64,000 nt of DNA, from assembly GCF_030442035.1 (NCBI RefSeq), contig NZ_JAUJEA010000001.1, positions 525,559 through 589,558 of the forward strand. The letters are read 5' to 3'. The position numbers were made by a program, and so were the translations under genes. The notes under the pieces were generated by a model. The model searched no databases. It was not told where the DNA came from and saw nothing but the letters and a program-made list of their open reading frames with translations. Positions 1 to 64,000 of this stretch are shown piece after piece. Origin of the DNA: Splendidivirga corallicola. Its GTDB lineage: Bacteria > Bacteroidota > Bacteroidia > Cytophagales > Cyclobacteriaceae. The stretch's first letter is position 1. Each line of letters starts with the position of its first letter.

Positions 1-73
1 TTTAGGCATTTTACAATTTCCATTCATAGCCTGGTGGGCCAGGGTATTTTTTAAAAAAAGTGGTTATAATTTT

Positions 74-361
74 TTGGAAAATACTGTCTTTGCATTTTAC
101 GCCAGTTCTCACCCATTAATTATTTCAACAGCTTTATTGCCTCTTACCGGACTTTCTTCCAGTGTTTATTATACATTTAACCTTTTGTTCTCACTAGTTT
201 ATTTCATCTGGTGCACCATCCAATTTTACAAAATCAAAAACATCATCGCCGGGATATTGAAAGGATTGTTCTTTTATATAGTAATTTTTATAAGCTTTAT
301 TATTTGTATAGGGATTTTGGCTGGCCTTATTGGAATCGTCATTGGATTAACTCAGGGCTGA
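74..361 (+). CDS. small hydrophobic membrane protein (hypothetical)
   Basis: 95-aa ORF. Translation is almost entirely hydrophobic, with 2-3 predicted TM helices. No recognisable family. Could be spurious. Confidence 0.3.
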   Translation: MENTVFAFYASSHPLIISTALLPLTGLSSSVYYTFNLLFSLVYFIWCTIQFYKIKNIIAGILKGLFFYIVIFISFIICIGILAGLIGIVIGLTQG

Positions 362-434
362 AAGAATACATAAAAGAAAAATTCCGGTGATTAAAAACAA
401 CCACCGGAACTACTATTTAAAGTAACCGCTTAAA

Positions 435-1361
435 CTACGCTTTAAGTCTTCTCTTCTTCCTTTCTTCCTTCAAGTCAACAACTATGCTTTCACCTTCTTT
501 CGTAATGGTTACTAAGCTATCACACTCCCCATCACCGAAGTCTACAAGAACATCAGGTTGTCCGTCTTTCTTAATTGACTTTATACCTTGTACAGCAATG
601 TGGATACCCTGTCTTCTACATTTTCTCTTGTAGATCATTTTGGAAAGTATTTCTACGCTATATGCTACACCTTCTTTGGTTGTCCCGCTAGCTTCACCTT
701 CTACCCAGAATTCATCATTGATCGGATGTGCTTCCCTTACCCATGTGAAGGTTTTGTTAACCTCTCTGGTGGCTACTGCTCCATCAGGCCAAGTGGCTTT
801 ACCACCTTCCAGTACTTTATTGAAGCTTAAATAATCATCTAAACTTTCAGATACATTTGTCAATGTTTTTGTTCCTTCCAGCGCAATTCCATTCACAGTA
901 TAATTTTCCAAAGTATATACCCACACTGCACCCGGAACATATTTACGGTCTGTATAAGTAATGATTATTTTACCACTTCTTTCCACACCACCAGGTCCAA
1001 CACATCCATCTCCGAAATCAATCGTTATGGTTTTATTTTCCTCATCGTGTGTAATTTCAGCACATCTTGTAATTTCATCGGAATTATCCAAACCCGATCT
1101 TCCGTTGATGGCACCATTATCAATTTTAGTATTTGCCTCAAAAGCGATGTCATCTGTTTCATCAAAATAACTATCTACAGTCTCTTCCTGGCTCGTTAGG
1201 TCAGTTTCTATGGACAGATCATCAGTAATTATTCCCTCTTCCTTGTCACACGCAGCCAAACCAATCATTAGAAAGGCAGCAAGCATAAACATGGCATTCT
1301 TCATTAACCCTGGGATCATTATTCTATTTTTCATAAGATTTAATATTTTAATTTGATTCAC
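435..1361 (-). CDS. lipoprotein, hypothetical
   Basis: 308-aa ORF. N-terminus is MKNAMFMLAAFLMIGLAAC, a lipobox (internal Met at 1334 or 1304 is a possible true start). Remainder is acidic, Asp/Thr-rich then a Gly-rich beta-type domain. No family recognised. Confidence 0.5.
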   Translation of the reverse strand: MNQIKILNLMKNRIMIPGLMKNAMFMLAAFLMIGLAACDKEEGIITDDLSIETDLTSQEETVDSYFDETDDIAFEANTKIDNGAINGRSGLDNSDEITRCAEITHDEENKTITIDFGDGCVGPGGVERSGKIIITYTDRKYVPGAVWVYTLENYTVNGIALEGTKTLTNVSESLDDYLSFNKVLEGGKATWPDGAVATREVNKTFTWVREAHPINDEFWVEGEASGTTKEGVAYSVEILSKMIYKRKCRRQGIHIAVQGIKSIKKDGQPDVLVDFGDGECDSLVTITKEGESIVVDLKEERKKRRLKA

Positions 1362-1568
1362 GTTATTAGGTTTTCTCGAATTCGAATTTGGTACTTAGAT
1401 GTGGTGGGTTGAGAAAGGTTTAATGAGGATTAAAAAAAAATTATTTTTTTTCGCTATGGGATAGCCGGAAGAAATGTAGCAAACTATTAATCAGTTATTT
1501 ACAAAGGAGAATCAATTAAAAATAAACATCAATATATCCGTGAATGGTGTAAATTGAATTTGTTCAAA

Positions 1569-1595
1569 CAAAAAAAGGAGCCAAAACTTGGCTCC
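1569..1595 (-). terminator. rho-independent terminator downstream of the PspC-domain gene
   Basis: GGAGCCAAAACTTGGCTCC hairpin at 1577-1595. On the minus strand it is followed by a T7 run (A-run 1570-1576 on plus). Confidence 0.5.
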
Positions 1596-1619
1596 TCTAT
1601 CATATATACTCAAAATAAT

Positions 1620-1817
1620 CTAATATTCATCTGGCATCACTATCCATAGAATAATATAGACCAGGGTACCTGGAAATCCTACACTAACCACGGAAAGTAT
1701 TACATATAAGATCCTTACCAAAGTGGGATCCCAACCGAGATAATTGGCAATTCCTCCACATACGCCCCCCAGTATTCGATCTCTTGAGCGTGCTAATCTC
1801 TGATTCATAGTTTTCAT
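1620..1817 (-). CDS. PspC-domain protein (phage-shock protein C family, stand-alone 65-aa form)
   Basis: Translation shows ...RDRILGGVCGGIANYLGWDPTLVRILYVILSV..., the canonical PspC-domain motif, followed by one TM helix. Confidence 0.8.
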   Translation of the reverse strand: MKTMNQRLARSRDRILGGVCGGIANYLGWDPTLVRILYVILSVVSVGFPGTLVYIILWIVMPDEY

Positions 1818-1942
1818 CTTTTTAAAATTTGTACCCTTGAGCAGCTTATTGGTATGAAATGTACAATCCTATATCTTACTCCATAAAATGATCTTCGAAT
1901 GTACTAAAATATACTTAGCCTCAAAGGGTATGTTCCATATAT

Positions 1943-2281
1943 TTATTGATTGTTTCCAGTCTGAATTAAATAATAAGTAGTGTTATGATCCGTAAACATT
2001 AAATCACTTCGATTCATTAATTTCACGAAATTGTCATCTTTCAAAGGTTTTCCAGCTACCATTTTCTTTTCAGCCACCAATCCGTCATTCAGGTTGTAAA
2101 TTTTGATAACCTTTATATTGTTTGGTTGATCAACATCTATTGCCTCCCCTACTTTTTCTTCTACGGGAATTGCAGATGTTTTAAAATCTGTGCTGACTTT
2201 ATCATTGGCCAATGATGTTGAATAAACAGTCACGGTCAATACAGCCATAAAAAATAGTTTGATTAAATTATTGTGTATCAT
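1943..2281 (-). CDS. small secreted protein, paralog of 51012..51371
   Basis: 112-aa ORF with N-terminal signal peptide (LFFMAVLTVTVYSTSLA). Its C-terminal half aligns by eye with the 119-aa protein at 51012-51371 (KIYN.N..LV.E...L.D.N...S..LM..HN.TYY). Confidence 0.45.
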   Translation of the reverse strand: MIHNNLIKLFFMAVLTVTVYSTSLANDKVSTDFKTSAIPVEEKVGEAIDVDQPNNIKVIKIYNLNDGLVAEKKMVAGKPLKDDNFVKLMNRSDLMFTDHNTTYYLIQTGNNQ

Positions 2282-2462
2282 GATCGTTAAGTTATTTCTA
2301 AAGTTAGCTTAAATATCAATTTGACAATTTATACCCAATTCACATGCCACAATAGTTAAAAGTCTGAAATTAAACAAGTTAACTCCTTAATATTCAGTTT
2401 TTATTACAAAAAATTGTATCAAAAACGAACACTTTTATGAACAATAGTGCACAATTGAAATT

Positions 2463-2506
2463 GGTTTCAGGTTTCAGGTTTCAGGTTTCAGGTTTCAGGT
2501 TTCAGG
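2463..2506. repeat. (GGTTTCA)x6 tandem heptanucleotide repeat
   Basis: Six perfect direct copies read directly in the sequence. Lies about 180 bp upstream of the minus-strand gene 1943-2281. Confidence 0.9.
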
Positions 2507-2613
2507 CAAAGCAAACTTTATATGAAAAAAGAAGATTCATTTCTTTTATAAAAAAGGGGAAATTATTTGAATATCAAAATAGGTAAACTCTACATACTTT
2601 TGAGTAGCTGGTT

Positions 2614-2901
2614 CTAGGAGGATTGATCTTCGACTATTTTCTTAACTTTTTGCTTTTCTGTGATGGCATCCACCATTTTCAGCCATATCACTTGCTTGCC
2701 GTTTTCAAGTGATTCATAGTGAATCTTGCCTTCCAGATTAATCACTTTACATTTACCAAGACCATATCTCAGGGATTCCACGATATCCCCTTCAAAAATG
2801 GGAACATCGTTCAGATCAAATAAGTCAGGGATATTTTTTTCTTCTTTTTTCTTTTTGTTCTTCTTAAAAAAACCGAACATCTCACATCTCAAATTAGTCA
2901 C
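2614..2901 (-). CDS. hypothetical protein
   Basis: 95-aa ORF with a Lys-rich N-terminal tract and a globular-looking C-terminal part. Overlapped by a less protein-like plus-strand ORF. No family recognised. Confidence 0.3.
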   Translation of the reverse strand: MTNLRCEMFGFFKKNKKKKEEKNIPDLFDLNDVPIFEGDIVESLRYGLGKCKVINLEGKIHYESLENGKQVIWLKMVDAITEKQKVKKIVEDQSS

Positions 2902-3097
2902 GCCGAAGATAATTCAAATATTTTCCAAGACCAAATCAAGTGAGGCAACCGCCTATTCCCAGGTTTAACCAATCTACTTTAAAGGCACTTCTTGCGTACT
3001 TTTAGATCATGGAACATGTGTAATAAAGTCAAATATTCTTGGTTAAAAAAAAGCTTTTGGGCCTTTATTTTTGATGTAAAATATACAGCTTGGAAGC

Positions 3098-4213
3098 ATG
3101 GATCTAAAAGGAAAGATATTTGATGTAAAAATTTTTCATTTCATTAAAGGCAGTATCCTTGTTTTTATATTGATGGGGGTCGGTTGCTCTTCAGATACCA
3201 ATGTTGGCCCTGATGTCAAACTCAAAGGTGACAGAACCCTGTCGGTAGATATTACAGAATCTGAAGTCGGCGGCTATAACCTGGCACTGGCAAGAGGAAG
3301 AGAGTTGGGAATAGAAGATGTCAAACTTTCATTTGATTGGAACTTAATGGAAACATCTCAGGGATTTGATTTTAGCTTTATTGATATTGCCAATACGTAT
3401 TATCCCGATATCAATATCCCCGTTTCGCTTATCTTAAGACCAATTGACACCAATCGAGCCACATTACCTGAAGACATAACCTCACGTCCATTTGATGATC
3501 CTTTGGTGATCCAAAGGTTCAATGCATTGCTAGATTCTATTTTCAACAGAACACCGGATCTCACAATCAACAGTATTCTTATAGGTAATGAAATAGATGC
3601 CTATTTGGGTACGGATGCGGATGCCTGGGAGGCTTTTGAAACTTTTTTTAAAGCCACACGAGATCACACAAAATCACTTTTTGGTGAATCCATGAAGGTC
3701 GGAACTATCGGCCAACTCTACGGTTTGGTAGGTGATCAGGAAGTTTTTTTTAAGTCAATCAATCAACATTCAGACTTTACCGCAGTAACTTATTACCCTT
3801 TAAATGATGATTTTACTGTGAAAGATCCACTGAGCATTGGTGAAGATTTTGACAATCTCGTCTCCAAACACGGATCAAGATCTATCCATTTTATAGAATG
3901 TGGTTATCCTTCGGGAACACTCAATGAAAGTTCGGAAGCTATGCAAGCAGAGTTCGTAGCACAGGTTTTTATAGCCTGGGACAAACACATAAACCAGGTG
4001 GAGCATATCACTTTCTCCTGGTTGACAGACATTTCCGAGCAGACTGCCAATGAGTTTGTTCAACAGTATGGTCTATCCGGCTCACCATTTCAATCTCAGT
4101 TTAAGGAGTACCTTTGGACGCTTGGATTAAGAAGCCATGATGGCACAGGTAGGGATAAACCAGCATTTATCCAGGTGCGTGATGAAGCCAGAAAACGTGG
4201 CTGGGACATTTAA
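3098..4213 (+). CDS. putative glycoside hydrolase, clan GH-A-like TIM barrel (lipoprotein)
   Basis: Lipoprotein signal (FILMGVGCSS). ILIGNEIDAY resembles the conserved N-E-P acid/base strand of clan GH-A. ECGYPSG fits a nucleophile-Glu strand. Confidence 0.5.
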   Translation: MDLKGKIFDVKIFHFIKGSILVFILMGVGCSSDTNVGPDVKLKGDRTLSVDITESEVGGYNLALARGRELGIEDVKLSFDWNLMETSQGFDFSFIDIANTYYPDINIPVSLILRPIDTNRATLPEDITSRPFDDPLVIQRFNALLDSIFNRTPDLTINSILIGNEIDAYLGTDADAWEAFETFFKATRDHTKSLFGESMKVGTIGQLYGLVGDQEVFFKSINQHSDFTAVTYYPLNDDFTVKDPLSIGEDFDNLVSKHGSRSIHFIECGYPSGTLNESSEAMQAEFVAQVFIAWDKHINQVEHITFSWLTDISEQTANEFVQQYGLSGSPFQSQFKEYLWTLGLRSHDGTGRDKPAFIQVRDEARKRGWDI

Positions 4214-4418
4214 AAGGCATTATTTTTTGAATCTATCAGCTTAGATCACGTCTAGATCGACGCCAAGAATGTCTCTGAATGGCATTAGCAGTTTGTCATC
4301 ATCGTGCAGGATTCATCCTTATTTTATTCAAAACCGTATATATCTTAATTATTCCTCTCTAACTTTGGAACTGAATAATGTTATTTTTGATTTAAATTTT
4401 AAATCTAAAAGATTATAT

Positions 4419-6530
4419 ATGCGAGGTTTTGTAACATTCTTTTCTCTGATCATATTTGTTTCCAGTTTGTCAAACTCCTGTGGACAAAAAAACAGTGCCA
4501 TGCAGCAAGATAGCGATCATCAATACACCAATAAATTAATTAACGAAAGCAGCCCGTATCTTCTACAACATGCCCATAATCCGGTAGACTGGTATCCATG
4601 GGGCGAAGAAGCGCTTGAAAAGGCTAAAAAAGAGAATAAATTAATGGTCATCAGTATTGGTTATGCAGCATGTCATTGGTGCCATGTAATGGAAAAAGAA
4701 TCGTTTGAAGATTCTGCAGTAGCTAAGCTGATGAACGAAAAGTTCATTTCAATAAAAGTTGACAGAGAGGAAAGACCGGACGTTGATCAAATATACATGA
4801 ATGCCGCTCAGCTTCTTACGGGAAGTGGCGGATGGCCACTCAATGCCATAGCTTTGCCTGATGGGAGGCCTATTTTTGCCGGCACCTATTTCCCAAAGGA
4901 GAATTGGATGAATCTACTGGAGAGAGTCCAGGAATTCTATGTAAATACACCTGAAAAAGCGGAAGAACAGGCAAGCAGGTTAACAGAAGGGATTCAGACC
5001 GTCGAGCTGATATCACTTAATACTTCGGAAGAAACATTCACCCAGGAAGATCTGGCTGTGATATTTGAGGGTTGGAAAGAAATGATGGATTTTAAATTCG
5101 GAGGCCAGAGAGGCGCTCCTAAATTTCCAGTGCCCATCGGCCATCAATTTCTTTTAAAATATTATCATAATTCGGGAGATAAAAAGGCTCTTGAGGCCGT
5201 TACTACAACACTTGATAAAATGGCTCTTGGTGGCATTTATGATCAAATAGGTGGAGGGTTCGCCAGATACTCTACAGACAAGTACTGGAAAGTGCCACAC
5301 TTTGAGAAGATGTTATATGACAATGCCCAGTTAGTAAGCCTATATGCTTCAGCCTACCAACTTACCAAGGATCCCTTATATAAAGAAGTCGTCTACGAAA
5401 CACTGGAATTTATTAAAAGAGAATTAACCTCTGAAGAAAATGGTTTCTATTCATCCCTGGATGCCGATAGTGAGGGAGAAGAAGGTAAATTCTATATATG
5501 GAAAAAACCGGACATTGATAAAATCATTGGAGCGGACTCTGATTTTATCATTGACTACTATAGTATTGAAGAAGATGGCAATTGGGAACATGGTAATAAT
5601 ATTTTGCTCAGAGAGATGAAAGACGAAGACTTCGCAGAAGCACATGGCTTATCAGTGGCGGATCTAAAAGAGCAAGTGAGCAAAGCCAAAAAACTCCTCT
5701 TGGAAGCCAGAGAAAATAAAATAAGGCCCGGTTTGGATGATAAGATTCTCACTGCATGGAATGCCTTGATGATCAAAGGATATGCCGATGCCTATCGTGT
5801 TTTCGATGAAGAGACATTCTTGGAAATGGCATTAAAAAATGCTGCGTTTATTAAAGATAAAGCACTTTCCAAGAATGGTCAGCTCACCAGAAATTATAAA
5901 GATGGAAAAGCATCCATTAATGCTTTTTTGGATGATTACGCTTTTACCATAGAAGCATTCATCGCATTGTATCAGGCCACATTTGAAGAGCAATGGTTAT
6001 TTGAGGCTGAAAAGTTACTTAAATATAGCCTGGATCACTTCTTTGATGAGGCTAGCGGCATGTTCTTTTACACATCTGATCTTGATCCTGATTTGATCGC
6101 CAGGAAGATGGAAGTAGCTGATAATGTAATACCCTCTTCCAATTCAGCCATGGCAAAGAATCTCTATATTTTAGGAGAATATCTTTACAATGAGGATTAT
6201 ATTTCCAAAGCTCGTCAGATGTTGAACAATGTAAAGGACAAACTAAATGAAGGCGGTCCTTACTATGGAAACTGGGACATTGTTATGAGCTATTTCGTCA
6301 ATCAGCCCTATGAGGTGGCCATCGTGGGAGATGATTTTGAGGCAAAAAGAAAGGCCATGGACCAGCACTTCCTGCCAAACGTTCTATTTATGGGCGGGAA
6401 GAATGAAGGCAAACTCCCTCTCTTGGAAAATAAATTGGTCGAGGGCCGAACCACCATCTATGTTTGCCAAAACAAATCCTGCCGACTACCAGTAACGGAA
6501 GTTGACAGAGCACTGACTCAAATAAAATAA
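4419..6530 (+). CDS. thioredoxin-domain protein of the DUF255 / YyaL (SSP411-like) family with C-terminal alpha/alpha-toroid domain
   Basis: Motif [46 protein letters not shown] is diagnostic of DUF255 thioredoxin-like proteins. Start moved to the internal Met at 4419, which gives a signal peptide ([16 protein letters not shown]). Confidence 0.8.
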
Positions 6531-6545
6531 CAAACGAAAGATATC

Positions 6546-6581
6546 AAAAAGACCTGCTTAAGTTTTTAGGCAGGTCTTTTT
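6546..6581. terminator. bidirectional rho-independent terminator between convergent genes
   Basis: AAAAAGACCTGC-loop-GCAGGTCTTTTT hairpin flanked by A-run and T-run. Sits between the 3' ends of 4419-6530(+) and 6594-7316(-). Confidence 0.55.
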
Positions 6582-6593
6582 GCGTATCTAAAG

Positions 6594-7316
6594 TCAATCC
6601 GTACGGTTGGTTCTTATCCTATTCACATTTTTATTCATCAAATGACGGATCAAATTTCTAAAAAGGACAGATTTTAAGAATGAAAGGTCCTGGCCATGAT
6701 CTTTATAAAATGAATCGGGATTGTCAAACAAACCGAAATCCTGATTGATACCTAATTTTTGAATATAAGTGTGATTCTCCTGCCAGTCTATCTCCGGGTT
6801 TCTGAAATTATCGGTAAAAGCTCCATAACCACAAAAGGTTTTATTGCAGTCACTAAACTTATTTTGTAATTGCTCAAGGTATTTCCTGTCCAAAATGACT
6901 CCTTCCAAATGGAACCACTGGTTTTTGTAAAAAACTTCCACCCAACTATGGACTATATTTTGCGGTGCTAGTTTATACCAAATTCCCTTAATTGCTCCTT
7001 GTTGCAAAGCTTTATCAATCGTGAAACCATGGAACCTGCAAGGAATATCAAGTACTCTTAACAGAGCCATTAGTAACGTGGATTTTGTATTGCATTGACC
7101 ATAACCATCTTTTAATACCTTTGAGGCCGGAATCTCATCATGCAGGTTATAGCCAAATGCCATTTCATCTCTTACAAATAAATAGATAGCCTTTATCTGC
7201 TCTTTTAAATCCAGATCTTTCCAATTTCTTTCCTTTATGAGTTGCTGAATGCGTTTGTTTGAGAAATCAAGAAGCTTTGTTTCATTCAAATATTTTTGCA
7301 TGTTTTTTTCATACAA
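6594..7316 (-). CDS. transglutaminase-like superfamily protein (putative cysteine protease fold)
   Basis: Core GYGQCNTKSTLLMALLRVLDIPCRFHGFTI matches the transglutaminase-like Cys region, followed by conserved His/Asp-bearing segments. Confidence 0.6.
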   Translation of the reverse strand: MYEKNMQKYLNETKLLDFSNKRIQQLIKERNWKDLDLKEQIKAIYLFVRDEMAFGYNLHDEIPASKVLKDGYGQCNTKSTLLMALLRVLDIPCRFHGFTIDKALQQGAIKGIWYKLAPQNIVHSWVEVFYKNQWFHLEGVILDRKYLEQLQNKFSDCNKTFCGYGAFTDNFRNPEIDWQENHTYIQKLGINQDFGLFDNPDSFYKDHGQDLSFLKSVLFRNLIRHLMNKNVNRIRTNRTD

Positions 7317-7336
7317 AACTATTTCCGCAAAAGGTC

Positions 7337-8128
7337 TTAAGCTTGAATAAACTGGCTATTGTTGAATAATGCTGACGGTACTAAACCAAATGTTTCCTTA
7401 AATGTTCTACTGAAATGAGCGCTATCGGAAAAGCCACAAGCATATGCCAGTTCTGTAAGTGAGTTCATTCCGGGTACCAAATCAAAGGCATGCATTAATT
7501 TTATCCACAACTGCATTCTTCGATAGGTCACACCTGTTTCCTGTTTGAACAGGTGAAGAAACCTGCTCTTCGAAAGATAAGTTTTTTGAGCAATTTCCTC
7601 TAACGGTACAATCTCTTCCGAATGCTCTCTGAGATATTTCATGCCCTTCAAGATACGATCATCCGGTTGATGTGAAGAATCAGTACAGAATTGCATGAAC
7701 ACATCAGCTAGTTTTTGATAGTTGGTTTGAAACTCCTGAATTTTTATTTTTTCATACAAAAAATCACTTCCAAGTTGCCTCAAACTATTTGTCCAGTGGT
7801 TTTTAAATTCCTGAAAATTACTTGTCATTAAGTGCCTGCTTATGAAATGACCGATTAAGCTTGCCGGATTTATCAAAAGTAACATTACCGCTCCCTCGCG
7901 ACATCGAATACTATGTGCCACATTTGGTTGAATAGCTACGGCTTGGGAAGAATATTCTTTTCCTTTTAATGAGGCCACAAATTCCCCTTCCAAAGCAATG
8001 GTTACTTGCAAAGCATAATGTTGATGTAACACATTATCAGAAAATTTTCCAATAAATATGCCCATACCATCGGTTTTAACAATACGGTTATGTATCAGAT
8101 TTTTTTCAACCATTATTAAGCTGACCAC
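7337..8128 (-). CDS. AraC-family transcriptional regulator
   Basis: C-terminal dual HTH region (...LAYACGFSDSAHFSRTFKETFGLVPS...) typical of AraC/XylS. N-terminal cupin-like ligand domain. Confidence 0.8.
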   Translation of the reverse strand: MVSLIMVEKNLIHNRIVKTDGMGIFIGKFSDNVLHQHYALQVTIALEGEFVASLKGKEYSSQAVAIQPNVAHSIRCREGAVMLLLINPASLIGHFISRHLMTSNFQEFKNHWTNSLRQLGSDFLYEKIKIQEFQTNYQKLADVFMQFCTDSSHQPDDRILKGMKYLREHSEEIVPLEEIAQKTYLSKSRFLHLFKQETGVTYRRMQLWIKLMHAFDLVPGMNSLTELAYACGFSDSAHFSRTFKETFGLVPSALFNNSQFIQA

Positions 8129-8346
8129 ATCACATAACTTGTGCTGAGGAAATCCAAAAGTAATTAATAAAGATCAAGATAATTATGACAGTTTAAATAT
8201 GGCATATGCATATAATTATCCGGAGCACATTCAATTCAAAGAAATCCAACAATTCTTAAACTTAACTTATATTATTTTTAATTTTATTAAAAGTTAAATT
8301 AAATAAATTAAACTTTTGTATACATTTGTTAAACAATCTTAAAGAA

Positions 8347-8637
8347 ATGACAATAAAAAAGCTTCCGGTGATTTGCCCAAGTTGTAGTGGTAAGCTCAAA
8401 GTACAGTCATTGCACTGTGAAGCTTGTGAAACAACTGTGAGTGGATTGTACAGCCTCCCAATCCTATCGAACTTAAGCAATGAAGAACAAACTTTTATTC
8501 TCGATTTTGTAAAAAACAGCGGTAGCTTAAAAACCATGGCACAGAAATTAGGATTGAGCTATCCCACCGTAAGAAATCGTCTTGATGATATTATTGAAAA
8601 GATCAGAAACATTGAGAGTGAGGAAGATCATCATTGA
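8347..8637 (+). CDS. DUF2089-family protein (zinc-ribbon + HTH)
   Basis: CPSC...C..C zinc-ribbon at the N-terminus, then ...KTMAQKLGLSYPTVRNRLDDII... HTH. Start set at MTIKK. Confidence 0.55.
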   Translation: MTIKKLPVICPSCSGKLKVQSLHCEACETTVSGLYSLPILSNLSNEEQTFILDFVKNSGSLKTMAQKLGLSYPTVRNRLDDIIEKIRNIESEEDHH

Positions 8638-8713
8638 GGTAAATAAGGAGTTATGGCTGAATATGGATTAATCGTAATGACTTACTCCTCATTGAATTGT
8701 AAATTTTTGTTAA

Positions 8714-9340
8714 ATGACGACTGAATTGGCAGCAAATATGAAACAATGGCTCTTTAATCCATTCATATATATTGCAGGCTCGAGGGCTTTATCTATTGGG
8801 GTAATTGGCGCCTTGTTAAGTGCACTTATCAATACCTATAGTAATACTCATTTCGATGGTGCTTTAGATGTGCACTTCCATGTTCAGCGTAATATCAAAG
8901 TGCCAATTGCTGAAAACATCATCAGTTTGTTAAGCTTGTGGATCGCCTTTCTTCTAATCGCGAAATTCTTCACAAAATCCAGTTTTCGAATTATTGATCT
9001 GTTCGGCACAGTGGCATTGGCAAGATTACCTTTGATTTTATTGTCTTTATTGGGTTTTCTTCCATTCCATAAACTTGTCAGTGACTATGCTAAAAAAGCT
9101 ATTTTGCAAAGCGGAGAATCCATCGATTTTTCAAATCTGGACCTCTCTCTAATGGCTGCCATGGGTGTAGTGACCATTGTCATTTCGGCTTGGATGATCG
9201 CACTGCTGTACAATGCCTATGGCATATCTACTAATCTGAAAGGCACAAAACGATGGCTGTCATTTGTCATTGGGCTGATTGTAGCAGAAATAATATCAAA
9301 GATCATATTGTCTTATACATATCCCATTTTGATGGGTTAA
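8714..9340 (+). CDS. polytopic membrane protein, hypothetical (DUF2089 partner)
   Basis: 208-aa ORF with about 5 predicted TM helices, immediately downstream of the DUF2089 gene. No family recognised. Confidence 0.4.
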   Translation: MTTELAANMKQWLFNPFIYIAGSRALSIGVIGALLSALINTYSNTHFDGALDVHFHVQRNIKVPIAENIISLLSLWIAFLLIAKFFTKSSFRIIDLFGTVALARLPLILLSLLGFLPFHKLVSDYAKKAILQSGESIDFSNLDLSLMAAMGVVTIVISAWMIALLYNAYGISTNLKGTKRWLSFVIGLIVAEIISKIILSYTYPILMG

Positions 9341-9379
9341 AACATTGAATACATGAATTCACCTTATAAATACCAACCT

Positions 9380-10699
9380 ATGAAACATATTATATTTTTT
9401 CCAGCCGTTTTCCTGATAACATCCGGCATTTCCTTTTCACAGGCTCAGGAATCAAAAATTGACATAACAAAAAAGGTACTCACCTATTTTCAAGAAAACA
9501 AAACGGATGAGATCGTCAAATACTTTGATGATAATATGAAGGCCCAACTACCAAGTGAAAAACTAAGTCAGGTTTGGCAAACACTCAATGTACAGGCTGG
9601 CAAGTTCAAAGAAGCCTCTGATATCGAAACTCAAGAGGTGCAAGGTTCCGAGGTGGTAGTATACACTTGCATTTTTGAAAAAGCCAATCTTGATCTCAGA
9701 TTGTCATTTGACCCTAACAACAAAATCAACGGAATGTTTTTCGTTCCTTCTAAAAAAAAAAGGATAAATGAAAATAAACCGGTCCTCATTGAAAATGATT
9801 TATTCAGAGAAGAATCAATCAACGTTATTACTGGTGACTTTAGCTTACCAGGCATTTTAACCCTTCCAAAAGGACATGGTAGTTTTCCTATCGTCGTGCT
9901 CGTTCATGGGTCTGGTCCCGGCGATATGCATGCTTCAATAGGTCCAAGCAATCCTTTCCAGGATATAGCCAGGGGCTTGGCATCAAGAGGCATTGCCAGT
10001 ATCCGTTATGATAAGCGAACAAAAGTATATGGTATTAACAGCGCTAAGAATTACAACACAATTACCGTACTTCAAGAAACAATAGAAGATGCCATTTCTG
10101 CGGCAGAAATAGCAAAAAGAATTAAAAATGCAGACTCAAAAAAAGTATTTATCATTGGACACAGTCTTGGTGGCATGTTGGCCCCGAGAATTGCAGAGAG
10201 TCATCCTGAGTTGAGTGGGATCATTATGATGGCAGGTAATGCCAGGCCGCTGGAAGATCTTATTATTGAGCAATTCAATTACTTATTTTCATTGGATGGT
10301 ATTTCGGAGGAAGAACAAAGGGAGTTGGATAATATGCAAGTAAAAGTTGCCAATGTAAAATCTCTCAATGAAAAAGATTCACATAATCTTCCATTTAATA
10401 TGCCCATGTCCTATTGGAAAGATTTGAAAAACTATGATCCGGTAGAAACCATTCAAGAAATACATAACGATATATTGATTTTGCAGGGTGAAAGAGATTA
10501 TCAGGTTACTATGGAAGATTTTGCTATCTGGAAGAAAGCTTTAAACAATCGTAGCAATGCCACCTTCAAGTCTTATGCAAAACTAAATCATTTCTTTTTT
10601 GAAGGTACAGGTCCAAGTGTACCAATGGAGTATCAGACTGAAAGCCATATCCCGGATTATGTAATACAAGACATTGCCGATTGGATAAAGGAAAATTAG
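9380..10699 (+). CDS. secreted alpha/beta-hydrolase (serine hydrolase)
   Basis: Signal peptide, then HGSGPGD oxyanion-type motif and GHSLGG nucleophile elbow. Contains an A10 homopolymer at 9753-9762 inside the CDS. Confidence 0.7.
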   Translation: MKHIIFFPAVFLITSGISFSQAQESKIDITKKVLTYFQENKTDEIVKYFDDNMKAQLPSEKLSQVWQTLNVQAGKFKEASDIETQEVQGSEVVVYTCIFEKANLDLRLSFDPNNKINGMFFVPSKKKRINENKPVLIENDLFREESINVITGDFSLPGILTLPKGHGSFPIVVLVHGSGPGDMHASIGPSNPFQDIARGLASRGIASIRYDKRTKVYGINSAKNYNTITVLQETIEDAISAAEIAKRIKNADSKKVFIIGHSLGGMLAPRIAESHPELSGIIMMAGNARPLEDLIIEQFNYLFSLDGISEEEQRELDNMQVKVANVKSLNEKDSHNLPFNMPMSYWKDLKNYDPVETIQEIHNDILILQGERDYQVTMEDFAIWKKALNNRSNATFKSYAKLNHFFFEGTGPSVPMEYQTESHIPDYVIQDIADWIKEN

Positions 10700-10870
10700 T
10701 CTGTTGAAAAGTGTTAAAGTTGGAAAGTATAAAAGTAGTAAAATTCGATGCAAGCCTTTAAGTTCAAGGGATTGGTTTTATGACCTTCAAATTGTTCATA
10801 GACAAAATAAACCCTGAAACCTGCTACCTGAAAGCACAACTTAATACCATTGATTCATATATTTACTACT

Positions 10871-11629
10871 ATGAAACACCTCATGGTAGTTGGTCTTTTT
10901 TTCCTGTTAACCTTGTCAGGTTGTAAGCCAAAAGATCAAAAGAAACTTACTATTGCTGCAGCTGCCAATGTCAGATTTGCCATGGTTGAATTACTGGATA
11001 AGTTTCAGGAGGAAACTGGCATTGATGCTGAGATCATCATCTCCTCTTCTGGTAAGTTAACAGCACAAATCATGCAAGGAGCTCCTTATGATGTGTTTGT
11101 ATCAGCAGATATGAAATATCCCTCCGAGCTTTTTGAAAACGGGCTGACCTCAACAGTTCCTGAAATATATGCCCAAGGTGCGCTAGTACTTTGGACATCC
11201 GGAGCAACGATGGAACCATCACTGGAACTGCTTCTGAAAGAAAATATCAAGAAAATTGCCATTGCCAATCCCAGAACTGCGCCTTATGGCAAAGCGGCTA
11301 TTGAGACCTTAATTTATCATGATATTTATGATAAGGTCAAACACAAATTAGTATTTGGAGAAAGCATATCACAAACCAGTCAGTTTATTTTATCAGGATC
11401 TGCAGATATTGGTATTACGGCAAAATCGGTGGTAGTTTCAGGACAAATGAGCAACAATGGAAAGTGGGTTGAAATACCTCAGCCTAGTTATTCTCACATT
11501 AAGCAAGGTGTTGTGATTTTAAAAAAAGAGGGCAATTACACAAAAGATGCTGAAAGATTCTATAATTTTCTATTTTCGGAAAAAGCAAAACGTATCCTGG
11601 ATAAAAATGGATACAAGTCCGGTATTTGA
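10871..11629 (+). CDS. modA: molybdate ABC transporter substrate-binding protein
   Basis: Lipoprotein signal. ModA-like sequence (…AAAANVRFAM…SSSGKL…ADVFVSAD…). Followed by Mop, permease and ATPase genes. Confidence 0.75.
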   Translation: MKHLMVVGLFFLLTLSGCKPKDQKKLTIAAAANVRFAMVELLDKFQEETGIDAEIIISSSGKLTAQIMQGAPYDVFVSADMKYPSELFENGLTSTVPEIYAQGALVLWTSGATMEPSLELLLKENIKKIAIANPRTAPYGKAAIETLIYHDIYDKVKHKLVFGESISQTSQFILSGSADIGITAKSVVVSGQMSNNGKWVEIPQPSYSHIKQGVVILKKEGNYTKDAERFYNFLFSEKAKRILDKNGYKSGI

Positions 11630-12028
11630 ATGAATATCTTAAAAGGAGAAATAACAGAAATCGAGTCTCAGGGTAATCTGTCTCTTGTTAAAATACAAGT
11701 AGGGCAAACCGTGCTCAAATCTATTGTCATAGAAACTCCTGCAACATCCAACTATCTCACAAGGGGGAATCCTGTAAATGTATTATTCAAGGAAACTGAA
11801 GTTGTCATAGGCAAAGACATCAATGGTCACATCAGTCTACAAAATCAACTTTTATGTACGATAAATGCTATTGAAAAAGGCAAACTACTAAGCAAGTTAA
11901 CACTTGAATATAACAGCGAAAAAATCATATCCATCATAACTACCGGTGCTGTTGATCAATTGTCCCTTCAAAAGGGAGATACTGTTATGGCTATGGTTAA
12001 AACCAACGAAATAATGTTATCAACCTGA
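11630..12028 (+). CDS. molybdopterin/molybdate-binding TOBE (Mop-like) domain protein
   Basis: 132-aa ORF, tandem TOBE-like halves (…LKGEITEIESQGNLSLVKIQVGQTVLKSIV…). Sits between modA and modB. Confidence 0.65.
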   Translation: MNILKGEITEIESQGNLSLVKIQVGQTVLKSIVIETPATSNYLTRGNPVNVLFKETEVVIGKDINGHISLQNQLLCTINAIEKGKLLSKLTLEYNSEKIISIITTGAVDQLSLQKGDTVMAMVKTNEIMLST

Positions 12029-12699
12029 TGGAGTGGGGACCGATCATACTTACTTTTAAGCTAGCCACCGTAACTACCCTGGTATTATTAATGATATCCA
12101 TCCCACTAGGATACTGGTTGGCTTATACCCGGACACGAATCAAGCCTGTTATTGAGGCACTCATTAGTATGCCGCTGGTACTCCCTCCGACAGTCCTGGG
12201 TTTTTACCTGTTGATAGCTTTCAGTCCGTCAAATTTTTTTGGTCGTTTTTTGAATGACGTTTTTGGCTTACAACTTGTTTTCTCATTCGAGGGATTGGTG
12301 CTGGCTTCAATCATATACAGCTTGCCTTTTATGGTGCATCCTATTCAGTCTGGATTGAGTAATCTTCCTCCCAACTTATTGGAAGCATCTTTTACATTAG
12401 GAAAATCCAAGACTGTCACGTTATTTAAGGTATTGTTGCCTAATATCAAGCCTTCTTTATTAACAGGCATTGTACTGGCATTTGCTCACACCATCGGTGA
12501 ATTTGGTATCGTGCTCATGATAGGCGGTAATATTCCCGACAAAACAAGAGTTGCTTCGATTGCGATCTATGATGAAGTAGAAGCATTGAATTACGGCGCT
12601 GCAAATTTCTATTCCATTGTTTTATTCGGGATAGCATTTGCCATTTTGCTAACTGTGTTCCTTATAAACAAAGGTGTCTTTAAAAGATTTTGGGGATGA
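12028..12699 (+). CDS. modB: molybdate ABC transporter permease
   Basis: Five to six TM helices. EAA-like loop region (…EASFTLGKSKTVTLFKVLLP…) typical of ModB/CysTW-type permeases. Confidence 0.8.
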   Translation: MEWGPIILTFKLATVTTLVLLMISIPLGYWLAYTRTRIKPVIEALISMPLVLPPTVLGFYLLIAFSPSNFFGRFLNDVFGLQLVFSFEGLVLASIIYSLPFMVHPIQSGLSNLPPNLLEASFTLGKSKTVTLFKVLLPNIKPSLLTGIVLAFAHTIGEFGIVLMIGGNIPDKTRVASIAIYDEVEALNYGAANFYSIVLFGIAFAILLTVFLINKGVFKRFWG

Positions 12700-13571
12700 T
12701 ACAGCTTTCGCTATACAAAAAGCTTCAAGCCAATCATGGTGAAATGATATTGGATATTGACATCCAAATACAGTCGGGACGATTAGTTGCTATCTATGGT
12801 GAATCAGGTGCCGGCAAAACATCAATTCTTCGTATGCTGGCTGGATTGTTTCATCCTGAAAAGGGTAAGATCATTGTTAACAATCAAACATGGTTAGACT
12901 GTAGTGAAGCCATAAATCTCAAACCACAAAAAAGAAAGATTGGCTATGTATTTCAGGATCTGGCTTTGTTCCCAAACATGTCGGTCAGAGAAAATCTGTT
13001 GTTCGCATTGGATAAAGGTCAAAAAAGTGATATTGTGGATGAATTGATCTCCATAATGGAACTTCATAAGCTGGAAACCCGTAGTCCGGATACATTGTCA
13101 GGTGGTCAAAGACAGCGTGTCGCTTTGGCCAGGGCACTTGTTAAGCAACCCGATCTTTTACTTCTGGATGAGCCTCTCTCTGCGATAGACCATCAAATGC
13201 GTAGCAAATTGCAAGATTACATTTTGGAAGTTCACAAGAAATTCCAGCTCACCACAATCCTCGTGAGTCATGATATTACAGAAGTCTTTAAACTATCCGA
13301 TCATATCATAGTATTAGAAAATGGCCGCATTCAAAAACAGGGAAGTCCTTCCGAAGTATTTTCCGGAAAAAATATGAGTGGCAAATTTCAGTTCACAGGA
13401 GATATTCTAAGCATAGAAAAAGAAGAGGTAGTCCACATTGTCTCCGTGTTAATTGGAAATAATATCGTCAAAGTAATTGTTACTGAAGAAGAAGCAAATG
13501 ATCTATCGGTAGGCAACAAAGTCATCGTAGCCTCCAAAGCGTTTAATCCGATTATCAGGAGGATTGGATAG
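12690..13571 (+). CDS. modC: molybdate ABC transporter ATP-binding protein with C-terminal TOBE domain
   Basis: Walker A GESGAGKTS, signature LSGGQRQRVALARAL, Walker B LLLLDEP, and a C-terminal TOBE-like extension. Confidence 0.8.
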   Translation: MGMIQLSLYKKLQANHGEMILDIDIQIQSGRLVAIYGESGAGKTSILRMLAGLFHPEKGKIIVNNQTWLDCSEAINLKPQKRKIGYVFQDLALFPNMSVRENLLFALDKGQKSDIVDELISIMELHKLETRSPDTLSGGQRQRVALARALVKQPDLLLLDEPLSAIDHQMRSKLQDYILEVHKKFQLTTILVSHDITEVFKLSDHIIVLENGRIQKQGSPSEVFSGKNMSGKFQFTGDILSIEKEEVVHIVSVLIGNNIVKVIVTEEEANDLSVGNKVIVASKAFNPIIRRIG

Positions 13572-13670
13572 CAGCTGCTTGAAACATCGGATTTTAATTA
13601 TTCTTTTCTTCATAGCAGAAATGAAGATCAGCATTTATCATTCATTTGTATTTTAATTTTTAGCAATAGT

Positions 13671-13898
13671 TTGAATACAAAAAAATATATAACCGATGGA
13701 GAAGGGCTTCCCAAATGGACTAATCCGATCAGTCACGCAGTTGTTGTCAATAATATGTGCTTTGTCAGTGGTCAGTTATCTGTTAATGAAGAAGGAGAAT
13801 ATGTGCCAGGTGATATTTTAGCCGAGACAAAACTGGCTTTCTCCAATTTGTTTACTGCTCTTCGACATGCAGGATTCACAAAAGAAGATATCAATTAG
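13671..13898 (+). pseudogene. RidA/YjgF-family (endoribonuclease L-PSP-like) gene fragment truncated at a repeat insertion
   Basis: The 75-aa translation (…ISHAVVVNNMCFVSGQLSVNEEGEYVPGD…ETKLAFSNL…) matches the N-terminal ~60% of RidA proteins (about 125 aa expected). The frame stops at TAG 13896-13898, 2 bp before the repeat unit that begins at 13901. Confidence 0.5.
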
Positions 13899-13900
13899 GG

Positions 13901-14348
13901 ATATATCGTCCCCAGGGGACTCTTATTTAGAGGAATAATCGTCTATAAATATTAGGTCCCTAACGGGACCATGTATTTACAATGCATAAACTTATGAAGA
14001 GTAGAAGTAATCTCAGTTCGATGATAGAATCCACCTTAATCGCTCGCAACCGCAATTATTTCTTGGTTATGGAAACTTATTGACGACAGAATGTCAAGGT
14101 TAAAAGCATTTAAGATTGTTGTCTGAATCAAAAACCTTTCCTGTCTCTAATTTAATTTCAGGCATTTGAGCTTATTCAGTCCCACGGGGGATTTAAATAT
14201 TTATAAACTCAGATAATCAAGTCATATTATTCCCAAAAAGATTCACTTAACATTAAAGAAACATAATGTATGCTTCGTGTCCCGCTAGGGACTCAATATT
14301 TATAGATAATATTCAACCACCACAGAAGTCCCATTAGGGACGATATAT
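13901..14348. mobile_element. composite MITE/BIME-like element: two inverted ~72-bp double-palindrome units flanking ~300 bp
   Basis: The unit 13901-13970 (ATATATCGTCCCCAGGGGAC…CTATAAATATTAGGTCCCTAACGGGACC) is the reverse complement of 14278-14348 (GTCCCGCTAGGGACTCAATATTTATAGA…GTCCCATTAGGGACGATATAT). Each unit carries two GTCCC-N3-4-GGGAC palindromes. A degenerate third palindrome lies at 14179-14191. Confidence 0.5.
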
Positions 14349-14431
14349 AAAATTTATAATCAAATCATGGTAACAGCAAAGCAATTATGTTTAAGTTAGC
14401 ATTTTTTCAACGCTTAAAATTGATATAAAAA

Positions 14432-15331
14432 ATGAAACCTTTTCATTTATTTTTATTGCTTGTTCTTTGTGCATGTAATCAATCTTCCGATCAGACAGAT
14501 GTAAATCAAGGAGAATGGATCTCCCTTTTCAATGGTAAAGACCTCGATGGCTGGAATATCAAGATCGCCGGATTTGATCTGGATGAAAATTATAATCAAA
14601 CTTTCCTGGTGCAGGACAGTATGATCCGCATCAGCTATGATGCCTATGAGGAGTTTAATGATGCTTATGGTCACATGTATTATGAACAACCTTTTTCTCA
14701 CTATAGGCTGCGTTTTGAATATCGCTTTGTAGGAGAACAATTAAAAGGCGGTGCCAGTTGGAATATTCGAAATAGTGGAATTATGCTTCACTCTCAATCT
14801 GCTGCGAGTAATGAAAAAGGTCAGCATTTTCCGGTATCGGTAGAATTACAATTACTAGGAGGTTTGGGAGAAGGTAACAGAACTACAGCTAATGTTTGTA
14901 CTCCGGGAACTGCAGTTGAAATGAACGGTGAAGTGAACTATCAGCATTGCATAAGTTCGAACTCAAAAACATACCATGGAGACCAATGGGTGCAGGCTGA
15001 AGCTATTGTAATGGGAGATGAATCAATGGTATTTCTTATCGAAGGTGACACTGTTCTTAGCTTTGAAAAACCACAAATTGGCGGTGGCTTTATTACTCGG
15101 AACAACACTGAAGAGGATTGGAAAAGCTTTGGCATTCATGATTACAAAAGTTGGATTGAAAAAGCCGGAATCACTTTAAAGGAAGGTTATATAGCACTTC
15201 AGGCTGAAAGTCATCCCATTGATTTTCGAAATATTGAATTGCTCAATCTTTGCGGATGCATGGATATTAAGGCCAAGAACTACAGATCTTATTATGTAAA
15301 AGATGATAAAGCTAGTTGTGTGTATGAGTGA
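14432..15331 (+). CDS. DUF1080-family (3-keto-disaccharide hydrolase-like) lipoprotein
   Basis: Lipobox (LLLVLCAC), then GEWISLFNGKDLDGWNIK, the characteristic DUF1080 N-terminal motif. Overall concanavalin-like beta-sandwich composition. Confidence 0.65.
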   Translation: MKPFHLFLLLVLCACNQSSDQTDVNQGEWISLFNGKDLDGWNIKIAGFDLDENYNQTFLVQDSMIRISYDAYEEFNDAYGHMYYEQPFSHYRLRFEYRFVGEQLKGGASWNIRNSGIMLHSQSAASNEKGQHFPVSVELQLLGGLGEGNRTTANVCTPGTAVEMNGEVNYQHCISSNSKTYHGDQWVQAEAIVMGDESMVFLIEGDTVLSFEKPQIGGGFITRNNTEEDWKSFGIHDYKSWIEKAGITLKEGYIALQAESHPIDFRNIELLNLCGCMDIKAKNYRSYYVKDDKASCVYE

Positions 15332-15359
15332 TTGTTAACATCGGAAATATTCGAAACGT

Positions 15360-15395
15360 ACGCTGCAATGATAATAAACTTCATTGCAGTGCATT
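15360..15395. terminator. hairpin terminator between convergent genes
   Basis: CTGCAATGA-loop-TCATTGCAG 9-bp stem followed by a T-rich tract. Lies between the 3' ends of 14432-15331(+) and 15443-16519(-). Confidence 0.45.
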
Positions 15396-15442
15396 GTTTC
15401 CATTTATATTTTTAACAGAAGGAATGCTTTCAGAACTGAGCG

Positions 15443-16519
15443 CTACTTCAATTCATTCATAACACTCGAAAAAGTGCCCCAGTCCTCATCATTCAGGCTA
15501 TTCCCCATGAAAAAAGTGACTCCTTGTGCTCCATTTTCAATGCATGTTTCCACCACCTTGGGAATACCAAATTGACGGACATGACCAAGGTGTAGCCCTG
15601 CATATAATTTGGCTTTCTTCTTTTTTAATATTTTGGCATCTTCTTTTACCACATTTGCTACCCATTCCAGATCACCATTGTAATCTTTAAAATAGATCAT
15701 CGGCATAAAAGCATCCAGATTAAAACGCTCCCAATCCTGGCGCACCAGGTCTCTTGCTATGGTTGGTGTTGGAAAAACTGCTGCTGAAATTTCCTTTCCG
15801 GTCTTATGCACTTCGTCAGCCACAGCATTCACTACTTCTACCAATTGATCAAGTCGCCATTGTCTCCATACTTTACTTTTTGTAGGATCCTCCATTTCCA
15901 ATGGGTCTGTCCCGTGTTCTTCCTTGAATTTGCTCCGGCAAACCTCACAGTAGCAAAAATCAAATTCCGGCATTTCATGATCCTGGACAAGATTATATTT
16001 GGGTTGTAAAGCTATGGGGAGAATCACATCGCAATATCTCACATAATCAAGATGTACACCGGTAAGGCCATCAATTTTGCAAAGGGTAGTATAATCCTCT
16101 ATCAACAATTGTTTCACTTCCGGTCTTGAAGGACATAACCAGCGATAGTAACCTACATAGGGTGGTTTATCAACTACTGAATCTCCATTACGGCTAACAG
16201 CATACCATTCCGGATGATCCTTCATATGGCCTCCTCTGTTCATAGTCCATCGCCAGGCATGGAACTCCAGACCTACCTCTTTGCAGAGTTTGCCAAGTCT
16301 TTCATAATAGCTGTTACCACCTGAAGGCAATATGCCATGAATATGGTTGTCCTTCATTTTCAACAGGAAATCCCTTAGCTCCTGATCGCTACTTTTAGCA
16401 CCTCCACGCAGCCATGCCCAATTTTTATATTGCTTTTTTTTCTCCGAAATGCCAGTAAATCCGGAGCTAAGTGCCACTGTGGTAATTCCTAATACCTCTA
16501 TAAATTTTCTCCTTTTCAT
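15443..16519 (-). CDS. Tat-signal secreted TIM-barrel protein, glycoside-hydrolase-like family 10 (GHL10/DUF187)-like
   Basis: N-terminus MKRRKFIEVLGITTVALSSG is a twin-arginine-type signal. Segments …GLEFHAWRWTMNRGG… and …GVHLDYVRY… resemble GHL10 family proteins. Assignment from memory, not searched. Confidence 0.45.
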   Translation of the reverse strand: MKRRKFIEVLGITTVALSSGFTGISEKKKQYKNWAWLRGGAKSSDQELRDFLLKMKDNHIHGILPSGGNSYYERLGKLCKEVGLEFHAWRWTMNRGGHMKDHPEWYAVSRNGDSVVDKPPYVGYYRWLCPSRPEVKQLLIEDYTTLCKIDGLTGVHLDYVRYCDVILPIALQPKYNLVQDHEMPEFDFCYCEVCRSKFKEEHGTDPLEMEDPTKSKVWRQWRLDQLVEVVNAVADEVHKTGKEISAAVFPTPTIARDLVRQDWERFNLDAFMPMIYFKDYNGDLEWVANVVKEDAKILKKKKAKLYAGLHLGHVRQFGIPKVVETCIENGAQGVTFFMGNSLNDEDWGTFSSVMNELK

Positions 16520-16792
16520 CTTAATTTGGTTTGCCGTTCCGCCTTTAATGACATTAAATCATAAAGCAAACCCCGATACATTGGAAGCTCAGATTTCCTT
16601 TATTTGAAACCCATCGACATCTTCACCATGGATCTCCCTGATTATGAGTACAAAGCAGCATTATAAAAAAATTGAATATGAAACAAAAAATTACTCTTTT
16701 CCTTCCTGCAAGAAAATGAGCATGTATTCAATTCAAAAAAGTGTATTTTGGCAGCAAATTTTTTTGTTTTATTTGAAAAAAATCAAAACCAA

Positions 16793-17500
16793 ATGAACGA
16801 AACTCAATCACACTTTCAACCACTAAATGTTGTCTCAGAATCTGAGAAAGCAGAATTTATCAGGCAAACTTATTTGCATGTAACCTTTGCCGTATTGGGC
16901 TTTGTAGTGCTGGAATTAATTTTATTTCAAACCGGTGTGGCCTACAGTATTGCATCACTGATGTTGAGCGGACAATACACCTGGCTCATTGTTCTTGGTG
17001 GATTTATGTTCGTCTCCTATCAAGCTGAAAAATGGGCAAGATCCAGTACTTCCAAGCAAATGCAATATGCCGGACTATTCCTTTATACTTTGGGAGAAGC
17101 CATCATTTTTGTGCCGTTATTAATGATTGCAGCTTCTTTTTCCGGTGGAGAATTAATCCAAAAAGCAGCACTTATGACGATTTTCTTATTTGTTGGTTTG
17201 ACCATTGTAGTATTCACAACAAAAAAGGACTTTTCATTTTTAAGAAATGTGCTGGTTGTTGGAGGTTTTGTAGCTATGGGACTTATTGTTTTAGGCATCA
17301 TTTTTGGCTTTGAACTGGGGCTTTTCTTTTCATTTGCCATGGTAGCGCTGGCAGCTGGTAGTATTCTGTACCAAACTTCCAATTTAATTCATCACTATCA
17401 AACAGGACAGCATGTAGCTGCAGCACTAGCTTTATTTGCTTCATTGATGCTATTATTTTGGTACATTCTAAGAATCTTCATTGCATTGAGTGATGATTAG
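16793..17500 (+). CDS. BAX inhibitor-1 / YccA-family membrane protein
   Basis: Seven TM helices. N-terminal …IRQTYLHVTFAVLGFVV… and overall length are typical of the BI-1/YccA family. Start set at MNETQ. Confidence 0.7.
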   Translation: MNETQSHFQPLNVVSESEKAEFIRQTYLHVTFAVLGFVVLELILFQTGVAYSIASLMLSGQYTWLIVLGGFMFVSYQAEKWARSSTSKQMQYAGLFLYTLGEAIIFVPLLMIAASFSGGELIQKAALMTIFLFVGLTIVVFTTKKDFSFLRNVLVVGGFVAMGLIVLGIIFGFELGLFFSFAMVALAAGSILYQTSNLIHHYQTGQHVAAALALFASLMLLFWYILRIFIALSDD

Positions 17501-17530
17501 GAGTAAACATTGATTAAGAGAATTGAATAA

Positions 17531-17925
17531 ATATATCATCCCTACAGGACTAGGCTAATTTACTTGATAATGCTACAAATATCTGGTCCCTAATGGGACC
17601 GGATACTCCTGTTTGTTCACAACAATATGGAATCAAAAACCGGCCATGACCGTCATTAGAATCAAATAATCTATGGGTATCTAAATTAATAAGATAAAAA
17701 ATCTAAAATATGGGTCAAAATTAAAGCATTTTGAAATAATTGAATTTGCGAAACCTGTCAGCTGATCCTCAATTATGATTTTTCATCAAAGAAAGAACTT
17801 TGGAATTGAACCTCTTTTGACTTTATATCCATTAGATTGAAAAATGTAGTATGTCCCAATAGGGACTCAATATTTATAGAAAAAAATATCAACCAAAATA
17901 AAGTCCCATAGGGACGATATATTTA
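17531..17925. repeat. second composite element of the ~72-bp double-palindrome repeat family
   Basis: Direct unit 17853-17925 (GTCCCAATAGGGACTCAATATTTATAGA…GTCCCATAGGGACGATATAT) is near-identical to 14278-14348. A degenerate inverted unit lies at 17531-17602 (ATATATCATCCCTACAGGAC…GGTCCCTAATGGGACC). The ~250-bp sequence between them is not similar to copy 1. Confidence 0.45.
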
Positions 17926-17967
17926 AATCAGGAAGGATCTTTATTCAAAAGCCTTTGATTATTGTTT

Positions 17968-19521
17968 CTAATAAAGCTCCCACTTCCCTTTTCTGTAATA
18001 TTGATAAAGCACGGGGTTATGGATTTTGTTGACCTCAACTTCGGTGCCGGCATCAAGGAAAACATCCTTTCCAAAAGATGTCATGAGGGTCATGGCATCA
18101 TGGTTAAGCCATTTAGTCTCTATCTCATCAAAATGCAATGATTGAAGTGCTCTTTTAAAAGCTTCCGCACTCAAAGCCTTAGAGCCTGCAATCCATCCCC
18201 ATTCTCCCAGAGTCAATACCTGATTGTGCATTGGAACCGTTGAAAAACCTGCTTCCTGCATGGAAATTTCTATGCACTTAAAGGCCCTGGATGCATAATA
18301 AGGACTAGTAGCCTGCGTGATGATCAAACCGTCCGGTCGAAGTTGTTTATAACATAGTTTATAGAACTCAAAGGAATACAACCGGCCTAATTCAACTGTT
18401 TTGGGATCAGGAAGGTCAATGATAATTACATCAAAATACTGCTTTGAACGTTCCATGAAAGAAAAAGCATCTTCATTAATTACCTGCACCAGAGAATCAT
18501 TCAAAACTCCTTCATTGAGCTCCAATAAAACAGGGTGGGTTTTACCCAGATCAGTCATTGCCGGATCCAGATCGACAAGTACAACTTCCTCCACAGACGG
18601 ATATTTTAAAATTTCCCGGACAGCACAACCATCCCCTCCTCCCAATACCAATATGTTTTTAGGATATCTATGAAGCGACATCAGCGGCAATACCAGCGGT
18701 TCATGGTACATTTCTTCATCAACAGTACTAAGTTGCTGATTGCCATTGATAAATAACCAATAATCATTTTTATTCCTCGTAAGAACGATTTTCTGGTATT
18801 TACTTTGTTCTGTATAGACTACTCTGTCAGTGTATCTTCTTTCTTCCCCAAAACTTATGAGCGGCTTTGATACAATAACACCACCCAACAGCGCTAATGT
18901 GATGGCACATGCAAAAGCCGTGAACTTACGTTTTACGTTTGTTTCGATATGCTTCCAAAGCATAAAAAACAAAAGCAGCGCCACCAAAAAATTGATGGTA
19001 CCAAGAATAAAGGGTGTATAGGTAAGTCCTAAATAAGGCAATCCAACAAAGGCAAAAAAAACACCACCCAGCAGGCTGCCATAGTAATCTTTCTCCAGTA
19101 TTGATGAGACATTTATACGCAGTTCTTCAAATGCATCATTAAGGCGAATCACCAGGGGAATTTCCATACCGATCAGCAATCCTATAATGATACTTAAGCC
19201 ATAAATAACCAATCCAGTATAAATACCGAATGCTGAGGTTGTATAGGTAAGCAAAGACACGTAAGCAGCAAGGATTGAAAGAAAAAACTCAATGGTTATG
19301 AACTTTTGCAGGAGATTTCGTTCAAAGTATTTGCTGATCCTACTACCCAGCCCCATCGAAAATAACATGATGGATACAATCATGGTCCATTGAAACACTG
19401 AATTCCCCAGAAAATAAGTGGCTAGTGTCGAAAGTATATACTCAGCCACAATTCCGGAAAGTCCGGTAGCAAACAAGGCAATTTTCAGAATGTTGGACCT
19501 GATCTTATGAGTAAGTTGCAT
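17968..19521 (-). CDS. membrane-anchored spermidine-synthase-like polyamine aminopropyltransferase (SpeE-like)
   Basis: N-terminal ~220 aa with 6-7 TM helices. C-terminal SpeE fold with ILVLGGGDGCAVREILKY…VVLVDLDPAM…IIIDLPDP, the SAM-binding and catalytic-D motifs of aminopropyltransferases. Confidence 0.8.
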   Translation of the reverse strand: MQLTHKIRSNILKIALFATGLSGIVAEYILSTLATYFLGNSVFQWTMIVSIMLFSMGLGSRISKYFERNLLQKFITIEFFLSILAAYVSLLTYTTSAFGIYTGLVIYGLSIIIGLLIGMEIPLVIRLNDAFEELRINVSSILEKDYYGSLLGGVFFAFVGLPYLGLTYTPFILGTINFLVALLLFFMLWKHIETNVKRKFTAFACAITLALLGGVIVSKPLISFGEERRYTDRVVYTEQSKYQKIVLTRNKNDYWLFINGNQQLSTVDEEMYHEPLVLPLMSLHRYPKNILVLGGGDGCAVREILKYPSVEEVVLVDLDPAMTDLGKTHPVLLELNEGVLNDSLVQVINEDAFSFMERSKQYFDVIIIDLPDPKTVELGRLYSFEFYKLCYKQLRPDGLIITQATSPYYASRAFKCIEISMQEAGFSTVPMHNQVLTLGEWGWIAGSKALSAEAFKRALQSLHFDEIETKWLNHDAMTLMTSFGKDVFLDAGTEVEVNKIHNPVLYQYYRKGKWELY

Positions 19522-19600
19522 GGTTTTGATGACTGTGTCTGCCTCGTTTACTTTTGTGAAACCTCGAATATGAGTTCAACCTCAATGATAAGAGAAAGGG

Positions 19601-19685
19601 GGAAATTACGAATTCCAAATGACGAATTACGAATGAAAATAGCTCATTATTCGCCATCGTAATTCGTAATTTAAAATTCGTAACT
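19601..19685. promoter_or_regulatory. clustered TTACGAAT-type repeats forming a 13-bp stem-loop in the DUF350 to SpeE-like intergenic region
   Basis: GAAATTACGAATTCC at 19601-19615. ACGAATTACGAATG (19621-19634) pairs with ATCGTAATTCGT (19655-19667). Further ATTCGTAA copies to 19685. Also AGAAAGCG-GCAC-GCTTTCT hairpin at 19717-19739. Confidence 0.3.
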
Positions 19686-19740
19686 GTATAAGATACTGTT
19701 TGCAATGGAACTGTAAAGACAGAAAGCGGCACGCTTTCTA

Positions 19741-20586
19741 TTAAAGGCTCCAGGTGATCAAAACCGATCCGCCGATATAAGCGAAGGCTTCAATGACCGC
19801 AGCACCAAGATTCGGATGTTCCTGATTGATAATTTCATCCGTCAGATTTCTTCCCGGAAGCAGGATCTTATCCGTTAACAGCCTGGCCAATGGCAGGAAC
19901 AATAGTCCTATGACCACGTCAAAAGAAACATTCTCAATCGTGATCAGCCAATCTTCAAAATCGTGCATCAGTGCGAAACGGATCAAATTAGCGATGGCAA
20001 TCAGGGCTCCTGCAAAACCAATACCCACCGCCACATTATCTCTTTCTATATGAATATGAATGTCATAGGGTGTGATCCAATTATAAACATAGGAGGTAAT
20101 GATCAGAATGGCTTGTCCTATTACCCAATATACAATAGCACTTAGGATCCCTCCTTCACCATAAATCGATCCCATAATGATCAGCCCGGTTGCAATGCTG
20201 ATAGCCCCTTCAACAATGCCAACACCGGCATTCCTGTCTTCAATCACCTCCTTGCGAATGCTGAATTTCCTAAGGATGATCTTATCATTGACCAACACTG
20301 AAAGGTTCAACAAAATCACCGCCATACCACCATATATTCCAATGTTGATCATGTCGTACATCAGGCCTTCCGACTCACCCAGCATCACACTTCCGATGGA
20401 AATCAAAAGCCCCACAAAGTAACCTGTATGTGAGAGTGCAAAAGCAAAATTATCTTTCTCAACCAGTTCCTCCTGCACTTTGATTTTTTTGTGCAGTAAC
20501 TGATAAATGAGTTTTCCTATGAAAAATAGAACAAAGCTGCTTGCCAGATAGACGAGCGTAGTTAACAGGCCATCTACGATCTCCAT
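19741..20586 (-). CDS. DUF350-family membrane protein (YjfL-like, duplicated domains)
   Basis: 281-aa ORF with multiple short TM hairpins. N-terminal …LTTLVYLASSFVLFFIGKLIYQLL… matches the DUF350 repeat pattern. Sits directly upstream of the SpeE-like gene, as in known DUF350-SpeE pairs. Confidence 0.55.
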   Translation of the reverse strand: MEIVDGLLTTLVYLASSFVLFFIGKLIYQLLHKKIKVQEELVEKDNFAFALSHTGYFVGLLISIGSVMLGESEGLMYDMINIGIYGGMAVILLNLSVLVNDKIILRKFSIRKEVIEDRNAGVGIVEGAISIATGLIIMGSIYGEGGILSAIVYWVIGQAILIITSYVYNWITPYDIHIHIERDNVAVGIGFAGALIAIANLIRFALMHDFEDWLITIENVSFDVVIGLLFLPLARLLTDKILLPGRNLTDEIINQEHPNLGAAVIEAFAYIGGSVLITWSL

Positions 20587-20649
20587 ATTAGTAATAATGA
20601 TTTAAACGATTTCAATTTAACAATTAAATAAAAGCAAAAAAATTCAAGA

Positions 20650-21414
20650 TTATTTACCAAATCCACCACCACGTGACCGCGATCGTGAGCCGCTCGAATA
20701 ACGAGATCTGGATCTTGAGTTTGAACTGGTACTTCTTTGGGTCCTGCTTCTAACCCGATCTCGAAAGCTTCTATTTGATGCTTTGTTATACCAGGTGCTA
20801 GTGGGTTTTGATTTTCTGTTGTAATCACTATAGGTACCATAGTATGTTCCTCCCGTTCCAGTGGCGGGTCCATAGTAAGGCCTCCTTCCATAATATCCTC
20901 CACGCCAGTCATCATAATACGATCTTCTTACAGGATAAGCGAACATGTTGAACATAGAGCTCATAAAGGCATATTGTCCATAAAATTCCCAAAAGCTGGT
21001 ACCATTTCTTTGCGTCCAACGACCATACTTTTCATTACCTACATAATTCGAGTAACCTGGCGGAGCAGCAGTTTTAGAAACCTTCCCATCTGAAGTTTTT
21101 GCTGCGATCTCCATTCCCATATTGTTTTCATTTCTAAAAAAATAATCTTCATCCACTTCGTACCAGTCGGTAATCTCTTCAGAAGGAGTCCCATTGTTAT
21201 CTTTGATGACCTTGTACTGATGTTTGTAAGTTTTAAAGAAAGAGCCATCCGCATCCATATCATAAAGAATTATTGAAAAAAGTGGCTCATCGGACATATC
21301 CCGGATCAAATTATCTACCGGATTTTTTACAAATTCCCGTCCCCCTCCACAGGAGGCTAATATCAACAAAAAAAATGTGGAGATCAGGACCTTGTTAGTT
21401 TTCATAATAATCAA
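20650..21414 (-). CDS. lipoprotein with Arg/Ser-rich C-terminal tail
   Basis: Lipobox (FFLLILASCGGG). Tyr/Gly-rich middle (…YYDDWRGGYYGRRPYYGPATGTGGTYYGTYSDY…). The C-terminal 50 aa is RS-repeat-like (…RSTSSNSRSRSRYSSGSRSRSRGGGFGK). Confidence 0.45.
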   Translation of the reverse strand: MIIMKTNKVLISTFFLLILASCGGGREFVKNPVDNLIRDMSDEPLFSIILYDMDADGSFFKTYKHQYKVIKDNNGTPSEEITDWYEVDEDYFFRNENNMGMEIAAKTSDGKVSKTAAPPGYSNYVGNEKYGRWTQRNGTSFWEFYGQYAFMSSMFNMFAYPVRRSYYDDWRGGYYGRRPYYGPATGTGGTYYGTYSDYNRKSKPTSTWYNKASNRSFRDRVRSRTQRSTSSNSRSRSRYSSGSRSRSRGGGFGK

Positions 21415-21539
21415 ATTTCATTGGTTTTATCAAAGTGCAAAGCACTTAGTTCCTGCGGTTTTAGGCCGCTCAAATACCGTTTTTCTAAAGATAAGGCTTT
21501 GAAAAATATCCTAAAACCTAAATTATATAAACGGAAAAA

Positions 21540-22094
21540 TTATGAGCCCGGAAGTATGTTTGAAAATTCATAAGCCTCAACACTTTTTCCAATGGAAGCT
21601 TCAAATTCACGCTCACCCCACTGCTCTACATTTAGAATTAATTTCTCACTTTTGTCATAATATTCCCATGAGATCAATTCCGACCAGGCATCATCACCAT
21701 CTCCATCAGCCACATCTCTAAAATAACCCGCACTTTCCTCATCCAAAAGGTATTTGACATCCTCATAAACTATCTTCTTGGGAGGTCTTTCATTGTTGAT
21801 GATCTCTTCGGGCAGGTCTTCATTGATGGCCCTTATTTTTACTTTTCTGCTGACAGACAGTTCCAGTTCTTCGTTATCATCGACATACAAGTAAATGAGC
21901 TCTTTGCCATTATCAAGTTGAAACTCTCTCGTAAAATAATGATTTCCCCAATCGTATTCGTACTCTTCTTTGACGATCCATGAGTCCATTTCATAATCAA
22001 CCAGAAAACCTTTTTTAAGATCTGTGATCTTCAAATTGGTAGGATCATATTCCGGTTCCGATTCTTTCTTTTTGAATAGATCAAATAATCCCAT
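21540..22094 (-). CDS. DUF4178-family protein
   Basis: 184-aa acidic protein. …LKKGFLVDYEMDSWIVKEEYEYDWGNHYFTREFQL… fits DUF4178, which is recurrently linked to DUF350/SpeE-like genes. Assignment from memory. Confidence 0.5.
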   Translation of the reverse strand: MGLFDLFKKKESEPEYDPTNLKITDLKKGFLVDYEMDSWIVKEEYEYDWGNHYFTREFQLDNGKELIYLYVDDNEELELSVSRKVKIRAINEDLPEEIINNERPPKKIVYEDVKYLLDEESAGYFRDVADGDGDDAWSELISWEYYDKSEKLILNVEQWGEREFEASIGKSVEAYEFSNILPGS

Positions 22095-22229
22095 CTTATT
22101 TTTATTAATGAGTTTTTAGAAATTACCTAAGCTTATTTTTATTACCACCAAGATATAAATAATACCGCACCTCCCCTATTTTGCTACTTATATTTAATAA
22201 GGAAGAAATGATAGTTATTAACACCTTGT

Positions 22230-25200
22230 TTAGTCATTCTTTTTGTTCTTTTGTATAGCATCTTTTATTCCTGATAATCCACTTGTAATCGACTCCATTT
22301 GCTCCAATACCTGCCCCATTTGATTACCAACACCAAAACCTTTTAACCTTTGTTTTCTTTGGAAAGCACTTTTAATTTCCTCCCATCGCTTCTTCTCATC
22401 TTTAGAGATTGCTTTACGCATTTCCTTGAACTTTAACAAATTGGCTTCCGCTCCCGTTGTCAAAGTTTGTGCCTCATTTTCATAATGCGACATGATTAAA
22501 GTGTTCAGCTCATCATCGTTCATCACAGGCACAATCTTTTCGGAAATTTTATTCATATCTCTGTAGGAGCCTTGTAGTTTGAATTGAGGCTCAGTTCTGT
22601 ATTCATCAGCCTGTCCGGCGGAATAGATATATTCCTTGTTAACCATCAAAATGATATCACGGGCAAATAGCAATTTTTTAATTATGCTGATATACTCATT
22701 GATTTCTTCAGCGGCATGATTTGTTTCGAATTCGATTCCTTCTCTATCACCGGTTTCTGCCACATTTATTAAAGTATAAACATCTTTTCTACTCTTACTT
22801 TGCAGTTTATTTAAAATCGGATTAGAGGTAAGACTGTTTTCTAAATAGCTGAGTTTAAATACATCATCAGAGTCCCCAATGATGTCTCCAAGATTATAGA
22901 TATCAGCCCTGTTGGCCAACATATCAGGTATTCTAAACTTCTCACCACTCTCAGTATAAGGGTTACCGGCCATCACCACACAAACCTTTTTACCTCTAAA
23001 ATCATAGGTTTTACTTCTCCCCTTATAAACACCTTCTATCTTTCTTTGTGCATCACATAATGAAATGAATTTCTGTAAGAACTCCGGATTGCAATGCTGA
23101 ATGTCATCCAGGTAGATCATCACATTGTCGCCCATCTCAAAGGCTAAATTCAATTTTTCCAGCTCTTCTCTTGCTCCGGCATTTGGTGCTTCCTCCGGAT
23201 CCACGGCAGTAACTTCATGTCCGATGGCCGGACCGTTTATCTTCATGAAAATCAGGCCTAATCGGTTGGCTAGATATTCCATTAGTGTGGTCTTTCCATA
23301 ACCTGGCGGAGAGATCAATAATAACATTCCCATTAAATCCGTCCGCTTACCTTCGCCTGCTGCTCCGATTTGTTTGGCTAAGTTGGCTCCGATCAATGGC
23401 AGATACACCTGATCAATTAATCTGTTTCTGACAAAAGATGAAAGCACCCGAGGTCTGAACTCATTGAGTCTTAGTTCACTTTCAAACTCATGAATAAGTT
23501 GTTTTTTCAGATCGGTATATTTATCATAGAGAGGAACTATGTGGCTTTCGTAGTGATCAAGTTTCTTAATAAAGGTGTTATAATTGAAATGATAAACTTG
23601 CTCCTCAATGGTGGCATGTGATCCTTGAAGGCCTGTCAGATCTTCATGCAAAGCAACATGAATAATATTCTGTTTCTTAAAATCCTTTGTTAATAATAAA
23701 CATGCGGTTTCATCAATGTAATCAATCCATTCAATTTTGTCCTCCTGTGTAACATAGGCCTTTAACCAATGCTGGATAAGATTGAACTGCAGAAGTGGCT
23801 TATCATTAAGAGAATTAATGGATTTGTCATATTCATTTTTGACTCTTTTCTTTTTTAAGTAAGCGCCGAAGGCCTCATAAAGTGCCGCTGATTCCATATC
23901 AATTACAAAATTGTCCCCTCGGCTCAACTCATAGAATAAATATTCTGACGCCTGCTGACTAATGGCAGGCTCAAACAATTGTGTTTGCTCTAAGAAAAGG
24001 TCGAGCGCTCTTTTGAGCCTCATTTTAATGTTATCAAATTCCCTGGTCTCAGGAAACACCTGGAGTATTGTACCAACACCTTTTAACTGATTTTGCAAGT
24101 CTTGTTTTTCTTCAATCGAAGCAAAGGTCTTCCAATAGAGTGTTGCACATGCTCTTGCCTCTGAAGAATACCTTAAAAGGTCAGCTGTACTGATTATTTT
24201 GATAAGTGCCTGCAAAATAATGCTGGCATCATGATCATGAATTCCTTTTACATAGCCCTCATTATATCGAACAGCCATAAAGCTTCTCACATAATCGATT
24301 AATTCTTTATTGCTTAATTTGAATAAAGCCTCAACTCCCGGTACACTTTGTTCTTGCTCTTTCCTACTTTTATGTATGGAAGCCTGCAATACCTTAAAGG
24401 CTAAATACTCTCCTCTGTAGACTGCGTTATTCTCTGAAATGATATGCTGATCCCAAACTTCTCTGCAGGAATTAAACGTTTCATGGATAATTTCCTCAAA
24501 AAAATTGGTTCCCGTAAGATGATATTGCATCGACCCATCCCTATAAATAATAGTAAGGTCAAGGGGTTGTGTGTTAACTGAGAACTGATATTTACCAAAT
24601 TGAATCAAATTCTCACCATCCACGAAAAGCTCCGTTTTATCCTTTAACTGCCGGATGGCATCCTCTTTAACTGTCTTCAAACGACTCTGAATGTCATCTG
24701 ACTTCACAGTATCACCAATATCAATAAGCTCCTGAACGATATCTCTTATCTTTTCTATCATGAGGTCAGAAGCGAAATAGCCATTTATTTCTTTTGGATC
24801 ATCAAATCTGGCGACCCTGCTTTTGGCAGCATTTAATATTCTATCGGCAGCTTGTAATAAGTTATTAGCTCTTCTGTTTCTATTCTCAATGAGATTTACC
24901 TTTTTGGACTCAAAGGCATTGTATATCTCTTCCCTTTTAATGGTGATTTTTTCAATGAACTCATCGAATTCCGAGAATTTACCTTCCAGTTCCTCCAGTT
25001 GCACCATTAACTTAGTGAGGTATTCATCACATTTTTCCGGGGTATCACAAATATCCAGATAGTTGATTACACCCTGATCAATCAATTTGACTTGAGCGTT
25101 GAACTCAGCTTTTCCTTCAACGCTTAGTAATTCCTTTCTTCTCCTTTTTAGTGATGCCCTTATTTGATTAAAACCGGAGTAGATAGCCGAAATATTATCT

Positions 25201-27170
25201 ATGATCTTAGTCGTGTGGGTAGCATCCTCAATATTAAGGTTGGTAACTATTTCAATGAGCATTTCCAGTTCTTGTGAAACAATATCAATTTCATTCTCCA
25301 GCTCATTGGCATCAAATACTTTTTTAACTTTCGTTACAGCAGATTCAATTTTCTCCACCCGTGTTTGATATGGTTTCAGCGCCTGCTCCTTCAAAAGGAA
25401 GCTTACACAAGCTGATGAAACTTTATCAGTTATTTCATAAATACCCTTTTCCAAAAGTTCCACCTTTTGAACCTCTACGTAACGGAGTTCTTTAAGACCG
25501 ATCAATTCTCCTTTTATTGTTCGAAGCGCAGCCAGATATTGAACAAAGTCATCGATATTGGCGGCCTTTTTCCTTTTAATGTCTGTAACCAACTTCTCAG
25601 ATGCCTGCGTTACTCTGAGGACTTCTCGTTCGGTATTCTTTTTAATGCTGCTTACCTTCTCATACTCCGAAACAGCTGATGAAGCTGTTTCCTTGATAGC
25701 AAACAGTGGTTCACTTAGTTCATAGGATTCCTGTTTTCCCAGCCAATGATAACTATCAACAATATCTGTCGTGCGCTTGATAAGCTCACCATACAAGTCA
25801 GTATAGCTATCCTCTTTTTGCAAGAGTGTTAGTATTTCATGGCATTCTGCCATGGCCCTAACCACTTCCTTATTACCTATCTTGTATAAATAGGAATCAT
25901 TATTAGCGTTAATTTGAAAATCCGGCCCTACATAAGGCGTTTGCCAAATTTGAATAGCATGATGCTTTTTTGCCTCTTCATCAGCCCTGAAATTGATTTG
26001 CTCGCCATTTTCAAATAAGGAATAACCATGGCAAACCAATGGATTCTCCACGGCCTGTTCAATAAGATTATAAGGAAGCAAAAGGTATATCCCGGATTCT
26101 TTATTGTAAAAAACATAAAGAAAATCTTCTCCATTTGGAGAGGCGATTCTCTTTTCAAAGAGCATATGGTCTAACTGATTATCAAATTGCTTAACCTCTC
26201 CGGTCTGCAGATAATAACCATTGGAAAAGATGACGCCATGATCGTCCGGCAACAACACACAGGCATCTTTTAAGGCATCTATTCTTCTAGCTTCTTGCAG
26301 CTTGGCATTGTACACAATATATCGGTAGTCTTTCTCCTGGTAAGGCCTGATTTTTAAAACAATAATGTTACCAACGATTGCATAGTAAATCTCGGCATCT
26401 TCCAATCTCTGTTCCCGGTGTTCAACTTTCTCTGTATAAATGCCGCTTCCTTCATCCGTATTATCTTCAATCTTGATGGTTAAAGATCCTCCAATAGTTT
26501 CTACGAAAACCTTGTCTTCAATACTGATATGAGGAAATTTACCTTCTCTATGTAGATCCCGGTTAGTCCTTTTCCACTCGAATTCATGCTGCTGGGGGAA
26601 TACATATTCATGATCGCTTCGATTGTCGACATACTCAAGTTTGTCCCCTTTTACTAACCATTTAAATGTTTTGATATCCTCAGCATCTTTTCCAACTCTG
26701 AAAACCATATGAATATGAGGTCCGATCTCGGCAAACTTTATAAACCTTGTATTTTTATAATATTTATAAAGCTTTGAAAAATCATCCTTGAATACCTTGT
26801 CCTCAATTAATGTCAAGGGCATGGTATGAAAGCTATGATCACTATACCGATAAACACTAAAAACATCTGATAAGGCTGTCTCTGTCTTTAGGCCTAGGTG
26901 AACATTGTATCCAAAAATGAAAAATGACCCTATTGCTACCATGTCTGTGGGAACACAGTTGTTTTCCGTATTCACCCTTTCAGTGGATTTCAGCACAGTA
27001 TCAATAGAGCCAAATACTTCTTTCCGTACATTATTAAGCTGGTTCAACCGTTTTCTAAGCTCCTGTCCACTTTGGAGTATACGGTTGCGCAATATTTCAT
27101 ACGTTCCTTCTTCCAATTGTACAGATTGAACCTGATCAGAATTGTTTTCTATATTTTGATTTTCAGACAT
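22230..27170 (-). CDS. 1646-aa coiled-coil protein with C-terminal AAA+ ATPase domain (AAA_5 / dynein-MoxR-like subtype); function unknown
   Basis: Single uninterrupted ORF. Walker A ISPPGYGKTT encoded at about 23289-23315 (minus strand). Walker B and downstream helix MIYLDDIQHCNPEFLQKFISLCD fit the AAA_5 hhhhDEin..p.vl..L..ll pattern. Arg-finger candidates in …GNPYTESGEKFRIPDMLANRADIY…. The preceding ~1280 aa are E/K/L-rich heptad-type coiled coil plus unassigned globular segments. No TM helices. Confidence 0.75.
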   Translation of the reverse strand: MSENQNIENNSDQVQSVQLEEGTYEILRNRILQSGQELRKRLNQLNNVRKEVFGSIDTVLKSTERVNTENNCVPTDMVAIGSFFIFGYNVHLGLKTETALSDVFSVYRYSDHSFHTMPLTLIEDKVFKDDFSKLYKYYKNTRFIKFAEIGPHIHMVFRVGKDAEDIKTFKWLVKGDKLEYVDNRSDHEYVFPQQHEFEWKRTNRDLHREGKFPHISIEDKVFVETIGGSLTIKIEDNTDEGSGIYTEKVEHREQRLEDAEIYYAIVGNIIVLKIRPYQEKDYRYIVYNAKLQEARRIDALKDACVLLPDDHGVIFSNGYYLQTGEVKQFDNQLDHMLFEKRIASPNGEDFLYVFYNKESGIYLLLPYNLIEQAVENPLVCHGYSLFENGEQINFRADEEAKKHHAIQIWQTPYVGPDFQINANNDSYLYKIGNKEVVRAMAECHEILTLLQKEDSYTDLYGELIKRTTDIVDSYHWLGKQESYELSEPLFAIKETASSAVSEYEKVSSIKKNTEREVLRVTQASEKLVTDIKRKKAANIDDFVQYLAALRTIKGELIGLKELRYVEVQKVELLEKGIYEITDKVSSACVSFLLKEQALKPYQTRVEKIESAVTKVKKVFDANELENEIDIVSQELEMLIEIVTNLNIEDATHTTKIIDNISAIYSGFNQIRASLKRRRKELLSVEGKAEFNAQVKLIDQGVINYLDICDTPEKCDEYLTKLMVQLEELEGKFSEFDEFIEKITIKREEIYNAFESKKVNLIENRNRRANNLLQAADRILNAAKSRVARFDDPKEINGYFASDLMIEKIRDIVQELIDIGDTVKSDDIQSRLKTVKEDAIRQLKDKTELFVDGENLIQFGKYQFSVNTQPLDLTIIYRDGSMQYHLTGTNFFEEIIHETFNSCREVWDQHIISENNAVYRGEYLAFKVLQASIHKSRKEQEQSVPGVEALFKLSNKELIDYVRSFMAVRYNEGYVKGIHDHDASIILQALIKIISTADLLRYSSEARACATLYWKTFASIEEKQDLQNQLKGVGTILQVFPETREFDNIKMRLKRALDLFLEQTQLFEPAISQQASEYLFYELSRGDNFVIDMESAALYEAFGAYLKKKRVKNEYDKSINSLNDKPLLQFNLIQHWLKAYVTQEDKIEWIDYIDETACLLLTKDFKKQNIIHVALHEDLTGLQGSHATIEEQVYHFNYNTFIKKLDHYESHIVPLYDKYTDLKKQLIHEFESELRLNEFRPRVLSSFVRNRLIDQVYLPLIGANLAKQIGAAGEGKRTDLMGMLLLISPPGYGKTTLMEYLANRLGLIFMKINGPAIGHEVTAVDPEEAPNAGAREELEKLNLAFEMGDNVMIYLDDIQHCNPEFLQKFISLCDAQRKIEGVYKGRSKTYDFRGKKVCVVMAGNPYTESGEKFRIPDMLANRADIYNLGDIIGDSDDVFKLSYLENSLTSNPILNKLQSKSRKDVYTLINVAETGDREGIEFETNHAAEEINEYISIIKKLLFARDIILMVNKEYIYSAGQADEYRTEPQFKLQGSYRDMNKISEKIVPVMNDDELNTLIMSHYENEAQTLTTGAEANLLKFKEMRKAISKDEKKRWEEIKSAFQRKQRLKGFGVGNQMGQVLEQMESITSGLSGIKDAIQKNKKND

Positions 27171-27281
27171 TTAGTGTTTTAAATTTCTGCTTTCAGTTCT
27201 TAGCTTTAATTAATTACAAATTTCAAATTACCAAATAGCGACTTACAGTTGATAACACTAACGGTTAACAGCTTAGATAAA

Positions 27282-27983
27282 TTAAACCGTAAAGTATTCT
27301 TCCAACTCTTTCAAAGTATTCTCACTGGTTTTAATATCATGGATGATATTTCCTTTCTCTAACACCACGATTCTTTCACATACTTCCGTTACATGGTTTA
27401 AGTCGTGACTGGATATCAGCATGGTTACCTGTTTTTCATGTTTCAATTCCAACAATCTCTTTTTCAACCTTATTTGGGTAGTAGGATCAAGGTTGGCAAA
27501 TGGCTCGTCTAAAACTATTATTTCAGGATCAATCATCAAAGCTGCCGCAATACCTACCTTTTTTTGATTTCCCTTGGAAAGATCCCGAATGTATTTCTTC
27601 ACTCCTCTGATCTCACCATTGAACACTTCCTCAAAAGAATTTAGAAAACTTTCCACATCTCCTTTTGAAAGCCCATGAATATTTGCAATAAAGTTGAAAT
27701 ATTCATCAGGTGTCAGGAAATCAATCAAAAACCCCTCATCCAGGTAAGATCCGGTATATTTCTTCCACTCTTCGTTTTCACTTACGACTACATCATTGGA
27801 TTTAACCATTCCGTTATTTGGTCTAATGAGATCCAGGATCATTCTGAAAAGTGTTGTTTTTCCAGCGCCATTGTTACCAACAAGACCGAAACTTTCCCCT
27901 TTTGAAATGTTCAATTCGGGAACGTTAACAACTTCTATTTCTTTATAGGATTTTTTAAGATCGTTTATTTCTATTATGTTCAT
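27282..27983 (-). CDS. ABC transporter ATP-binding protein
   Basis: Walker A GNNGAGKTT, ABC signature LSKGNQKKVGIAAAL, Walker B IIVLDEP, H-loop SSHDL. Confidence 0.85.
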   Translation of the reverse strand: MNIIEINDLKKSYKEIEVVNVPELNISKGESFGLVGNNGAGKTTLFRMILDLIRPNNGMVKSNDVVVSENEEWKKYTGSYLDEGFLIDFLTPDEYFNFIANIHGLSKGDVESFLNSFEEVFNGEIRGVKKYIRDLSKGNQKKVGIAAALMIDPEIIVLDEPFANLDPTTQIRLKKRLLELKHEKQVTMLISSHDLNHVTEVCERIVVLEKGNIIHDIKTSENTLKELEEYFTV

Positions 27984-28031
27984 CTCTTCGATTTTATTTA
28001 TTTGTGAATTGTGTAATGGTTTGACTTGAGA

Positions 28032-29510
28032 TCAGACTTGCCTGAAACCTGATGCTATAATGTATTTTCTATTATTATATCTTTTTTCTAAAAGTTGAAG
28101 CCAGTAGTCCTTCAAAATAAATCCTACTATACCCATTGTTGCCAACAAGCCCACTCCTACCCACGGAATATCAAACAACATGAATGGCACCGCCAGAAGT
28201 ATCGGCCCAAGCAAGAATGGAAGAACCAAAATAAACTGCGTAGCGCTTATACCTTCATAATTGAAAGCTGCACCCTTACTCAGATCTACCTTCTTAGGGT
28301 TTTTTAACCCAAAATAAAGGATCGTAAATGAGTTCACGCCTATATTAAAAAGACAGCATGCCAGGTTGATGATTACTACTTTCCACCCAAAATATATATA
28401 AGGTATGCTTAAGACAAAGGCAATGGCTGAACTGGCCACAAACAACCACATTTTCGATTCAAGGTAATCCCTTGCACTGATATTGCTTGATAGTATTTTA
28501 TCAAAAAAACTACTGTGCCAGCTCAAGAGTAACTGGCCATAGTTGCTTAGGAAAATCCCGGTAATGAAAATCCCAACAAATATTAGAAAGCCAAATCCCT
28601 CCAGGTAGATATCATTGGTGTAAAAGATCAATCCATACAACAAAAAAGCAACGCTCAGATAGAATATTGATTTTGGTCTTTTGTTTCTTAGAATAAGCTT
28701 CATTTCCAAGGCTATGAAGTGACCAATTTTGCCATATCTATCCAAAAATGAAGTATTGAGTTCTTTGTATTCGTTTTTCTTCCTTCCAATTTGAATCTCT
28801 TCTAAGTAAGCATTTCGTTTTAAAAAATTATAGTTGATATAATAGGCGAGCCCTATCATTCCTAAGATAACCAGTAGCAGTAAAGGATTTCCGGCAATGG
28901 CGGAAAAAGTAGCAGACGCAAACTGAGAAATATTCAAAAGTTGAAAATAATCAGCAGCAGCCAGTGAGAGTAGCAGCAAAGCAAAGATCAACACAACCTT
29001 GGCATTTCCAGCTAATTGTCTCTTTATATGGATGGCCAGGAAGTTGCTGAATAAGATCATTCCGCATACTCCCAAAAACCAGTAAAGTGCACCATTACTA
29101 CCCACAGTTCCGGGTGCCACTTTAATAGCGAATGGAATAAAGATCAGCAAAGGCAGGTAATTGAAAAAGCTTACCAGCGATTTGGAGAGCATAAAATGTA
29201 TCATTTTGCCCTTCTTGATAGGTAAGTGAAGATAGGGTGTTATGGAAAGTACGGGTACATCCTGCAGGAAGAACCTCATTAGTATATCCATACCCAAATA
29301 GTAAAATAAGAAACTGTTAAATACGGTAAATGGATCTTGGTCAGGAAAAACATTTTTTAGGATCTCATCAATAAAAAAACCAAGCAATAAGAGATAGGCC
29401 ATCATTATAAAAATGAAGATGCCCAACACAATGTTAACACCAGTGCTACTATTAAATCTCGTTGCCCGGAAAGTCTCCTTCCATTGATGATCAATGAGCC
29501 ACTTTATCAT
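28032..29510 (-). CDS. polytopic membrane protein, putative permease partner of the ABC ATPase
   Basis: 492-aa ORF with about 12 TM helices. Sits immediately upstream of the ABC ATPase with a 48-bp gap. No family recognised by eye. Confidence 0.55.
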   Translation of the reverse strand: MIKWLIDHQWKETFRATRFNSSTGVNIVLGIFIFIMMAYLLLLGFFIDEILKNVFPDQDPFTVFNSFLFYYLGMDILMRFFLQDVPVLSITPYLHLPIKKGKMIHFMLSKSLVSFFNYLPLLIFIPFAIKVAPGTVGSNGALYWFLGVCGMILFSNFLAIHIKRQLAGNAKVVLIFALLLLSLAAADYFQLLNISQFASATFSAIAGNPLLLLVILGMIGLAYYINYNFLKRNAYLEEIQIGRKKNEYKELNTSFLDRYGKIGHFIALEMKLILRNKRPKSIFYLSVAFLLYGLIFYTNDIYLEGFGFLIFVGIFITGIFLSNYGQLLLSWHSSFFDKILSSNISARDYLESKMWLFVASSAIAFVLSIPYIYFGWKVVIINLACCLFNIGVNSFTILYFGLKNPKKVDLSKGAAFNYEGISATQFILVLPFLLGPILLAVPFMLFDIPWVGVGLLATMGIVGFILKDYWLQLLEKRYNNRKYIIASGFRQV

Positions 29511-29711
29511 AATTCGTTAGTTTTTGTTTTAGTATTGTATACAAATTGTTTATTTCTTTTTTCTAAACAGGTTCAGGTAATACCTTCAAAAAAATTAGGT
29601 ATTAGTAATCATTATTGTAGTATTTACAGTATTGGTACTATTGATAGCAACTTGTGTGGCCACTCTTGCATTTAACACAGATTTATGAATAGCTTCGGCC
29701 AACTCATGCTT

Positions 29712-30287
29712 TTATATCAAATTTTTAATTTTGTGTTTTGCATTTCTCAACCCATCTTTCTCTAAAAAAATTTGCCGCAGCAGATTGCAAGTATAACTCA
29801 AACATACCAACAGTGTCATGTCATCAGATAGATTACTCTCATATTGAATAAAATCTTTCAACGTCCGAATAAGCTCATCTTTATGTTTGATATTGACAAT
29901 TGGATATCTTTTAGACTTGAATATCCACAATGTCCTTTGTTCTTTTTGTTCAAGTATTCTTTTTTCGATCAGTTGACGGATATAGTAATTTTGAATTTTC
30001 CTTCCGTTTCTTGCCAATCGACTAATCCAAAAAGACAACTTACGAGCCTTCTTGTCCTGTGCTATAAGTTCAAGAGCCAGATTGTGCATAGGGTTATCAT
30101 TTCTTCCGGAAGACACAATGTTCAGTTTATTATTATCATCGATTTTAATCTTATTTTGCTTTATAAGTTCGTATAATAATATGCCGCTCAATGAATAAAC
30201 CATACCCAAATGAGTTGTAACAAGGCTACCCCTTTGGGTATCAATTCCCAATAAAATAAGTTTTTCTGAAAGTTGAAGTGTCTGCAT
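29712..30287 (-). CDS. GPP34 (GOLPH3/Vps74)-family protein, bacterial form
   Basis: 191-aa ORF. N-terminal LSEKLILLGIDTQRGSL… resembles the conserved start of bacterial GPP34-family proteins (L.EELLLLALDDEKG). All-helical composition. Assignment from memory, moderate. Confidence 0.45.
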   Translation of the reverse strand: MQTLQLSEKLILLGIDTQRGSLVTTHLGMVYSLSGILLYELIKQNKIKIDDNNKLNIVSSGRNDNPMHNLALELIAQDKKARKLSFWISRLARNGRKIQNYYIRQLIEKRILEQKEQRTLWIFKSKRYPIVNIKHKDELIRTLKDFIQYESNLSDDMTLLVCLSYTCNLLRQIFLEKDGLRNAKHKIKNLI

Positions 30288-30303
30288 ATTATTTATTTTG
30301 TTC

Positions 30304-30615
30304 TTATAAGTTTAACCAAAATGTTACGGCAAAATATAACCATATGATTGTTATTAATAGTAGACCCATTGTGACTAACCGGTAGAACTTCGACTTTTTA
30401 CCGGCCAATTCAATTTTCTTTTTCTTGCGCTGCTTCTTTTGCTCATCAGCCCTTTTTTCTTTGATCCATTGTTGTATCTCCTCTTTTGTAGTATCTGAAT
30501 TGTTATTAGTGGCCCTAGTTACATTATTATTACTAGAAGGAACTTTTTTTTCAGAATCAATGGTCATTGTAGGCTCCGCGATAGTGTTATTTACTGTTAA
30601 GTCTTTTGAATACAT
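30304..30615 (-). CDS. small tail-anchored membrane protein (Lys-rich N-term, one C-terminal TM)
   Basis: 103-aa ORF. …KEKRADEQKKQRKKKKIELAGKK… then a single TM helix (LVTMGLLLITIIWLYFAVTFWL). Confidence 0.3.
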   Translation of the reverse strand: MYSKDLTVNNTIAEPTMTIDSEKKVPSSNNNVTRATNNNSDTTKEEIQQWIKEKRADEQKKQRKKKKIELAGKKSKFYRLVTMGLLLITIIWLYFAVTFWLNL

Positions 30616-30847
30616 TATTTATTAAACTCATATATACTATGTTAATAGCGACCAGTCCTAAGGTAGCAATAGTAAAAGCGATCCAGGTGGAAATTCTATC
30701 TTGATCGGCATTTGCTAAGAGTATCAGGAGCATTCCGAATATTGAAAAACTAAGGACGAATCCGGACAATTTACAGGCTATTTTCTCATGGGAACTCTTC
30801 ATTTTTCGATGTTTAAGTGATTTGATGTGCACACACCTCCTCTGCAC
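30587..30847 (-). CDS. small two-TM membrane protein
   Basis: 86-aa ORF with two hydrophobic helices. Overlaps the next ORF by 29 bp. Confidence 0.3.
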   Translation of the reverse strand: MQRRCVHIKSLKHRKMKSSHEKIACKLSGFVLSFSIFGMLLILLANADQDRISTWIAFTIATLGLVAINIVYMSLINNVFKRLNSK

Positions 30848-30932
30848 AGATCACATGAACGATCCACCAATTTTTTCACAAATGGTTATAAAAAGTTTGA
30901 AAAAGGGCTCCATCACAGAGCCCTGTTAGAAG

Positions 30933-33068
30933 CTAAATGATTCCTAAACTATTTACGGCTTTATCATCAATACCTAATGCTTTAGCTACATTGGATAATT
31001 GATTCAAAACATCCTTGGAATCACTATCTTTTGCTTGATCAATCAATTTCAGCAACAACGCCGAAACACTCAAATTTTTGATATCATTGGTGTTTAAGCC
31101 AAATTGACCAACAAACTGACGCAATTTATCCTTAAAGCTTTGTCCGGTATCAGTAGTGAAGAAAACGTCTTTAACATCCTGTATCACGTGACTATTATCA
31201 ACCATTCTGTCCACAGTTTTACCTTTAGTAATCGCGCCCATGATTTGGTTAAAGAACATGGTTTCTCCTCCAACGATATCTATATTGGCCGCTTTTAACG
31301 CTTCGGATATAACCTCAGCTTGTGCCATGGCTATGTCTCGTTGAATGTTGATAGAAGCCAGCTCAATTTCTTTATCCTTCTCCAGGTTCAATTTAAACTC
31401 TTCATGTTCTTTACCAACACCATCCAACTTCTTCATGGCATCAGCCTTCTGCTCAATACCCTTGGCATCAACCGCTAATTTCTCGGCGATTACTCTTGCT
31501 TCTGCCAGTCCTTTTTTCTCCTCAGCCTCAGCTTTTGCTTCGACAACTTTGGCTTGTGCCAATCCAAGTTTTTGATCGCCAATGGCCTGAGCCTCTGATC
31601 TGACCTCAATACCCTTCGCTTCCGCCTCAGCCTTGTCTTCAATCAGGCTGGCCTCTGCTTCACCTTGTTTTATCTTGGCTGCAGCTTTTGCTTCCATTAC
31701 CTGTGCTTCCGACATACCCAATGCCGCAGCTTCAGCTGCCTTCGCCTCAGCTAGTGTTTTAACTGCATCGGCCTTGTGGCCCGCAGAGGCCTGCTCAGCT
31801 TCTGCATCGATCAGGATTTGCTTGGCTCTGTGCTCAGCGGCCTGCTTTTTAGCTTCCGCGTCTTTTATCTCTTTAACCAAGGCCTGTTCAGCATCCCTTT
31901 CAGCATTGGTAATGGCTACCTTTTTATTTCTTTCCGCTTCGGAATAAGCTTTGGTATCCTTAATTTTTTCTTCTTCTTCCACTACGGCCTTTTCCACCGC
32001 TACTCTTTCTCTGATAACATCCTGGATATTCTTTCTTTCTTCTTCCACGGCCTTTTCCTTTTCTATCTGGGCTAAAGTCACAATTCGCTCTCTTTCTGTG
32101 GCTTCCAACATTCTCGCCTGCTCCACTCTCTCGGTCTCCACGGCATCGGTTTTCTCTTTATTTTTCTGAGCCACCAATACTTCTCTTGCTTTATTTTGTT
32201 CTGCTACCTGAACTTCTTCATCAGTCTGAATTCTTGATTTTTCTGATTTTAATCGTTCCTGTTCCTGAACAATTTTTATTTCGGCCTCTTCTCTGGCTTT
32301 GATAGATTCCACTTCCTTTCGTTGTTTTTCCTCTGTTTCGGCCAATTGCTTTTCAAGCTCAAGTATTGTCTCCCTGGCCTCAACATTTTGTTTTGTGATC
32401 GTTTTCTCTTTTTCCTTTTCGATTAAGTTTGCTTTGATCTTTTCTCTGGAAGTGATATCAATAATTTTCTTGATACCTTCAGCGTCCAAAATGTTGCTCT
32501 CGTTTAAAGAATCGAGCGGTGTTTGCTCTAAATAATCTATAGCACAATCATCAAGGATATAACCGTTAAGATTGGTTCCTATTTCTTCGATGATTCTTTC
32601 CCTGAACTGTGCTCTGGAATTATACAATTCAACGAAATCAAATTGCTTTCCAACAGTTTTCAATGCTTCGGAAAATTTGGCATCGAATAACAATTCAAGT
32701 TGCTCTTTCGAAGATGCTCTTTGACAACCAATTGATTGTGCAACGTGTATCACATCCTCCTTCGTTTTATTTACCCTAACAAAAAAGGTTACTTTTATAT
32801 CCGCTCTCAGATTGTCTTGACATATCAATCCATCTTTACCTGTTCTTGATATTACCATTGTCTTTAAAGTAATATCCATTACTTCCATCTTGTGTAGAAC
32901 AGGAATTACGAACATTCCTTCGAATGATACTTTAGTTCCTCCTTTGCCGGTTTTTACAATAGCCTCTCCCTGTATTACCTTTTTGTACATTTTTATAAAT
33001 GCTACTAAGGCACCAAACAGGAAAATGCTTCCAATAATTATTAATGCATAAATTACAGATCCTGCCAT
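30933..33068 (-). CDS. flotillin (SPFH/band-7 family, YqiK-like) with ~450-aa Ala/Glu/Lys-rich coiled-coil
   Basis: N-terminal TM helix and SPFH domain (…GEAIVKTGKGG…MEVMDITLKTMVISR…DNLRADIKVTFFVRV…). Long EA/KA-repeat coiled-coil. Conserved flotillin C-terminal region. Confidence 0.85.
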   Translation of the reverse strand: MAGSVIYALIIIGSIFLFGALVAFIKMYKKVIQGEAIVKTGKGGTKVSFEGMFVIPVLHKMEVMDITLKTMVISRTGKDGLICQDNLRADIKVTFFVRVNKTKEDVIHVAQSIGCQRASSKEQLELLFDAKFSEALKTVGKQFDFVELYNSRAQFRERIIEEIGTNLNGYILDDCAIDYLEQTPLDSLNESNILDAEGIKKIIDITSREKIKANLIEKEKEKTITKQNVEARETILELEKQLAETEEKQRKEVESIKAREEAEIKIVQEQERLKSEKSRIQTDEEVQVAEQNKAREVLVAQKNKEKTDAVETERVEQARMLEATERERIVTLAQIEKEKAVEEERKNIQDVIRERVAVEKAVVEEEEKIKDTKAYSEAERNKKVAITNAERDAEQALVKEIKDAEAKKQAAEHRAKQILIDAEAEQASAGHKADAVKTLAEAKAAEAAALGMSEAQVMEAKAAAKIKQGEAEASLIEDKAEAEAKGIEVRSEAQAIGDQKLGLAQAKVVEAKAEAEEKKGLAEARVIAEKLAVDAKGIEQKADAMKKLDGVGKEHEEFKLNLEKDKEIELASINIQRDIAMAQAEVISEALKAANIDIVGGETMFFNQIMGAITKGKTVDRMVDNSHVIQDVKDVFFTTDTGQSFKDKLRQFVGQFGLNTNDIKNLSVSALLLKLIDQAKDSDSKDVLNQLSNVAKALGIDDKAVNSLGII

Positions 33069-33079
33069 GTATTTAAGTG

Positions 33080-33757
33080 TTATATGTTTTCATAAGGTTC
33101 AACCAAATAGACATTGTTGTCGTGATTGTAATCAATCACCAAACCAGATTCCCCTACCTTCAAGCTGGTTCCCTGTTGTGTTTTTATGTTCAGCAGTATT
33201 GGGGATCCGTCAGTTTCAATTCTAGCCTGTCCAACTTTGCTCTCCGTTATTTCACTATTTGCAATGCAAATTTTACCTATTAGTGAGTTATCAGCATCTC
33301 CCATTTCATCATTGGCAAACAATTTCATGAATGGCATCGTGATAAACTTGGCTATGAACAGGCTGACCACAAAATTTGGTATTAAAAAAATCAGTCCTAG
33401 AATAAACGATTCGTTTCCGAAAAAGTCATTTAATAAAATAGAAATCGCCCACATTGGAAGAATCAAAAAACTCATAAAGATCATCAATGGGATTTTTCCA
33501 ATGTTGAAGAAAGCAAGTACGGAATTAAATGAAGCACCACCAGAACCACTTCCAACATCTGTGTCCAAGTCAGCATCGGCATCGATATCCAAATCAGCAT
33601 CAACATCAAGGTCCACATCCGTATCGACATCAACATCAAAAGAACTGATGTCCAATGCACCCAAAAAAACTGAAAGCCAATAGATCAAAAGAAAAATGAG
33701 CAATGCAGTTGGGATGACATTGGGAGCAGAAATTGCTGCGTCAAAAAGTTCTTTCAT
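33080..33757 (-). CDS. NfeD-like / YqiJ-family membrane protein with acidic (D-x)n dipeptide repeat
   Basis: TM helices. DVDVDTDVDLDVDADLDIDADADLDTDV repeat. C-terminal OB-fold-like segment (…LIGKICIANSEI…GQARIETDGSPILLNIK…). Sits immediately upstream of the flotillin gene, as yqiJ does for yqiK. Confidence 0.6.
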   Translation of the reverse strand: MKELFDAAISAPNVIPTALLIFLLIYWLSVFLGALDISSFDVDVDTDVDLDVDADLDIDADADLDTDVGSGSGGASFNSVLAFFNIGKIPLMIFMSFLILPMWAISILLNDFFGNESFILGLIFLIPNFVVSLFIAKFITMPFMKLFANDEMGDADNSLIGKICIANSEITESKVGQARIETDGSPILLNIKTQQGTSLKVGESGLVIDYNHDNNVYLVEPYENI

Positions 33758-34061
33758 ATTTATACCGTTTGGTTCTTGAAGGTCTCATGAAATTAACGTA
33801 AACTTTATTCGTCCTTGATTGGTACTGCTAAAGACAATTAGAGAATGACGTTCATTTCATGAATGTTAAAGTTAAAAGTGATAAAAAATGGGAGCTTCAG
33901 GAGATTGTCTAAAGACAGTATCATTCAGTGCTAACAAAATAAATCTCTAAAAAAATAAGCCGTCAACTCACCCAATGCACTGGAATGATACTATCGAAAG
34001 TAGATGAAAGGTTGATTTATTGGTATATCCATTAGGACAATCAACCTCTACCAGAAAAATA

Positions 34062-34793
34062 TTATTCTTTCGATTCTTCGGTACTTTCGTCACTAAGGCC
34101 CATTTTAGCCTTCAGTGCTGCGAGATCATCTTTTGCCTTGATTTCTGATTCTCCTTCAAGGGCTTTATCTATCTCGTCATCTACCGTTTTACTTTCATTG
34201 GCAATTTCTCCGTAAGACTCTGCCAAGGCTTCTTCCTGCGCAACTTTATCCTTCATCTTTTCAAGCATAGCGACAGTACTGGAAGAATCAATCTGTGCCA
34301 TTTGCTTATTTAAAGTCTTTGTTGCAGTACTCACCTTTACACGGGCTTTTAAAGTTTTAAGCTCATTTTCCCATTTACTTATATTTGATCTCAAGGTCTT
34401 GACATTTTTCTCCAACTGAGCCACGTTGACCTCAAATTTGTCTTTTTCCTCCTTTGCCCTAGCCATATGTTGTACGTTTTCTTCTTTTTTCACGAGCGCT
34501 TCACTAGCTAATCTATCAGCTTCAGCCGCATCAATTTGACCGGATTGACCTTTTTTCAATAAAAGCATCGCTTTATTTTCGTAGTCTTTTGCCTTATTTC
34601 TATAGGTTTCAACGTCATTTCTGGATCTGATAGCAAGGGCTTTTACCTCTGCCAATGCCTGTAAACTTTTATCAAGGTCCTTTTTCATGTCTCTAATACC
34701 TTGCTCAGTCATTTTAATAGGATCTTCCAATTTATCAATCGCCGAATGCGCCTCTGCTTCACCTATTTTAAAAATTCTCTTAAAAATGTTCAT
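34062..34793 (-). CDS. pspA: PspA/IM30/Vipp1-family protein (bacterial ESCRT-III homolog)
   Basis: MNIFKRIFKIGEAEAHSAIDKLEDPIKMTEQGIRDMKKDL… is the canonical PspA N-terminus. 243 aa, all coiled coil. Confidence 0.85.
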   Translation of the reverse strand: MNIFKRIFKIGEAEAHSAIDKLEDPIKMTEQGIRDMKKDLDKSLQALAEVKALAIRSRNDVETYRNKAKDYENKAMLLLKKGQSGQIDAAEADRLASEALVKKEENVQHMARAKEEKDKFEVNVAQLEKNVKTLRSNISKWENELKTLKARVKVSTATKTLNKQMAQIDSSSTVAMLEKMKDKVAQEEALAESYGEIANESKTVDDEIDKALEGESEIKAKDDLAALKAKMGLSDESTEESKE

Positions 34794-34808
34794 GACTCTA
34801 TTTTCTAT

Positions 34809-35204
34809 TTAGTTTTTTGAAAATTTGATTAACTCGTTTGAATACTCGCTTAACAAAAGTCCCAATGAATTTAAAGTAGCTTCTATTTCATTTAAATCAA
34901 GGTTCTCCAATTCATGAGTATTTCTGAAAATAACTTTCTTACCCGATTCATCCAGTACAAATGCTCCGTGAATGATATCTCTGTTTTTTTGTAACAGCCC
35001 TTTATAAACATCCGTGGATTCGTTATTTACTTCTAAAATGAATTGTTCAACAATTAATAAAGGGTCTGCGACACCAAGTACAAGGTTTTTAACACCTTCT
35101 GTTTCATGTTCAATTACAATGATGCCATCATCATCATTTTCATAAGTAATTGAGTAGTTTAACTCAAGGACGTAGTCTTTTACTTTTTGAAAGTAATTAT
35201 TCAT
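34809..35204 (-). CDS. YjfI-like (DUF2170) protein, PspA-associated
   Basis: 131-aa acidic protein immediately upstream of pspA with a 15-bp gap. Size, composition and position mirror yjfI-yjfJ in Enterobacteria. Similarity judged by eye only. Confidence 0.5.
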   Translation of the reverse strand: MNNYFQKVKDYVLELNYSITYENDDDGIIVIEHETEGVKNLVLGVADPLLIVEQFILEVNNESTDVYKGLLQKNRDIIHGAFVLDESGKKVIFRNTHELENLDLNEIEATLNSLGLLLSEYSNELIKFSKN

Positions 35205-35367
35205 AGTTTGATATTAGTTTAGGAATTTCAAAATAGCTTACTAACGATTACAATTTATAAAAATTAAGCTTAGTCAAAACATAATTTTCTTTGAAAAAAT
35301 TAAACTAAGGAGGAGCAAGCGATCTTGATACTAATTTTATAAATTTCATTTTTAAAGTTTTGATTGA

Positions 35368-35442
35368 AATTCACGGATCTTTTGTTTTCTAAAAAATATG
35401 CTAATGTTTTGAGCTTTATTGAAAATTATTGATCCGTGAATT
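35368..35442. promoter_or_regulatory. 12-bp perfect inverted repeat pair (AATTCACGGATC … GATCCGTGAATT), candidate operator in a divergent promoter region
   Basis: Half-sites at 35368-35379 and 35431-35442, separated by 51 bp. Lies between the divergent yjfI-like/pspA array (-) and the XRE/S24-like regulator gene (+). Confidence 0.4.
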
Positions 35443-35590
35443 AAATTAACTATATATGTGATTGTTTAAATTTCTTTTGTTTATTTTGTATTGATTTTTA
35501 AAGTAAATCACTAACTTTAATTTTTAATACGAATCAAATATACTAAAAGTTTTAGATAAGCTCAAAATATTAGCCAAAAATTTTTTACAA

Positions 35591-36373
35591 ATGTCGTACA
35601 TTGGAAAAAATATAAAGAAAATAAGAACGGTCAAAAAACTCAGTCAAGCCGCTTTTGCAGAGCTTTTCAACTTAGCGAGACCAAGTGTAGGAGCTTATGA
35701 AGAAGAAAGGGCCGAACCAAAAATTGATACAGTTATACAAATAGCTAATTATTTTGGCTTATCTGTTGATGTACTTTTGACCAAAGAATTAACAGTTAAC
35801 GAGCTCTATAGATTTGACATTTTTACTGACGGAATGAATGTCAATAAAATTAGCGGTTCTCAAAAATTAGACAGAACTCATCCCAAAAATGGCATCGCGC
35901 TGGTTAATCTTAAGCAATATATTGAGTATATTGTAAACCATCAAAATAAAGACTTTCTGGACAAACTTTCCAAAATAAACCTCCCAGTTACCTTTAAAAG
36001 AAAATCAAGAGCTTTTCAATTGAATGGTAGTGAAATGGAGTACAATCATAATGGGTTACATCATGGTGATATTCTGTTATGCGTTGAAAGAGAAAAAACC
36101 AATAAGAAAGATTTAAATACAGGGTCTGTTTATGTAGCTGTTCACAAGGAGGACATTATTTGTCGTAGATTATCCGGTCTTAGCAAAGACAAATTAATTT
36201 TGAAATCAGATGATCCCAACTATGAATTGATAGAAGTTAATATTGAAGATCTTCTGGAGCTGTGGGAGGTAAAAGGTGTATATAGTACTTATTTAAATCC
36301 ACCAACGGTTGTTGAATCCAGAATTCTACAAATTGAAAACGAACTGATCGAATTAAAGAAGAAAATGAAATAA
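35591..36373 (+). CDS. XRE-family HTH regulator with C-terminal LexA/CI-like S24 peptidase-fold domain
   Basis: N-terminal HTH …LSQAAFAELFNLARPSVGAYEEERAEPKIDTVIQIANYFGLSVDVLL…. C-terminal …NGSEMEYNHNGLHHGDILLCV…VAVHKE… resembles the S24 Ser/Lys region. Confidence 0.6.
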   Translation: MSYIGKNIKKIRTVKKLSQAAFAELFNLARPSVGAYEEERAEPKIDTVIQIANYFGLSVDVLLTKELTVNELYRFDIFTDGMNVNKISGSQKLDRTHPKNGIALVNLKQYIEYIVNHQNKDFLDKLSKINLPVTFKRKSRAFQLNGSEMEYNHNGLHHGDILLCVEREKTNKKDLNTGSVYVAVHKEDIICRRLSGLSKDKLILKSDDPNYELIEVNIEDLLELWEVKGVYSTYLNPPTVVESRILQIENELIELKKKMK

Positions 36374-36445
36374 CTTCTCTGAGAGGATCAACCATTATTC
36401 TTTATCCTGCAACTATTTATTTTACAAACTTTACAGTAAACCTAT

Positions 36446-37135
36446 ATGGAAAAAATTATCGACCTATTTAATAAAACTTTAGAAGATCTTATTTTTTCCC
36501 GTACTGAAAAAAGAGCTTTAAAAAATACACTAAAAGAAATCGGGCTGAATAAGCAACAAAGAGATTTTATGAGAAGTAAAATCTTTGACATGGCCAGAAA
36601 TGTCACCAGTAGTGAACAAAGTATTGCAGCAATCAATTGGCTTGAAACTGCCAATAAAGTGCTTTTAAATACAGGTGAATCCAACTCCCAAACATTGTCA
36701 GAAGCATATTTCAGCCCTGGAGATGATTGCCTCAATGCCATTCTGGATCAAATGAACCAGGCGATCGGAACTGTAAGGATCTGTGTATTTACGATAAGTG
36801 ACAATCGATTATCTGAGGCTATTGTGAACTGTCACAAAAGAAACATTAATATCAAAATCATCACAGATAATGATAAAACATTTGACAAGGGCTCTGACAT
36901 CCACTGGCTTTATGAAAAAGGTATAGATATCAGGATTGACAATACCGACAATCATATGCATCACAAATTTGCTGTAATTGATAAAAAGATTTTATTAACC
37001 GGAAGTTATAATTGGACAAGGAGTGCAGCCAAATATAATCAGGAGAACTTACTGGTGACAAATGATGCCAAAGCTGTCAAACAATATCAGACAGAATTTG
37101 ATAAACTATGGACAAGACTTGTCCCTTACCGCTAA
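36446..37135 (+). CDS. phospholipase D-family protein, single HKD motif (Nuc-like)
   Basis: HHKFAVIDKKILLTGSYNWTRSA is the H-x-K-x4-D-x6-G-S-x-N motif, present once. Preceded by a ~100-aa helical N-terminal domain. Confidence 0.75.
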   Translation: MEKIIDLFNKTLEDLIFSRTEKRALKNTLKEIGLNKQQRDFMRSKIFDMARNVTSSEQSIAAINWLETANKVLLNTGESNSQTLSEAYFSPGDDCLNAILDQMNQAIGTVRICVFTISDNRLSEAIVNCHKRNINIKIITDNDKTFDKGSDIHWLYEKGIDIRIDNTDNHMHHKFAVIDKKILLTGSYNWTRSAAKYNQENLLVTNDAKAVKQYQTEFDKLWTRLVPYR

Positions 37136-37239
37136 AAAGATCATGGTATAGCCACAAGCTGACTATTACTACGATTAAACCTTCATTTTCATTTGAGTTG
37201 GTAAATACTGATATTTAGATAACAGAGCCAAATAAACAA

Positions 37240-37719
37240 ATGGAATCAGCAGAAAGGATCATTTCACAATTCTATCATTCTTTTCAAAATAAAGACCATC
37301 AGGGCATGCATGCATGTTACCACCCCGATTTATCATTTTCGGATCCGGTGTTTCAAAATCTTGATTATAAGAAAACTTGCGCCATGTGGCATATGTTAAT
37401 TGAGCGCGGGAAAGATTTGAAATTACAATATGATAATGTTCAAAATCACGGAGATAAGATTACATGTAACTGGGAAGCATTTTATACTTTTTCCTCAACC
37501 GGAAATAAGGTTCACAACCTCATAACCGGAACATTTATTTTGGAAGAGAATAAAATCATCAGACATATTGATCATTTTAATTTCTGGAAATGGTCATCAA
37601 TGGCACTGGGCACCACAGGAACATTGCTTGGTTGGACTTCTTTTGTACGCAGCAAAGTAAGAAAAACTGCTTTGAACAGTCTTGAAAAGTTCATTAAGAA
37701 TCATCCGGTATATCAATAA
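37240..37719 (+). CDS. NTF2-like / SnoaL-like small protein
   Basis: 159 aa. Pattern …FYHSFQNKDHQGMHACYHPDLSFSDPVF… is typical of SnoaL-like cone-shaped folds. Weak. Confidence 0.4.
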   Translation: MESAERIISQFYHSFQNKDHQGMHACYHPDLSFSDPVFQNLDYKKTCAMWHMLIERGKDLKLQYDNVQNHGDKITCNWEAFYTFSSTGNKVHNLITGTFILEENKIIRHIDHFNFWKWSSMALGTTGTLLGWTSFVRSKVRKTALNSLEKFIKNHPVYQ

Positions 37720-37965
37720 AACGCGATTTTCATTAATGAATAGTGGAATTGGATCATTACCTATTTTCCTTCAAGCCATATATTCCATCTAAAAGGCCGT
37801 TGCAAAGTTTAAGAAGCCCCATTTAAATCCCCATTTTCAATGAAGTGCCTTTTATTTCAGAAGTAATATCTCATCGATATTGATAAATATTACAGTTCCA
37901 AAAATGCTATCTTTGGGCATATTTGATTATCAACCTAGAAATTTGAATTCATAATTTTCTTCAAT

Positions 37966-38418
37966 ATGGGAGCCATAATATCAAAAAAAGTTGTTGCATT
38001 TGAAACCTGGCAAAAAGCGTTGACTATCCATCCCGGATACTCGGTCTATATTCATTATAAGGAAGGGCTTTGGAATATAAATCCGGGAAAGCATGGCCCC
38101 GAAATGTATGGACCTGAGGGAGGGCCGGTTATCACGGAAAATCCTAAATATCCCATGATTGGTGTCAATGAAGGTTGTTTATTGGGTCGTGTGATATTTC
38201 CAAAGAATTATGAGTCGAACAATTCTTTGGATCTGTTATTGAAAGATTTGGATGAAGGCAACAATGAAAATGAAATTTTAATGTTCCCAATTAACAGAGA
38301 TGGTTTTCTAGTTCCCAAAACCGATTTCCCTAAAACTTTGTACCTACGATGCAACGACATCGACAGTGGTATTTTTGATAACGAGGGAGAACTGGTTATG
38401 GAGCTTGAGATCTGGTAA
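37966..38418 (+). CDS. PA-IL (LecA)-like lectin-domain protein, tentative
   Basis: …WNINPGKHGPEMYGPEGGPVITENPKYPMIGVNEGCLLGRVIF… resembles the central strands of PA-IL galactophilic lectins. By-eye similarity only. Confidence 0.3.
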   Translation: MGAIISKKVVAFETWQKALTIHPGYSVYIHYKEGLWNINPGKHGPEMYGPEGGPVITENPKYPMIGVNEGCLLGRVIFPKNYESNNSLDLLLKDLDEGNNENEILMFPINRDGFLVPKTDFPKTLYLRCNDIDSGIFDNEGELVMELEIW

Positions 38419-38428
38419 ACGAACTCCT

Positions 38429-39028
38429 ATGAGTCGATCTGCGGAACATATTGCCATTGACATAGTTCTGCTACCCTCGAATGAAGTTAGTAACACCGCA
38501 ATTATGCTCAATAAGAAACTGGTTGAGCAACATGGCAGTACCATAGTCTTGGGAAGGGAGATGACCGTTCCACATGTTTCAATGCTAATGGGCGGACTCA
38601 CCATCGGTCAGATTCCTGCAATGGAACGAGAAATACGCCATATTTTAAGTAATTTCACTGCTTTTGAGATTCAAATCAGATCACTGGTCTATAAGAATGG
38701 CATAAGCAGCTTTGAGATCGATCAAACTGAAACACTATTGTCGCTGCACACCGAACTCGCAACACATCTGGAAAATCACCTATCGTTTAACCTCACTGAA
38801 TCTTCATTGTATGGAAACCCAAAGGAAAGTTCTTCTGCAATCAATTGGATCAACTCTTTTATAACGAAAAACAGTTTTAGCAATTTCTGGCCGCATATAA
38901 CCTTAGGTCATGGACAGGTTCAATTTGAAGACCTTCCTTTATGTTTTGAGGCAAATACCGTTGCTGTATATCATCTGGGAACACATTGCACCTGCCAAAA
39001 AAAGCTTTTTTCGATTAAATTAGTGTAA
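38429..39028 (+). CDS. 2H phosphoesterase superfamily protein (LigT / cyclic phosphodiesterase-like)
   Basis: Two H-x-[ST]-x motifs (…VPHVSML… and …WPHITLGHG…) at the spacing expected for 2H enzymes. Start set at MSRSAEH. Confidence 0.5.
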   Translation: MSRSAEHIAIDIVLLPSNEVSNTAIMLNKKLVEQHGSTIVLGREMTVPHVSMLMGGLTIGQIPAMEREIRHILSNFTAFEIQIRSLVYKNGISSFEIDQTETLLSLHTELATHLENHLSFNLTESSLYGNPKESSSAINWINSFITKNSFSNFWPHITLGHGQVQFEDLPLCFEANTVAVYHLGTHCTCQKKLFSIKLV

Positions 39029-39397
39029 CTTACCAGGGAAAATGCTTTTGAAAATTTGAAATAATACTGCCGAATCCATTGCATTTGTTATAGAACAGAT
39101 AGATGGAGCTGTGTTGAAGTGTTCAAAGATTTGAGTTGAAAATATTCAGACATTTGTTTGATTGAATTCCCAGAATTGGTAAAAAAAGTCTTTAGCACGA
39201 ATTTTCATTGACTAAGTGAAGTGGTAATTTTCAAATGTGTTTTACCTGTAAAACTAACAGTCTGAACCTTAAAAGAATCAAATAGATCAAACCAGCAAAC
39301 CGAGTATATAAAAGGGTTTATCATTTAGTGAATTATATGATAAGCATGTAAATTTGATTACAATGTTTTAATTTTATTTCGAGTATCTCCCAAGTAG

Positions 39398-42300
39398 TTG
39401 GAAGCAAGAAAGGCACATAAAAAGAAGCAAATCAGGCCCGGTAGAGCAAAACGAAGAATATTACGCACTGTAATATCTTTAATTAGCTTTCTGGTGATAC
39501 TACAATTGATCCTGTTTTATTTCTCCGGGCCTATTGTAAAGACCTACCTTCAAGAGGTTGTTCAAAGTGAAAGCAGAGGGACATATATTCTTGATTTTGA
39601 ACAAGTCAATGTAAACATTGCGACCAGAGGATTTAAGATCAAGGCCTTGAGACTTACTCCCAACTGGAAAATTATTGAAAGGCTAAATGAGGGCACAAGG
39701 CCATACTACGAAATCTATTTCCCTGAACTGACCATAAGCGGTATTGCTATCCTTGATCTTTACTCAAAAAAAATACTTAACATCAGGCGAGCTACCGTTG
39801 CAGAACCCGATATTGATCTTATTGGGCAACCTAACCTTCTTTTAAGTGAAAAGTATGATAAGGTTTTAGATGAAATTCAACCGCTTGTTTCAAAATACAT
39901 CAAGGCACTAAATATCAAAAGATTAGAATTGATCAACGGATCATTTGGGCTGTTCAATGAGTCCAAAAATCCAAATCAATCCGCTACTGCCTCCAATGTT
40001 TCTCTAATATTAAGTGCTTTTAAAATTGATTCGACAACAAGCAATAATCAACGTAGGTTATTATTCTCCGATGATATTGAATTGCAGATTGAGAATTACA
40101 AACTTAAATTAAGTGATAGCATTCATGTGCTTGAGGCAAAACAGGTAAAAGTATCTACTGCAGAGTCCAGGGTGCATGCGAAGGCTATTTGGTTATTGCC
40201 AAGTTATGCCAACGATAGTTTGAAACAGGCAGGCAACGTAAATTTCTATGACATATACGTACCTGAACTGGACTTTACCGATGCGGATATTTACAAGGCC
40301 TATTTTGATCATGCCTTAAGTATTTCGAAAGTAACACTATCAAATCCTGAAATTCGTTTTGCCACCAGCTCCAAATTGGCCTCACTTGAAAAAAGTGAAA
40401 TTAAGAATCATTTGCATGCTTTAATTGCTGGCTATCTGGATATAGTAACTGTCGACACATTTAATATTAGCAACGGAAATTTTACACTCCTCAAACACCT
40501 GGACCAGGCAAAACCAAATCTTTTAGCGAAAAATATATCGGTTGATTTAAGTTCTTTCAGGCTGGATTCCAATGCTTTCAGAAGTAAGGACAAAATTTTC
40601 TATGCTGATAACCTGGACATTAAGCTCCACCAATATTCTATGAATCTATCGGATGAAGTTCATCGATTGGTTTGTGAAAACGTAGCGTTTTCCACGAGGA
40701 ATTCCATTGCTCTGGCAGAAAAGGTAATGCTGAAACCCTTATCATTGAAGACAGAATTAATCAAAAGCCGCGGAGAAAACCTTTACGATATTGAAGTACC
40801 ACAACTTACATTAAAGGGTGTAAATTTCAAGAAGGTTTACAACTTTAAAGAGCTTTCTTTTAGCACATTATTGTTGGCACAACCCAAGGTTAAAATCAAT
40901 AGTTATTCGGATTATTATGCAAAAAGGGTCTCTAAAAAACAGAGTAAAGCAACCATTTATAATCTTATTGCCGATTATCTTAAATCAATTCATGTTAACA
41001 ATGTTCAATTGAACGAAGGGAATCTGCGTTTTGCAAACCATTTCAGAGGAAACAAAAAAGATACACTCAGCACTGAAAGAATATCCTTCACGTTAGATAA
41101 TTTCAAGCTGGATTCTACTACGGCCTTCAGCAATTCCAATCGTATATTCTACGCCGACAACATTGACTTCACATTGCATCAATATGTAATGAGATTATCG
41201 GATGACCTACATATATTGAAGGCGGAAGAGGTTGGTATTTCCACAAAGAACTCTGATATTTTTGCAAAAGAGATACAATTATTTCCCTTACCTGTAGACG
41301 ATATAAAAATTCGTCTTCAAAAATCCGGAAAAAAATCATTGTTTAATATCCGTGTCCCAAATCTTAAGATCAGAGGTGCCGACATTCGCAGGGCTTATTT
41401 CAAAAACATATTGAATATCAATCAAATCTTGATCGAGAATCCTTCTATTGACTTGAATAATTATTCCTTTATGAAAAAAAATAAACGGAATGAAAGGATC
41501 AATCTGGAATTGTATTCTTTGTTCAAGAACTACTTGAGAAGCATCAATATTAAAAAGTTCAACTTGAATAATGGCGTTTTCAACTTAGTAACAAATACCA
41601 CTAGTAAAGCAAATGTGCTTTCCCAGAATCACGTGAGCATTTCGGCTGATAACTTCGTTCTGAATAAAGATTCCGAATCAAACCCGAATCGTATTTTTTA
41701 CTCAGATGCCATAGATGTAAAACTCAATGATTATGTCATCAATTTGCCTGATAGCATACATATCTTAAAAGCGAAGGAAATTGGTTTATCCACAGCCAAA
41801 TCTGAGATATATCTCAGATCGGCAAGGTTGTACCCAAAATCAAAACGTTTAGACACTGTTCAGCTACCTGCGTTCTACGAGGTAAATGCACCAAGAATAT
41901 TAATGGAAGGGGTAGATATTAATAAGCTTTATTACGATAATTTCCTAAAAATAAAGAAGATCACACTAGACAGAACATTGTTTGAAGTGATAAATCAATT
42001 GTCTGTCAAGAATAAAAGTGACTTTATAACCAGCTCAAGATCCGCCTCAATGCCGGCCAGGGTAAAGAATATAGAAATTCAGAATCTTGTTCTTAACAAT
42101 GGAAAAATGAAGCTTGGGAATTTGGTGGGTAACAAAAAGAAAATATTTTCCAGCACGGATATTGAGCTAAAACTGATCGATTTTCAGTTGGACTCCATAA
42201 CACTTAACAATAGCAAAAAGATTCTTTATGCAGAGGACATTGATGTAACCATGGACAACTACTCACTTAAGCTCAGTGATAGTATTCATGCTATTTATGC

Positions 42301-43831
42301 AAAGAACGTCTTTATATCCTCTGGCAACAAACGAATAAGTGCGGAAGATTTTTCCTTCAGACCCAGAAATCTTAACAGGAATTATCAAAATCAACTCAAA
42401 CAACTAGGCAAAGTGTCCCATTTCAATATCAGCTCTCCAAAAATTGATTTGAAAGGTATTGATCTTGAAAAGGCATATCTGCAAAAAGACTACGGTATCG
42501 TAAATGCTACGATTAACTCACCAAGCTTTATATTGACCAGCTATCCGGAAAATAAACCCAATAAGGACAAGATAATCCCACAAGATGTATTGAACCAATT
42601 GCTTTCCGAACATTTGAAGAAATTGACCGTCAATCAAATGGATTTTAAAAACGGTACTTTTACCCATAAACAAATTTTTCAATCCGAAAGAAAAACCTTT
42701 AACCTACAACGTATAGCCGGTCATGTAAAGAACTTCGAACTGAATGAAACATCCCGACAGCATGATCAAAGATTATTTTATTCTGATGATGTGGATCTTG
42801 TGATCAGCAATTATACATACAAAATGCCTGACAGCATGTACACCTTCAATGCCCGGAAAATTGGTGTATCAACCGCTAAATCCAGATTATTTTTGGATTC
42901 TGTGACTTTTATACCTCGTTTCGGCAAATACCAGTTTTCACGAAAGTTGGGATATGAAGCGGATCGGATCAATGCCAGTGTTCGGAGAATTGAATTCAAC
43001 AAATTCAATTTTAAGGATTATATATTGAGAGATCAGTTCGAATCTTCTTTAGTCAATGTTTATGGTCTTCATGTAGACGATTTCAGAGATAAAAGATTAC
43101 CCATATCTCAAAATCAAAAACCAAAAATGCCTCAAGAGCAACTTAGAGATCTTGACTACAACATTGTATTGGATAGAGTAAAACTAAAAGATGGCTATAT
43201 CTCATATCAAGAGTTTGTGGAGGAAGGACAACAGCCCGGAACAATTTATTTTGAGAATTTGAATGCAGATCTTAGAAATGTTACCAATGATCCAGCTCAG
43301 CTCAATAAAAATGACCGGTTCATCATGGATGCTCAGGCAGATATCATGGGAAAAGGTCGTGTTAAAGCCAAGCTCAGTTTTTCTATAAGAGATAAGCGCA
43401 ATGCCTTTGAATTCAGCGGTAATATTGGTGCAATGAACTTAGTTGAGATTAATCCAATGTTGGAGAATGTAGCTTTCGTTTCCGTTAAAAGTGGGCTTAA
43501 TCAAAATCTTGATTTCTCTATGAATGCGAATGATAATTTCGCAGTGGGAAATATGCGTTTCACCTATGACGATCTTCGTGTATCAGTAATCAAGAAAAAA
43601 ACCGGAAACACAGGGGGTTTGGCCTCATTCTTTGCCAACACATTTGTTATCAACAACAAAAATCCCGAAGGCAAGAATCAAAGAGTAGGCGACATCTATT
43701 TTGAAAGAGACAAGTCAAAATCAATATTCAATTATTGGTGGAAATCTCTTCTCAGTGGTATTAAACCTTCGCTTGGAATAAATGACCGAAATAAAAAAGA
43801 TAAAGAAGAAAAGGCGGCAAGCAATAAGTAG
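39398..43831 (+). CDS. 1477-aa inner-membrane-anchored repetitive protein, AsmA/TamB-like candidate
   Basis: Basic N-terminus plus one TM helix. Six ~180-aa repeats, each with [IL]FY[AS]D[DN][IV]D…LSDS[IV]H…K…[IV]S[TS]. C-terminal ~300 aa reminiscent of AsmA_2 domains. Assignment tentative. Confidence 0.5.
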   Translation: MEARKAHKKKQIRPGRAKRRILRTVISLISFLVILQLILFYFSGPIVKTYLQEVVQSESRGTYILDFEQVNVNIATRGFKIKALRLTPNWKIIERLNEGTRPYYEIYFPELTISGIAILDLYSKKILNIRRATVAEPDIDLIGQPNLLLSEKYDKVLDEIQPLVSKYIKALNIKRLELINGSFGLFNESKNPNQSATASNVSLILSAFKIDSTTSNNQRRLLFSDDIELQIENYKLKLSDSIHVLEAKQVKVSTAESRVHAKAIWLLPSYANDSLKQAGNVNFYDIYVPELDFTDADIYKAYFDHALSISKVTLSNPEIRFATSSKLASLEKSEIKNHLHALIAGYLDIVTVDTFNISNGNFTLLKHLDQAKPNLLAKNISVDLSSFRLDSNAFRSKDKIFYADNLDIKLHQYSMNLSDEVHRLVCENVAFSTRNSIALAEKVMLKPLSLKTELIKSRGENLYDIEVPQLTLKGVNFKKVYNFKELSFSTLLLAQPKVKINSYSDYYAKRVSKKQSKATIYNLIADYLKSIHVNNVQLNEGNLRFANHFRGNKKDTLSTERISFTLDNFKLDSTTAFSNSNRIFYADNIDFTLHQYVMRLSDDLHILKAEEVGISTKNSDIFAKEIQLFPLPVDDIKIRLQKSGKKSLFNIRVPNLKIRGADIRRAYFKNILNINQILIENPSIDLNNYSFMKKNKRNERINLELYSLFKNYLRSINIKKFNLNNGVFNLVTNTTSKANVLSQNHVSISADNFVLNKDSESNPNRIFYSDAIDVKLNDYVINLPDSIHILKAKEIGLSTAKSEIYLRSARLYPKSKRLDTVQLPAFYEVNAPRILMEGVDINKLYYDNFLKIKKITLDRTLFEVINQLSVKNKSDFITSSRSASMPARVKNIEIQNLVLNNGKMKLGNLVGNKKKIFSSTDIELKLIDFQLDSITLNNSKKILYAEDIDVTMDNYSLKLSDSIHAIYAKNVFISSGNKRISAEDFSFRPRNLNRNYQNQLKQLGKVSHFNISSPKIDLKGIDLEKAYLQKDYGIVNATINSPSFILTSYPENKPNKDKIIPQDVLNQLLSEHLKKLTVNQMDFKNGTFTHKQIFQSERKTFNLQRIAGHVKNFELNETSRQHDQRLFYSDDVDLVISNYTYKMPDSMYTFNARKIGVSTAKSRLFLDSVTFIPRFGKYQFSRKLGYEADRINASVRRIEFNKFNFKDYILRDQFESSLVNVYGLHVDDFRDKRLPISQNQKPKMPQEQLRDLDYNIVLDRVKLKDGYISYQEFVEEGQQPGTIYFENLNADLRNVTNDPAQLNKNDRFIMDAQADIMGKGRVKAKLSFSIRDKRNAFEFSGNIGAMNLVEINPMLENVAFVSVKSGLNQNLDFSMNANDNFAVGNMRFTYDDLRVSVIKKKTGNTGGLASFFANTFVINNKNPEGKNQRVGDIYFERDKSKSIFNYWWKSLLSGIKPSLGINDRNKKDKEEKAASNK

Positions 43832-44020
43832 AATATTTCAAAGGTTTAATAAAAGACGGTCTTCGGTTTTCTTTCGAAAATTTCCTGATAGTACTAATTT
43901 TCCTGAGAAATATTACATCCTTCATGGTTCTCTTTAAAACTGTTTATTAAAAGCATCAAAATTCCTAAATTGACTTTATCAAATTTTGAGCTGAAATTCT
44001 AGTTGAATAAATGTTTAGGA

Positions 44021-46477
44021 ATGAAAAAGAATAAGACTAGTTGGAAATTGATTTATTCACTTTTAGTCGTTGTATGCTCACAATCGGCATATGCTGATGA
44101 TAGGTCGACTTTTTTAACTAGCTGGGATAATTATTCCTATATTGAAAAAACAACGAAAAAGCTTTCAAAGACTACAAAATTTTCAAGTGATCTTCCATTT
44201 GGATTCACATATGTAAAAAAGCTCAAAACGGAAAATGAGCTAAAAATCAGAATAAATAGAGGTAGGAAATTCACAAATAAAAGAGAAATTGAGGTTGAAA
44301 TACGACCAATTAAAATAAGTTCTACGCTTATCGCTCAAATGAAAGTTGGATTCAAGCCCGACTTAAGTGATGCTTCCTGGGAGAAATATGCAGCCAGTAA
44401 GAAATTAACAATCAGTGGTGAAGACAGAGAAATAATGGTCTATGCCATATTAAAAGACAAGGCAGGTAACAACTCGTCCATTGCCGAGGATCGAATCACT
44501 TTTGACACAAAACCACCTATCCCTAAAAACATTATAATCAACAATGGCGCCGAATACACTAACGATCAAGACTTAAGGGTCCGCTTAAACCTGGAGGCTC
44601 AGGATGCCTACAGAATGCAATTAAGCAACTCCGGGCAGTTCAATGATTCCGACTGGGAAGAATTTGTACCTGAGAAAAGCTGGACGTTGGGTCCTAGAGA
44701 TGAAGGTGAAAAATTTGTATATGCAAGATTTGTTGATCGTGCAGCCAACATCAGTGAAATCATAAAAACATCTATTATCCTTGATTTAACACCACCTTCA
44801 GGTTCTGTTATCATCAACGACAATAAAAAAATCACAGGATCCAGAAAGGTAAAGCTTAAAATCACTTCCAATGATGCAGCTGTCGTAAGAATTGCAGGAC
44901 CTGGCGTTCAAAATCTACCATTTTCACCACAAGGAGGGCAAAACTATATAATTAAGGAATGGGAATTGGATTCTATTCAAGGGCAAAAATTTGTAAAAGT
45001 ATATTTTAGAGATTATGCTGGTAATATTACCAGAAAAGCCGTTGTTGACGATATCATACTTGACACCAAAAGCCCTGAAATAGGTTTTTTCCGTATCAAT
45101 GATGGTAATAAGTACACCACAAACAAGGAAGGAAAGGTTACCTTGAAAATTGGTACAAGAGAAAATCCGCAAACATTTAAAATGTTGGTAAGTAACGATC
45201 CCGATTTCAAAAATGCAGAGCCACGTTCATTCTCTCCAAGAATTGAAAATTGGCAACTGGAAGCGACAGAAGATGGGCTAAAAAATGTGTATCTGAAATT
45301 TGTGGATGAAATAGGAAATGAATCTAAGATACGATCCGCTAAGGTATACCTGGATAGAGAGGCGCCCATTGTGACCAAAGTAATTGTAAATGAGGATGAA
45401 AAATGGGTGAATAAAGAATATGCTACCATCAAGATAGAAGCGGAAGGAGCTACACAGATGGAGTTGAGTAATAGTCCAAAATTTTCCGAAGCGGATACTT
45501 GGGAAAAATTTGCTACTGTTCGGCGAAACTGGGGACTATTGAAAAAAGATGGTAAAAATACTGTTTATGTCAGGTTAAGAGACCAGGCCGGTAATATTTC
45601 CGAAACCAGCTCGGACTTTATTTTAAAGGATACCAAAGCTCCAAGTGGTAAATTGGTAATTAATGATGCAGCAAGATTCACCCGGGCCCAAGATCGAAAA
45701 GTAAAACTCAACTTCAGCTATGATCGGGATGTTGTGGAAATGCAGGTCGGAAATGAACCTAATTTCAACGATATTTCATGGCAGCCCGTAACCACAGGTA
45801 ATAGCAATTGGATCTTGGATGGTGAAGATGGGGAAAAGCGTGTATTTGTCAGGTATAAAGATGAAGCCGGGAATCTATCCGAAATTATTGCCTCAAGAAT
45901 TGTGCTGGACAGACAGGCACCATTATATCCCTCGGTGATTATCAATGCCGATTCACTCTTTACTACCGCTTTTGATAAAATTGTTGAGCTGGAAATAAGT
46001 GCTGAGGATGCAGATTTTATGATGGTATCGGATAATTCCAGATTCGAAGGTGTTGTTTGGGAGAAATATGGATCCGTAAAAAAGATTCCTTTACCCGGTA
46101 GCGATGGTGAAAAGCAGGTATTTGTAAAGTTTAAAGATAAAGCAGGGAACATTTCCGAGGTAGCCAGCGATAAAATCATATTGGATCGATATCCTCCAAA
46201 ACCCATATCATTCAAAATTAACAATGGAGCAGAATGGACAAATGATCCCGAGAAAAAAGTAATATTAAATATTAAAGCAGAAGGAGCATCTGAAATGATC
46301 ATTTCTGACAGTCCGGAGTTTCAAAATGCCGAGTGGCAGGACTATCAGAATGAGCTCAAAGATTATGTTTTAGTCGGAGAGGATGGTAACAAAATTCTTT
46401 ATATCTCTTTTCGAGATGACGCAGGCCACCGTTCACGGCCATTAATGGCTAAAATTAATCTCAAAAGGGAATTCTAA
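44021..46477 (+). CDS. secreted protein with seven tandem ~90-aa beta-sandwich (Ig-like) repeats
   Basis: Signal peptide. Repeats each read …D[TR]x[PA]P…I.IN.G…T……V.L.I.A……M.[LV]SN…F….WE.[FY]…K.W.L…DG.K.VYV.F.D.AGN.S……I.LD…. Start set at MKKNK. Confidence 0.55.
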   Translation: MKKNKTSWKLIYSLLVVVCSQSAYADDRSTFLTSWDNYSYIEKTTKKLSKTTKFSSDLPFGFTYVKKLKTENELKIRINRGRKFTNKREIEVEIRPIKISSTLIAQMKVGFKPDLSDASWEKYAASKKLTISGEDREIMVYAILKDKAGNNSSIAEDRITFDTKPPIPKNIIINNGAEYTNDQDLRVRLNLEAQDAYRMQLSNSGQFNDSDWEEFVPEKSWTLGPRDEGEKFVYARFVDRAANISEIIKTSIILDLTPPSGSVIINDNKKITGSRKVKLKITSNDAAVVRIAGPGVQNLPFSPQGGQNYIIKEWELDSIQGQKFVKVYFRDYAGNITRKAVVDDIILDTKSPEIGFFRINDGNKYTTNKEGKVTLKIGTRENPQTFKMLVSNDPDFKNAEPRSFSPRIENWQLEATEDGLKNVYLKFVDEIGNESKIRSAKVYLDREAPIVTKVIVNEDEKWVNKEYATIKIEAEGATQMELSNSPKFSEADTWEKFATVRRNWGLLKKDGKNTVYVRLRDQAGNISETSSDFILKDTKAPSGKLVINDAARFTRAQDRKVKLNFSYDRDVVEMQVGNEPNFNDISWQPVTTGNSNWILDGEDGEKRVFVRYKDEAGNLSEIIASRIVLDRQAPLYPSVIINADSLFTTAFDKIVELEISAEDADFMMVSDNSRFEGVVWEKYGSVKKIPLPGSDGEKQVFVKFKDKAGNISEVASDKIILDRYPPKPISFKINNGAEWTNDPEKKVILNIKAEGASEMIISDSPEFQNAEWQDYQNELKDYVLVGEDGNKILYISFRDDAGHRSRPLMAKINLKREF

Positions 46478-46682
46478 CCAGCTATTCCCATAAATAGATC
46501 CATTTTCCTGTATCGAATCACGATTGCTCTTGCCGAAAGATCCTTAATTTTCTTTCAGAAAACATATTTTAAATCTGGATTTTATTTAAAAATATTTGTA
46601 TTCAGGTTAAATTGGGGACTCACAAGGCAAAGGGACAAGCAGATTTCCACTAAGATTAGGAATAGCTTGACAGGACAAACCA

Positions 46683-47756
46683 ATGAGCAAATTCTTTCAC
46701 AAGGCATTTCTTATTCTAACTGTAATAGTATATCTGAGCATATTTATTTCACCTGGTGTATTTTGGCCATTGGGTTTCCTTTCATTTCTTATTCCAATTC
46801 TGGTGATTCTTAATTTGATTTTATTAGGAATTTATATTGTGAAGAGAAAACCTATGCTTATGTATCCACTGATAGGGGTTATAACAGGTTTACCATTTAT
46901 TCTGGTAACGTTGGTAGTCAATCGTTCAAAAAGTGCCAATGCCGATTTTACGGTATTAAATTTTAATGCAAGAGTATTCAATGTTTACGCTCATTTGAAT
47001 CAAGACTATAAAAGTTCCAAAGACATGATTAAATGGGCTTCAAATGATGATGCTGATATCAAATGCATTCAGGAATTTTACAATGACAAAAATTCCTCAA
47101 TATTCAATACTACCCAAAGGCTGGGAGACAACAAGGATTACAATTATTATTTCAAGCCACAGTTTACTAATAAACAAGGAGCAGAATTTGGTTTGGCTAT
47201 CTTTAGCAAATTCAGGATCATCAACAAGGGATTTGTAAAACTCAAGGGCCGCAAAAATAACCATGCGATCTTTGTTGATGTGATCAAAGGAATTGACACA
47301 TTGCGAGTTTATAATCTTCACCTGGAATCGATGAGTATTGACGAAAACAATATTGTCAATGCAAAAAAACTTAAAAATACTTATATCGATCTTTTTCACA
47401 GGTTAAAAAGCGGAATTGTAATACGGGCAAATCAAGTAGACCAATTATTAGAGCACTTCAATAATTCTCCCTACCAAATAATCGTTTGCGGCGATCTTAA
47501 TGAATTACCCTACAGCTACACTTATTTCACATTAAAAAGTAAATTAAACAATGCGTTCGAGGATGGTGGCAATGGTTTTGGCTTTTCTTACAATGGAAAA
47601 CTTCCATTCCTAAGAATAGATAACCAGTTTTACAGCGACGAAATAGAAGTTTTCAATTTTGAAACATTAAGCGATGTAACCTATTCCGATCATTTTCCGA
47701 TAAAAGCAAACTATAGAATCAAAAGAAAAAAACAGAATAATTCCGAAGAAAATTGA
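46683..47756 (+). CDS. membrane-anchored endonuclease/exonuclease/phosphatase (EEP)-family protein
   Basis: Three N-terminal TM helices. EEP-like core (…FTVLNFNARVFN…, …LRVYNLHLESM…, …IIVCGDLNE…, …SDHFPI…). Confidence 0.6.
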   Translation: MSKFFHKAFLILTVIVYLSIFISPGVFWPLGFLSFLIPILVILNLILLGIYIVKRKPMLMYPLIGVITGLPFILVTLVVNRSKSANADFTVLNFNARVFNVYAHLNQDYKSSKDMIKWASNDDADIKCIQEFYNDKNSSIFNTTQRLGDNKDYNYYFKPQFTNKQGAEFGLAIFSKFRIINKGFVKLKGRKNNHAIFVDVIKGIDTLRVYNLHLESMSIDENNIVNAKKLKNTYIDLFHRLKSGIVIRANQVDQLLEHFNNSPYQIIVCGDLNELPYSYTYFTLKSKLNNAFEDGGNGFGFSYNGKLPFLRIDNQFYSDEIEVFNFETLSDVTYSDHFPIKANYRIKRKKQNNSEEN

Positions 47757-47793
47757 TTATCTAGTTTCGCTTTCGCCTAACCAATAAAGAATA

Positions 47794-48969
47794 ATGCAAT
47801 CCATACTAAATCACAAGCTCGTTTGCCAAAGAGACCAGTTTTTCATTCCGAATGATGTGGCCTATTTGAACTGTGCATATATGTCACCGTCTTCTAAAAG
47901 AGTGGATGATGTTGGACAGAAGGCTTTAATGCTGAAAAGATTTCCATACCAGATAACCGCACAGGATTTCTTTGATAATGTTTCAAAACTTAGGTCTGCA
48001 TTTGGGAACTTGATCAATACCATTGATTCCGATAGAATAGCAGTAATTCCCTCCGTATCGTATGGACTAAGTAGTGTTGCCAATAACATTCGCATTGGAA
48101 AGGGTGATAATATCATCATGGCGCATGAGCAATTTCCCAGCAATGTATATACCTGGAAATCATTGGCACAGAAATCTGGTGCAGATCTTTTGACTGTTAA
48201 GCCACCTTTAGATACTGATAATAGAGGAAAACAATGGAATGAAAGAATTTTAGAGGCTATTGACCAGAATACCAAACTCGTCGCTATTTCCAATGTTCAT
48301 TGGGCAGATGGTACTTTATTCGATTTAAAAAGAATACGGGAAAGAACAAGAGAAGTAGATACCCTTCTTGTGATTGATGGAACACAATCAGTAGGTGCAC
48401 TTCCTTTTGATATAGCTGATATCGAACCTGATGCACTTGTTTGTGCAGGATACAAGTGGTTGACCGGCCCTTATTCCATAGGGCTTGCCTATTATGGACC
48501 TTATTTTGATGATAAAGAGCCAATTGAAGAGAATTGGATTAACCGAAAAGAAAGTGAAGATTTTGCCAACCTGGTCAATTATCAAGATGAATATAAACCA
48601 AAAGCATTGCGGTATTCCGTAGGAGAGCAAAGTAATTTCGTATTGGTTCCAATGTTGCTGGAAGCAATAATTCAACTCAAAGAATGGGGTATTGAGAACA
48701 TTCAAAGTTATTGTACGGAACTGATGAGTACACCGATTGCTGAATTGCAGGATCTGGGATGTAAAATTGAAGACGGTGAATACCGGGGTAATCATTTGAT
48801 TGGAGCAAGATTACCGGAGCACTTGCAACTCGAACAATTGACCAACGAGTTGGTCAAAAGAAAAATTTATGTTTCTATTCGGGGTGATGCTATCAGGATC
48901 TCCACAAACATATATAACCATGCCGAAGATCTAAACAGGCTTGTTGACTGTATAAGAGATCTGAGCTAA
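47794..48969 (+). CDS. aminotransferase class V-fold PLP-dependent enzyme
   Basis: …LLVIDGTQSVGALPFDIADIEPDALVCAGYKWLTGPYSIGLAYY… contains the class V fold PLP-Lys region (AGYKWL). Confidence 0.6.
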   Translation: MQSILNHKLVCQRDQFFIPNDVAYLNCAYMSPSSKRVDDVGQKALMLKRFPYQITAQDFFDNVSKLRSAFGNLINTIDSDRIAVIPSVSYGLSSVANNIRIGKGDNIIMAHEQFPSNVYTWKSLAQKSGADLLTVKPPLDTDNRGKQWNERILEAIDQNTKLVAISNVHWADGTLFDLKRIRERTREVDTLLVIDGTQSVGALPFDIADIEPDALVCAGYKWLTGPYSIGLAYYGPYFDDKEPIEENWINRKESEDFANLVNYQDEYKPKALRYSVGEQSNFVLVPMLLEAIIQLKEWGIENIQSYCTELMSTPIAELQDLGCKIEDGEYRGNHLIGARLPEHLQLEQLTNELVKRKIYVSIRGDAIRISTNIYNHAEDLNRLVDCIRDLS

Positions 48970-50630
48970 TCCAATAATTTAATTTCAATTCGCCTATTTT
49001 TCATCCTGTTCCCATAGGTATCATTGGTTGTAAGTGGCTGAGAATCGCCAAATCCTGAGATACTCAATCTGTCGGGTGGAACTCCCTTATCGATGAAATA
49101 GTTAAGAAGTGTTTCGGCTTGTTTTTGCGTTCTATCATTGTGATAGGTATATTTTAATTCGTAAGCTTCGGTCACTGATTCTTCCGAATGGGTAGTAAAC
49201 GTGGAATCCTCCTCCATTTCCACACTAGTGCTGGCACTGTCCGTATCATAATTCGGAATTTCAGGTTGAGCCAGGTAAACAGTATCCACAGACATTTCTG
49301 TGAGCCCCTCCCGGTAGATCGAATCTCTCAGGACTTCGTCCGTATGGATCCCAATTTCTAAATTAATATTTGGATGATCCTTGAGGATTTTCATAAGCCT
49401 CCTAAGTTCTAAGTTGGATTCGGGTCTCAGAGCTGCTGAATTAGGTTCAAAAACAATATTCTGACTAACGAAATTCAAGCCAGGTTTAATCCTTTTTAAA
49501 GGCACTTCAATCTTTTCTTTGATCGAGGAATCCAATGAATCTTTGTAATAAATTTTTGAATAATAAAAGTGTTCTTTATCTAGCGAAACAACTGAGAAAT
49601 CATAGGCATCTCCGACAGGGAAAATCATTTGAAAATGTCCGTTATGCTCGCTTGTTCTTGCATATTGTACACGTTTTTGGCTATTAGCATCATACACCTG
49701 AACAAATGCTTTAATAGGTTCGCCTGATACTTCATCTATTGCCGTTCCTTCCATTAAAACCACCTTTTGAGGACGAAACTGCTCGGGCAATTTGGATACC
49801 ATTATATTGTGAAAATCGCGAAACTTTGATGAAAAGTAAACCTCTGTCCCTTTGGCTGGTACACTCGCAAAAAGGTCATCTGACGATGTATTCAGAAAAT
49901 ACAAAGGTTCCGGCTGGCTCCAAACTCCATCCATATTTTTCGCAATAAACAAATCCATACCCCCTTTCCCACTTCTGTCTGATGCGAAGATTAATGTTTT
50001 ATTATCAGGAAGAATTTTTGGCATCGATGCATTTCCATTATTGATGATACCTGAAAGTCGTGTTGGCTCATTCCAAAGCTCTTTATTCCTTCTTTGTGCT
50101 ACCCAAAGTTCACAACCTCCGGCCTCATTTTTATTCATTTGACTACAGCGCATGAAATAAATGGTTTGTCCATCGGGAGAAACAGATGGTGCACCATCAT
50201 GCCCTCCGGAATTAACAGGTTTCCCAATGTTCCGTGCAGGAGTCCAGTACCCTCCTTTCTTTTCAGTGAACATAATATCATATCCTCCAATTCCCTGCCC
50301 TCTTCTTGAACTGAAATAAATGGTTTTCCCATCATAACTCAAACTAAACCCCCTTATATAATTATAATCACTTGTTTTGTTCACTTCAGTAACACTTTCA
50401 GGGGTAGCCCATACCCCCGGTCTTGTTTGATAGGTATACATTAGCTCCAGTTGTTCACTTGGAGAATATGTGGAAAGGAAAATCATGGTTTTACCATCAC
50501 CACTTATGCTTGGAGCGATTTGATGTCTGCCGGTTATGTTGATGGTTTTGGGTAAAACCTTTCTGGCTATTTGGGCATTTATTTGGCTAATTGATGTCAG
50601 GGCGATTAAAGCAAAAATAATTCTTTTCAT
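48966..50630 (-). CDS. OmpA-family protein with N-terminal TolB-like (PD40) beta-propeller repeats
   Basis: Signal peptide. Repeated …SPDGKTIYFSS… type PD40 blades. C-terminal OmpA-like domain (…NLELRRLMKILKDHPNINLEIGIHTD… … GFGDSQPL…N…RRIEIKLL). Confidence 0.75.
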   Translation of the reverse strand: MKRIIFALIALTSISQINAQIARKVLPKTINITGRHQIAPSISGDGKTMIFLSTYSPSEQLELMYTYQTRPGVWATPESVTEVNKTSDYNYIRGFSLSYDGKTIYFSSRRGQGIGGYDIMFTEKKGGYWTPARNIGKPVNSGGHDGAPSVSPDGQTIYFMRCSQMNKNEAGGCELWVAQRRNKELWNEPTRLSGIINNGNASMPKILPDNKTLIFASDRSGKGGMDLFIAKNMDGVWSQPEPLYFLNTSSDDLFASVPAKGTEVYFSSKFRDFHNIMVSKLPEQFRPQKVVLMEGTAIDEVSGEPIKAFVQVYDANSQKRVQYARTSEHNGHFQMIFPVGDAYDFSVVSLDKEHFYYSKIYYKDSLDSSIKEKIEVPLKRIKPGLNFVSQNIVFEPNSAALRPESNLELRRLMKILKDHPNINLEIGIHTDEVLRDSIYREGLTEMSVDTVYLAQPEIPNYDTDSASTSVEMEEDSTFTTHSEESVTEAYELKYTYHNDRTQKQAETLLNYFIDKGVPPDRLSISGFGDSQPLTTNDTYGNRMKNRRIEIKLLD

Positions 50631-51011
50631 AAGCGTTATACTTTATGATTAAAAAGTATTTCAGTTATAACTAAAATTAGAGAAGATTTCTTGTCTTTTT
50701 CAATGAAAATTCAAGCTTTAATTGCAGATGACATAAATCAAAAAAGAGTAAAATCCTTAGTACATTTGCCCATAGTAACAGGAAAAACTCACGTTATTTG
50801 AGTGATAAATTATTTGATTTTTTGATAAACTTGTACAAAATCGATCGATCAAGTGTTCGGTTTTGTAACAAGCGAACAGAATTTCAGATAAATCATTTTC
50901 ATAAAACATTAAAAATCAATAACTTAAAAAAGTTGGCACATTCATGGTAGAAGAATGTGCAAAGGTCAAAACTCAAAAACTCATTAATTTTAGGATTCAA
51001 ACTCAACAACA

Positions 51012-51371
51012 ATGAAAAGGTCAACAATATCCACACTTTGCATCTGCCTGGCATTAGGCCTTCTACATGTGGCCTCTTACGCTGCAACCGATCCTAATAA
51101 CAATACCGATAAGAAGAAGAAAAAACAACATCAGGAAATAGCCAAAGAGCTTGATCTTGATTTAGAGCTTCAGGTTCTCAATGACGAAGTATTGGATTTA
51201 GAGCCTTTTCCTAAGATTAAGATTTACAATACCAACAATGTCCTGGTCTACGAGGAAGATGTTGCCAGTTTGAATGATATAACAGATGAGAACATTCAAA
51301 GATGTTTCAGCAACAGCAACGTATTGATGAGTCACAATAACGTGACCTATTACATTTTAGAAAACAAATAA
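51012..51371 (+). CDS. small secreted protein, paralog of 1943..2281
   Basis: Signal peptide (LCICLALGLLHVASYA). C-terminal half aligns with the 112-aa protein at 1943-2281. Lys-rich linker (TDKKKKKQHQ). Confidence 0.45.
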   Translation: MKRSTISTLCICLALGLLHVASYAATDPNNNTDKKKKKQHQEIAKELDLDLELQVLNDEVLDLEPFPKIKIYNTNNVLVYEEDVASLNDITDENIQRCFSNSNVLMSHNNVTYYILENK

Positions 51372-51560
51372 ATTCAGAGAAATCTGAATTCTCTTCATAA
51401 GCGTTAGGTTAAGTTTAAAAATCTTACCCACTCCGGGTAAGATTTTTTCTTTGTTGCACTTTACACCAATCTTTTTTTAAATCCTCCTAATTAGTAGCTT
51501 TGGTATGCAATCCTCAAATTGATTTTAATTGGGGTTTCGAGATCTTCCAAACCATGTTTT

Positions 51561-52370
51561 ATGCAGACAATCACTCCCTATGATATCATTGAACCCAAGG
51601 TTCAAAAAATACCGATCTTGGTAAGTGTACCACATTGCGGCACAAATTTTCCAACCAATATAAAAAATGATTTCAAGTCAACATTGATCCAATCTCCTGA
51701 TGATACGGATTGGTTTGTGGATAAACTTTATGAGTTTGTTTTAGAATTAGGTATCACCATTATCAGGGCCAAATTCAGCAGATGGGTGATTGATTTAAAC
51801 AGGGATCCTGAAAGTAAGCCATTGTATGATGACGGTAGGATTATCACCTCACTCACACCAACCACCACTTTTCTTGGAGAATCAATTTATGTGAAAGAAT
51901 TTCCTGATACGGAGGAAATTGAAAACAGGAAAAAGTTATATTATTGGCCTTACTACAAACAAATAGATACCATTCTTGAGGAACTGGAGCAACAATTCGG
52001 CAAAGTACTACTTTTTGATGCACATTCGATCAGACAGTATGTCCCTTCAATTTACGATGATGAATTTCCTGATCTGGTCCTTGGTGATAATAATGAACAA
52101 AGCGCAAATCCAGAACTTATCTATGCAGCCCTGAATAGTTTAAGTAATAGTCGTTATTCACTTCAACATAATGATCCTTTTAAAGGAGGCCATATCACAC
52201 GCTATTTCGGCAGACCCTCTCAAAACAGACACGCTCTCCAGTTAGAAATGACGAAGGTGAATTACATGGATGACGATGAAATAAAATATGATGATAACAG
52301 GGCTAAAAAAATGCAACAGGTTCTCACACAAATGTTTATTTCACTAAGAGACGCGCTCGATAAAATTTAA
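51561..52370 (+). CDS. hutG: N-formylglutamate amidohydrolase-family protein
   Basis: …ILVSVPHCGTNFP… and zinc-peptidase-like fold features of the FGase (PF05013-type) family. Start set at MQTITPY. Confidence 0.65.
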   Translation: MQTITPYDIIEPKVQKIPILVSVPHCGTNFPTNIKNDFKSTLIQSPDDTDWFVDKLYEFVLELGITIIRAKFSRWVIDLNRDPESKPLYDDGRIITSLTPTTTFLGESIYVKEFPDTEEIENRKKLYYWPYYKQIDTILEELEQQFGKVLLFDAHSIRQYVPSIYDDEFPDLVLGDNNEQSANPELIYAALNSLSNSRYSLQHNDPFKGGHITRYFGRPSQNRHALQLEMTKVNYMDDDEIKYDDNRAKKMQQVLTQMFISLRDALDKI

Positions 52371-52431
52371 ATAAATATTCATCCGGTTCAATTGCATCAT
52401 ATCTCGGAACTCTGTACAAACTTTGAAATGA

Positions 52432-53814
52432 ATGAAACATTATAGATTTGAAGGGCTGATCCAAAATCACGAATGGTTGGCTCCCGCATACATAAGTGTA
52501 AATGAAAAGGGTGAAATAACCTATCTCTCAAACAAAAAAGAAGACGAGGACAGAGAATATGAGAAGGTTAATGGATATGCACTCCCTGGCTTTCAGAATG
52601 CACATTCACATGCCTTTCAGTATGCTATGGCCGGTCTAGCGGAGAAACATACCCACGGTTCCAACCCCGATGATTTTTGGTCATGGAGGGAAGCGATGTA
52701 TCAATTGGCCCTCAGCATCGATCCTGATCAGTTGGAAGCAATAGCAGCAATGCTTTATGCGGAAATGTTAAGGCATGGTTATACTTCAGTAGCAGAGTTT
52801 CACTATTTGCATCATCAAAAGGATGGGAATACTTATAACAATCTATCAGAGCTTGGTGAAAGGTTGATTTCCGCTGCACAAACAACCGGAATAAAAATAA
52901 CTTTGGTTCCAATGTTCTATCAAAAAGGAGGATTCGGAATGGATCCATCAACCAGGCAAAGAAGATTTATTTCAAAGGATCTTGATGCCTATATGAACCT
53001 TTTGGAAAGTTCTCAAAAGAGCACTGCCATATACAGCAATGCTAATTGCGGAATGGGTATTCACTCATTAAGAGCCGTAGAGCCGGAAACAGTTGTCAGG
53101 ACTATTCAGGAACTTCCTGATAGCATTCCTTTTCATATTCACATTTCAGAACAGTTAAAAGAAATCAATGATGCCATTTCTTTTTTGAAGAAGAGACCGG
53201 TAGAATGGCTTTCAGAAAATGTTCAGATGAATGACCATTTTCATCTTGTACATGCAACCCACGTTTCGTCCAATGAAATCAAAGTGATTGCTGAAAGTGG
53301 CGCACATGTAGTTCTTTGCCCATCCACTGAAGGCAATCTCGGAGATGGTATTTTCCCGTTGAGAGAATTTCAAGCGCTGGGTGGAAATTGGTCCATCGGC
53401 ACAGATAGCCATATCGGTCTGAATCCGCTTGAAGAATTACGAATTCTTGATTACGGGCAAAGATTAACTTCTCATAAACGTAATACATTCGTCTCATCTA
53501 CCTGTAAGGATAGTGGTTTATTTGCGTTGGAAAAATCCATTCTAGGGGGCAGAAAGGCCATGGGGAATCTAAACAACTCATACTTCGCCATTGGCGAATC
53601 GTTTGATGCTCTCATAATAGATAAGGCCCATCCTTTGTTAAGCTGTTCAAAGATTGATAACCTCATTTCAACTTTAATATATGCAGGAGATCCAACTTTT
53701 ATGCTGGGAACGATGGTCAATGGCCAATGGCTTGTAAAGAATCAACATCATAACAATATCGAATCTATCAAGAATAGATTTATGAGTGTAATGGCTGATT
53801 TAGGGATTAGATAA
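52432..53814 (+). CDS. hutF: formimidoylglutamate deiminase (amidohydrolase superfamily)
   Basis: …GYALPGFQNAHSHAFQYAMAG… is the metal-binding HxH strand typical of HutF-type deiminases. Length 460 aa. Confidence 0.7.
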   Translation: MKHYRFEGLIQNHEWLAPAYISVNEKGEITYLSNKKEDEDREYEKVNGYALPGFQNAHSHAFQYAMAGLAEKHTHGSNPDDFWSWREAMYQLALSIDPDQLEAIAAMLYAEMLRHGYTSVAEFHYLHHQKDGNTYNNLSELGERLISAAQTTGIKITLVPMFYQKGGFGMDPSTRQRRFISKDLDAYMNLLESSQKSTAIYSNANCGMGIHSLRAVEPETVVRTIQELPDSIPFHIHISEQLKEINDAISFLKKRPVEWLSENVQMNDHFHLVHATHVSSNEIKVIAESGAHVVLCPSTEGNLGDGIFPLREFQALGGNWSIGTDSHIGLNPLEELRILDYGQRLTSHKRNTFVSSTCKDSGLFALEKSILGGRKAMGNLNNSYFAIGESFDALIIDKAHPLLSCSKIDNLISTLIYAGDPTFMLGTMVNGQWLVKNQHHNNIESIKNRFMSVMADLGIR

Positions 53815-53849
53815 TCCTCGATCAGTTTGACCTCTCTTTGTACAAGGAA

Positions 53850-55640
53850 TTATATTTTTAGCTGGGCTCCAAACATAAAACCCATCCACATATTTGGATC
53901 ATTTTGATTGCTTAATTGCAATTTCTCCAATGGAATTCTGAGATCTTTTTTGGAAAAATAGGTATTCCAGGCTACACCTGTGAAAACATAAAAGTTTTTG
54001 ATCGAGGTCCTGATAAAAGGATTTACTCCAAAAAATAATCTAGGTCTAACTAACAAACTGAGTGATTCGGTAAAACCTGACTCATAATTGATATGCATTA
54101 GTTGCAGATCATAGTTGATGAATATACCCCTTCCATATTTTTCCCTGCCAAAAGCATAACCAAGTCCCCATATTGGTTCATCTTCTTGTGTAGAGAAATT
54201 TCTGCTATAGGAAATTGAATTGACCACATGCTCCGATCCGGTTCCCAGTTCTGTATTAAAAAGAAATAATTCGCTGGTATAAGTCCTAAAGTATCCCCTG
54301 GTATCACTGCTTATATTTAATAACCCTATAGGAAATCGTTGTTCACCATTCGACCAGTTAATCAATCCAAACTGAACACCATTCATATTGCTGACCCAAT
54401 TCACCAATCCAATTTGAAGGCCATCCATGTTACGTTTGGTATAATTGAAAAATCCTAGTTGCATACCGGTATTGGGTGATGAAAGCCTAGAATGTTTTCC
54501 CTCTATATTCCCTGCAAAGTTAAAAGCACCGATCTGTCCTCCGTTCAATCGTTTTTTAGTAATATTAAGAAAAGCAGTTATTTGGACTCCGGTTACTTCA
54601 TCAGCTGAAAAATTACTGATCCCAGCTAATTGAACACCTGTTGTGGATTTTCCCACAATATTCCAAATTCCTGAAATCTGAACTCCCGAAGCATATTCAT
54701 AAGCCACATTCGTAACTCCAGCCGTTTGAAATCCTTTCATCGAATTAAATAAAACATTGCTTCCGGCACTTGCCTGCCACCCCCAGGCATTTCCTCTGAC
54801 AATATTAACTAAACCCGAGGCCTGAAATCCTCGCATATTATGATGATACCCCCTCCTACTAATTTCTTTTATCTCTTTGTTGGTAAGATCATATAAATCA
54901 TCACCGCCTACTACGTTTGAAAATCCAGCAAGCTGAATACCATGCACATCATCAGTGCTAAAATTGGACAACCCCCCAATCTCTAAAAATCCACTTCCTC
55001 TTGAGTATCCTGAAAATATATTCAACGATATTGTATTAATATATTTACGAGAACCCATTCCATTAGTACCTATTCCCGGGACGAGGGAAACTTGCAATTT
55101 TCTTCTTTTTGATCGATGATCAACTTTTTCAACATCAATTCTCCTCAAATCCTTTTTTTTCAACTGTCTTAGATACAAATCATTGGTTAATTGATAACTC
55201 CCTCTGGGACGAATTTTGGATAGGTATATCTCTTCCCGGTAAATAGTATTTTGTACAGAGTTGGGTGTTTTTTGAGAATTAAGGGATTTCCTTTGCTTAG
55301 CTACTGATCTTGTTTTTTTTAAAATCATTTGAGCACCTATTATATGATACTCCACTTTTGCAATAGAAAACAACTCCTGAAGCGCAATACTTAAAGTCTG
55401 ATTATCAATTTCAATAGATATGTTTTGATGAAGCGGTAATTGATCCAGGCTATACGAAAAATCTATGTTATATTTTTTTGTAAGATCTTCTAATATATTT
55501 TCCAGAGAAGTAGAAGCATATTTAAATGAGACCTTCTCTTCAAACAAGGAAGATTGTGCAACGCCATCAAAGGATACAAAAAGGACAAATCCTATAAAGA
55601 AAAGAAAACGGCGATTAATTTTTGTTTTCCGAACACCCAT
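53850..55640 (-). CDS. STN-like N-terminal domain protein with ~12 tandem 16-20-aa G-x-Q-[IL]-[AG]-x-x-x-N repeats
   Basis: Signal peptide, then …FKYASTSLENILEDLTKKYNIDFSYSLDQL…ISIEIDNQTLSIALQELF… (secretin/TonB N-terminal-like domain). Repeats GFQASGLVNIV / GVQISGIWNIV / GVQLAGISNFS / GLQIGLVNWV / GVQFGLINWS and others. Sits where a TonB-dependent receptor is usually found after ECF-sigma/FecR. Confidence 0.5.
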   Translation of the reverse strand: MGVRKTKINRRFLFFIGFVLFVSFDGVAQSSLFEEKVSFKYASTSLENILEDLTKKYNIDFSYSLDQLPLHQNISIEIDNQTLSIALQELFSIAKVEYHIIGAQMILKKTRSVAKQRKSLNSQKTPNSVQNTIYREEIYLSKIRPRGSYQLTNDLYLRQLKKKDLRRIDVEKVDHRSKRRKLQVSLVPGIGTNGMGSRKYINTISLNIFSGYSRGSGFLEIGGLSNFSTDDVHGIQLAGFSNVVGGDDLYDLTNKEIKEISRRGYHHNMRGFQASGLVNIVRGNAWGWQASAGSNVLFNSMKGFQTAGVTNVAYEYASGVQISGIWNIVGKSTTGVQLAGISNFSADEVTGVQITAFLNITKKRLNGGQIGAFNFAGNIEGKHSRLSSPNTGMQLGFFNYTKRNMDGLQIGLVNWVSNMNGVQFGLINWSNGEQRFPIGLLNISSDTRGYFRTYTSELFLFNTELGTGSEHVVNSISYSRNFSTQEDEPIWGLGYAFGREKYGRGIFINYDLQLMHINYESGFTESLSLLVRPRLFFGVNPFIRTSIKNFYVFTGVAWNTYFSKKDLRIPLEKLQLSNQNDPNMWMGFMFGAQLKI

Positions 55641-56610
55641 TGCCTGTTAATTCAAATGTGTTCCCATTTTTTTGCTTATAAGAAACATTCATGGTAAACG
55701 CCATTACTTCCAAAATATGTTTGATATCTTCATTTTCAAACGTACCCCGGAAATGACAATTTAAAAGTTCTTTATTTATAACCTCAATATTAATGTGGAA
55801 GTGATTCTCCAAAATTTTTATCACATTATCAAGTAAATCATCCTGGAATACTAATCGATTTGTTTTCCAGGCTATCGAATTGGGATCACTTTTTTCAAAT
55901 TTACTGATTGAGTTTTTCAACTTGTCGAAGTTAGCGCTGTTCCCGGGATTAAGAAAAACCTTTTCCTGTAAATCACTTTTTAAAGACGAGAAAGCCACTT
56001 TTCCTGAAAGAACAACAACTTCTATATTGTTTTCTTTGGCGTAACTTCTAATATTAAAAGTCGTTCCCAATACTTCTGTAATAGTGTTTTGGGCATGGAC
56101 CATAAAGGGCCAATCATCTTTATGCGCTACATCAAAAAAAGCTTCTCCCACTATAAATACCTCTCTTTGGTGTTTTTCAAAATGCTCCGGAAACCGGATT
56201 ACGCTATTTTCATTCAATAATATTTTACTGCCATCTGGCAGAATAACCTCTTTCTGTTGATCGGATGAAGTAATTTCGTTCCATACCATTTCTTTGTTTT
56301 GATATTGATAAACCAGTATTGTAATACCGAACAATATCACCAAAACTGCGGCAGCTTTCAGAAACCAATGAACTGGTCTTTTTCCTGCTTTAACCGCATT
56401 AAACAAATTTTGCTCCAGGTCAATCTCCCATTTCCGAGGCAGCTCTTCTTTTTTTGAGACTTCAAAATAGTCAAATTGCGCTCGATCCGGATAAAACTCT
56501 TTGGGAAGGTCTTCACGTTCAAGCAATTTTAAAAGCAGCTCATCTTCTTCACGAGAAGTTTCTCCGTTGTAGTATTTTTCCAATAAGGATCTTAATTTAA
56601 GATCAGACAT
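55615..56610 (-). CDS. FecR-family anti-sigma factor
   Basis: Cytoplasmic N-terminus, one TM helix (…AAVLVILFGITILVY…), and a FecR/DUF4974-type periplasmic domain. Overlaps the ECF sigma stop. Confidence 0.8.
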   Translation of the reverse strand: MSDLKLRSLLEKYYNGETSREEDELLLKLLEREDLPKEFYPDRAQFDYFEVSKKEELPRKWEIDLEQNLFNAVKAGKRPVHWFLKAAAVLVILFGITILVYQYQNKEMVWNEITSSDQQKEVILPDGSKILLNENSVIRFPEHFEKHQREVFIVGEAFFDVAHKDDWPFMVHAQNTITEVLGTTFNIRSYAKENNIEVVVLSGKVAFSSLKSDLQEKVFLNPGNSANFDKLKNSISKFEKSDPNSIAWKTNRLVFQDDLLDNVIKILENHFHINIEVINKELLNCHFRGTFENEDIKHILEVMAFTMNVSYKQKNGNTFELTGNGCSENKN

Positions 56611-57106
56611 GATCGTGATATTTTACATATTTCTCTTTGATTTGTTTCCTCGCCCTTGATAAAATTACCCTAACATTATTTTCACTAAGATCTAGGATTC
56701 CGGAAATATCTCTTATGCTCAATCCTTCCACATTTCTCAATTGAAGGATAGCCCGCTGCTGTTCAGGCAAGGAACCGATAATTCGATCCATGATTTCCCT
56801 GTTATGCTTAAACGACATTACTTCCAAGGGTGTCGAATGGATGTCCTTCACTTCAATTGAATCCACGGAGAGCAGACTTGTTTTCTTTGATTTTAATTTA
56901 TTCAGACATAGATTTTTAGTGACCCTTATGGTAAAGGCCTCGAGGTTGTCATATTGACCAAGCGTTTCTTTTTTCGACCATAGTTTGAGAAAAACCTCCT
57001 GAACAACATCTTCTGCATCTTCACTGTTTTGCATCATCCATTTGGCCAATCGATACAACCTGTTCCTCAATCCATACACCTGTTCTTTAAAATCCTTTGA
57101 ACGCAT
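56603..57106 (-). CDS. ECF (sigma-70 family) RNA polymerase sigma factor
   Basis: Region 2 (…DAEDVVQEVFLKLW…) and region 4 HTH (…QRAILQLRNVEGLSIRDISGILDLSENNVRVILSRAR…). Confidence 0.85.
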   Translation of the reverse strand: MRSKDFKEQVYGLRNRLYRLAKWMMQNSEDAEDVVQEVFLKLWSKKETLGQYDNLEAFTIRVTKNLCLNKLKSKKTSLLSVDSIEVKDIHSTPLEVMSFKHNREIMDRIIGSLPEQQRAILQLRNVEGLSIRDISGILDLSENNVRVILSRARKQIKEKYVKYHDHV

Positions 57107-57276
57107 CCATAACTATAGACAAGTCTTAAACAAAAACATTACAAAAAAAGAAAAAATATTCCGGACGGTTACCTATGGAAAGAAAACAGCACATACCAAT
57201 CTCGCTGTTTAAACACTACCAAGTAAATTAAAAGGAATTATGGAGATCTTGTAGGGGAAAAATATATATCGAATTA

Positions 57277-58611
57277 TTATTTAACACTATAAAACAATCC
57301 GAACCCAAGTCCGAGTGAGTTGATAGATCTTTTTTCAGCTCCGAGCCTACCCAGGCCATATTGATAATTTACCTCCATCTGACCACTCAATCGTCTACTA
57401 AAAGCATGTTCAATTCCAAAAGATCCACTTAAAGAGCCAATATTTAAAGAAGGATTTTCAAACTTCCTATCCTCACTAAAAGCAATTACTTCTCCGTTTT
57501 CTATTTCTAAAAATGAATATTTGAATGACTGATTCACCAATATATCCAGTGTAGGTCCTGCTCCAACAAACACACCCCAGTTATAATTCAGGGACTTATG
57601 ATATCTCAAATAAAGTGGAATTTGTACCGTTGTATTTTCAATTTGGATCTCATCGGGAGTATTTTCTAATTCAAGATATCCCGGATATCTTTGCAAATCA
57701 CTATCTGTGAAGTTGTCGTCATCCACCTCATCCAGTTTGTAGTTGATCTTGCTGAAGCTCACACCGGACAATAATCTTAAATCTCTTTTAAGTTCAACCT
57801 CGGTAAATAAGCTGTGCTTTAAGGAGAGAAATCTTTCTCCGATATCCGGATCAGGGATTAACATACCACTAGCCAATCCAATATTTATGTGTAGCGGATT
57901 TCTGTTATAGCGTCTTTTACGAGAATCTTTTCTCTGATATTTTTCATTTATCTCGATCAAATCTCCATTGAGTGAAAGGTAATCACTAAGGAATGGTACG
58001 GGTTCAATCAAATTGACCGAGCTCCTATTGATTTGATCATATTCAGAATTAGGATCTCTACCAGGATCATCAAAACCACTGTAAAGAGATCTTAAAAAAG
58101 GATTCTGGCTTCTGAAAGCATCACCATTCAATATTGAAAAATTTCTATTCCATACATTGGTACCTCCTCCTTCCGTGGCTATTAATGATGATGGATGGGT
58201 AGCGTTGGAAGCATAAAGATTATTATGATGATCCCAATGGTCCCTGTAACGTTGCGACCCATAATCATTATTTCCTCTTTCAAATGCTGCACTAATAAAA
58301 ACAGTATCAGACACAATTTGCGTGATTTTAATTGTGTCTATAACAGTTTGTTTTGGTGAATGTTGCAGTTCCTGAAGTAATTGTGATATTTCATTTTTGT
58401 CACTACGAACATTCCAAAATAGCCAAAAATTGATCAATGTGAATAGGGTAAGACCTGCAGCCCAAAGGCCAGATTTCCACTTAATGAACCATGGATCGAA
58501 TCGCACATGATCCAGAAGATGGCTCATTTGCTCCCATGCTTTTTCGTCAAATCTTGGGCTAAGGGATTCTAGTTTATCCTTAATTTTGTCATCAAATGAT
58601 CTATTATCCAT
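57277..58611 (-). CDS. membrane-anchored protein co-translated with an ECF sigma factor (anti-sigma candidate) with beta-rich C-terminal domain
   Basis: ATGA start/stop overlap with the sigma gene at 58604-58611. ~45-aa cytoplasmic N-terminus, one TM helix (…LWAAGLTLFTLINFWLFW…), and a C-terminal region with alternating hydrophobic beta-strand pattern. Confidence 0.4.
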   Translation of the reverse strand: MDNRSFDDKIKDKLESLSPRFDEKAWEQMSHLLDHVRFDPWFIKWKSGLWAAGLTLFTLINFWLFWNVRSDKNEISQLLQELQHSPKQTVIDTIKITQIVSDTVFISAAFERGNNDYGSQRYRDHWDHHNNLYASNATHPSSLIATEGGGTNVWNRNFSILNGDAFRSQNPFLRSLYSGFDDPGRDPNSEYDQINRSSVNLIEPVPFLSDYLSLNGDLIEINEKYQRKDSRKRRYNRNPLHINIGLASGMLIPDPDIGERFLSLKHSLFTEVELKRDLRLLSGVSFSKINYKLDEVDDDNFTDSDLQRYPGYLELENTPDEIQIENTTVQIPLYLRYHKSLNYNWGVFVGAGPTLDILVNQSFKYSFLEIENGEVIAFSEDRKFENPSLNIGSLSGSFGIEHAFSRRLSGQMEVNYQYGLGRLGAEKRSINSLGLGFGLFYSVK

Positions 58612-59170
58612 AATGACTAAAATCCTCTTTATTCAGTTCCACAATCATCTTCTTCAGCTTCATTCGGGCCTTTGCCAAGTTTGACTTTGAGGTCCCTTCG
58701 CTGATACCCAACTTTTTCCCTATTTCTTTGTGATTATACCCTTCAACCACATATAAGTTAAAAACCATCCGGTAAGCGGGTGAGAGGTTTCCAACTATTC
58801 TAAGAATTTCCTCGGCAGATACTCTATCAATCACTTCCGGGTCAATAAATTCAGTATCTGCCTTTTCAATTTCTAATGTGTGTCTATGATTCGTGTTTCT
58901 CCTATATTGATCAATAGCCGTATTAACAAAAATTCTTCTGGCCCATGCTTTAAAGGATTGATTGGGCAAGTGTTGATCCAGTTTGGTGAATATTTTCAGA
59001 AACCCATCGTTCAAAATTTCCATTGCCTCATCCTCAGATTTCGTATATCTAAGGCAAATACTCTTGGCATAAGGAAAAAAAAGCATATAAAGCTTCTTTT
59101 GAGCTTTTCTGTCTCCTTTTTTACATTCCTTTATAAGAGGATCAAGAATATTTTTGTTCTCGAGATTCAA
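58604..59170 (-). CDS. ECF (sigma-70 family) RNA polymerase sigma factor
   Basis: Region 2 (…EDEAMEILNDGFLKIF…) and region 4 (…YRMVFNLYVVEGYNHKEIGKKLGISEGTSKSNLAKAR…). Confidence 0.8.
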   Translation of the reverse strand: MNLENKNILDPLIKECKKGDRKAQKKLYMLFFPYAKSICLRYTKSEDEAMEILNDGFLKIFTKLDQHLPNQSFKAWARRIFVNTAIDQYRRNTNHRHTLEIEKADTEFIDPEVIDRVSAEEILRIVGNLSPAYRMVFNLYVVEGYNHKEIGKKLGISEGTSKSNLAKARMKLKKMIVELNKEDFSHYG

Positions 59171-59338
59171 CTATTATTGGCCATTTGATCAACAAGACGT
59201 AACATATTCAAAAAGCGTTGCTACGGTCTTTTCGATTTAATTAAAATTTTAAATTAATAAAAATATAGCTATTTTGCCAGTTGGCAACCGTTCAAACAAG
59301 GTCTCCGTCATTATTTTCAGAATGTCAAACGCAGTACA

Positions 59339-60814
59339 ATGAAAGGGTATTTGATAATTGTAGTGGTACTGATTTTATTCTCTTGTGGGGATGATCCAAT
59401 AAACGACCGGTTTGGTCTTGCGGTTGAAGAGGAGATACTTGTGTCCAATGTTTGGAAGGTGGGTACGTTCCAGGATGGAAGCACAAATAGTGCTGCGGTA
59501 TACAATTCTGTATTCATCCAGTTTAATGACAATAACACCTTCGATCTGATTAACGAAGCAAGAAATGTCTACGGCGGAGAGTGGGCACTTACAGAAAACA
59601 ATAGTCTGCTGGTTATCCGAAATCATGAGACCACTCCGGACATTTATAAAGATATTGGTGATGAATGGGTAGTTGCCAAAATCAATGATCAGGAGCTTAG
59701 AATCATTGAAAGGGATGGAGATGGTCAAGAAGAATTTACTTTTTTACCCGCCACTCAAATAGAGCTTTCAGGCATATGCACAGCTTTACAAAAAAGATTT
59801 GTAGATAGTTTATGGACCATCAGTTATTTTTCAAATAATGGAGCCGATCTAACAAATTCATTGAGGAATTATACTTTCGATTTTGACGATTCCGGGGTGC
59901 TTAGGGCTTTTAACAACAATGTGGCTGATATCGGATCTTGGGTAACTGGTATCAGATGTGGTAAGCTTCGAATCAATCTTAAAAACTCCAGTGATCTTAA
60001 ACCTTTATCAACAAAATGGAAGGTTATTTATTCTTCACCACAACTCATAAAACTGGTTAGTGAAAGAGCGGAAAAGAATATGGAGGTGCACTTTTCAACA
60101 CAAAATGCGATCCTCTTAACTGATGATGAGATCTGCCTTCGCTCCAATGAAATCATTAAAAACGGGTATTGGCGAGCCTCAAAATACATTGAGGGTTATG
60201 ATAGGCCTACAGTTCCATTTGCAGGTTTCATTTTGAAATTTGATAGAAATGATGAACTGATTGCTATAAGTAATACAAAGAAAATAGTAGGTGAATGGAA
60301 TTTCATAGAAACCTGCAATAAAATAGCCATACACTTTTCAGATACAAGTTTAAAAGAAATATCAGGAACGACATGGCACCTTACCCATCTGTCTGACAGC
60401 CTTATTACATTGTTGGTAGAAGATGATATTGAAAGAAGGGAAATACATCTGGTAAAACAAACAGATCCTCAAGAGAAATGTAATTTTCTTAAGCAATTCC
60501 TAAACGATAATTTCTCATGGAAGGTGACAAAATTTGATGAAAATGGTGATCTACTCACCGAGGAGTTCAGCAGTTCAAAAATTGCTTTTGCTTCCGACAA
60601 CAGCCTCAAGATATTGTCCGGAAACAATGTAATTCTTGGTGAGTGGGTTCTCAATGACGATTGCGAGGCAATCACCATTTCAATTTCTGAAGATCAGGTT
60701 TCCTTCTCCAGGCTCAATGCTTTTTGGCATATTACAGAATTTTCGGAAGAACAGTTAGTACTGGTTCATGAAGAGAATGACATAAGAAAAGAAATGGTTT
60801 TAACAAAAAATTAA
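59339..60814 (+). CDS. lipoprotein with 3-4 internal lipocalin-like repeats, hypothetical
   Basis: Lipobox (VVVLILFSCGDD). Recurring …G.W………I……… modules (GSWVTGIRCGKLRINL / VGEWNFIETCNKIAIHF / LGEWVLNDDCEAITISI). Confidence 0.4.
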   Translation: MKGYLIIVVVLILFSCGDDPINDRFGLAVEEEILVSNVWKVGTFQDGSTNSAAVYNSVFIQFNDNNTFDLINEARNVYGGEWALTENNSLLVIRNHETTPDIYKDIGDEWVVAKINDQELRIIERDGDGQEEFTFLPATQIELSGICTALQKRFVDSLWTISYFSNNGADLTNSLRNYTFDFDDSGVLRAFNNNVADIGSWVTGIRCGKLRINLKNSSDLKPLSTKWKVIYSSPQLIKLVSERAEKNMEVHFSTQNAILLTDDEICLRSNEIIKNGYWRASKYIEGYDRPTVPFAGFILKFDRNDELIAISNTKKIVGEWNFIETCNKIAIHFSDTSLKEISGTTWHLTHLSDSLITLLVEDDIERREIHLVKQTDPQEKCNFLKQFLNDNFSWKVTKFDENGDLLTEEFSSSKIAFASDNSLKILSGNNVILGEWVLNDDCEAITISISEDQVSFSRLNAFWHITEFSEEQLVLVHEENDIRKEMVLTKN

Positions 60815-60872
60815 AGATCGCTCATACACGACTTCAGAGTCGTGTTCCCTCTCTAATTAATTGCTGATTGTG

Positions 60873-60908
60873 GCCGGAGTTTTTCAACTCCGGCTATTTC
60901 CTTTTAAA
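60873..60908. terminator. bidirectional terminator between convergent genes
   Basis: GCCGGAG-TTTTCAAC-CTCCGGC hairpin followed by a T-rich run. A second hairpin ACACGACT-TCAG-AGTCGTGT lies at 60826-60845. Confidence 0.5.
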
Positions 60909-60932
60909 AAAATAAATCTCTCTTAGGGAGAT

Positions 60933-61616
60933 TTAAGCCCCTACTACACTGGTATCCTTTATAACCGCTCCATCCTCTATTCTAACAATACGCTTTCCGT
61001 ACTGGGCATTTTTCTCCGAGTGGGTTACCTGTACAATGGTCATCCCCTCTTCATTCAGCTTTTGGAAAATTTCCATGATCTCCTCACCTTGTTCGGAATG
61101 AAGGTTTCCGGTTGGCTCATCCGCCAAGAGTAACTTTGGTTCGCCAACAATGGCTCTGGCCACACCAACCAATTGTTGTTGCCCTCCCGACAATTGCTCA
61201 GGAAAAAGATCTTTTTTTGCCACCATCTGAAACTTATCCAACATTTCAGCCACCATACTTTTTCTTTCTTTGGCTTTTATTCCTTTATAAAGCAATGGTG
61301 TTTCTATGTTCTCATAAACAGTAAGCTCATCAATTAAATGATAGGCCTGAAAGATAAAACCAATGTGATGCTTATGGAGCTCTGATTTCATCCTTTCCTT
61401 TAACTTATGAACGGGTTCATCCATGAAAAAATATTCTCCCTGTGATGGTTCATCAAGCATTCCTATGATATTCATTAAGGTTGATTTACCAGCACCACTG
61501 GGTCCCATGATTGTAAGAAACTCCCCTTGTTCAATATCCAGATCAACTCCCTTAAGAATAAAAATTCTTTGGTATTTTGAATCTACATATTTGTCAATGT
61601 TCCTGAGTCTTATCAT
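60933..61616 (-). CDS. ABC transporter ATP-binding protein, MacB/LolD/FtsE-like subfamily
   Basis: Walker A GPSGAGKST, signature LSGGQQQLVGVARAI, Walker B LLLADEP, H-loop VTHSE. Confidence 0.85.
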   Translation of the reverse strand: MIRLRNIDKYVDSKYQRIFILKGVDLDIEQGEFLTIMGPSGAGKSTLMNIIGMLDEPSQGEYFFMDEPVHKLKERMKSELHKHHIGFIFQAYHLIDELTVYENIETPLLYKGIKAKERKSMVAEMLDKFQMVAKKDLFPEQLSGGQQQLVGVARAIVGEPKLLLADEPTGNLHSEQGEEIMEIFQKLNEEGMTIVQVTHSEKNAQYGKRIVRIEDGAVIKDTSVVGA

Positions 61617-61790
61617 TATTCGTTATGTAATTATTAAAAATTTTAAATCCAACTTGCCAATAAACATGCCAGTAACTGTTTTACGGCTAATAAAGTTAAC
61701 CAAGCCACTTATTTAAAAGCCAACAAACAGGATACTGACCGAAATTGAACACTACCGTTCAATTTCAGACATTATATTAACATTTTAATC

Positions 61791-63140
61791 TCAGAAATGC
61801 ATGGTAAATGTGGTTCCTTTATCAGGTTCTGACTCAACATAGAGATTTCCATTGTGCATTTGCATGATTTGTTTTGAAAGGCTTAGTCCTATCCCGGATC
61901 CCGTTTTCTTGGTAGTGTAAAAAGGCATAAAAATTTTGTCGATGGCTTCAGGAATAATGCCTGAACCATTATCTGAAACTTTTATATAGATCTTTCTTTC
62001 TTCATCCAGGCCACCCTTCAAGACTACCTTACCATCTTTTCTTTCACTAACAGCTTCCTTGGCATTTTTCAGCAGATTGATCAAAACCATTTCAATTAAT
62101 TCTTCATCCGCTTTCAATTCTGTTTTGGGATACTCGGTTTCACAAATAAATTCAACATTCACCTTTTTCATTTCCTGGTTCATTAAAGTAGCCGAGTGGT
62201 CAAGCACTTCACCTAACTTCAATTTTTTGAATTGAGGAGTTGGCACATTGGTATAATCACGATAAGCTGTAACAAAATTAATAAGTCCTTTGCTCCTGTT
62301 TTCTATGGTGTACAGCCCTTCTTCCAAATCTCCCAGCGTATCGTCAGAGATCTCATAGTGTCCATTTCTCTCGGTCAGATCCTCTTTTAGAATCTCATTC
62401 ATTGTAGCAGTAAGTGAAGAAATAGGAGTAATAGAATTCATGATCTCATGGCGGAGAACACTTGTTAAATTCTGCCATGACTCCAATTCCTTTTGTTGCA
62501 ATTCCGATTGGATATTTTGTATGGAAATCAGTTTGAAAGATTTTCCGCGCAACCGGATCTCTGTGGCATGGATTGCCAGATGCATGGTATTACTTTCCCT
62601 GACCAATGTTTTGTCACCGGGATGAATTTCTTTTAGTACAGTATGTAGTCTTAAATTCTTTGAAGCCAGTTGATCTATGTTTTTTATTTTATCCAATCGT
62701 AAAAATTGCTGGGCTTTGGTATTCATCAGGCCTACCCTACCATCCTCATCGAAGGAAAGAAGCCCAACATTCACATGTTTCACTAAGGTTTGTAAATACT
62801 GAAAATGCTCTTCTTTTTCCGATCTGGCTTTCCTAAAAGCTTCAATGACTTTGTTAAAAGATCTGTTCAATTCTTTGAAGCTTGTTCCTAATTGATTATC
62901 GGAAGTAAAGGTTGAGGAGAAATCCGAGAATCTCACGGAGTCAAGGAAACGACTTAATTTGCGATTTGTATTTTCTACATACCTGAAAATATCGTAGATC
63001 TGAAAAATTATTAAGGAGGAAATGACAATCACCGTAAAATATTTATTGCCATTCAATACTAAATACAATGTTATAAAAATTGACAGGGTCAATAATGTTA
63101 CTCTAAATAATAAGCCTGTTCTAAAACTTTTAAAGGCCAT
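61791..63140 (-). CDS. sensor histidine kinase (NtrB/AtoS-like partner of sigma-54-dependent regulator)
   Basis: Two N-terminal TM helices. H-box (…[12 protein letters not shown]…). N, G1 and G2 boxes (…NLLKNAKEA…DNGSGI…GSGIGLSL…). Confidence 0.8.
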
Positions 63141-64000
63141 ATTTTTCTAATCTGCGATAAAGAGATGAACGCGTAAGCCCTAATTCATGAGCCGCCTGCG
63201 TTATATTTCCATCGTATTTCTTTAATACTTTTCTGATTAGTATTCTTTCTACCTCTTCCAAATTGAATTTTTCGAGCAAAACCCCCTCTTCCTGGCTGTG
63301 ATGTATAGGATTGAAATAAAAGTCTTCAGGTTGCAGAATATGCTCAGAACTCATAATTACCGCCCTTTCCAGTGCATGCTCCAGCTCTCTGATATTGCCC
63401 GGCCAATGATATTTCTCCATTCTTTTAATAACGGCCTGGCTTAATGACCTTACTTCCTTATTATATTTTTTAGCGTAAAATTTAAGAAAGTGTTCTGCTA
63501 ATAATTTAATATCATCAACTCGCTCTCTCAGCGGCGGTAATTTGATCTCAATGGTATTTACTCTGTACAATAAATCCTGTCTAAAGGTATTCTCTTTAAC
63601 CATTTCGTAGATTGGCATATTGGTAGCACAGATGAGCCTGATATCCACCGGGATTTGTTTGTTGGATCCAACTCTGACCACATTTCTATTTTGTATAACG
63701 GTCAGCAACTTGGCTTGTAAAGGCATAGATAAATTACCGATCTCATCCAAAAACAATGTACCGCCTGAGGCTATCTCAAACCTTCCTGCCCGGCTTTCTT
63801 TTGCATCTGTAAAAGCTCCCTTCACATGACCAAAAAGCTCACTTTCGAAAAGTGTTTGGCTTATCGCCCCCAAATCCACATTGATAAATGGCTCTGAGGA
63901 CCGAGACGAATTACTGTGTATCGCTCTGGCAATCAATTCCTTTCCTGTTCCATTTTCACCCAATATCAAGACATTGGCATCGGTTTCAGCTACCCTGTCA
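63130..64000 (-). CDS. sigma-54-dependent (NtrC-family) response regulator, 3' part; N-terminus lies beyond the window
   Basis: AAA+ sigma-54 interaction domain (GENGTGKE Walker A, …[15 protein letters not shown]… GAFTGA-type motif, …NIRELE…). C-terminal Fis-type HTH (…[19 protein letters not shown]…). Stop overlaps the kinase start. Confidence 0.8.

What the first reader, a model, noticed from the sequence alone, without database searches (positions are those of the whole stretch)
53850..57106. ECF-sigma / FecR module followed by an STN-domain G-x-Q repeat protein instead of a TonB-dependent receptor
In Bacteroidota, sigma/anti-sigma (FecR) pairs normally precede a SusC-like TonB-dependent transducer whose N-terminal extension contacts FecR. 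Here the downstream gene keeps an STN-like N-terminal domain. The rest, however, is ~12 tandem G-[FV]-Q-[IL]-[AS]-G-x-x-N repeats plus a beta-rich C-terminus, and it is far too short (596 aa) for a 22-strand TBDT. This could be a new class of cell-surface signalling partner, or an outer-membrane repeat protein whose expression the ECF sigma controls.
Basis: partly seen in the sequence, partly recalled or inferred. Interest (0 to 1): 0.55.

Follow-up and report, generated by a model that had tools for sequence, protein, structure and literature searches.

The report
FecR partner: STN-solenoid-small-barrel outer-membrane protein
A three-gene operon encodes a stress-type sigma factor, its membrane anti-sigma factor (FecR), and an outer-membrane protein that keeps the small docking domain normally found on nutrient transporters but replaces the transporter with a rod of repeats and a tiny barrel; this protein belongs to a very large, unstudied family that probably signals without any transport.

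Summary
Three overlapping minus-strand genes encode an ECF sigma factor (56603-57106), a FecR-type anti-sigma factor (55615-56610) and a 596-aa secreted protein (53850-55640; WP_346750171.1, Splendidivirga corallicola). A confident AF2 model (pLDDT 85.8) shows five parts: signal peptide, STN-fold domain (aa 30-112), disordered basic linker, beta-solenoid of 16-residue G-x-Q-x-A-G-x-x-N coils (NCBIfam LA_2272 repeat), and an 8-stranded OmpA/OmpX-like barrel. It has no Plug, no 22-strand barrel and no TonB box, so it is not a decayed TBDT. The solenoid-barrel body defines at least 9,483 50%-identity clusters. About half of the best hits carry the N-terminal STN domain. In 12 of 12 STN-bearing homolog loci examined, the gene directly follows sigma-FecR(FecR_C); most STN-less short forms stand alone. 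The STN domain is homologous to the FecR C-terminal domain (hhalign 95.9%), as in PupB/PupR. Most likely the protein is a TonB-independent outer-membrane docking partner that tethers and shields FecR. Together they would form a two-protein envelope-spanning sensor, comparable to Dma anti-sigma factors (one is encoded next door) and to Pseudomonas VreA. Six of 12 related loci add an STN-less TBDT-like gene; the window has none. The function is inferred and untested. I rate it a new variant of cell-surface signalling.

The parts
56603..57106 (-). ECF sigma factor, 167 aa (WP_346750173.1)
   Evidence: Pfam Sigma70_r2 and Sigma70_r4_2. NCBIfam NF058625 sigma_PG0214/GFO_1088 equivalog scores 186.9 bits against a cutoff of 130. 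Overlaps the FecR gene by 8 nt.
55615..56610 (-). FecR-type single-pass anti-sigma factor, 331 aa (WP_346750172.1): N-terminal anti-sigma region, TM near aa 83-105, periplasmic FecR domain (aa 114-205) and FecR_C/STN-like domain (aa 252-318)
   Evidence: Pfam FecR 60.4 bits and FecR_C 58 bits. The TM was read from the sequence.
53850..55640 (-). Target gene, 596 aa (WP_346750171.1, annotated 'DUF4974 domain-containing protein'), including the stop codon
   Evidence: AF2 model with pLDDT 85.8 and pTM 0.67.
55554..55640 (-). Signal peptide, about aa 1-29 (basic n-region, hydrophobic core, ...GVAQ/SS); no lipobox cysteine
   Evidence: Sequence reading. Only 4 of 264 family members have a lipobox-like motif.
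55305..55553 (-). STN-type (FecR_C-like) domain, aa 30-112, beta-alpha-beta / beta-alpha-beta-beta
   Evidence: Pfam FecR_C above its gathering score. Domain model pLDDT 92.1. Foldseek matches 4m0n (TM 0.73, rmsd 1.7), PilQ N0, FpvA, PupA, FoxA and PupR. Profile versus PDB: PupA 2a02 at E 0.0016. hhalign versus the operon FecR C-termini: 95.9 %.
55110..55304 (-). Disordered K/R-rich linker, aa 113-177; it replaces the CarbopepD_reg-like domain present in most long-form homologs
   Evidence: pLDDT 31-49. Homologs carry PF13715 at about aa 109-206.
54303..55109 (-). Beta-solenoid of LA_2272-type repeats, aa 178-446 (about 14 two-strand coils; helical insertion at aa 246-263)
53853..54302 (-). 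C-terminal 8-stranded outer-membrane beta-barrel, aa 447-596
57107..57276 (-). Intergenic region upstream of the sigma gene; presumed promoter of the operon (not identified)
   Evidence: Sequence. The sigma-70 consensus scan was at chance level, and no motif was shared with other loci by eye.

Best explanation
The three genes form one operon for a cell-surface-signalling-like module in which the outer-membrane component is not a transporter.

Shown:
- The third protein is secreted by a type-I signal peptide.
- It consists of an STN-fold domain, a roughly 65-aa disordered basic linker, a roughly 270-aa beta-solenoid built of 16-residue G-x-Q-x-A-G-x-x-N coils, and a C-terminal 8-stranded OmpA/OmpX-like barrel.
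- In relatives, an STN domain on this protein always goes with such a FecR.

Inferred:
- The barrel sits in the outer membrane. Because an 8-strand barrel has both ends on the periplasmic side and has no pore, the solenoid, linker and STN domain hang into the periplasm.
- The STN domain docks on the periplasmic CJM+STN domain of FecR, as PupB does on PupR and FoxA on FoxR. The two proteins together would then bridge the outer and inner membranes.
- As shown for FoxA/FoxR, docking would shield FecR from site-1 proteolysis and keep the sigma factor sequestered.
- There is no plug, 22-strand barrel or TonB box, so the trigger cannot be TonB-coupled ligand uptake. The most likely trigger is loss or displacement of the outer-membrane partner: failed assembly, envelope distortion or vesiculation that pulls the membranes apart, or a periplasmic partner binding the solenoid.
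- That loss would expose FecR to proteolysis and release the sigma factor, which re-induces the operon and resets the system.

For: Operon structure with overlapping ORFs. Family assignments of sigma and FecR.

STN fold: Foldseek top hit is the C-terminal domain of a Bacteroidales FecR-like anti-sigma (4m0n), followed by secretin N0, FpvA, PupA, FoxA and PupR. PDB profile hits are. hhalign between the STN profile and the FecR C-terminus profile gives 95.9 %, E 5.6e-9.

Linkage: 12 of 12 STN-bearing homolog loci from Saprospirales, Cytophagales, Sphingobacteriales and Chitinophagales have sigma-FecR(FecR_C) directly upstream on the same strand. About 40 STN-less short forms mostly have no sigma or FecR. 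The four short forms that do have a sigma carry a short anti-sigma with no FecR or FecR_C domain.

The family is large, so this is not a one-off decay product: 9,483 representatives at E<=1e-3. Among the best 144 new representatives, 65 are long with STN and 77 are short without.

Mechanistic precedents:
- The FoxA signalling domain binds FoxR without signal and protects it from proteolysis (PMC11637429).
- PupR CCSSD consists of CJM plus an STN subdomain and binds the PupB signalling domain (PMC7186176).
- Dma1 spans both membranes with an 8-strand barrel (PMC10927553).
- VreA is a non-TBDT STN 'receptor' (PMC2729926).
Against: - No experiment or complex prediction shows that the STN domain binds this FecR.
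- Gene linkage could reflect co-regulation only.
- The periplasmic location of the solenoid rests on a predicted 8-strand count and on general OMP topology rules. NCBIfam calls the repeat 'surface'.
- The stimulus is pure inference.
- Six of 12 related loci carry an STN-less TBDT-like gene downstream, so in those loci a TonB-dependent input cannot be excluded. The genome of the window organism outside these 64 kb was not examined.
- Pfam STN itself is below threshold for this protein (16.1 against 28.4).
- Two different ECF subfamilies serve the module, so the output regulon is probably not uniform.
Confidence: 0.58

Rival explanations
1. Split transducer. The STN-solenoid-barrel protein is a signalling adaptor for a TonB-dependent receptor that itself lacks an STN domain. 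The TBDT binds or imports a ligand in a TonB-dependent way and passes the change to the adaptor, perhaps through its CarboxypepD_reg domain or through a short-form paralog. The adaptor then relays it to FecR. In the window organism the TBDT would be encoded elsewhere.
For: In L086, L087, L088, L090 and L091, and in fragments in L004, an orthologous protein of about 785 aa lies downstream in the same orientation. These proteins are 40-79 % identical to each other and have CarboxypepD_reg, Plug (22.8-23.6 bits, just under the gathering score of 23.9) and TonB_dep_Rec_b-barrel (36 bits in L090), with no STN. Short-form paralogs lie between the two genes in three of these loci.
Against: No such gene lies downstream in the window, where the next gene is convergent, and none was found anywhere in the 64 kb. 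L001, L038, L044, L047, L085 and L089 also lack it within the fetched flanks. There is no evidence of contact between the two outer-membrane proteins.
Confidence: 0.2
2. Regulon member with feedback only. The protein is a structural outer-membrane/periplasmic scaffold whose expression is driven by the ECF sigma factor. Its STN domain merely titrates and stabilises FecR as negative feedback, and the real stimulus is sensed by FecR itself or by another protein.
For: STN-less short forms exist in thousands and are sometimes placed behind a different sigma/anti-sigma pair (L008-L010, L030), so solenoid-barrel proteins may be ordinary ECF targets. Overproduced signalling domains inhibit CSS (section title in PMC11637429).
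Against: The strict 12/12 coupling of STN with FecR_C-bearing FecR, and the position as the last cistron of the sigma/anti-sigma operon with overlapping ORFs, are what is seen for genuine transducers. This reading differs from the best explanation only in where the signal enters.
Confidence: 0.14
3. Surface adhesin or autotransporter-like beta-helix displayed on the cell, with the barrel as translocator and the STN domain unrelated to FecR.
Against: An 8-strand barrel has no pore for a passenger, whereas autotransporters use 12-16 strands. The solenoid joins strand 1 within about 4 residues, on the same side as the C-terminus. The N-terminal STN domain would have to be exported as well, which contradicts its strict linkage to periplasmic FecR_C.
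Confidence: 0.05
4. Truncated or decayed TonB-dependent transducer pseudogene.
For: The position behind sigma/FecR and the N-terminal STN domain resemble a SusC-like transducer.
Against: There is no Plug or TonB_dep_Rec hit at E<=1. The model confidently shows a different fold. The ORF is intact, with a signal peptide and a C-terminal OMP-type motif. Thousands of conserved homologs exist.
Confidence: 0.01

Closest known systems
Cell-surface signalling with TonB-dependent transducers (FecA/FecR/FecI, PupB/PupR, FoxA/FoxR; SusC-like transducers with ECF/anti-sigma in Bacteroidota)
   Same: Same gene logic: ECF sigma, FecR-type anti-sigma with a FecR_C/STN-like C-terminus, and an outer-membrane protein with an N-terminal STN signalling domain. 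The two partner domains are homologous STN folds, as in PupB NTSD and PupR (PMC7186176). Most family members also carry a CarboxypepD_reg (NTE-like) domain, as SusC proteins do (PMC7782687).
   Different: No plug, no 22-strand barrel and no recognisable TonB box; instead a beta-solenoid plus an 8-strand barrel. It therefore cannot transport, and the classic ligand/TonB trigger is absent. Domain order is STN then CarboxypepD_reg (8/8), whereas Gray et al. state that the NTE precedes the STN in SusCs (I did not check this on a SusC). The sigma is NF058625 (PG0214/GFO_1088), not TIGR02985.
VreA-VreI-VreR (PUMA3) of Pseudomonas aeruginosa
   Same: A CSS-type system whose 'receptor' is not a TBDT but a protein carrying an STN signalling domain, predicted to contact the FecR-like regulator (PMC2729926).
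   Different: VreA is small (about 23 kDa), mostly soluble in the periplasm, and has a TolA/TonB-like C-terminal domain. The protein here is anchored by an OM barrel and has a long repeat solenoid. The gene order, phylum and sigma group also differ.
[quoted passage not shown]
   Same: An ECF sigma is held by a system that reaches from the inner membrane to an 8-stranded beta-barrel in the outer membrane through a disordered periplasmic segment, and the family is restricted to Bacteroidota (PMC10927553). A Dma-type pair lies immediately upstream in the window (57277..59170).
   Different: Dma is one polypeptide (anti-sigma domain, TM, linker, barrel). Here the bridge would be two polypeptides joined by an STN:FecR_C contact, with a beta-solenoid inserted. 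No sequence homology between them was shown.
LA_2272 / VC2662 repeat proteins (NCBIfam NF047436, NF047435, NF047437)
   Same: The repeat region meets the NF047436 cutoff. Repeat-only relatives occur in Spirochaetes, Kiritimatiellia, Gemmatimonadota, Ignavibacteria and other phyla.
   Different: Those families have no known function. LA_2272 appears only in in-silico surface-protein lists, and VC2662 is an uncharacterised hypothetical protein with no phenotype reported. They lack the STN domain and the FecR linkage.
Beta-solenoid repeat proteins (MpAFP region IV, curli CsgA, TPS domains) and 8-strand OMPs (OmpA-N, OmpX, OmpW, NspA, PagL)
   Same: Fold-level similarity of the two halves of the body. 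The Q/N ladders are reminiscent of curli repeats.
   Different: Sequence identity is only 2-14 %. No solved structure combines the two halves; the best hits cover no more than 281 of the 419 body residues.

Membership tests
TonB-dependent transducer (FecA / SusC-like) | N-terminal STN signalling domain | tested here: met
   Fold-level and profile matches. Pfam FecR_C is above its gathering score.
TonB-dependent transducer (FecA / SusC-like) | Plug domain (PF07715) | tested here: not met
   No hit at E<=1. No such domain in the model.
TonB-dependent transducer (FecA / SusC-like) | 22-stranded beta-barrel (PF00593) | tested here: not met
TonB-dependent transducer (FecA / SusC-like) | TonB box between the STN domain and the plug | tested here: inconclusive
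   No DEVVV-like motif in aa 110-180 on reading the sequence. TonB boxes are weakly conserved, so absence cannot be proven.
TonB-dependent transducer (FecA / SusC-like) | Gene adjacent to an ECF sigma and a FecR-type anti-sigma | tested here: met
   The arrangement is conserved in 12/12 long-form loci.
Pfam STN (PF07660) | Score at or above the gathering threshold of 28.4 bits | tested here: not met
   16.1 bits for the window protein. Several homologs pass at 29.4-31.2 bits.
Pfam FecR_C (PF16344, ex-DUF4974) | Score at or above the gathering threshold of 24.4 bits | tested here: met
   27.6 bits at aa 40-106. hhalign to the operon FecR C-termini gives 95.9 %.
NCBIfam NF047436 LA_2272 surface repeat | Score at or above the cutoff of 25 bits | tested here: met
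   56.9 bits over 3 stretches.
Eight-stranded outer-membrane beta-barrels (OmpA-N/OmpX/OmpW class) | Eight antiparallel transmembrane strands closing a barrel | tested here: met
Eight-stranded outer-membrane beta-barrels (OmpA-N/OmpX/OmpW class) | C-terminal beta-signal ending in an aromatic residue | tested here: inconclusive
   The family ends in F in 126 of 264 members and in L in 63. The window protein ends ...GAQLKI.
Eight-stranded outer-membrane beta-barrels (OmpA-N/OmpX/OmpW class) | Location in the outer membrane | not testable with these tools
   Needs cell fractionation.
[quoted passage not shown] | One polypeptide with a cytoplasmic anti-sigma region, a TM helix, a disordered linker and a C-terminal 8-strand barrel | tested here: not met
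   The target has a cleavable signal peptide and no anti-sigma region or TM helix; those are on the separate FecR protein. It may work like Dma but is not a member.
VreA-type CSS receptor (PUMA3) | STN domain followed by a TolA/TonB-like C-terminal domain; soluble periplasmic protein | tested here: not met
   The STN domain is present, but the rest is a solenoid plus barrel. VreA features are from PMC2729926.
ECF sigma NF058625 (PG0214/GFO_1088 equivalog) | Score at or above 130 bits | tested here: met
   186.9 bits. L038 also passes at 170.7 bits. Six other modules use TIGR02985 instead.
FecR-type anti-sigma factor | FecR (PF04773) and FecR_C (PF16344) periplasmic domains after one TM helix | tested here: met
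   60.4 and 58 bits.

The most novel reading that the evidence does not exclude
STN-solenoid-barrel proteins are a previously unrecognised, TonB-independent class of outer-membrane partners for FecR-type anti-sigma factors, with thousands of members across Bacteroidota. Together with FecR they would form a two-protein tether from the outer to the inner membrane. That tether would report on the state of the envelope (outer-membrane protein assembly, membrane spacing, vesiculation) rather than on an imported nutrient. In some loci it would also serve as a detachable signalling subunit for TonB-dependent receptors that lack their own STN domain.
Probability: 0.4. Interest if true: 0.78.

Novelty: new variant of a known kind. 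Interest (0 to 1): 0.62.

Why it matters
FecR/ECF modules are among the most numerous signalling systems in Bacteroidota. They are routinely read as 'nutrient sensing through a SusC-like transporter'.

If a large share of them instead pair with a non-transporting STN protein, three things follow:
- Those annotations and the inferred regulons are wrong.
- STN:FecR docking would be a general, portable coupling device, not a feature of TonB-dependent transport.
- Bacteroidota would have a second way, besides Dma factors, to wire the outer membrane mechanically to an ECF sigma factor.

The family also offers a clean system for separating the 'protection from proteolysis' role of the signalling domain from ligand transport. 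It also gives a first functional handle on the widespread LA_2272-type repeat.

Tried and rejected
- Truncated-TBDT hypothesis: rejected.
- DNA-level tandem repeats: none found, so there is no recent expansion or artefact.
- Sigma-70 promoter and terminator scan of 53600-59400: counts at chance level (22 against 21.1 expected; 4 against 3.8), uninformative.
- Comparison by eye of the 140 nt upstream of the sigma genes in six loci: no shared ECF-type motif. Not pursued, because two sigma subfamilies are involved.
A6 was also too divergent.
- The genome scan with A2 returned mostly short forms, so the long-form census relied on exact look-ups.
- P0077 was not on record.
- The afdb50 fold library was unavailable.
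- Window search for paralogs, for STN-less TBDT orthologs and for DUF2807: nothing found.
- Literature searches for LA_2272, VC2662, DUF4974 / STN-domain protein names, and ECF239-241 context found no description of this architecture.
- PG0214 papers describe only an ECF sigma plus hypothetical proteins.
- Caveat: my iterated FecR HMM absorbed the 188-aa short anti-sigma factors of L008-L010 and L030. Their E-values are therefore inflated. Pfam finds no FecR or FecR_C in the one scanned, L008.


Full report
**1. What is in the sequence**

Three minus-strand ORFs occupy exactly the coordinates given:
- an ECF sigma factor (56603..57106, 167 aa);
- a FecR-like protein (55615..56610, 331 aa);
- a 596-aa protein (53850..55640).

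The first two overlap by 8 nt and the last two by 26 nt. The next gene downstream (52432..53814, an amidohydrolase) is convergent. The three genes therefore form a self-contained operon.

An exact look-up identifies the proteins as WP_346750173.1, WP_346750172.1 and WP_346750171.1 of Splendidivirga corallicola (Fulvivirgaceae bacterium BMA10). The target is annotated only as 'DUF4974 domain-containing protein'.

Family assignments:
- The sigma factor meets the NCBIfam equivalog NF058625 (PG0214/GFO_1088 family) at 186.9 bits against a cutoff of 130. It falls below the cutoff of TIGR02985, the subfamily usually linked to SusC loci.
- FecR has Pfam FecR (60.4 bits) and FecR_C (58 bits) after one TM helix.

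**2. The repeat observation**

The target contains 11 strict G-x-Q-x(2,3)-[GAFLS]-x(1,2)-N units between aa 234 and 428. Seven consecutive units are spaced exactly 16 residues apart.

There are twelve G-x-Q motifs in aa 176-450. None of 10,000 composition-preserving shuffles reached that number; the maximum was 8.

The repeat is a known but uncharacterised type. NCBIfam NF047436 'LA_2272 family surface repeat' scores 56.9 bits against a cutoff of 25.

Tandem Repeats Finder finds nothing at the DNA level, so the repeats are ancient and diverged.

**3. Structure**

AF2 with a 65-sequence alignment gives a confident model: mean pLDDT 85.8, with 410 residues above 90. Its parts are:
- a signal peptide;
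- a compact beta-alpha-beta / beta-alpha-beta-beta domain (aa 36-109);
- a disordered K/R-rich stretch (aa about 113-177, pLDDT 31-49);
- a long series of short two-strand coils (aa 178-446);
- eight longer strands (aa 450-595).

No solved structure covers both halves.

It also rules out a 22-strand TBDT. Pfam finds no Plug or TonB_dep_Rec domain even at E<=1, and no DEVVV-type TonB box is visible in the linker.

**4. The N-terminal domain**

For this particular protein, Pfam FecR_C passes its gathering score (27.6 against 24.4). Pfam STN does not (16.1 against 28.4). Many homologs do pass STN.

- A profile of the domain from 31 family members hits the PupA signalling domain (2a02, E 0.0016). 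Weaker hits are PilQ N0 domains and a Bacteroidales anti-sigma C-terminus.
- A domain-only AF2 model (pLDDT 92.1) was searched with Foldseek. [quoted passage not shown] Secretin N0 domains follow, then the signalling domains of FpvA, PupA and FoxA, and PupR (6ovk_R).
- A profile-profile comparison between this domain and the C-terminal 85 residues of the FecR proteins encoded in the same operons (13 loci) gives 95.9 % probability and E 5.6e-9.

The 'STN-like' assignment therefore holds at the superfamily and fold level. The two presumed partner domains are homologous STN folds. This is the situation described for the PupB signalling domain and the STN subdomain of PupR (PMC7186176).

**5. Family and gene context**

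The protein is not an oddity. A word-indexed search found at least 687 homologs. An exhaustive profile search with the solenoid-barrel body alone found 9,483 representatives of 50 %-identity clusters at E<=1e-3, and 2,936 at E<=1e-30.

Two forms exist:
- long forms of about 550-790 aa, with the N-terminal STN domain and usually a CarboxypepD_reg-like domain;
- short forms of about 350-480 aa, which start with a signal peptide directly followed by the solenoid.

Among the best 144 new representatives, 65 are long with STN, 77 are short without it, and 2 are long without it. Among the hits, 87 of 87 long forms have the domain.

I examined gene context for 12 independent long-form loci. These were:
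- Haliscomenobacter hydrossis L001;
- Imperialibacter L038;
- Pedobacter heparinus L044;
- Chitinophaga vietnamensis L047;
- Spirosoma knui L085;
- Cytophagales WSM2-2 L088;
- metagenomic loci L086, L087, L089, L090 and L091;
- L004, where the STN domain is a separate small ORF.

All 12 have an ECF sigma gene and a FecR gene directly upstream on the same strand. The FecR carries FecR_C in the ten loci where Pfam domain hits are on record; the Haliscomenobacter record (L001) lists only the FecR domain, and L038, L044 and L047 were identified with my own FecR profile rather than Pfam.

About 40 short-form loci from the genome scan mostly have neither. In the four short-form loci that do follow a sigma gene (L008-L010, L030), the anti-sigma is a 188-aa single-pass protein; Pfam finds no FecR or FecR_C domain in the one scanned, L008. 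So an STN domain on the outer-membrane protein and a FecR-type anti-sigma (with FecR_C wherever Pfam hits are on record) appear together or not at all in this sample. This is the strongest argument that the two proteins contact each other.

The sigma factor is not fixed. The window and L038 use NF058625; six other modules use TIGR02985.

**6. A complication from the relatives**

In L086, L087, L088, L090 and L091, and in three fragments in L004, the operon continues. It adds an orthologous protein of about 785 aa with:
- CarboxypepD_reg;
- Plug, at 22.8-23.6 bits, just under the gathering score of 23.9;
- TonB_dep_Rec_b-barrel, at 36 bits in L090.

This TonB-dependent-receptor-like protein has no STN domain of its own.

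Five loci also contain a short-form paralog of the target (L044, L047, L086, L090, L091). Four contain a DUF2807 gene.

The window, L038, L085 and L089 show the bare three-gene version. The window has no such gene anywhere in its 64 kb.

'Instead of a TBDT' is therefore correct for this locus. A 'split transducer' arrangement, with STN on one outer-membrane protein and transport on another, stays open for the family.

**7. How it most likely works**

Shown:
- the anatomy;
- the folds, though on a predicted model only;
- the homology of the partner domains;
- the conserved linkage.

Inferred from established knowledge:
- Outer-membrane barrels with an even number of strands have both termini in the periplasm, and 8-strand barrels have no pore. 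The solenoid joins strand 1 within about four residues. The solenoid, the linker and the STN domain must then all be periplasmic, which is where FecR_C is.
- The STN domain would dock on the FecR periplasmic domain, as in PupB/PupR.
- Applied here, the outer-membrane protein would tether and shield FecR. Loss of the contact would start FecR proteolysis and release the sigma factor.
- Because there is no plug or TonB box, the trigger cannot be TonB-coupled ligand uptake. I consider perturbation of the outer-membrane partner the most likely input. This could be failed assembly, envelope distortion, vesiculation, or a periplasmic ligand or partner on the solenoid.

[quoted passage not shown] Those proteins also end in an 8-strand barrel connected through a disordered periplasmic segment (PMC10927553).

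The gene pair immediately upstream in the window (57277..59170) has exactly that Dma1/Das1 architecture: an ECF sigma plus a 444-aa protein with one TM helix, a long linker and a C-terminal OMP_b-brl_2 domain at 33 bits, above the gathering score of 27.

**8. Comparison with what is known**

- It works like cell-surface signalling but fails the membership test for TonB-dependent transducers: plug and 22-strand barrel were tested and not met.
- The closest conceptual precedent for a non-TBDT STN partner is VreA of the P. aeruginosa PUMA3 system. VreA is a soluble periplasmic protein with an STN domain and a TolA/TonB-like domain (PMC2729926). Its architecture, location and phylum all differ from the protein here.
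- The repeat belongs to the LA_2272/VC2662 group. The literature for that group offers only in-silico surface-protein lists and one null phenotype.
- The ECF re-classification paper notes FecR-linked groups ECF239/240 in Bacteroidetes. It states that ECF239 lacks the carbohydrate-binding neighbourhood, but it does not describe this partner.
- Searches for the database names of these proteins found no study.
- In eight of eight long forms the domain order is STN then CarboxypepD_reg. Gray et al. write that the NTE precedes the STN in SusC transducers. I did not verify that on a SusC sequence.

**9. Verdict**

The interpretation as a new kind of signalling partner is the best-supported reading but remains untested.

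I rate it a new variant of a known kind: cell-surface signalling with a non-transporting STN-solenoid-barrel partner. It represents a very large uncharacterised family. Interest is 0.62.

Confidence in the core claim, that this is an outer-membrane STN partner of FecR acting without its own TonB-dependent transport, is about 0.58. Confidence in the specific stimulus is much lower.

Noticed in passing
window 57277-59170 (minus strand): Immediately upstream of the operon lies a second ECF module: a sigma factor (58604..59170, 188 aa) overlapping by 8 nt a 444-aa protein. That protein has a short N-terminus, one TM helix (about aa 48-68), a long low-complexity linker and a C-terminal OMP_b-brl_2 domain (33 bits, above the gathering score of 27). 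This is the architecture of the Dma1/Das1 dual membrane-spanning anti-sigma system of Bacteroides thetaiotaomicron (PMC10927553).
   Followed up: partly
L086 8100-10502; L087 8035-10395; L088 6876-9287; L090 9034-11400; L091 8865-11234; L004 8743-10879 (three fragments): Half of the related loci carry, downstream of the long form, an orthologous protein of about 785 aa with CarboxypepD_reg, Plug and a TonB-dependent-receptor barrel but no STN domain. This suggests that in those loci the signalling domain and the transporter sit on separate outer-membrane proteins.
   Followed up: partly
L044 1118-2278; L047 7080-8258; L086 6895-8133; L090 7501-8811; L091 7302-8669: A short-form paralog (solenoid plus barrel, no STN; phmmer 1e-35 to 1e-49 against the window protein for three of them) sits next to the long form in 5 of 12 loci. 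This hints at a hetero-complex of long and short forms.
   Followed up: partly
L004 5426-5920 and 6001-7248: In this MAG the STN domain is a separate 164-aa ORF in front of a 415-aa solenoid-barrel ORF, and the TBDT-like gene is split into three ORFs. This could be frameshift errors, decay, or a genuinely split arrangement.
   Followed up: no
L008 4762-7350; L009; L010 3072-5659; L030 412-2962: Some STN-less short forms follow an ECF sigma gene plus a 188-aa single-pass anti-sigma ending in ...LLVSGSR; Pfam finds no domain in the one scanned (L008). Solenoid-barrel proteins may thus be ECF-linked even without the STN/FecR_C pair.
   Followed up: partly
L001 8515-9246; L004 3129-3791; L044 2324-2974; L087 7298-8020: A DUF2807 gene recurs next to the module in 4 of 12 loci. 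Its role is unknown.
   Followed up: no
window 56603-57106 versus L001, L004, L044, L047, L085-L087 sigma genes: The same FecR plus long-form pair is served by two different ECF subfamilies: NF058625 (PG0214/GFO_1088) in the window and L038, and TIGR02985 in six other loci.
   Followed up: partly
P0022, P0072, P0111, P0037, P0104, P0114, P0051, P0075: In long forms the STN domain (about aa 42-107) precedes the CarboxypepD_reg-like domain (about aa 109-206) in 8 of 8 cases. Gray et al. 2021 state that in SusC transducers the NTE precedes the STN. If that is so, the order is inverted here. The window protein lacks the CarboxypepD_reg domain and has a disordered basic linker in its place.
   Followed up: partly
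window 48966-50630 (minus strand): A 554-aa protein with PD40 (TolB-like beta-propeller) repeats and a C-terminal OmpA peptidoglycan-binding domain. Similar PD40/OmpA genes also appear near the module in L087. This is possibly just common envelope gene content.
   Followed up: no
window 59339-60814 (plus strand): A 491-aa probable lipoprotein (LFSCGDD...) with no Pfam hit and internally repetitive ~120-aa segments, transcribed divergently from the Dma-like pair.
   Followed up: no
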